Below, piece by piece: positions 1 through 32,000 of a DNA stretch of 32,000 nucleotides. Under the pieces are notes generated by a model. It was not told the DNA's origin. It did not search any database and was given only the letters and a program-made list of their open reading frames with translations. How positions within the stretch are numbered: position 1 is the stretch's first letter; each line of letters opens with the position of its first letter. Source of the stretch: Candidatus Saccharimonadota bacterium (GTDB lineage Bacteria > Patescibacteriota > Gracilibacteria > BD1-5 > UBA6164). The DNA is taken from the NCBI GenBank assembly GCA_004563595.2, contig CP042461.1, positions 90,001-122,000 on the forward strand, written 5' to 3'. Position numbers and translations under genes: made by a program.

Positions 1-138
1 TATGTAAAATGAATTGGTATTGGAAGAGAACAGGCAATTAGAGGTATTATATCTGGAGGTGTTGAATTAAAATCAATCTTTGATATTACTCCAATTCCAC
101 ATAACGGATGTAGAAAAAAGAAAGTAAGAAAACTTTAA
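1..138 (+). CDS. rpsK: 30S ribosomal protein S11, C-terminal fragment (5' end lies outside the window)
   Basis: Frame 1 with TGA=Gly reads [45 protein letters not shown], the conserved S11 C-terminus. TAA at 136-138. Confidence 0.9.
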
Positions 139-210
139 TATTATATATAAATTGCAATTGATGTTTCATTTGTAATTATAAGCTATTAATTATTAACTAT
201 TAAGTAAGAC

Positions 211-834
211 ATGAGGTATACTTGACCAAAGAAAAAACTTTGTAGAAGAGAGGGTGTCAACCTATTTGGTACGGAAAAATATGACCTAACTAAATGAAAG
301 AGAGGGCCACTAAGAAGTAGAAAAACGAGTGAATACGGTTCTCAATTGAGAAAAAAACAATTAGCGAAAAGAATGTTTGGTTTATCTGAAAAACAATTTG
401 CTTCTTATTTTACAAAAGCTCAAAAATCTAAAGCAGAGGGAACAACATGAGAAAAAATGTTGAGACTATTAGAATTAAGATTAGATAATGTTGTTTATAG
501 GGCAAATTTTGCTAGAACAAGAATCCAATCAAGACAATTTGTTTCACATGCACATTTTACTGTTAATGGAGTTAAGGTTGATGTTCCTTCAATTTCTGTG
601 AAAATATGAGATGTTATTGCTCTGAGAGATAAATTAAAAGAAAGTCCTTTATATAAAACTCTATTAGAAGAGTTAGAAGAATTTTCAAAACAAAATAAAG
701 GAAAGGTTTCTTCTTGTAAGTGGATCGATGTTGATTCAAAAAAACTTACAATTACGATCAAGTCTCTCCCTACATTGGAAGATTTTGAACAAATAATTGA
801 TATTCAAAAAATAGTAGAATTCTACTCTAAATAA
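211..834 (+). CDS. rpsD: 30S ribosomal protein S4
   Basis: ATG at 211. Translation starts [24 protein letters not shown] and includes [44 protein letters not shown] (S4 domain). Four in-frame TGA codons read as Gly. TAA at 832-834. Confidence 0.93.
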
Positions 835-864
835 TTTTAATTATTTTCATAATCAAAAACAAAT

Positions 865-1845
865 ATGCATATTATTCATAATACAATAGGGGTTCCTAAA
901 ATAACTCAAAAAGACGGAGATAATAATTCATCTTTATTTGCAGTTGGCCCATTACCAAAATGATACGGTGTTACATTAGGAAATTCACTCAGAAGAATAC
1001 TTCTTTCTTCTATACCGGGAACAAAAGTTACAGGAATAAAAGTTTCATGAGTAAATCATGAATATTCTACACTTCCTTGAATAAAAGATAGCATCATTGA
1101 TATCATACTAAACTTAAAAGATTTAGTATTAGAAAAAGAAGAAATTTGAGTTGTTTGGTTAAAACTTTCAAAATCAAAATCTGGAAAAGTAACGGCTGCT
1201 GATATAAAAGCACCTGCTTGAGTAGAAATCTTAAATAAAGATCTCTACATAACAGAAATTGATAAAGATGGGTTGGAATTAAATATTGATATAAGAGTTG
1301 AAAAAGGAGTTGGATATCTAACGGTTGAAGAACTTAAAGAAAAAGAAGAAGATGTTGAAGTGTTACTTGTTGATACAAACTTTTCTCCAGTATTAAATGT
1401 AAAATATAGTATTGAGCATGCAAGATTCTGAGACATAACGAACCTTGATTCTCTTGAGATGGAAGTAATTACAAATGGAGCAATATCTTCAGTTGAAGCA
1501 TTACAGTTCTCAGGAAATATGCTTACTTCATATTTTTCAATCTTTAATGAAGAATCACTTCAAGTTGAAGGGCAATTCATTAGTGATGTAAAAGACCTTA
1601 TAAATAAAGAAAAAGAAGAAGTACAAGAAGAATTAGAAAAAGAAACATATACTCCGATTGAAATAATGTGATTATCTCCACGTACATTAAATGCATTAAT
1701 AAATGGGAATATACTTTCTATAGAACAATTAACAAAATGTACTGAGACAAAGCTTTCTTCTATCAAATGATTTGGTAAAAAAGCTATGACTGAAATTAGA
1801 AATTCTCTTGCAGAAAGAGATTTAAAACTTTTAGGAGACGACTAA
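865..1845 (+). CDS. rpoA: DNA-directed RNA polymerase alpha subunit
   Basis: ATG at 865. GPLPK(TGA)YGVTLGNSLRRILLSSIPG and VS(TGA)VNHEYSTLP(TGA)IKDSIIDIILNLK match the RpoA N-terminal domain, with each TGA at an invariant Gly. A C-terminal domain-like tail is present. I hand-checked that the frame has no TAA/TAG until the TAA at 1843-1845. Confidence 0.93.
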
Positions 1846-1875
1846 TATTAAATATTTATTTTTTAATAAAGTAAA

Positions 1876-2238
1876 ATGAGACATAGAGTCAGAAAACATC
1901 TAAAATTTAGCAACAAAAGTTTTGCTCATAGAAAATCTATGGAAAGAAATTTGTTAACTTCATTTTTCATGCATAAGTCTATAAAAACTACTGAAAAAAA
2001 GGCTAAATTCATTGTTCCAATGATTGATAAGCTTATTAACACAGTAAACACTAAAGATGAAATGAATGCAATAAGATATGTTATGACATACTTATTCACA
2101 AAAGAATCTTCTTTAGAATTATTTACAAATATAGCACCAAAATATAAAGGAAATAGAACATCTGGTTTTACTAGAATCAGAGCTATCAAACATAGAGATG
2201 GAGATAGTGCAAAGATAGTTTTACTAGAATTAGTTTAA
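1876..2238 (+). CDS. rplQ: 50S ribosomal protein L17
   Basis: Intact ORF in the supplied track. MRHRVRKHLKFSNKSFAHRKSMERNLLTSFFMHKSIKTTEKKAK is a typical L17 N-terminus, and the gene sits in the canonical position after rpoA. Confidence 0.92.
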   Translation: MRHRVRKHLKFSNKSFAHRKSMERNLLTSFFMHKSIKTTEKKAKFIVPMIDKLINTVNTKDEMNAIRYVMTYLFTKESSLELFTNIAPKYKGNRTSGFTRIRAIKHRDGDSAKIVLLELV

Positions 2239-2259
2239 TTTTTAAAGTTGAAGAGAGAG

Positions 2260-2688
2260 ATGAAAACTTTTACACCCGCACAAATAGAAGGTGGTGATAG
2301 AAAATGGTATGTAATTGATGCAACTGGACTCACTTTAGGAAGACTTGCTACACAGTTAGCTGTTATCCTTAAAGGGAAAAACAAAGCATCATATGCACCT
2401 CACTTAGATAATGGTGACTATGTAGTTGTTACAAATTGTGATAAATTTAAAGTTACATGAAAAAAAATGACTGATAAAATGTATCATAGTCATACTGGTT
2501 ATCTTGGTGGACTAAAAGAAATTTCTTTAGAAGATCTTTTAGTTAAAAAACCACAAAAAGCATTAGAATTTGCAGTAAGTGGCATGTTACCAAAAAACAA
2601 ATTAAGAAGACATATGATTTCAAGATTGAAATTATTTACTTGAGACGAGCATACATTTGGAGCTCAAAAACCTGAACTTATAAAATAA
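2260..2688 (+). CDS. rplM: 50S ribosomal protein L13
   Basis: [66 protein letters not shown](TGA=G)KK...[13 protein letters not shown] at 2260, with an alternative in-frame TTG at 2248. TAA at 2686-2688. Confidence 0.9.
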
Positions 2689-2701
2689 TAACTTTTTATT
2701 T

Positions 2702-3094
2702 ATGGCTAATAAATATACCTATACACTTGGGAAAAGAAAAACTGCTTCAGCTCAAATCAAGTTATTTGAATGAAAAGGTGAAGACATGATAAATGGTAAA
2801 AAAATTGCTGACTACGTAAGTAGAGCAGATTTATTTGATACTATTTATACACCATTGAAACTAACGAAATTAAAAGATAAAGTTTATTTTGAAGTTTCTA
2901 TCGCTGGATCTGGAGAATCAGCTCAAGCTGAGGCTATCAGACATGGTCTTTCTAGAGCTATTGCTTCTAAAGATGATTCTATGAAAGCTATTTTAAAAGC
3001 TGCTGGTCTATTGACGAGAGATGCAAGAAAAGTAGAAAGAAAGAAACCGGGAAGACATAAAGCGAGAAAAGGTATGCAATGGTCAAAAAGATAA
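2702..3094 (+). CDS. rpsI: 30S ribosomal protein S9
   Basis: ATG at 2702, in frame with track ORF 2786-3094. MANKYTYTLGKRKTASAQIKLFE(TGA=G)KGEDMINGK ... RKVERKKPGRHKARKGMQWSKR is the conserved S9 C-terminus. Confidence 0.92.
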
Positions 3095-3194
3095 TATCTT
3101 TTTATATCTTCAATTATATACTACGAATTACGTATAGTTGAGGATACTAAACTACTATCAGTAATTCATAATTGTTAATTAATAATTTTAAATT

Positions 3195-3611
3195 ATGCCT
3201 ACTATTAATCAATTAGTAAAGAGATCGAGAAAAACTCCTGCAAAAAAGAGTAAATCTCCTGCTTTACAAGTGATAAAAAACTCAATTAGATGAAAATTCG
3301 TTGAGATGCCTGGAGGATGTCCTCAAAAAAGAGGTGTATGTGTAAAAGTTACTACTATGACACCTAAAAAACCTAACTCTGCCCTAAGAAAAGTTGCAAG
3401 AGTAAGACTTACAAACTGATTTGAAGTAAATGCTTACATCGGTGGTGAAGGTCATAACTTACAGGAGCATTCAGTTGTTGCTATAAGATGAGGAAGAGCA
3501 AAAGATCTTCCATGAGTAAGATATCATGTTGTTAGATGAGTACTTGATTGTGAAGGTGTTCAATGAAGAAATCAATGAAGAAGTCTTTATGGTACAAAAA
3601 AACCTAAGTAG
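3195..3611 (+). CDS. rpsL: 30S ribosomal protein S12
   Basis: [13 protein letters not shown]...[33 protein letters not shown](G)[23 protein letters not shown](G)GRAKDLP(G)VRYHVVR(G)VLD. By hand count 7 of about 17 Gly codons are TGA. TAG at 3609-3611. Confidence 0.95.
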
Positions 3612-3737
3612 TCAACTCTCTACATGAAGATAACAGATAAGTAGAATATTATTTTACTTTTCCTTATATCAAAAATTTTGGAGTAAGTCTAACAATTACT
3701 GAAAAATTTAACCAAAATTTTTGATTCCCATTTATAA

Positions 3738-4178
<441 letters not shown>

Positions 4179-4209
4179 AAAAAACTTTAATTAATTAATT
4201 TATCTAAAA

Positions 4210-4482
4210 ATGGCTCATAAGAAAGCTCAATGATCTACGAGTAATGGTAGAGATAGTAATGCCAAAAGACTTGGTGTAAAATTATTTTGAGGACAAAAAG
4301 CTATCGCAGGAAATATTATCCTAAGACAAAAAGGAAATAAATACTGGGGTGCTGAATGAACTACTACTGGTTCTGATTTTACAATTCATGCAAATACTGA
4401 AGGGACTGTAAAATTTTTCAAAAAGAAAAGAAAAAACTTTGCTGGAAATACTTTCCTAGATACTTATGTTTCTATTATATAA
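4210..4482 (+). CDS. rpmA: 50S ribosomal protein L27
   Basis: MAHKKAQ(G)STSNGRDSNAKRLGVKLF(G)GQKAIAGNIILRQKGNKYW is the canonical L27 N-terminus. TAA at 4480-4482. Confidence 0.92.
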
Positions 4483-4495
4483 TTATAGAAATAAA

Positions 4496-4535
4496 AAAAG
4501 AGAGGCCTTATCGTAAGATAAGCCTCTCTTTTTGA
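4496..4535 (+). terminator. Rho-independent terminator closing the ribosomal-protein block
   Basis: AGAGAGGC(C)TTATC-GTAA-GATAAGCCTCTCT stem with one bulged C, followed by a run of five T. Confidence 0.8.
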
Positions 4536-4560
4536 TTTGTTAATACGAACACTCAATCAT

Positions 4561-4612
4561 TTGACATCAGAAAAGAATTCTTATACTTTAATAACGTTCA
4601 GATAAAAAGGAG
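4561..4612 (+). promoter_or_regulatory. Candidate sigma-70-type promoter and Shine-Dalgarno site for ORF 4619
   Basis: TTGACA at 4561-4566 and TATACT at 4582-4587, with a short 15-nt spacer. AAGGAG at 4607-4612 sits 6 nt before the ATG at 4619. Confidence 0.45.
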
Positions 4613-4618
4613 ATTAAC

Positions 4619-4918
4619 ATGAACAATATAAAAGATCGACATAAGGTTCTTCAAGAACAATTATATCTAGTTGAAATTGGTTTGCGATCAAATAAAACAC
4701 GAATTTTAGAACTTGAAGATCGTATTAAAAGAACTCGAGAATTAAATGATGATGATGAGGGCAGAATAAATGGATATTTATCCCGAATTGAAGAATTAAA
4801 ACTTTCATATAAATCTTATCAGGTTGATTCTTTAATTTATACTTGTAAACTTACATTAATGCATATTTTTATACCCCTCATTTGGAATGAGGCGTGGTTT
4901 AAAAAATGATATATATAG
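4619..4918 (+). CDS. Hypothetical small protein with a coiled-coil N-terminus and hydrophobic C-terminus; codon usage looks foreign
   Basis: ATG at 4619 behind a strong Shine-Dalgarno site. The 96 codons contain no internal TGA, and 6 of 8 Arg codons are CGN, whereas neighbouring genes use AGA almost exclusively. The standard-code stop TGA at 4907 is read through under table 25 to the TAG at 4916-4918. Confidence 0.5.
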
Positions 4919-4921
4919 GAT

Positions 4922-4954
4922 AAAAAAAGAGCATATAAAATTGCTCTTTTTTTT
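4922..4954. terminator. Bidirectional rho-independent terminator
   Basis: AAAGAGCA-(8 nt loop)-TGCTCTTT flanked by an A-run upstream and a T-run downstream. It lies between the convergent ORF 4619-4918 (+) and 4970-6148 (-). Confidence 0.75.
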
Positions 4955-4969
4955 ATGAGAATGAATTTA

Positions 4970-6148
4970 TTATTTCACTATCTCTCCAGGCATAGTATAA
5001 CTCCCATTCTCAATCACTCTTCCAGGCATTGTAGATGTATTAATTCCTGTTTTAACATTATCTCAGATGATAGCTCATAGCTTTCTCATTCAGGTATCTG
5101 TTAACTCTCATTTAACAGGTACTTTTATATTTTTATTATCATGTCTGAGGTTTGCTGATGAAAACCCTCATCAGATATTTACATTATTTCAAATAATAGA
5201 ATCTCATATGTAACTGAGGTGCGCAGCATTTGTATTATCTCAAAAGCTTGAATTTTTTACTTCTACGGCATTTCAAATTTTACAGTTATCTCATATAACT
5301 GTTGATCATCTTAGGTATGTATTCGGACCAATTTGAGCCCCTTTTCCTATATATACATTTCATTCAATATATGTTCCACTTTTTAAAAGAGCTCCTTCTT
5401 CAAGAATTATATTTCATTTGATAGTTACTCATTCTTCAATAGTTCATCAAATTTGAGATTCTGTCAGCTTATCTAAGAAGTGTTTATTTGCTGTTAAGAT
5501 ATCCCATGGATATCATATATCTATAAATGCTCACTTTATTTCAATCGCTTTAAATGGGAATCTTTTTACATATTCATTTACAGCATCTGTAAGTTCGTAT
5601 TCTCATCTTTTTGAAAGAGGAATATTATATATAATATCAAGTATTTTAGAATTCATTTTAAAACCTCATATATTAGCAAGGTTTCCAATATATGAGTCAG
5701 GCTTTTCAACTATTTCAGAAATGTTATTATCTGTATCAATCTTAAAAATTCCATATTTTGAAGGATCTTCTACTTTTTTTGCGAGTACTCAGTACCCATT
5801 TAAATGAATGATTTTTTCTAAATCATTTTTTTCTATAATACTATCTCCATAGATTATGAGTACATCTAAATCTGATTTTATTCCTCTAATCGCTGCTCAT
5901 GTTCATTTTTCATAGCCTTGTTTTTTATATGTAATTTTAGTTCACTTATAGTTATCTCAAAAATACTTTTTTATAAGTTCTGCTTTATATTTTATTACTA
6001 TAATAATCTCATTTACATGGGAATAAATATGTTCTAAATTATGTTCAATGATTGTTTTTCCCATAATTTTAATGAGAGGTTTTGGTATTGTATTTGTGAA
6101 TGGCCTTAAACGTGATCATTCTCAGGCTGCTAATATGATTGCTTTCAT
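4970..6148 (-). CDS. Sugar-1-phosphate nucleotidyltransferase with a C-terminal left-handed beta-helix (hexapeptide) domain, GlmU/archaeal-type bifunctional-like
   Basis: [31 protein letters not shown] is the NTP-transferase G-x-G-x-R-L signature. The C-terminal half carries hexapeptide-like repeats ([44 protein letters not shown]). I checked all 393 codons for in-frame TAA/TAG. Many TGA codons read as Gly. Confidence 0.8.
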
Positions 6149-6301
6149 AAATTTATATTAATAGAGTAACTTTGAGTTTATTTTAAAAGTATTTTTTTTA
6201 TTTGCAACCTGTTCCGACTTTTTCCTCCTTTTTTCTTGATTATGGAGAGAAAATCTGTATATTTATTACATATTTTATTTTGTATTAAATTTTTCTAAAA
6301 T

Positions 6302-8854
<2,553 letters not shown>

Positions 8855-8855
8855 T

Positions 8856-8886
8856 AAAAAAACAGACTTTAGTCTGTTTTTTTATT
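8856..8886. terminator. Bidirectional terminator shared by gyrA and the convergent giant ORF
   Basis: AAAAACAGAC-TTTA-GTCTGTTTTT with an A-run and a T-run on either side. The TAA of the minus-strand ORF (complement of 8869-8871) lies in the loop. Confidence 0.75.
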
Positions 8887-11800
8887 ATTCAATACTTCGT
8901 TATACCCCAATAAATTACTTTTATGCTTTGTATCAAAGCTATTTCTTCAAATATATCATAGTTCATAGAACCTTTGTCATACTACTCAGAATCAAGTAAT
9001 AGTATTTGTTTGATTATTGAGAATTCAGGCTCAGTTAATCGTAATCATCTTTTCAACTGCATGATCATAACTTTTTTCAGAAGATCATTCTCAAATAACT
9101 TCAAGAACAAAGTTTAACAGCTTTGTAACTTCTGTTTTGTTGATTAAGTCATTATCACTCATATCTATTCAGCTTGTTCATTTGAGGTTATTCATGACTC
9201 AAATAATATCTGATCTGAAATTCCATAAGAACGATAAATTTAGTCTTTCTGTTAATTTTTTGAAGTCTACTAGATTTTGGAGAGCTTCAGGATTATTTTT
9301 AATTTGCTTTGCTTCTGTGGATGTTATCTCAATGGTTTCTCCGTTAGAGACAAGAGTTGGTTTGTTTCATGAAGTATTCAGAGAGAACTCTGAAGGATTT
9401 GTTACTGGAACTTCTCTGGTTGGAGTAAGGTCTCAATTATCTTCTTTTCTTATCTCAATTCATGCTTGCTTAGCTAAATCATTTTGAAATTGTTTTTCTA
9501 TTAATTTATCATAATCTTCTATAGTTATTTTTCATTTTAATCTTTGTATAACTATATCAATGTTATTATTTTCAACTTTTAAACGAGAGTTTATTTTTGT
9601 TGCTTCTATTAACTCAACTATAATTTGAGCTTCCTCTGTTCATTTTTTAATATCTAATGCAGATAACATTCTTTGATTATATTCTGCATTACTTTCTTCT
9701 TTTTTTTGCTTGTTGCTTAGTTGCCATGAATTTATTACTTTAATATCTATTCATTGTTTTTCTACTTGTTCTTCTTTATCTTTTAAGTTCTTTTCGCTTT
9801 CTTTTAGTTCAAATTCTTTTACTACTGTTAAGAATTCTTTTATTTTACCTTCATCATTATTAAAGACGTCTTTTAATAAATGGTATATTATACCATTTTG
9901 ATCATTTTCTATTATTAATGAAATTATTTCTTCTAGTTTTTTTTGATGGACTAAATCAAAATCATTACTTGTTAATTCTTGTAAAATATCTCATTTAAGA
10001 GCTTCATTATTATTTTTTATTTCACTTTGTTTTATTAAATTTGATTTTGCTTTGTTTAAATCATGGAAATTATCTACTTCATCTCGTAATAATTTACTTA
10101 TTTCTTTAAAGTCATTTTCATATTCAGGGGAATAATCTCTATCTTCATTACCTGTTTGCTTTATAAATTCTAGAATTTTAATTCTTGTACTTGGTGATTC
10201 CAAAAATTTTGATATTGTCCTTCATTGTATTTTTTTGTATTCATGAAAAATAAATAATAATTGATTAAAGTCTTTTATATTAATTGCATCGAAAAAATTA
10301 TATAGGTCTAATCCGGTCTCATCATCCATATCGATTTGTGGAATAATAGCTTTAATTATATCATTATGCGATCTCATCTCTTCAGGCAAAATATAAATAT
10401 AAAAAGGGTCATTCTCAACTAATAACAAAGCACTTTCTATATCTTGTTCATCTATATGTATATCACCAATATCCGCTCACATTTGAATTAATGTTTTTAT
10501 TTCTTTTTTTGACGATAATACTCAATTTTTTTCGATATATCCTTTTATGATGTTTAAATGAGTATACCAGAGTTCTCATTGAGGGTTCTTTTTAAATTCT
10601 TCATATGCTTGCAGAAAATCTTCTTTTTTGATAGATTTAAAGTTTACTCATAATACTTCTTTTTGAATAGATCTAGGGAGTAATTGCAATTCGGAATCTT
10701 TTACATTGTTATTTATTATTACTTTGAGTACTTCGTTACTTAGTACTCATCTTGCTTTTAGTAGTAATTCTCATGTGAAACCAGTACTTTGAATTAATTT
10801 TTCAAGATATTTAGGATTTTTAAATAGATTTTTATTAATAGTATGAATATCATTAATATCTAGATCAATACTTAATAGTACTTCAATATCTTGTTTTAAT
10901 TCATTATTTATTTGATTTCATTGTAGAAAAATTTCTTTAGCTAATTCTAAGATGATTTTTTTATCTTTTATAAGAGGAATATATTCATCATGATTTTTAA
11001 AAAAATCAATACTTTTACTATTTACATCTATACTGTTTGCAAAAATCATTACTGCTACTTTTAATTCTTCTTTAGAAAAAGTAATCATATTCTGTACTAA
11101 TTTTTCATTTCATGAGTCTTTTAAAATAATTTGTGCTATTGTGTCTTTATTGTATTGCCATAATGTTGTAAGCTCTTTAAATTTTTTAGTTCAAAATTTA
11201 TTTAAGAGATCAGTGTTAGATAATCAATTTTCTTGTGCAAGCATTAAATAGTTTGCCAAAGCTTTTGAATTTATGTCTTTTATTTCATTAGAATTGATGT
11301 GTTTTTCAAATTTTTCCACTTTTACAACATAGTTTCATACCTGATTGTTATATCATGTTATATAGTCATTATTATATCATTTTTCACTTCAAAATATTTT
11401 TCTTAAGTATTTTTCTTGAGCTGTATTATGAGCTCATCATCAGCTAATTTTTCATATTATATTTGTGATTTTTAACATGATAACAGGGCTTTTTCACTTT
11501 GCTTTTTTTAGTGAGTCTACTATCTTTGAGAGATCTTCTGAGACTTCATCAGATACATATTTTTTTATATTTTCTAAGAGTTCTATGATTTCTTCTTTAC
11601 TAAAAGAATCATTAAAGCTATGAATTGCTTCAGATACGTTGCTATATATAAAATCTTTACTTGTTACTCTATCAAGGAATTCTCCATAGGTTTCAAGCTC
11701 TTTGATATCTTCAAATTCTTGTTTTAAATTTATTAATTCACTTTCAATTACTTTATTTTGACTATCTACAGCGATAATAGTAGCTTTTTGTAGCTCTGTA

Positions 11801-11967
11801 TACTCTTTTAAAACCTTTTGATATCTCTCTGAATCTTGTCCATATTCATTTTTAAAATACCTTAAAATCGACTCAGCTGCTTGAAGATCTTCAGCTAAAT
11901 CTTGTTTGATATCCTCTTGAGTTTCTGAGCTCTCAAGTTGTGATTGTACATCGAAATATTCAGACAT
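8869..11967 (-). CDS. Large orphan protein, about 1032 aa, acidic/Lys-rich and predicted helical; no domain recognised
   Basis: Track ORFs 11494-11967, 10222-10428 and 9991-10203 are all in the same frame. I scanned every triplet in that frame from 11967 down to 8869 and found no TAA or TAG, only TGA. In DNA this AT-rich, a 1032-codon stretch free of TAA/TAG is not expected by chance. Confidence 0.75.
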
Positions 11968-12100
11968 GAAAGTGTTTTTATTTATATCTTTAAAATTTTA
12001 TCATATTTCGCATCCATTTGCAAAAAACATGATATGATTTCTTGTAAAAAAATAAATATCAATATAATGGCTATATTAAAATAAAAATTAACGATAAAAT

Positions 12101-14017
12101 ATGAAACTTACTAGTGCAGAAATAAGAGAAAAATATCTAAAATTTTTTGAAGAAAGGGGACATAAAATTGTTCCTTCATCATCTCTTATTCCAGAAAATG
12201 ATCCAACGACGTTATTTACTGGTTCAGGTATGCAACCAATGGTGCCCTATTTACTAGGTGAAAAACATCCCTCAGGAACACGTATAGTTGATAGTCAAAA
12301 ATGTTTTAGAGCATGAGATATAGAAGAAGTAGGAGATAATACTCATACAACTTTTTTTGAGATGTTAGGGAATTGGAGTTTAGGGGATTATTTCAAAGAA
12401 GAACAGATTCCTTGGATGTTTGAATTTCTTGTGAAAAAAATAGGGCTTGATCCAAATAAATTATATTTCTCTGTGTACAAGGGAACAAAAGAAATATGAA
12501 TATGAAGAGATGATACAGCTGAAAAATTATGGAAAGAACAATTTAAAAATGTTTGAGTTGACGCAAAATCAGTTGACGATGTGGAAGAAAATGGAATGCA
12601 ATGAGGGAGAATATTCTTCTATGATGAAAAAGAAAACTGGTGGTCACGTGCTGGAGTACCAAATAAAATGCCAAATTGAGAACCTGGAGGACCTGATTCA
12701 GAAATGTTCTGGGACTTTTGAGCTGATCTAGAACTTCATGAGAAATCCGAATGGAAAGAGACACATTGTAATCCTGCCTGTGATTGTGGGAGGTTCTTAG
12801 AAATAGGGAATAATGTGTTTATGCAGTATAAAAAAACTGCTGAGTGATTTTTAGAACTTGAAAATAAAAATATAGATTTTGGAGGATGACTTGAGAGAAT
12901 TGCGGTTGCTCTATCTGACAATCCTGACGTATATATGTGAGATCTATTTGATGGAATCAGAAATAAAATAGAAGAACTTACATGAAAAAAATATTGAGAA
13001 AATACAAATGAAACACTTGCTTTTAGAGTTGTAATGGATCATGTAAGAGCTGCTACTTTCTTAATATGAGATGGAGCTGTCCCTTCAAATAAAGATCAAT
13101 GATATTTTACTCGTAGACTTATCAGAAGAGCTATTCGTTTTGCTTCACACTTGTGAGTAGAGGGCTGATTTATTGAAAAAGTAGCAAGTGAAGTAGTAGA
13201 CGGATATTCATCTCACTATACAGATCTTGCTGAAAAAAAAGCTTTTATACTGAGCGAAATGGAGTGAGAAGAAAAACAATTTCTTTCAACACTTGATAAA
13301 GGTTTAAAAGAGTTTGATAAACTATTAAAAGGATTTGAAATTGCATTTGAAAGATCATGAAAAAAAATAGATACTATTGCTGGACCCAAAGCTTTTAAAC
13401 TCTATGACACCTATGGTTTTCCTTTGGAAATGACTGTTGAACTAGCGAATGAGAAAGGTTTAAAGGTAGATGAGACAGGTTTTGCAAAAGCATTTGAAGA
13501 ACATCAAGCGAAATCAAGAGCCGGTGCAGAGCAAAAATTTAAATGATGACTTGCTGATGACTCTACTGCAACTACTGAACTTCACTCTGCGACTCATCTT
13601 CTTCTTGCATGATTGAATCATGTGCTCGGATGAGATATTCATCAAAAATGATCAAATATTACTGCAGAAAGGTTGAGGTTTGACTTTAATCATGACGGAA
13701 AAGTAGAAAGAGATATTCTTGATAAAGTAGAAGAATTTGTAAATGAAGCAATTCAATCTGGAACAAAAGTAACGCTTACAGAAATGGACAAACAAAAAGC
13801 AATGGATGAAGGAGTTGAATGATCTTTTTGGGAAAAATACCCAGATACAGTAAAGGTATACTCTATGGTTTGAAATAATGGTAGGACATATTCAAAAGAA
13901 TTATGCTGAGGCCCTCACGTAGAAGCAACATCTGATATGTGAAGGTTTAAAATTAAGAAAGAAGAAGCCAGTAGTAGAGGAATAAGAAGAATTAAAGCTG
14001 TGTTAATTAAAGACTAA
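12101..14017 (+). CDS. alaS: Alanyl-tRNA synthetase (short form, about 638 aa)
   Basis: [44 protein letters not shown], then [37 protein letters not shown]. Editing-domain motifs HSATHLL and CGGPHV are present. TAA at 14015-14017. Many TGA codons read as Gly. Confidence 0.93.
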
Positions 14018-14033
14018 TTTCTTACAAAATTTT

Positions 14034-15020
14034 ATGTTTCAAAATAAGATAAATATTACAACCATTTGAGGTTGAACATGAACTTATAATGTTCTCTCTG
14101 GTTTGAGATGAAATGAAAGTTATAATTTAGCGGCTATTGTGACTATGTCTGATAGTGGTTGAAGTACATGAGTGTTAAGAGACGAGTTCTGAGTTCTTCC
14201 ACCTTGAGATATTAGAAGGGCAATTCTTGCTTTGAGTAATGAATCAGATATTTTAAGAAAACTATTTGAATATAGATTTGATAAAAAATCTTCTGTTTCT
14301 GGACATACTGTTTGAAATCTATTGTTGACAGCTTTGGCTGATATAACATGAGATTTTTGAGATGGGATAAAGGAAATAAATAAAATGTTTAAGGTTCAAG
14401 GGAAAGTTATTCCAGTTACTATGGAGCAATCAAACTTATGTGTCAAACTTGAAAATGGACAAGAAGTATGTTGAGAGTCAAATATAGATGTTCCTCTTCA
14501 TGACCCAACCTTGAGAATTATAGAGGCATATTTAGAACCGCAACCTCAAGTAAACCCTGTTGCAAAGAATTCATTAGAAAATTCAGACATTATTGTTGTT
14601 GGTCCTGGAGATCTATACACATCGATTATACCAAATCTTCTTGTTACGTGAGTCAAAGATGCAGTAAAAAATAGTAATGCAAAAGTAGTGTATTTTTGTA
14701 ATATTATGACAAAGCTTTGAGAAACTAATGATTTTGAAGTGTTAGATTTTGTAAATGAGATGGAAAAATATATATGAGAATGAGTTATTGATTACGTTGT
14801 AGTTAATAATGGTTATATCAGTGATGAGATGACTGAGAGATATAAGAAAATAGAATCGAAAAAACCAGTAAAGCTAAAAGATTCTGACAGAGATATAATA
14901 ACTCAGAAGGGTATTCATGTTGTTGAAAGAGATCTTCTTCATGAACAAGACTATGTGAGACATAGCTCAAAGAAAATTGCATCATTTCTTGATGATTTAG
15001 TTGATGGATGGGTAAGATAA
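14034..15020 (+). CDS. YvcK/CofD-family protein (gluconeogenesis factor / 2-phospho-L-lactate-transferase-like, UPF0052)
   Basis: MFQNKINITTI-GGGTG-TYNVLSGLRG; three of the four glycines in this motif are TGA. Also MSDSGGSTGVLRDEFGVLPPGDIRRA and IVVGPGDLYTSIIPNLLV. Starts 16 nt after alaS. Confidence 0.8.
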
Positions 15021-15056
15021 AAAGAGGAAAACATGTATGTTTTCCTCTTTTCTTGT
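15021..15056 (+). terminator. Rho-independent terminator
   Basis: AAAGAGGAAAACAT..ATGTTTTCCTCTTT stem followed by T-rich sequence, directly after the yvcK-like stop. Confidence 0.75.
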
Positions 15057-15121
15057 TTTTATTTTAAAAAATGGTATAATACCTAGTACTTAAATTATGT
15101 TATATCATATAAAACTTCATT

Positions 15122-16078
15122 ATGGAGAACTATGAATCAACATCATCCCAAGAGTTCGCTCACGTTCAAAAAAAACCATGATTTATAAACAATGGTATTG
15201 CTTTTGTCGTTGTATCATATATTGCGGTTGTTTCTACAACTGTTTGAAGTATTATGAAGGGCTCAAATAATGAAGCTTATCAAGTTTCTCCTCAAATAGA
15301 AGAAGTACAATCACAATTTTCAGATAAGTTAGCTGATATGTATCTTAAAAGTGGAATAGGCGTATCTATCCCTCAGGATTTAACTCCTGAAATTATCTTT
15401 GTATCTGATCCTAGTCTTGAAGATGAGTTTTGAAAAGTTGATATTAAAGAACACGGTTCCTATATTGTTCGAGTGGATGGTGAATGAATTGAAAATATCA
15501 TAAAAGAAGAGGAGAGCAGGGGTTTAAAACTTTCAGGAATCTTGGATGTTGAATTAGTAAAATATTATACAGAAATTAATGAAGTATGATCTGCTGTTTA
15601 CCATAATTTCTTTACTGAAGTGATGAATTCGGAGTATGATAGAGAAAAATCAGAGATAGCATGAAATTTAGCTTCTTTTATGTTATTGAGAAATAATATT
15701 GAAAAGGGAAAAGTAACAGACTCTCTTGTTGTTGCTGTATATCTCATGAGTGTTAGATATGGGCGTATAATTTCAGAACAAGACGAAGACTACGCTTTGT
15801 CTTTCCCAAATATATCAAAAAATTTTGAAAAAGCATTTGATAAACCATTAGCAATAGACTCTCTTCAGGTGTTATTGAATACTGTTGCGAGAATCAAAAA
15901 AAATTGAGATCATTCTCATGAATTGAGAGAAATCACAAGTCGATTTATTCAGTTTGTTTGATTGTATGAGCAATCATTTCGTGATATAGTTATGCAGGAT
16001 TTATCAGAATTTCAGAAAAATAGATCTGAACTTAAGCTTGTTAGTTGAGCTTTTGATAATAAAATAAAAAAAATATAG
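15122..16078 (+). CDS. Hypothetical membrane-anchored protein
   Basis: ATG at 15122, in frame with track ORF 15680-15907 through several TGA codons. One N-terminal hydrophobic helix (GFINNGIAFVVVSYIAVVSTTVGSIM). TAG at 16076-16078. No recognisable domain. Confidence 0.6.
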
Positions 16079-16099
16079 GAGCGATATAATCGCTCCTAT
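16075..16099. terminator. Hairpin terminator between convergent genes
   Basis: TAGGAGCGAT-ATA-ATCGCTCCTA, a perfect 10-bp stem. The U-run is present only for the minus-strand transcript. Confidence 0.65.
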
Positions 16100-16105
16100 T
16101 ATGTT

Positions 16106-16327
16106 CTACTTTTTTATTGGTTTCTTACATCCCTCATTTTTAACTTCATCCAGAGAAGGAGGTGTCTTAAGAGGAGAATAACCTTTTTTCTCAGTCGCTA
16201 TAGTTTTGTTTTCCCTAGTTGAAGGGCTCTCAAATATTGTAAAGATTCCAAAAAAGAATGCAGAAAAAGCACCGAGAATGTTTCTTCGTTTTGAGACTTT
16301 CTCATCTTCATCACCTTTTGTTCCCAT
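16106..16327 (-). CDS. Hypothetical small membrane protein (73 aa)
   Basis: Intact ORF ending in TAG. A GGGGGA Shine-Dalgarno-like element lies 4 nt upstream of the ATG. One hydrophobic segment (NILGAFSAFFFGIFTIF). Confidence 0.5.
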   Translation of the reverse strand: MGTKGDEDEKVSKRRNILGAFSAFFFGIFTIFESPSTRENKTIATEKKGYSPLKTPPSLDEVKNEGCKKPIKK

Positions 16328-16438
16328 TTTTTCCCCCAGTTTTTATTTTCGAAAATAAACATTTAGTGTTTATCTTGGTCACAAATACTATATTAAATAT
16401 CTTTTTAGTCAAATATAAAGTCATAGAGGGGTATTTTC

Positions 16439-16627
16439 CTATAAATTATCCAATATATCTTCTAAATTTTTCAGCTCTTCTTTTTCTTTCTCAAGCTCTC
16501 AAGAACTTTCAGCTTTTTTAATCTTTGCATCAGCAATAGCTTGGGCTTTTTTCATCTCTCTCATATACTTCTTAATCTGTGTAGGAGTCATATGAGCATT
16601 TGATCACGGAGGACTAAATTCAGACAT
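16439..16627 (-). CDS. Hypothetical small coiled-coil protein (62 aa)
   Basis: ATG at 16627, 31 nt downstream of recR. 63 codons with two TGA=Gly, ending in TAG at 16439-16441. No clear Shine-Dalgarno site. Confidence 0.4.
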
Positions 16628-16658
16628 AGTATTTAGTATAAAGTTATAATAGTTTTCC

Positions 16659-17267
16659 TTATATTTCTTTTCTTTCTTTCAGTGCATTCATAAGAGTAAT
16701 ATTATCAGCATATTCAATATATCCTGATGATAGTCACCTACTGAGTCGGGTAATCTTTGTTTTATATTTATAACCTCTTTTTTCAACCTCTTCTTTGATA
16801 TAGTTTGTAGTTGCTTCTCATTCAATATTTGGATTTGTAGCGAGAATCAGTTCTATATCTTCATCAGAGTCTTTTATTCTTTCAAAGAGTTTTTCGAAAC
16901 TAAGGTCTGATATAAATACTCAGTTAATAGGTGAGATAGCTCATCATAAGACATGATAGATTCATTTATATCAACCGGATTGTTCAACAGTTAACATGTC
17001 TAAATATTCTTCAACCACAGCAATTGTAGTATGATTTCTTGAGGTTGATTTGCATATATTACAGACCTCTTTTCCACTGTCGGTAAGTCAATTACAGCTA
17101 TTACAAAAATCAATTTTACCTTTTATATTGAGGATATTTTCACTCAAAGTTTCTATAAAGTTTTGGTTTGCATTTAAGAGAAAAAAAGCGAGTTTTGTCG
17201 CTCTATTCTCTCAAATTCAAGGAAGGTATCCTATCGAATTTATAAGTCTTTTTAATGCTTCTGGCAC
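16659..17267 (-). CDS. recR: Recombination protein RecR
   Basis: (GTG)PEALKRLINSIGYLP(G)I(G)ENRATKLAFFLL is the helix-hairpin-helix region. CNSCNGLTD..VCNIC is the Cys4 zinc finger. IAVVEEYLDMLTVEQSGGYKGIYHVLGGAISP and ELILATNPNIEGEATTNY form the Toprim domain. GTG start at 17267; TAA at 16659-16661. Confidence 0.88.
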
Positions 17268-17303
17268 AGTGGAACAATTAGAGTATATTTGGGAAAAATA
17301 CTA

Positions 17304-17341
17304 CCAAAAAAAAGAGATTTTGCAAGTGAAATCTCTTTTTT
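17304..17341 (-). terminator. Rho-independent terminator after the ftsL-like gene
   Basis: AAAGAGATTT-(8 nt)-AAATCTCTTT. On the minus strand it is followed by a run of eight U. Confidence 0.7.
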
Positions 17342-17690
17342 AATAATTATATACATATTTGACTCATTCCTTGATTACTAGATAGTCTGGATCAGTGACT
17401 TTTTCCATATCTTCTAAGTCATCTTCTTGTAAGATGGTAGAAAGGCTTTCCAATTCAGCTATTTTTACGTCTAAGAGTTCTTTTTCTATGAGGAGATTTC
17501 TTTTTTCTATTTCTAGTTGTCTAATGTTGTCTCATTTTGTTGCATTTACATTGAGGATCCAAACATAATAAAGCAGGAGAATTGAAATAAATGACAACAT
17601 AGTAATATATGTCGAGGTAATTGAGAAATTCAATTTTTCTTTATCACTTTTTCTTTTTGAGAAGAAGTTTGATTTCAGGTTATTTGTCAT
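17340..17690 (-). CDS. FtsL-like cell-division protein (single transmembrane helix plus coiled coil)
   Basis: 116 aa. Transmembrane helix ITMLSFISILLLYYVWIL followed by a coiled coil (QLEIEKRNLLIEKELLDVKIAELE). It sits immediately downstream of rsmH, as ftsL does in dcw clusters. Confidence 0.55.
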
Positions 17691-17748
17691 TATTTTTCTT
17701 GAATTCACAGTTTATATATAGTTAATTGTATAATCGGAGGTTTATAGT

Positions 17749-18693
<945 letters not shown>

Positions 18694-18777
18694 TTCTTTT
18701 GGAATTGTTAAAAAAATGTTAATTTTTAATTTTTGATCTCTATTTATAGCAAATCTTACTATTATTTTTATTCTTTT

Positions 18778-18829
18778 TTTGTCTATTGTCAAAACATCTC
18801 TATATAAACAACTAGACAAACTAGACAAA
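18778..18829. repeat. Three copies of TAGACAAA: one inverted and two tandem
   Basis: TTTGTCTA at 18778-18785. CTAGACAAA at 18812-18820 and again at 18821-18829. All lie in the rsmH/sufC divergent intergenic region. Confidence 0.6.
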
Positions 18830-18866
18830 AATAGTTGTGCTATAATAAGCTAAAAGATAAGACTTT

Positions 18867-18881
18867 TTAACAATTTGTTAA
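18867..18881. promoter_or_regulatory. Perfect 7-1-7 palindrome, a candidate operator upstream of sufC
   Basis: TTAACAA-T-TTGTTAA at 18867-18881, about 110 nt upstream of the sufC ATG. A TATAAT box lies at 18906-18911. Confidence 0.4.
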
Positions 18882-18992
18882 CAAAGCAAACGTGTATATT
18901 TTGAGTATAATATTTTTTATTTTTTTAAACTTGATGTTTTTTAAAAGATTACTAAAATGGTAATGTTTTAAAAATAAAATATTGAACTAAAA

Positions 18993-19733
18993 ATGATAGA
19001 GATAAAAAATTTAAAAGTGTGAGTTTGAAAGAAGGAAATTTTGAAATGAATTTCTCTCTCTTTTGAACTTTGAAAGAATTATTGTTTACTTTGAAAAAAT
19101 TGAAGTTGAAAATCAACTCTTTCTTCTTTTCTTATGTGACATCCAAAATATGAACATAACTCTGGTTCAGTTGAAATTGATTGAGTAAACCTTTTGAAAC
19201 TTTCTCCAGAAGAAAGAAGTAACAAAGGTCTCTTTTTATCGTTTCAAAGTGTTCCTGAAATCAAAGGAATTAGACTTGGGGAGTATTTAAGAATTATTTA
19301 CAATATACATTTAAAAAGTAGTTCCCCAGATGTAAAAGATCTTTCACCGTTTGTCTTTAGAAGATTTATAAAGAAACATCTAGAAGAACTTCATATAGAT
19401 GAAGGTTTCTTAGAAAGAGAGCTCAATGTCTGATTCTCATGATGAGAAAAAAGAAAAATTGAAATACTTCAAATGAAGTTGATATGACCAAACTATATAA
19501 TACTTGATGAAATAGATAGTGGACTTGATTTAGATGCATTTAGGGCTGTAGCAGAACTTCTTAAAGAACTGAGTAATGAAAATAATACTCTTATCATTAT
19601 TACTCACTACTTTAAGATTTTAGAGTACATAGATGTTGATACTGTATATGTGATGAAAGGTTGAGAAGTAGTAAAAGAATGAAATATGGAGTTGGCAAAG
19701 AGTATTAGCGAAAGTGGTTTTGAGGGAATATAA
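18993..19733 (+). CDS. sufC: Fe-S cluster assembly ATPase SufC
   Basis: MIEIKNLKV.. with Walker A L(G)KN(G)S(G)KSTL, in which all three glycines are TGA. ABC signature FS(G)GEKRK, Walker B ILDEIDSGLD, H-loop ITHY. TAA at 19731-19733. Confidence 0.92.
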
Positions 19734-19739
19734 AAAAAT

Positions 19740-19767
19740 AAATTGATCAAGAAGTCTTGATCAATTT
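19740..19767 (-). terminator. 12-bp hairpin whose U-run is present only on the minus strand
   Basis: AAATTGATCAAG-AAGT-CTTGATCAATTT. The A-run on the plus-strand 5' side gives a U-run only for the minus-strand transcript of ORF 19788-20018. Confidence 0.55.
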
Positions 19768-19787
19768 ATGGTAAATTATCGGTTAAT

Positions 19788-20018
19788 TTAACTTGCGACA
19801 CTTTGTTTAGAGCTCCTTACAATATTAATTATGTTCTTATAGCTTTTTTTCATAAGTTCATAAGTATTACTTTCAGGGAGTTCTTTGATAACAAAGGAAC
19901 ACAATGCTATAAAGCATATATCAGTTGTTTTTAAGCTGTCGGATTCAGTCATTACAGGAAAACTATTCTTTGTTTCTTGAGGGAGACTTTCCCAGAACTT
20001 TTCTTCTAAAATAACCAT
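19788..20018 (-). CDS. Hypothetical 76-aa protein encoded antisense between sufC and sufB
   Basis: Intact ORF ending in TAA. An AAGGGGA Shine-Dalgarno-like element precedes the ATG at 20018. It contains no glycine, so the genetic code cannot be tested on it. Confidence 0.45.
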   Translation of the reverse strand: MVILEEKFWESLPQETKNSFPVMTESDSLKTTDICFIALCSFVIKELPESNTYELMKKSYKNIINIVRSSKQSVAS

Positions 20019-20087
20019 AATTATCCCCTTTTTTTTATATTGAACGGGTGTATTATAATTAAAAATTTAAAAAGTCAATAAAAAAAT

Positions 20088-21491
20088 ATGTGAACAAAAA
20101 ATCAAAATAATATTTCTGTTTCGGATGCTTGGGAATTCCAGGATGAAATTACCTATTCTGTGGAAGTAGAAGCTGGTATCAACGAAAATGTTGTGAGACA
20201 AATAAGTAAGTCTAATGACGAGCCTGAGTGGATGCTTGAGTTAAGATTGAAAGCTCTCAAGCTCTATGAGGAAAAACCTATGCCAACCTGGTGACCAAAT
20301 TTAGAGAAACTAGATTTAGATTCTATTTATTATTTTGCAAAACCAGAATGAGCTGGAGCGAACAAATCTTGGGATGATGTTCCTGATAATATCAAAGCAA
20401 CCTTTGATAAGCTAGGAATTCCAGAAGCTGAAAAAGCAGCACTTGCTTGAGTATGAGCTCAATATGATAGTGAAGTTGTATATCATTCTTTAAAACAAGA
20501 GCTTACTGATGCTGGAGTTATTTTTGATGATACTTCAATAGCTGTAAATAAATACCCAGAACTCGTAAAAAAATATTTTGCAAAATCTATCCCTTTGGCT
20601 GATCATAAATTTGCAGCACTTCATTATGCTGTATGGAGTGGAGGAACGTTTCTTTATGTTCCGAAATGAGTAAAAATTGATGAACCTTTACAGTCATACT
20701 TTAGAATGAATAAAAAATCAGGTGGTCAATTTGAACATACTATTATTATTATAGAAGATGAGGCATCAGCCCATTATATAGAATGATGTAGTGCTCCAAA
20801 ATATGATGAGAATTCTTTACATGCATGAGGTGTAGAAATATTTGTATGAGAAAATGCTCATATGAGGTATAGTTCAGTGGAAAATTGGAGTTTAGATACT
20901 TTTAATTTGAATACAAAAAGAGCAATTGTAGAAAAAAATGGATATATGGAATGGGTATGAGGAAATATGTGATCAAATACTACGATGTTGTATCCATGTA
21001 CAATACTCAAGTGAGATAATTCAAAAGCAGACCATTTATGACTTGCCTTTGCGAATGCATGACAGAATCAAGATACCTGAGCAAAAGTAATCCATATTTG
21101 AAAAAATACGTCATCAAATATTCTCTCTAAGTGATTGAGTAAATGATGAGGGATTAGTACATATAGATGACTAGTAGACATTAAACCATGAGCTACTGGA
21201 GCTGTCTCAAAAATTGATTGTGATGCTCTATTGCTTGATGATATATCAGTATCTGATACTATTCCAGATATTAGGGTTGCAAATCCAGACGCGACGGTCG
21301 CACATGAGGCTTCAGCTGGAAAGATTAATGAAGAAGATTTATTCTACCTCATGTCTCGTGGAATATCTGAATCAGAGGCTCAAGCTATGATAGTGAACGG
21401 ATTTTTGAGTCCAATTATGAAAGAACTACCACTTGAGTATGCGAGTGAGATGAATGTATTGATTAGTATGGAATTTGAAGGAGGATTTTAG
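20088..21491 (+). CDS. sufB: Fe-S cluster assembly scaffold SufB
   Basis: ATG at 20088, in frame with track ORF 21231-21491. Motifs include [58 protein letters not shown] and a C-terminal [21 protein letters not shown]. About 467 aa. Confidence 0.92.
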
Positions 21492-21507
21492 GGAATAAAA
21501 AAATATA

Positions 21508-21894
21508 ATGTTTAAATTAGATAAAAATACAGTTTTAGATCTTCAGGAAAGAGGGGTTGAGAGAATCAAGATCTTTTTTTATGATGCATGATGCAGTGGA
21601 AGCAAGGTTGATATAAGTGAGGACTTTAAGCTGAATGATGCTTTGGAAAAGTTAGATTTAAACTCAAGTTTTGATGTATATGTTGAGAAGGAAGATAAAG
21701 AGAAGTTTGATGGGGCTATTATAACCAGGACAATTGTCGCGGATCATACGTGAAAGGCAAAGAGTCGTTATATTTTTTCGAATCAAAAGGTGTTAGATAG
21801 ATGTGGATGTGGGACAAGTTTTAGTTTTTCGAAGAAGAAGGTGAAGATAGATTTGGAGAAGTTGAAGATGTTGAAGGAGAATTTTAGGAAGTAA
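21508..21894 (+). CDS. A-type Fe-S carrier (HesB/IscA/SufA family)
   Basis: 128 aa. FFYDA(G)CSGSKVDI plus a C-terminal CGCGTSFS gives the three-Cys A-type carrier signature. Confidence 0.8.
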
Positions 21895-21909
21895 TAAAGG
21901 AAGTGACAA

Positions 21910-21964
21910 GTATCTTACTTTTGTGACCAAAAGTAAGATACGTCTTCAAGGCTTGCGCAGCCTT
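21910..21964 (+). other. Two consecutive stem-loops between the A-type carrier gene and sufD
   Basis: GTATCTTACTTTT-GTGACC-AAAAGTAAGATAC is a perfect 13-bp stem at 21910-21941. AAGGCT-TGCGC-AGCCTT is a 6-bp stem at 21948-21964. Neither strand has a U-run after them. Confidence 0.6.
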
Positions 21965-22000
21965 AAAAATCTGCGATGAATATTGAATTAACATTTATAT

Positions 22001-22675
22001 ATGAATATTAAAAAAAATTGATTTGTGAGATTGTCAGAGGTATCTGATGAAAAAATAATAATTTCTGATGATTTGGAAGTGGTTATTTTTGATGATACTA
22101 AGGATAACAAACAAATACATATTTGAGAGAATGTGAAGCTTGAAGTATATGGAGTGATAGAAGAGAGAGATGATTATTCTATACATTTCATTCAAGAAAA
22201 AGATAACTCAACTCTTGTTGCAAGGTATTTATTACTTTCAAAAAATAATAAGAAAATAAAAGCAAAAATACACTCTGATTTAGAGGCAGATAATACTTCT
22301 TCGGATGTAAAAATTATTTCTATCATATGAAATGATGGTTTTGTTGATCTAGATGGAGTGATACAAATTTGAAGATGAATAAAATGAGTGAGGTGTAAAC
22401 TGGTAGAAGAGAACTTATTTTTGTGATCCACATGAAAAGCAAAATGAATTCCAACATTGCTAGTGAGAAGTGATGATGTCGAGGCAAGTCATGCTTGTAA
22501 AATGGAGAGAATCTCAGATGAAAAACTGTTTTACCTGAGAAGTAGGTGAGTAGGAAAAGAAGATGCGTTATCTTTGATGGTAGAGAGTTATATTGCAGAC
22601 TTATTATGATGACTCAAAGAAAGGAATCTAGACTTATATGACCAACTTGTTTGAGATATAGAAAAACAAATATAA
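22001..22675 (+). CDS. sufD: Short SufD-like protein (SufB/SufD-family C-terminal region only, 224 aa)
   Basis: In frame with track ORF 22133-22330. The C-terminal half reads LLVRSDDVEASHACKMERISDEKLFYLRSRGVGKEDALSLMVESY, which is typical of SufB/D. TAA at 22673-22675. Confidence 0.7.
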
Positions 22676-22735
22676 TATTTGTTTTTTAGATTAAAATATA
22701 TATAAATAGAGTGTTTAAAAATTAATTATAAAACT

Positions 22736-23296
22736 ATGAAAAAAATATTAAGCCTTCTCGTGTCTTGAATCCTATTTGGATCAACTATTACATCTACTTA
22801 TGCAGAATTAATAGAAACTCCAACAGATGAAACTGCAGAAATTATAACAACGGTTGCAGTTGATTCAGAAGATTGAGATGTAACAGCAACAACAAAAACA
22901 GACCTGATCGGTTCAAAAACCTTTTTATATTACTATGGAAATGGGTGTTCTCATTGTGCAAAAGTTGATGCATACTTGAAAGGAGTAAATGCATACGATG
23001 TACTAGATATAGTAAAAAAAGATACATGGGATAGAACAAAGCCTGAAAATAATGAAAGCATGTTAAAAGATGCTGAAAGACTTTGAATTGCAGTTGAGCA
23101 AATAGGGGTACCATTTCTTATTATTACTGAAAATGGAACAGAAACATATTTAACAGGAGATAAATCTATTATTGATTACTTTACTCCAATGTTGTGAGAG
23201 GTTCCTGAAAAAGACTGAACAATAGTTCTTATTATTTTATGACTTCTTGTGGTAGTTATATCAGCTGGGATTATTATATGAGGAAAGAAAAAATAA
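22736..23296 (+). CDS. Secreted or membrane-anchored thioredoxin-like thiol-disulfide oxidoreductase
   Basis: N-terminal signal-like segment MKKILSLLVSGILFGSTITSTYA. CxxC active site YGNGCSHCAK. C-terminal transmembrane anchor IVLIILGLLVVVISAGIII. Confidence 0.7.
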
Positions 23297-23320
23297 ACTT
23301 TATAGATTGTTATTAAAAAT

Positions 23321-24112
23321 ATGATACAAAAAATATTATTTACTTTTGGGTTGAGTGCATTATTGTTTTCTTGAGTGTATGCAGATTCTGAAACGGCTCA
23401 GGCATCGGTCAGTTTTATGGAGAGAATGAAGTTCTTTCTTATTCTTGTTCCTGCAGCTGTGTGAGATAGTATTAATCCATGTGCATTTGCCGTAATGATT
23501 ATATTATTGACTTCAATACTCAAGGAGCAAAAATCAAGATACAAAGTATTACTTGCTTGATTCTTGTTTGTATTAGCAATATTTATCAGTTATACTGCGA
23601 TGTGAATTGGATTATATAGTGCTTTGGCAAGTACAGAAAGAATATTCTACTTAAAATTATTCATCTGAATTATTTGAATTTTAGTCGGGTTGGCAAATCT
23701 CAAGGATTATTTTTGGTATGGAAAAGGTTTTAGAATGGAGGTTCCAACTTCATGGAGACCACTTATGAAAAAACTTTTAAAAAGGGTGGTATCACCAATG
23801 GGGGCTTTCTTTATATGATTCATCATTAGTTTATTTTTACTTCCATGTACTTCGGGTCCATATTTCGTAGTTCTTGGATACTTGGCTGCTGAAAGTGCTG
23901 ATATCAATATGTGGGGGTATATGTATATTATTATTTATAATATAATCTTCATAATTCCAATGGTTATCATTGCTATTATGATAGCATTTAAATATAAATG
24001 AGCTGATGAGTTAGAAGAACTTAAAGAATTGAACGTAGAAAAGATGCATTTAATAACATGAATTATTATGTTAGCTCTCGGATTCTATATTTTATCAGAT
24101 ATTTTAATATAA
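23321..24112 (+). CDS. ccdA: CcdA/DsbD-family transmembrane thiol-disulfide electron transporter
   Basis: Polytopic membrane protein carrying the two family Cys motifs, DSINPCAF and LLPCTSGPY. 263 aa. Confidence 0.75.
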
Positions 24113-24115
24113 TAT

Positions 24116-24511
24116 ATGTATAACGAAACAATAACGTTTTATTCAAAGACTCCACCAAATAAATGAGAATTAACAAATTATAGTGTAAAATATTATGAAG
24201 ATAATAGTATATGTGGAGATGATTTGGATGTATATCTAAAAATAGAAGATAACAGGATCATAGATTTTAGTTTCATGTGAGATACAGCTATTATCACTAC
24301 AGCATGTGCTTCAATATTTTGAGAGAGCATTATAGATGTTTGATTAAATGATGTGCTTAGGATGGATTATAATACGATTGAGGAGCTTATATGAATGCCA
24401 GTTTCTCCTAGAAGGAAACAAGCTTCTGTACTCGGTTTATTAACTACAAGAAATGCTATTCATGATTACCTACAAGATGGGATAAAAGATGATTTTGATG
24501 ATGTGATGTAA
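24116..24511 (+). CDS. sufU: SufU/IscU (NifU N-terminal domain) Fe-S scaffold-like protein
   Basis: 131 aa. SICGDDLDVYLKIEDNRIIDFSFMGDTAIITTACASIF and PRRKQASVLGLL show Cys/Asp ligand spacing typical of SufU. Confidence 0.75.
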
Positions 24512-24528
24512 AATATAACTATAATACT

Positions 24529-24921
24529 ATGCTGAAACTTTCAAAAAAGTGATGATATGCGATGAAAGCTATGACTTTTATTGCGAAGTCTGAGAAACTT
24601 GTACATGTGTCTGATGTTGCAAGTGCTGAATCTATTTCTGAGTCGCTTTTGAGGAGAATTATTTCTGATCTTGAAAAAGGGGGTTTAGTTGAGACTATAA
24701 AATGAAGGAATGGTTGAGTAAAGTTATGAAAAGAAATTCAGAAAATTACAGTATACGATATTTTATATAGTGTAGGTGAAGAGCTTGGATTAACTGAATG
24801 TACGAAAGGTGAATATTGTGATAGAACAGCTATATGTTCTACCACAGAATTTCTTGGGAAGCTTCAAACATGATTTAATAGTTTGCTCAAAATGTATACT
24901 CTTGATAAAATAATCAAATAA
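24529..24921 (+). CDS. Rrf2-family transcriptional regulator (IscR/SufR-like) with Cys-x5-Cys-x5-Cys
   Basis: MLKLSKKGGYAMKAMTFIA is the Rrf2 N-terminal helix-turn-helix region. CTKGEYCDRTAIC is a Cx5Cx5C cluster-ligand motif. Confidence 0.8.
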
Positions 24922-24952
24922 AAAAGAACTTTTCATTGAAAAGTTCTTTTTT
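24921..24952. terminator. Bidirectional terminator between the suf operon and rplA
   Basis: AAAAGAACTTTT-CATTG-AAAAGTTCTTTT, a 12-bp stem flanked by A and T runs. Confidence 0.75.
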
Positions 24953-24968
24953 ATTTGATAGAAAAATA

Positions 24969-25664
24969 TTATTTTTCTTCAGTAGACATATCAAGTTTAA
25001 TTGATGGCCCCATAGCGTTACAGATAAATACAGAGTTGATGTATTTTCCTTTTGACCCAGCTGGTTTTATATCTTCCATAAGTTTTAAGAAAAATTCTAA
25101 GTTTTGGATTAATTTTTCAGTTCCGAAAGATAGTTTTCCAAAAATTGTATGAACATTCCCTTGTTTATCATTTTTGAATTCAAATTTACCTGCAGCAATT
25201 TCTTTTGTGATTGCAAGTAGATCTGGACCAACAGTACCAGCTTTAGGGTTAGGCATAAGACCTTTAGGTCCTAATATTCTAGCAATTTTCCCTAGGTGTC
25301 TCATCATTGAAGGAGATGCAATACATACATCAAAATCAAGTGCAACGTTTCCGTTAGCGATATCATCAATTAATTCTTCGCTCCCAGCAACTGTCGCTCC
25401 TGCATCAGTTAACTCTTTTGCATTTCCATCAGTGAAAGCACAGATTTTAGAAACTTTACCAGATCCGTTTGGTAAAGAAATAGTAGATCTAACCATTTGA
25501 TCAGCATGTTTTGGATCAAGGTTTAAGTTCAAATGTATTTCTACAGTAGGGTCAAACTTAACAGTGTTTGTTTTTTCTAATAATTCAACTGCTTCTGCAA
25601 CTGAGTAAGCCATTTCAGAGTTAACTAACTCTACAGCTTTGTTATATTTTTTACCTCTTGCCAT
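24969..25664 (-). CDS. rplA: 50S ribosomal protein L1
   Basis: Intact 231-aa ORF: MARGKKYNKAVELV...KFDPTVEIHLNLNLDPKHADQMVRSTISLPNGSGK...ILGPKGLMPNPKAGTV. It uses AGA for Arg like the host, but none of its roughly 19 Gly codons is TGA. Confidence 0.93.
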   Translation of the reverse strand: MARGKKYNKAVELVNSEMAYSVAEAVELLEKTNTVKFDPTVEIHLNLNLDPKHADQMVRSTISLPNGSGKVSKICAFTDGNAKELTDAGATVAGSEELIDDIANGNVALDFDVCIASPSMMRHLGKIARILGPKGLMPNPKAGTVGPDLLAITKEIAAGKFEFKNDKQGNVHTIFGKLSFGTEKLIQNLEFFLKLMEDIKPAGSKGKYINSVFICNAMGPSIKLDMSTEEK

Positions 25665-25697
25665 GTGTGAAATTTTTATAAATATAAAGGTAGTAAC

Positions 25698-25726
25698 GTC
25701 TTCGGGAGCTTTCGCTCATATCAGAC
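25698..25726 (-). promoter_or_regulatory. Candidate structured 5' leader of rplA
   Basis: Minus-strand RNA GUCU-GAUAU-GAGC-GAAA-GCUC-CCGA-AGAC forms two nested helices capped by a GAAA tetraloop. The element ends 34 nt upstream of the rplA ATG. Confidence 0.3.
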
Positions 25727-25754
25727 TTCCTTTTCAGGTGCAGGGATTATATGG

Positions 25755-25773
25755 AAAAAAAGGAGAAAGTAAA
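25755..25773. repeat. Left copy of the imperfect direct repeat flanking the PAICS-like cassette
   Basis: AAAAAAAGGAGAAAGTAAA here versus AAAAAAAGAAAAAGTAAA at 27224-27241. The two differ by one substitution and one 1-nt indel. Confidence 0.4.
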
Positions 25774-25794
25774 GTTTATTTTTTACATGTTAAA

Positions 25795-25820
25795 GGCCTA
25801 TTCGCTTTTGCGAATAGGCC
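25795..25820 (-). terminator. GC-rich hairpin 12 nt downstream of the PAICS-like gene stop codon
   Basis: GGCCTATTCGC-TTTT-GCGAATAGGCC is a perfect 11-bp stem. On the minus strand only UUU follows it. Confidence 0.5.
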
Positions 25821-25832
25821 AGTTAGTATGAG

Positions 25833-27134
25833 CTATGAATTTACCACTTCTTCCATTTCATACTGCCGATGCATATATGCGATCGGGTTTGTCATGGAAA
25901 GGATATTCAAAGCATTTAGTACTGCATTTTTTGGATTTACTACAGTCGCTGCTGGAACATTTGAAGGAAGTCTGAGACTACTCCAAACATCTTCAGGGTG
26001 CTCATCAAGACTAGGTGGACAGTTAATAACCGGCCAAATAGTTTGAGCACTGAGAATTGGTCCGAGACCATTACTCATTCCTGCCATAGCAATAATGACA
26101 GCACCTTGTGGATATTTTGCTTCTAGTTCATTGAGTTTTTCAAGAACAAGAGCAGGTTTTTTGTGAGCAGAAAGTGTTACTTCCTCCACTGAAATACCGG
26201 ATATATTTGGTACCTCAGGGGATTTATCGTTTGGAGATCCACGCCATAGAATAATGGCTTGTTCAGGAATTAAAGGTAAATTATTACTGAGTATAGAAAC
26301 CCGGTTATATTTACCTTCAACTTCTGCTAGTGGACTGCCATCACGAAAAGACTGTTTACTTACATCTTTCCAATTAGGTGTTCTCAATCGAGCACTATCA
26401 CTATCAATTACATCAGATACTACTAAGTGACCTTTCCAATCAATTCCAAATTCGATTTTGAAATCAACGTAACGGTAACCAAGTTTTTTCCAAGCACCTT
26501 CAAGAACTAAAAACACTTTGCGTGTAAGTTGTTCAATTTTAGATACTTGTATTCCTTGGAGTACTTTTTCAGCTATGATGCTTATTTCTAAATTAGCACT
26601 TGCTTCATGACGTTGTTGTTTTGGTTGATATAGATCCCAAGTTTCATCATATGGATTGATAATAAAGGGATCTTCAACTGGAACGTCTTGTAATAGTACT
26701 TCTTTATTTCGAAGACATGCACCACCAGTCGTTTTTAAAAATAATTCGAAAACTAAATTTGAAGAACGTTTGGGGTTTTTACCTTCAGTTGGTTTCAGAT
26801 GAGGACATCTTTTTAGAGAGCTTCCATCAAAGTAGCGACGAATAATCACTTCAAGAGGGATCATCTCAGTTTTTTTTGCAACGAATGAATCTTCTGTATG
26901 ACGAGCAATAAAAGCTGTTGGAATGCCAGCTTTTTCAAGGAGTTCAAATGAGTTACAGGTTGTATTTGTAGCAAATATTGCTTTTGATGCAAAGCTTTTA
27001 GTAAGACTTGGATCATCATTTGCAGTAATAGCATTATTATTTCTGATAATACATTTGTTGGGATCACCATCAACCTCTAGGAGGCTTTTAGTTTTTCCAC
27101 TTTCAATTTCAGGACCTTCTTGATATTGTGACAT
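25833..27134 (-). CDS. Bifunctional SAICAR synthetase (PurC-like N-terminus) fused to a class-II-type AIR carboxylase (PurE-like C-terminus), the PAICS/ADE2-like architecture
   Basis: The N-terminal part (GKTKSLLEV...AITANDD...AGIPTAFIA...EMIPLEVIIRRYFDGSSLKR...VDFKIEFGID...VSDVIDSDSARL) is SAICAR-synthase-like. The C-terminal part (VTLSAHKKP...IAMAGMSNGLGPILSAQTIWPVINCPP...DVWSSLRLPS) carries the SNGLGP signature I recall from class II PurE/human PAICS, not the AAHLPGM of class I. GGAGG lies 8 nt upstream of the ATG at 27134; an alternative ATG is at 27149. No TGA in about 434 codons. About 12 of 16 Arg codons are CGN. Ends in TAG at 25833-25835. Confidence 0.85.
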   Translation of the reverse strand: MSQYQEGPEIESGKTKSLLEVDGDPNKCIIRNNNAITANDDPSLTKSFASKAIFATNTTCNSFELLEKAGIPTAFIARHTEDSFVAKKTEMIPLEVIIRRYFDGSSLKRCPHLKPTEGKNPKRSSNLVFELFLKTTGGACLRNKEVLLQDVPVEDPFIINPYDETWDLYQPKQQRHEASANLEISIIAEKVLQGIQVSKIEQLTRKVFLVLEGAWKKLGYRYVDFKIEFGIDWKGHLVVSDVIDSDSARLRTPNWKDVSKQSFRDGSPLAEVEGKYNRVSILSNNLPLIPEQAIILWRGSPNDKSPEVPNISGISVEEVTLSAHKKPALVLEKLNELEAKYPQGAVIIAMAGMSNGLGPILSAQTIWPVINCPPSLDEHPEDVWSSLRLPSNVPAATVVNPKNAVLNALNILSMTNPIAYMHRQYEMEEVVNS

Positions 27135-27194
27135 AGTAGATGCCTCCATAGGATTATTGTATGTCGTTTTCCGTTTTATTATAAAACGGACCTT

Positions 27195-27222
27195 ATTATA
27201 TAAAATAGTGTTTATTAGTCAA
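27195..27222 (-). promoter_or_regulatory. Near-consensus sigma-70-type promoter for the PAICS-like gene
   Basis: On the minus strand, TTGACT (27222-27217), a 16-nt spacer, then TATAAT (27200-27195). An 8-bp hairpin, TCCGTTTT-ATTAT-AAAACGGA, follows at 27170-27190. Confidence 0.55.
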
Positions 27223-27223
27223 T

Positions 27224-27241
27224 AAAAAAAGAAAAAGTAAA
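27224..27241. repeat. Right copy of the imperfect direct repeat flanking the PAICS-like cassette
   Basis: AAAAAAAGAAAAAGTAAA, directly abutting the yidD stop codon (27243-27245). Compare with 25755-25773. Confidence 0.4.
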
Positions 27242-27242
27242 A

Positions 27243-27491
27243 TTACTTTTCTTTTTCTACAGGATCATAGCCTCATTTATTCCAAGGCATACATCTCAGA
27301 ATTCTTCATATTCACTTTATCGTTCATTTAAAGGCTCATTTTTTTTCTATTGATTCAACCATATATTGACTACAACTTGGGATATGCTTGCAGTATGGAG
27401 GATTATTTTTTGCCCAAAAAGAATGATCAGGGGAGATGTATCTTTGGTATATTTTTACTATTTTTATTAATTTATTTTGTACTATATTCAT
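27243..27491 (-). CDS. yidD: Membrane protein insertion efficiency factor YidD
   Basis: 82 aa. YQRYISPDHSFWAKNNPPYCKHIPSCSQYMVESIEKK(G)AFK(G)TIK(G)I(G)RILRCMPWNK(G)GYDPV matches the YidD/UPF0161 signature. Confidence 0.85.
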
Positions 27492-27494
27492 ATA

Positions 27495-27764
27495 TTATGC
27501 AGCTTCTAACTCTTTATTTGATAAGTTAAGTTGTTCGATTTTCTTTTTTGCAAAATTTGCTTGAGAGTTATCTCAAATATTTTTGAGTAATTCTCTAAAA
27601 GTTTTCATAGTAATACTAATTTTATAGCCTCATTCATCATTAATTATTTGATCGAGACTTTCTTTAATAGTATGTATTCCATATTCATTTTTTTTTGATT
27701 GATTAGGCGTTTGTACAACTATCTCCATTTCTCTATCTGAATAATTGTCATAGTAATTTAGCAT
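27495..27764 (-). CDS. Hypothetical protein (89 aa)
   Basis: ATG at 27764. The TAA at 27495-27497 lies 3 nt before the yidD start, suggesting translational coupling. Three TGA=Gly codons. No recognisable domain; it does not resemble RnpA. Confidence 0.5.
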
Positions 27765-27970
27765 AATACATTATATTAAAAAATATTATATTCAAAAAAA
27801 AAGAACTAGTAAATAGCTCTTTTAGGGAATTGAATAATTTGAGAAGAAGTAAATTCTTCATGTGTAGTTGCAGGAGATGTATTATATATATGAATCATTT
27901 ACGATTATTATGAAATATACATCTGTCCTATTATATATTTAAAATTATTTTGTCAAAGAATTTTAAACAA

Positions 27971-27995
27971 AAAAAAGAACAGGCATCATGCCTAT
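27971..27995 (-). terminator. Small terminator after rplT
   Basis: On the minus strand, AGGCA-UGA-UGCCU followed by GUUCUUUUUUUU. Confidence 0.5.
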
Positions 27996-27997
27996 CC

Positions 27998-28342
27998 TTA
28001 TTTTACAAAAGTTACAATGTTTGAAAATACTTGTGGATTTGTGATAGCTAAGTTTGAAAGAACTTTTCTGTTTAAAGTAACTTTCTTTAGGTACATAGCA
28101 CCAATAAGCTTAGAATAGCTCAGTCCATTTTCTCTAGCAGCAATATTAATTCTTACTGTCCATAGTCTTCTGAAATCTCTTTTCTTTCTTTTTCTTCAGA
28201 TATATGAGTTTAGACCAGCTTTCATCCAAGCATTTTTAGCTCTACTAAAAACCCTAGAATTTAATAATCTATACCCTTTTGTAGCTTTTAATAGTTTTTT
28301 ATGTCTTTTCTTAGTCATTAAACCTCTTTTTACTCTAACCAT
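27998..28342 (-). CDS. rplT: 50S ribosomal protein L20
   Basis: MVRVKRGLMTKKRHKKLLKATKGYR...RDFRRLWTVRINIAARENGLSYSKLI. 114 aa. TAA at 27998-28000. Confidence 0.93.
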
Positions 28343-28397
28343 CTTAGTTGTTTACGGATTTAAAAATACTTTATTTATTGTTTAGAAAATCAATCTA

Positions 28398-28592
28398 TTA
28401 CCCGTGAGGTAATTGTTGTTTAATTTTCTTTACTTCAGATTTAGATACGATAAGACCGTATTTATTTCTTCCTTTTGCTTTTTGACTTTTATTACTCAAT
28501 AAATGCCTTTTACAAGCTTTTCCAAGTTTAAATTTACCAGTACCAGTAACTTTAACTCTTTTTTTAACTCAACTTCTTGTTTTTAAAGTCAT
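28398..28592 (-). CDS. rpmI: 50S ribosomal protein L35
   Basis: MTLKTRS(G)VKKRVKVTGTGKFKLGKACKRHLL. 64 aa. Confidence 0.9.
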
Positions 28593-28615
28593 TGTTATGT
28601 AATTATTAATTTAAA

Positions 28616-29128
28616 TTATTTAATTGGTTTCAACATACATGAGAAAGTGTTCCCACTTTTTTTCACCTGTCATTCTAATTTGTAGACTTCTGTGAGACTC
28701 ATAACAAATCTTGTCATTTTTTCTTCTGCGATCTCAGTATATTGATTTTCTCTTCATCTTAACATTAAAGTAATCTTTAATGGATGGTGAGCTAATCCAA
28801 ACTTTTCAGCTTGTTTTCTTCTAATATCTAGATCGTGTTCTCAGATTTTAAAAGTAATTCTGAGAGTTTTCAAGTCAGGGGCTTTCCCTTTTGCCTTATT
28901 TTTTTGATCTTGTTTTTTTTGTTTATACAAAAACTTTCAATAATCAAGAATTTTAACGATAGCTACATCTCAACTCTTTCACATTTCCATGAGGTCTAGA
29001 CTTTGTTCTTCTGCTCTTACTCTTGCCTCATTTATTGACATTTCACCTAAATTTTCTCAACTATCAGTGATAAGTTGAACTGTTCTTGCTCTGATGTCTC
29101 TATTTAAGATCCTTTTTTTGTCCTTCAC
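28616..29128 (-). CDS. infC: Translation initiation factor IF-3
   Basis: (GTG)KDKKRILNRDIRARTVQLITDS(G)ENLGEMSINEARVRAEEQSLDLMEM...VAIVKILDY(G)KFLYKQKK...LKTLRITFKI(G)EHDLDIRRKQAEKF. The GTG at 29128 immediately follows an in-frame TAA, so it is the first possible start. TAA at 28616-28618. Confidence 0.9.
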
Positions 29129-29145
29129 TTATGTTAATTAAGAAA

Positions 29146-29445
29146 TTAAGATATTGTTTTTATCATTCTAACAAACTTAGCTTTTTTTCTTGAACCGTTA
29201 TTCTTGTGAATTATATTCTTTTTTACTAATTTATCAATAATAGCTTGTAAACCTGCTTTTACAGTTTTACCATCTTTATCTTTTGTGTTTGTGAAAATTT
29301 CTTTTGCAAGTTTTGCGTCTGCTACTTTAATAGCTTCTTCAAAAGATCTTCTAGTTTCTCTGTAAAGACCTCTAAAATGATCATTTCTTGATTTTTTTTT
29401 CTTATTTTGTCTGAGTTGTTTTTTTGCTGATTTAATTATTGGCAT
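29146..29445 (-). CDS. rpsT: 30S ribosomal protein S20
   Basis: Intact ORF: MPIIKSAKKQLRQNKKKKSRNDHFRGLYRETRRSFEEAI. This has S20-like composition and N-terminus. Confidence 0.85.
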   Translation of the reverse strand: MPIIKSAKKQLRQNKKKKSRNDHFRGLYRETRRSFEEAIKVADAKLAKEIFTNTKDKDGKTVKAGLQAIIDKLVKKNIIHKNNGSRKKAKFVRMIKTIS

Positions 29446-29534
29446 ACAAAAATTTCATAAATATTAAATGTTTTTGTGATTAAATAACCATAGTTGAGGA
29501 TAGGGTTATTTGAATCAGTCTACTTCGTGCGAAG

Positions 29535-29562
29535 ATTATATGAAATATAAGACAATAGTCAA
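29535..29562 (-). promoter_or_regulatory. Near-consensus promoter for rpsT-infC-rpmI-rplT
   Basis: On the minus strand, TTGACT (29562-29557), a 16-nt spacer, then TATAAT (29540-29535). The 5' UTR contains the hairpin AAATAACC..GGTTATTT. Confidence 0.5.
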
Positions 29563-29579
29563 AAGTTTTTTTCTGAATT

Positions 29580-31916
29580 TTATCTGAGCTCTCAACCTTT
29601 TTTTTCTACTTTTTTTATAATTTCTTGGATGAGTTCATTTTTGATTTTATCATCAAGAGTTTTTTCCATTGATTGAATAAAAATTTTGAATGTGAGACTT
29701 CTTTTTCAAGGAAATTTATCCTCGTTTTCATATATATCAATAAGTTCTACTTTGTTAATAATCTCATTATTTGCTTTTTCAATGGTAGAATGAATATCTT
29801 TTCATTTTATGTTTTTATCTACTACAAAGTTCAGATCAAAGTTATTTTCTTGAAATTCGGAAATTTCTTTTGATTTTACTTTAGAGTAAAGTGAGCTCTC
29901 TAACTCATTAATATTGATTTCAAAGAATCAAACTCTCTCTTTGAGGTCAAAGTTTTTTGCAATTTTTGGATGTACTTCTCATAGAGTACCAATAGCTTTT
30001 CCTCTTACGATGAGTGATGCAACCCTTCATCAATGAGAATATGAGGGAGCTGATTGAGTGCTATCAAAATGAAACTTATCTACTCATACTGAGAGTAAAA
30101 AATTTGACACAATATTTTGAATTTCGTAATATACATTTTCTCCTTTATTTGTAGTGACTCATGCAATAGAATAATTTTCCATAATATCTGAATCTGCTCT
30201 CTTGAATACTTTCTCTATTTCAAATAATTTAAGAGTATCAAAGTCTCTTATATTTTTTTCAAGAGAGAGCATAAGATTAGGAATAAGACTTCACCTCATA
30301 TGACTCAGCTCTTCACTGAGTGGATTTTTCATTGGAACCAAGTTGGAAACATCAGAATCAAGTTTTTCCATTAATTCTAGATTCACAAAAGAATAGGTAT
30401 ACATATCAAAGAATCATGTATTACAAAAGAAGTCTTTTGCATCATTTTTTATTTTGTATGTATTTGTTTGACTAATAGCTCAAAGGTTAATTCTTGGCAC
30501 CGTTGCAACTACATTATTATAACCATGGATTCTTGCTATTTCTTCAGCGATATCAGCTTTGTAGACTAAGTCTTTTCTCCAAAATGGAATAATAAGGTTT
30601 TCTGATTGAAGTTGTATTCATAGGTTTTCTAAAATAGATAGTATTTCAATTTCAGAATAATTACTTCAAATAATTTTATTTATGAAGTCCACATCATGAG
30701 GGATAGCGAGTTCTTTTTGTATGTTTGGATATATATCGGAGTATGATATTAATGAAATTCAGTCTAGATTTTTTTCTAATTCTGTTACGATAAGACTTAT
30801 TCACGCATCTTGCATTCCATTTACGATATCTTTTTCGAATACATTGAGTGAATCAGTCCTAATTCATAACTTTTTTCATGTTTTTCTAATAATGGCTTGA
30901 TCAAAATGAGCTGATTCTATGATAATTGAGGTTGTTGCATCAGAAACTGAACTTTCTTTTCATCCAATGATTCATCCCAGGGCAAGTACTTTTGAATCAT
31001 CAGCAATAACAATATCTTTTGTAGATAATTCATATTCTGAATCATTTAATGCTAGAAATTTTTCTCATTGGGTTGCATATCTAATAGTTATATTTCATTC
31101 TATTTTATCTGCATCAAAACAATGAGTAGGTTGACCATAGAGATAGAGAGCGTAATTAGAGATATCTATAAGGATTCATTTTGATGTTGTATCTGCTGAT
31201 AATAAAATTTGTTTTATATATTCAGGAGATTCTATATTTTTTACCCCATTTATTTGTAATCCAATATATCTTGTAACTACATCTGTAATATCATTTTTGA
31301 TTCCCAAGTCAGGAAGCTTTGAGAAGTCTTTTTTTGCATATTCAAACTCAAATTCTTGACCATTAATAGCATAAAGCTCTCTAATAATTCATATATGACT
31401 AAATAAGTCAGGTCTATGATTGATAGCTTTGTTATCTACTTCTAAAATAGCATCATCTTTTTGAAGGTACTCTCTCATATTCATTCCTAGAGGGGCATCA
31501 GTAGGGAGTTCTAATATTCCGATTTGTCTTTCTTCATTGAGTCAAAGCTCATCTTCACTACAAATCATTCATTCACTTACTTCTCCTCTAATTTTTGTTT
31601 TTGAAATAGTGAAATCTGGAGCTAGCTGAGCTCATACTAAAGCAACAGGTACTTTTATACCAGCTTTTACGTTTGGAGCTCCACATACAATTGGGTATAT
31701 TTTTCAGCTTACTTCTACAGTTGTACAGTTTAATTTTTCTGAATCAGGATGTTTTTCACAAGTTTTTACTTCTCAAATAAAAACTCACTTTAAATTATCG
31801 CCTTCATATATGATGTCCTCAACTTCAGCTGTATGCATGATTAAATCTTGAGCTACATCTTCAGGAGACTTAATATCGGATATATAGTCTTTTAGAACTT
31901 TGTATGAAATTTTCAC
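29580..31916 (-). CDS. pheT: Phenylalanyl-tRNA synthetase beta subunit
   Basis: (GTG)KISYKVLKDYI.., then a tRNA-binding domain (KTCEKHPDSEKLNCTTVEV..IVCGAPNV), B3/4 and B5 regions, and a C-terminal FDX-ACB-like domain. I scanned all 779 codons: no TAA or TAG until the TAA at 29580-29582. GTG start at 31916. Confidence 0.9.
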
Positions 31917-32000
31917 TTTCGTATTTTTAAGTTACACTGTAAATTATTGAGCTAAATATATGCAAAAAATGGCAAAAGGCAAGGGGAGAGTAAAATAAAA

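Follow-up and report, generated by a model that had tools for sequence, protein, structure and literature searches.

The window examined here, a stretch of DNA 32,000 nucleotides in length, is written in genetic code 25 (UGA = glycine), as seen from long genes that carry 27-39 in-frame TGA codons. Between yidD and rplA it holds a gene on the minus strand that joins a SAICAR synthetase (PurC) to a class II PurE (AIR carboxylase) in a single polypeptide. Read from its first ATG, the ORF spans positions 25833-27149 and specifies 438 aa, and this upstream ATG at 27149 is the start annotated in GenBank for A9Q91_00570 (438 aa), which is an exact database match to the window protein. The alignment of orthologues begins at the second ATG, and from the ORF list and the sequence we place the bifunctional coding sequence at 25833..27134 (minus strand, 433 aa), with a TAG stop codon at 25833-25835. 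The earlier statement that the gene stands alone between yidD and rplA holds: no other purine gene was found in the window when the 10 non-obvious ORFs were searched with Pfam and the rest were judged by translation, and no tRNA genes were found in the window either.

The PurC part covers approximately residues 1-284 (26282..27134, minus strand), as delimited by Pfam and NCBIfam stretches, the alignment with human PAICS and invariant columns among the orthologues, and the class II PurE part covers approximately residues 290-433 (25836..26266, minus strand), as delimited by a PDB search with that domain only. Pfam detects SAICAR_synt (PF01259) at 7.8e-33 in the N-terminal part, where TIGR00081 also matches at 4.4e-26 (under the NCBIfam equivalog cut-off), and AIRC (PF00731) at 2.5e-21 over residues 313-417, C-terminal to PurC in the same polypeptide. 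The best PDB sequence matches are metazoan PAICS chains (7e-54, 1e-44), those of Bombyx mori and human, with alignments to 4ja0 and 2h31 that span both parts. With the PurE domain alone as query, PAICS is matched at 3.6e-21 and 2.4e-18 and the class II PurE of Treponema denticola at 3.9e-11, as compared with ~2e-6 to 8e-3 for class I PurE chains (best 2ywx, in which the aligned segment reads SAHR). The stretches AGMSNGLGP, PVINCPP and DVWSSLRLPS are all found in the protein, and the PurE part carries G299-S300..D303, S322-A-H-K325 and G352-M-S-N-G-L357, that is, the class II signature (SAHK and G-x-S-N-G/A-L, not SAHR and GGxAHLPG); the class I motifs SAHR(T)P and GG(A/S)AHLPGM are absent from the window protein. 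An AlphaFold monomer model (pLDDT 87.6) has PAICS chains as its top fold matches, human PAICS 6yb8 leading at TM 0.67/0.69, and PurC structures are matched at target-normalised TM scores of 0.85-0.89; confidence is low (pLDDT 55-71) in loops that contribute to sites between subunits, the model being that of a monomer. Profiles, motifs, PDB matches and fold thus confirm the order PurC then class II PurE in ~433 aa that the earlier note had proposed, and the profile and structure searches that it had suggested as a check, including the comparison of class I with class II residues, returned both domains and a class II PurE.

Most of the catalytic residues listed for human PAICS (PMC9376930) are kept, which supports the identity of the enzyme. 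They include GKTK (residues 13-16 of the window protein), E97 (= E95), K191/E193 (= K226/E228), D207 (= D241), D212-S213-R215 (= D246-S247-R249), K228 (= K260) and R232 (= R264), all in the PurC part, as well as G273-S274, D277, S301-H303-K304 and S332-N333-G334-L335. The human residues that are changed here are W214 (Ala in the window protein), R331 (Met in the window protein and in most aligned bacterial orthologues), T275/S276 (P/N) and G42 (N).

Metazoan PAICS (human 2h31 and 6yb8, Bombyx mori 4ja0) has the same order of domains, SAICAR synthetase followed by class II PurE, and shares with the window protein the elements GKTK, SAHK, G-x-SNGLGP, PVI(N/S)CPP and DVWSSLRLPS; it is also the best fold match (TM ~0.67). 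In the structural alignment the two are 27-29% identical, and the bacterial protein differs by an insertion after FLKT and by a shorter first PurE helix. The earlier note considered the fusion to be the metazoan arrangement and the separate genes to be usual for bacteria, a view that is not supported, since PurC-PurE(II) fusions occur in the genomes of at least 583 GTDB bacterial species. These belong to several phyla, and many of them are Patescibacteria, Verrucomicrobiota or Alphaproteobacteria. A search of 5.8 billion proteins returned 851 clusters at E <= 1e-10, and both domains were present in each of the 120 best listed. The bacterial fusions (from Patescibacteria, Verrucomicrobiota, Xanthobacteraceae and others) have the same architecture as the window protein, a length of ~430-445 aa and 37-54% identity to it, and go by the database names "phosphoribosylaminoimidazole carboxylase / SAICAR synthase" or "AIR carboxylase family protein". 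What sets the Gracilibacteria copies apart from the others is that they form a clade of their own (99/100), reside in code-25 genomes and avoid UGA. A literature search for bacterial PurC-PurE fusions found no paper describing them, and one review refers to fused PurCE as "common in eukaryotes" (PMC3261824). The presence of the "animal" arrangement in hundreds of bacterial species corrects a common textbook impression, and its wide bacterial distribution is relevant to how animal PAICS arose.

Among stand-alone PurE proteins the closest is the class II enzyme of T. denticola (3rg8). This bacterial AIR carboxylase has the SAHK and G-R-SN-A-L motifs and is an unfused protein of 159 aa, whereas the PurE of the window is fused to PurC. 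The class I PurE plus PurK route (of the E. coli type, also encoded by the code-25 contig L174) likewise turns AIR into CAIR overall, with a PurE of the same fold, but class I PurE acts as an N5-CAIR mutase, carries SAHR and GG(A/S)AH(L/I)xG and depends on the ATP-dependent PurK, and the window protein has class II motifs instead. Judged from its residues and fold, the fusion is predicted to be a functional PAICS-type enzyme, in which the class II PurE domain would convert AIR and CO2 directly to CAIR, with no need for PurK or ATP, and the PurC domain would then ligate aspartate to CAIR to yield SAICAR. The biochemistry would be ordinary for a bacterial PAICS-type fusion, which supplies two steps of purine synthesis.

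The signals that flank the gene suggest that it is expressed as an autonomous cassette. A sigma-70-type promoter (TTGACT-16-TATAAT; 27195..27222, minus strand) agrees with the consensus at 11/12 positions, and directly after its -10 box lies a perfect 9-3-9 palindrome, TCCGTTTTATAATAAAACGGA (27170..27190, minus strand), which by prediction gives the mRNA a stem-loop at its 5' end. A Shine-Dalgarno sequence, GGAGG (27143..27147, minus strand), precedes the ATG at 27134 by 8 nt. Past the stop codon, an 11-bp hairpin rich in G+C (25795..25820, minus strand; dG -20.8 kcal/mol, z = -5.4) is likely to be a terminator, although only a short U run follows it. The promoter, the GGAGG and the downstream hairpin had all been read correctly in the earlier note. 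The promoter of the orthologue on the code-25 contig L171 is likewise TTGACT-16-TATAAT, most of the other orthologues have TTGACT with a match of 10/12, and AAGGAG or AGGAG stands at the position of the GGAGG. A leader hairpin occurs at the same place in 8/8 orthologue leaders, with stem sequences that differ, and a strong hairpin follows the stop codon in most orthologues, again of differing sequence; the leader folds are single-sequence predictions, and a consensus fold based on a MAFFT alignment was uninformative as a result of misalignment. An Rfam search of the leader and the 3' region gave no meaningful match (best E 0.88). An imperfect direct repeat of 27 nt brackets the cassette, with a left copy at 25756..25782 (plus strand) that overlaps the -35 region of the rplA promoter and a right copy at 27224..27250 (plus strand) directly upstream of the -35 box of the fusion gene. 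The copies are identical at 22/27 positions, which 0/400 shuffles reach, and over 20 nt the right copy has 95% identity with positions 1742-1761 of L171, which on that contig separate the promoters of rplA and PAICS.

The two predicted reactions correspond to steps 6 and 7 of the de novo purine pathway, which appears to be encoded largely elsewhere in the genome. The earlier note had asked what a lone enzyme might do in a lineage thought to lack purine synthesis, but the paper on the closed genome, Ca. Gracilibacteria 28_42_T64, states that most of the purine-biosynthesis genes are present (PMC6851277, the paper's statement only; its supplements hold no gene list). Searches with queries from relatives returned no such genes from 28_42_T64: a tblastn search of the window with the PurK of L171 gave nothing at E <1, a Gracilibacteria PurK had no PurK from this genome among its relatives, which would be in keeping with a PurK-independent enzyme, and a Gracilibacteria-type PurM-like protein had 55 relatives, none of them from it. 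Other genomes show both the fusion and the alternative route in the company of purine genes. A Parcubacteria genome has the fusion between purB and purL, the L174 contig has a TGA-rich cluster purL-purQ-purN-purD-purK-purE(class I)-purM, and the class I PurE of a code-25 contig reads SAHRTP and GGSAHIAGM. In L171 a purK gene with 34 TGA and 0 GGN codons has been kept adjoining the fusion.

In its use of codons the fusion gene is atypical for its host. None of its 21 glycine codons is TGA, as against a fraction of 0.57 in ordinary host genes and 0.20 in ribosomal-protein genes (P = 2.5e-8 and 0.010, respectively); CGN accounts for 13/17 of its arginine codons (76%), where the host uses AGA almost throughout; and CTN makes up 72% of its leucine codons, compared to 46-52% in the host. 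Its G+C content is 0.366, versus 0.26-0.34 for the neighbours. The foreign signature proposed in the earlier note is borne out in these respects (0/21 TGA, 13/17 CGN, raised G+C) and needs correction in another, in that GC3 is host-like (0.19) and the excess of G+C resides in first codon positions (GC1 0.53). Third positions have fully adapted to the host, while the synonymous choices that involve first positions have not, with GGN, CGN and CTN in place of UGA, AGA and TTR, respectively.

Comparison with orthologues in other code-25 genomes places these features in time. The L171 contig, from the independent assembly GCA_029940435.1, has the fusion at the same locus (NifU-Rrf2-rplA...rplT), and the fusion proteins of window and L171 are 59.8% identical, as compared to 62.6% for NifU and 61.5% for Rrf2. 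Four-fold sites of the two fusion genes are saturated (47/113 identical). The synteny test suggested in the earlier note, in which an orthologue at the same place with host-typical codons would have indicated an old vertical gene, thus had a mixed outcome: the orthologue is there, yet it carries the same foreign codon signature. Together with the flank-like divergence and the saturation of four-fold sites, this speaks against the recent acquisition that the note had envisaged. A second synteny group is marked by a cNMP-binding gene, which lies directly upstream of the fusion in L173 and L079 and one gene further away in L002. The code-25 copies constitute one clade (99/100 NJ bootstraps) that branches outside a large group of other copies labelled Patescibacteria, and the nearest standard-code sequences are 50-54% identical to the window protein. 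L173 was considered as a standard-code carrier inside the clade and rejected, since a conserved glycine in the gene upstream is encoded by an in-frame TGA.

The code-25 orthologues carry several traces of a past in the standard code. Internal TGA codons are absent from 8/9 of them (11-32 glycine codons each), and their neighbours use TGA for ~33-100% of glycine, mostly 57-100%. The proportion of CGN among arginine codons declines from 15/18 in L171 and 13/17 in the window to 7/18 in L002, 4/18 in L001 and 1/16 in L172, which suggests that CGN is a relic, lost faster in some lineages than in others; in L172 arginine has been converted to AGA and TGA is still 0. In L176 and L173, both on contigs shown to use code 25, a TGA stands exactly at the homologous stop position and is followed by a read-through tail, as though the stop codon of a donor had survived and were now read as glycine; the window copy, which ends in TAG, is without such a fossil. 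On the strength of the TGA-free gene bodies, the CGN relics and the fossil stops, and by contrast with the TGA-rich purine genes of L174 and L171, the foreign, standard-code origin that was proposed in the earlier note appears well supported.

We consider it probable that the gene encodes a PAICS-type enzyme that was imported once, long ago, from a standard-code bacterium and has since been inherited vertically with UGA kept out. The ancestor of a Gracilibacteria sub-clade would have received the gene after UGA had become a glycine codon, whereupon the import would probably have replaced a native route made up of PurK, class I PurE and PurC, and vertical inheritance would reach back at least to the common ancestor of the window genome and the L171 genome. 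Points that weigh against this reading are that no donor could be singled out among standard-code sequences, the nearest of which are only 50-54% identical, and that two active-site positions (R331 and W214 of human PAICS) are changed. Another scenario, which we regard as possible though doubtful, is a turnover of cassettes by repeated and fairly recent gains from unsampled standard-code relatives, in which case the foreign look would reflect youth and no selection against UGA need be invoked. The TGA-free, CGN-rich gene bodies, the occurrence of an autonomous cassette in differing neighbourhoods and the fossil stops are compatible with such turnover, and the survival of those stops in two lineages (L176 and L173) that are ~51% identical fits better with a young gene than with an old one. 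The cassette is furthermore inverted in the window relative to L171, and this orientation, together with the bracketing 27-nt repeat, could reflect separate insertions at a hotspot. A mobile family would also fit the standard-code loci (mostly labelled Patescibacteria), in which the GC3 of the fusion exceeds that of the neighbours in 19/22 cases and CGN is often higher too. Against turnover stand the single code-25 clade, with no standard-code member among the best 120 of the 851 clusters, the agreement in divergence between the fusion and the genes that flank it at the shared locus, the second synteny group with its common upstream gene, and L172, whose arginine codons have become host-like, yet which has no TGA. 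A phage or mobile-element origin was rejected, as IMG/VR holds no close relative (2 full-length relatives at 44%, otherwise purC only) and GenBank phages give only weak partial matches.

That the gene is native and was never transferred, its odd codons being due solely to translational selection at high expression, seems unlikely to us. It is true that TGA supplies only 20% of the glycine codons in the ribosomal-protein genes of the window, and that rplA, which adjoins the fusion, has 0/19. The consensus promoter, strong Shine-Dalgarno sequence and 5' hairpin would likewise be in keeping with high expression, and vertical descent in Patescibacteria could account for the position of the Gracilibacteria clade outside the other Patescibacteria-labelled group in the NJ tree. 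But those same ribosomal-protein genes use AGA exclusively, against the 76% CGN of the fusion, and a likelihood-ratio codon score from which glycine and arginine are left out groups the fusion gene with ordinary genes and not with ribosomal-protein genes; high expression as the whole explanation of the codon usage was rejected on this ground, and a simple high-expression reason for the avoidance of UGA is not supported. Two orthologues carry fossil stops indicative of a standard-code past, and the other purine genes of code-25 contigs are TGA-rich and employ class I PurE with PurK. Likewise, the local rise in G+C and the differing codon signature might raise the suspicion of a chimeric assembly or a contaminating standard-code fragment between yidD and rplA, but such an artefact is very unlikely: the closed genome had been curated to perfect support by read pairs (PMC6851277), GC3 is host-like, the gene has the same neighbours in the independent L171 assembly, and the orthologues adjoin TGA-rich genes in several other code-25 contigs.

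With a single old import as the preferred reading, the lack of UGA calls for an explanation of its own. Among glycine columns conserved between window and L171, NifU and Rrf2 have TGA in at least one lineage at 17/17 (9 of them discordant) and the fusion at 0/17 (Fisher p = 8.6e-10). Since the flanking genes have exchanged GGN and UGA and the fusion gene has not, since its four-fold sites are saturated and since L172 has converted its arginine codons, the exclusion would appear to amount to more than a lack of time, and UGA may be actively kept out of this gene while its neighbours swapped the two kinds of codon freely over the same period. A more far-reaching proposal, which we regard as rather unlikely, is that UGA is excluded by gene-specific selection conserved across Gracilibacteria. 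In one conceivable form of it, the gene belongs to a pool exchanged across the code boundary, in which an allele lasts only if both codes can read it; in another, the decoding of UGA as glycine is unreliable under the conditions that require purine synthesis to switch on. If it were true, the gene and its fossil UGA stops would offer a natural system in which to measure whether, and how fast, imports become naturalised after a codon has been reassigned. An imported gene that is free of UGA in 8/9 sampled recoded genomes, surrounded by genes that switched glycine codons freely, and that in two copies still bears what seems to be the UGA stop of the donor, now read through, would illustrate a code barrier in concrete form, in that genes acquired horizontally are marked, and may also be constrained, by a changed code; selection on reassigned codons could be tested on it. 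UGA can be tolerated in the fusion protein, because the remaining orthologue, that of L005, uses it at 11/23 glycine codons.

The gene between yidD and rplA encodes a PurC domain followed by a class II PurE domain, the architecture proposed in the earlier note. Pfam places SAICAR_synt (7.8e-33) ahead of AIRC (2.5e-21), and the closest solved structures, the PAICS enzymes of Bombyx (4ja0, 7e-54) and human (2h31, 1e-44), align over both halves. With the PurE part alone, the solved-structure search matched PAICS at 3.6e-21 and 2.4e-18, the class II PurE of Treponema denticola at 3.9e-11 and class I mutases at roughly 2e-6 to 8e-3; where class I PurE has SAHR and GGxAHLPG, the window protein has SAHK and G-M-S-N-G-L. 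An AlphaFold model built from 13 input sequences (pLDDT 87.6, pTM 0.88) has human PAICS 6yb8 as its top fold match (E 1.7e-30, TM 0.67/0.69). In the alignment, the majority of residues listed for both human PAICS active sites (PMC9376930) are kept; R331 is Met in the window protein and in most aligned bacterial orthologues, W214 is Ala in the window protein only, and differences also occur at two more positions beside the phosphate site and at one within the SAICAR site. From sequence and modelled fold we conclude that the product is a PAICS-type enzyme, predicted to be bifunctional.

The reading frame lies on the minus strand and extends over 25833-27149 (438 aa) from the first ATG, the GenBank start of A9Q91_00570, or over 25833-27134 (433 aa) from a second ATG at 27134, which is the start shared by all orthologues in the alignment and has the previously noted GGAGG 8 nt upstream. 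Long housekeeping genes of the window contain 27-39 in-frame TGA codons and are thus read in code 25, with TGA as glycine. No second purine gene was found in the window, as had been claimed: ten non-obvious ORFs matched no pur family in Pfam, and the others were identified by translation. The earlier observation as a whole is confirmed, and its interpretation is supported in part.

None of the 21 Gly codons of the fusion is TGA (P = 2.5e-8 against ordinary genes, 0.010 against ribosomal-protein genes), and 13 of 17 Arg codons are CGN (about 12 of 16 by the first count) in a host that uses almost only AGA; the CTN share of Leu is 72%, versus 46-52% for the host. The G+C excess already remarked on is real, but does not reside at third positions, since GC3 is a host-like 0.19 and the extra G+C falls at first positions (GC1 0.53). 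With Gly and Arg left out, the codon score resembles that of ordinary rather than ribosomal-protein genes. Third positions have therefore equilibrated, and the gene looks foreign only where a synonymous change needs the first position. Some of the bias is family-wide and extends beyond recoded genomes, since in the standard-code loci compared (L008-L010 and L011-L033, mostly labelled Patescibacteria) the GC3 of the fusion lies above the neighbours' mean in 19 of 22 cases (0.56 vs 0.32 in L013, 0.54 vs 0.33 in L031); its CGN share often exceeds theirs as well.

Ribosomal-protein genes of the window use TGA for about 20% of Gly, compared with about 57% in other genes, and rplA (24969-25664) has none among 19; their Arg codons are all AGA. 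From their low TGA content, highly expressed genes of this organism appear to avoid UGA as a glycine codon. The fusion might then be a native, highly expressed gene, and its expression signals, read from sequence and folding, are as the earlier note described them: a consensus promoter, a strong SD and a strong hairpin. A further hairpin directly after the -10 box (27170-27190) recurs in the code-25 orthologue contigs L001, L002, L171, L172, L173, L176 and L079. All eight leaders have this 5' stem-loop, with differing stem sequences, and it had no match in Rfam; five of them share a conserved AAAAGACAT...AGGAG ahead of the ATG. Such features suggest a conserved mRNA element for stability or regulation and, together with promoter, SD and hairpin, high expression of the fusion. 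Codon usage at the other amino acids, however, gives the native explanation no support, and we consider it improbable.

The closest relatives of the fusion (54-64% identity) lie on contigs with abundant in-frame TGA in their other genes, and the code-25 copies form one clade (bootstrap 99/100, NJ tree). TGA is missing from the Gly codons of L001 (0/24; CGN in 4/18 Arg codons; TGA/GGN in neighbouring genes 12/3 and 8/3), L002 (0/24; 7/18; 15/10, 7/2 and 10/2), L171 (0/26; 15/18; 8/0, 13/1 and 34/0), L172 (0/21; 1/16; 8/1), L173 (0/21; 4/25) and L176 (0/32; 7/17; 4/5 and 10/20). In the Gracilibacteria MAG contig L079 the orthologue (907-1776) is a TGA-free, PurC-only protein of 290 aa (0/11; 5/15; 24/2 and 22/7); many proteins of this PurC type, about 280-330 aa long, occur in the representative library. 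CGT is common to most copies at conserved Arg columns and AGA replaces it in differing copies, so that CGN is seen as a decaying ancestral state. L005 is the only orthologue with TGA (11/23; CGN 3/13; neighbours 24/5 and 22/10), which shows that this protein tolerates it; the seven TGA codons that could be placed fall in conserved Gly columns. A +1 frameshift within an A7 run (6290-6500; ATTACAAAAAAATGATGAT) interrupts the L005 gene, identically in L006 and L007; it cuts off the N-terminal 40 residues with the GKTK ATP loop and could reflect sequencing error, slippage or incipient decay.

A standard-code origin is upheld by the TGA-free bodies of these genes and by two of their termini. In L176 the first in-frame TGA stands exactly at the homologues' end (...YEIENLKK-TGA) and opens a 40-aa read-through tail (1900-1941); the contig is in code 25, since such translation of the TGA codons of the neighbouring metK restores conserved MetK glycine motifs. 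In L173 it stands exactly at the homologous stop (...EEIVNS-TGA), and the 16-codon tail (1500-1566) overruns the SD and ATG of the following gene; code 25 follows here from the upstream gene, in which a TGA occurs in frame where L079 and L002 have a conserved Gly. Judged from these alignments, each TGA is the fossil stop of a standard-code ancestor.

The recent arrival that the earlier note had envisaged does not hold. The order in L171 (GCA_029940435.1) is NifU, Rrf2, rplA, fusion, purK, rplT, and in the window NifU, Rrf2, rplA, fusion, yidD, a small ORF, rplT, with the fusion in opposite orientation. Protein identity between the two is 59.8% for the fusion, 62.6% for NifU, 61.5% for Rrf2, 81% for rplA and 83% for rplT, and four-fold sites of the fusion are saturated (47/113 identical). 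The simplest reading would place the fusion at this locus already in the ancestor of both. Synteny also unites a second group: L173 and L079 have the same cNMP-binding gene directly upstream, and in L002 it lies one gene further off. In the window, a 27-nt imperfect direct repeat (25756-25782 and 27224-27250; 22/27 identical, a value reached in 0/400 shuffles) brackets the promoter-gene-hairpin cassette. The left copy runs into the -35 region of rplA, and the right one matches the spacer between rplA and PAICS in L171 at 95% identity over 20 nt. Inversion or insertion could have left the repeat as a scar, or it could be a shared AT-rich element upstream of promoters.

Taken together, NifU and Rrf2 have 17 conserved Gly columns; every one has TGA in at least one of these two genomes, and nine are discordant, so that switching between GGN and TGA has been frequent since the split; in the 17 conserved Gly columns of the fusion TGA occurs in neither (Fisher p = 8.6e-10). 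In L172, moreover, Arg codons have been converted to AGA and TGA is still lacking. Given vertical descent, too little time cannot therefore explain the missing TGA: either it is kept out by selection, or synteny makes the copies look older than they are. We somewhat favor an old import that was then inherited vertically while UGA was actively excluded. Turnover through repeated recent imports might also produce the foreign look, and the persisting fossil stops, the inversion relative to L171 and the direct repeat around the window cassette speak for it; we regard it as distinctly less probable. The enzyme itself is of a known kind, and the interest lies in so long-lasting a standard-code imprint within recoded genomes.

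An artefact is extremely unlikely, since the genome, that of Ca. Gracilibacteria bacterium 28_42_T64, is closed and was curated by reads (PMC6851277), and the assembly is sound. Most purine biosynthesis genes are reported for it in the same paper, on whose statement the fusion is not an orphan; its pathway context is normal, contrary to the earlier picture of a lone enzyme in a lineage without purine synthesis.

A TGA-rich purL-purQ-purN-purD-purK-purE-purM cluster on the code-25 contig L174 (TGA/GGN 40/5, 28/13, 18/6, 20/10, 18/20, 14/19, 13/6 and 31/16) includes a class I purE (SAHRTP, GGSAHIAGM). Next to the L171 fusion lies a gene (3277-4356) that matches the purK model over its full length (1.5e-90; 304 bits, just below the cut-off of 318) and has 34 TGA and no GGN codons. 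A class II enzyme leaves PurK without an evident function, so this gene may be what remains of a class I route since replaced; purK seems to have been lost from the window genome, none from it appearing among the relatives found for the L171 purK. These observations suggest that recoded lineages had a native PurK/class I route, and that a standard-code fusion imported later would have made purK dispensable. Gracilibacteria-type purine clusters have at the purM position (8467-9882 in L174) a protein of roughly 470 aa, possibly a strongly diverged PurM, with no precomputed Pfam domain and only about 55 relatives (P0241-P0295); the named relatives are all from Gracilibacteria, and one is an AIR synthetase according to JGI.

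Among bacteria the fusion is widespread, and the supposition that bacteria usually keep these genes apart, the fused form being metazoan, was mistaken. Fused PurCE is described as 'common in eukaryotes' in a review on purine synthesis in archaea (PMC3261824), and our literature search found no paper on a bacterial PurC-PurE fusion. A large protein database yielded 851 clusters at E <= 1e-10; the best 120 are all two-domain (402-481 aa), and the named entries listed among them are Patescibacteria or 'Bacteroidetes'. At least 583 encoding loci were found in GTDB scanned at one genome per species, those listed including many Patescibacteria classes, Verrucomicrobiota, Xanthobacteraceae, Hyphomicrobiales, Dependentiae, Tepidisphaerales and Polyangiaceae; clustering at 50% gave 217 representatives (E <= 1e-30). 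In a Parcubacteria genome the fusion is flanked by purB and a large purL.

A small stand-alone ORF on the plus strand of the window (4619-4918), with no Pfam match, has a TTGACA promoter-like site and an SD of its own, strong hairpins on either side (4498-4530 and 4922-4955) and CGN at 6 of 8 Arg codons. Its sole TGA stands three codons before the TAG, so that the product has 96 aa when read in the standard code and 99 aa with code 25; the ORF might be another gene once written in the standard code.
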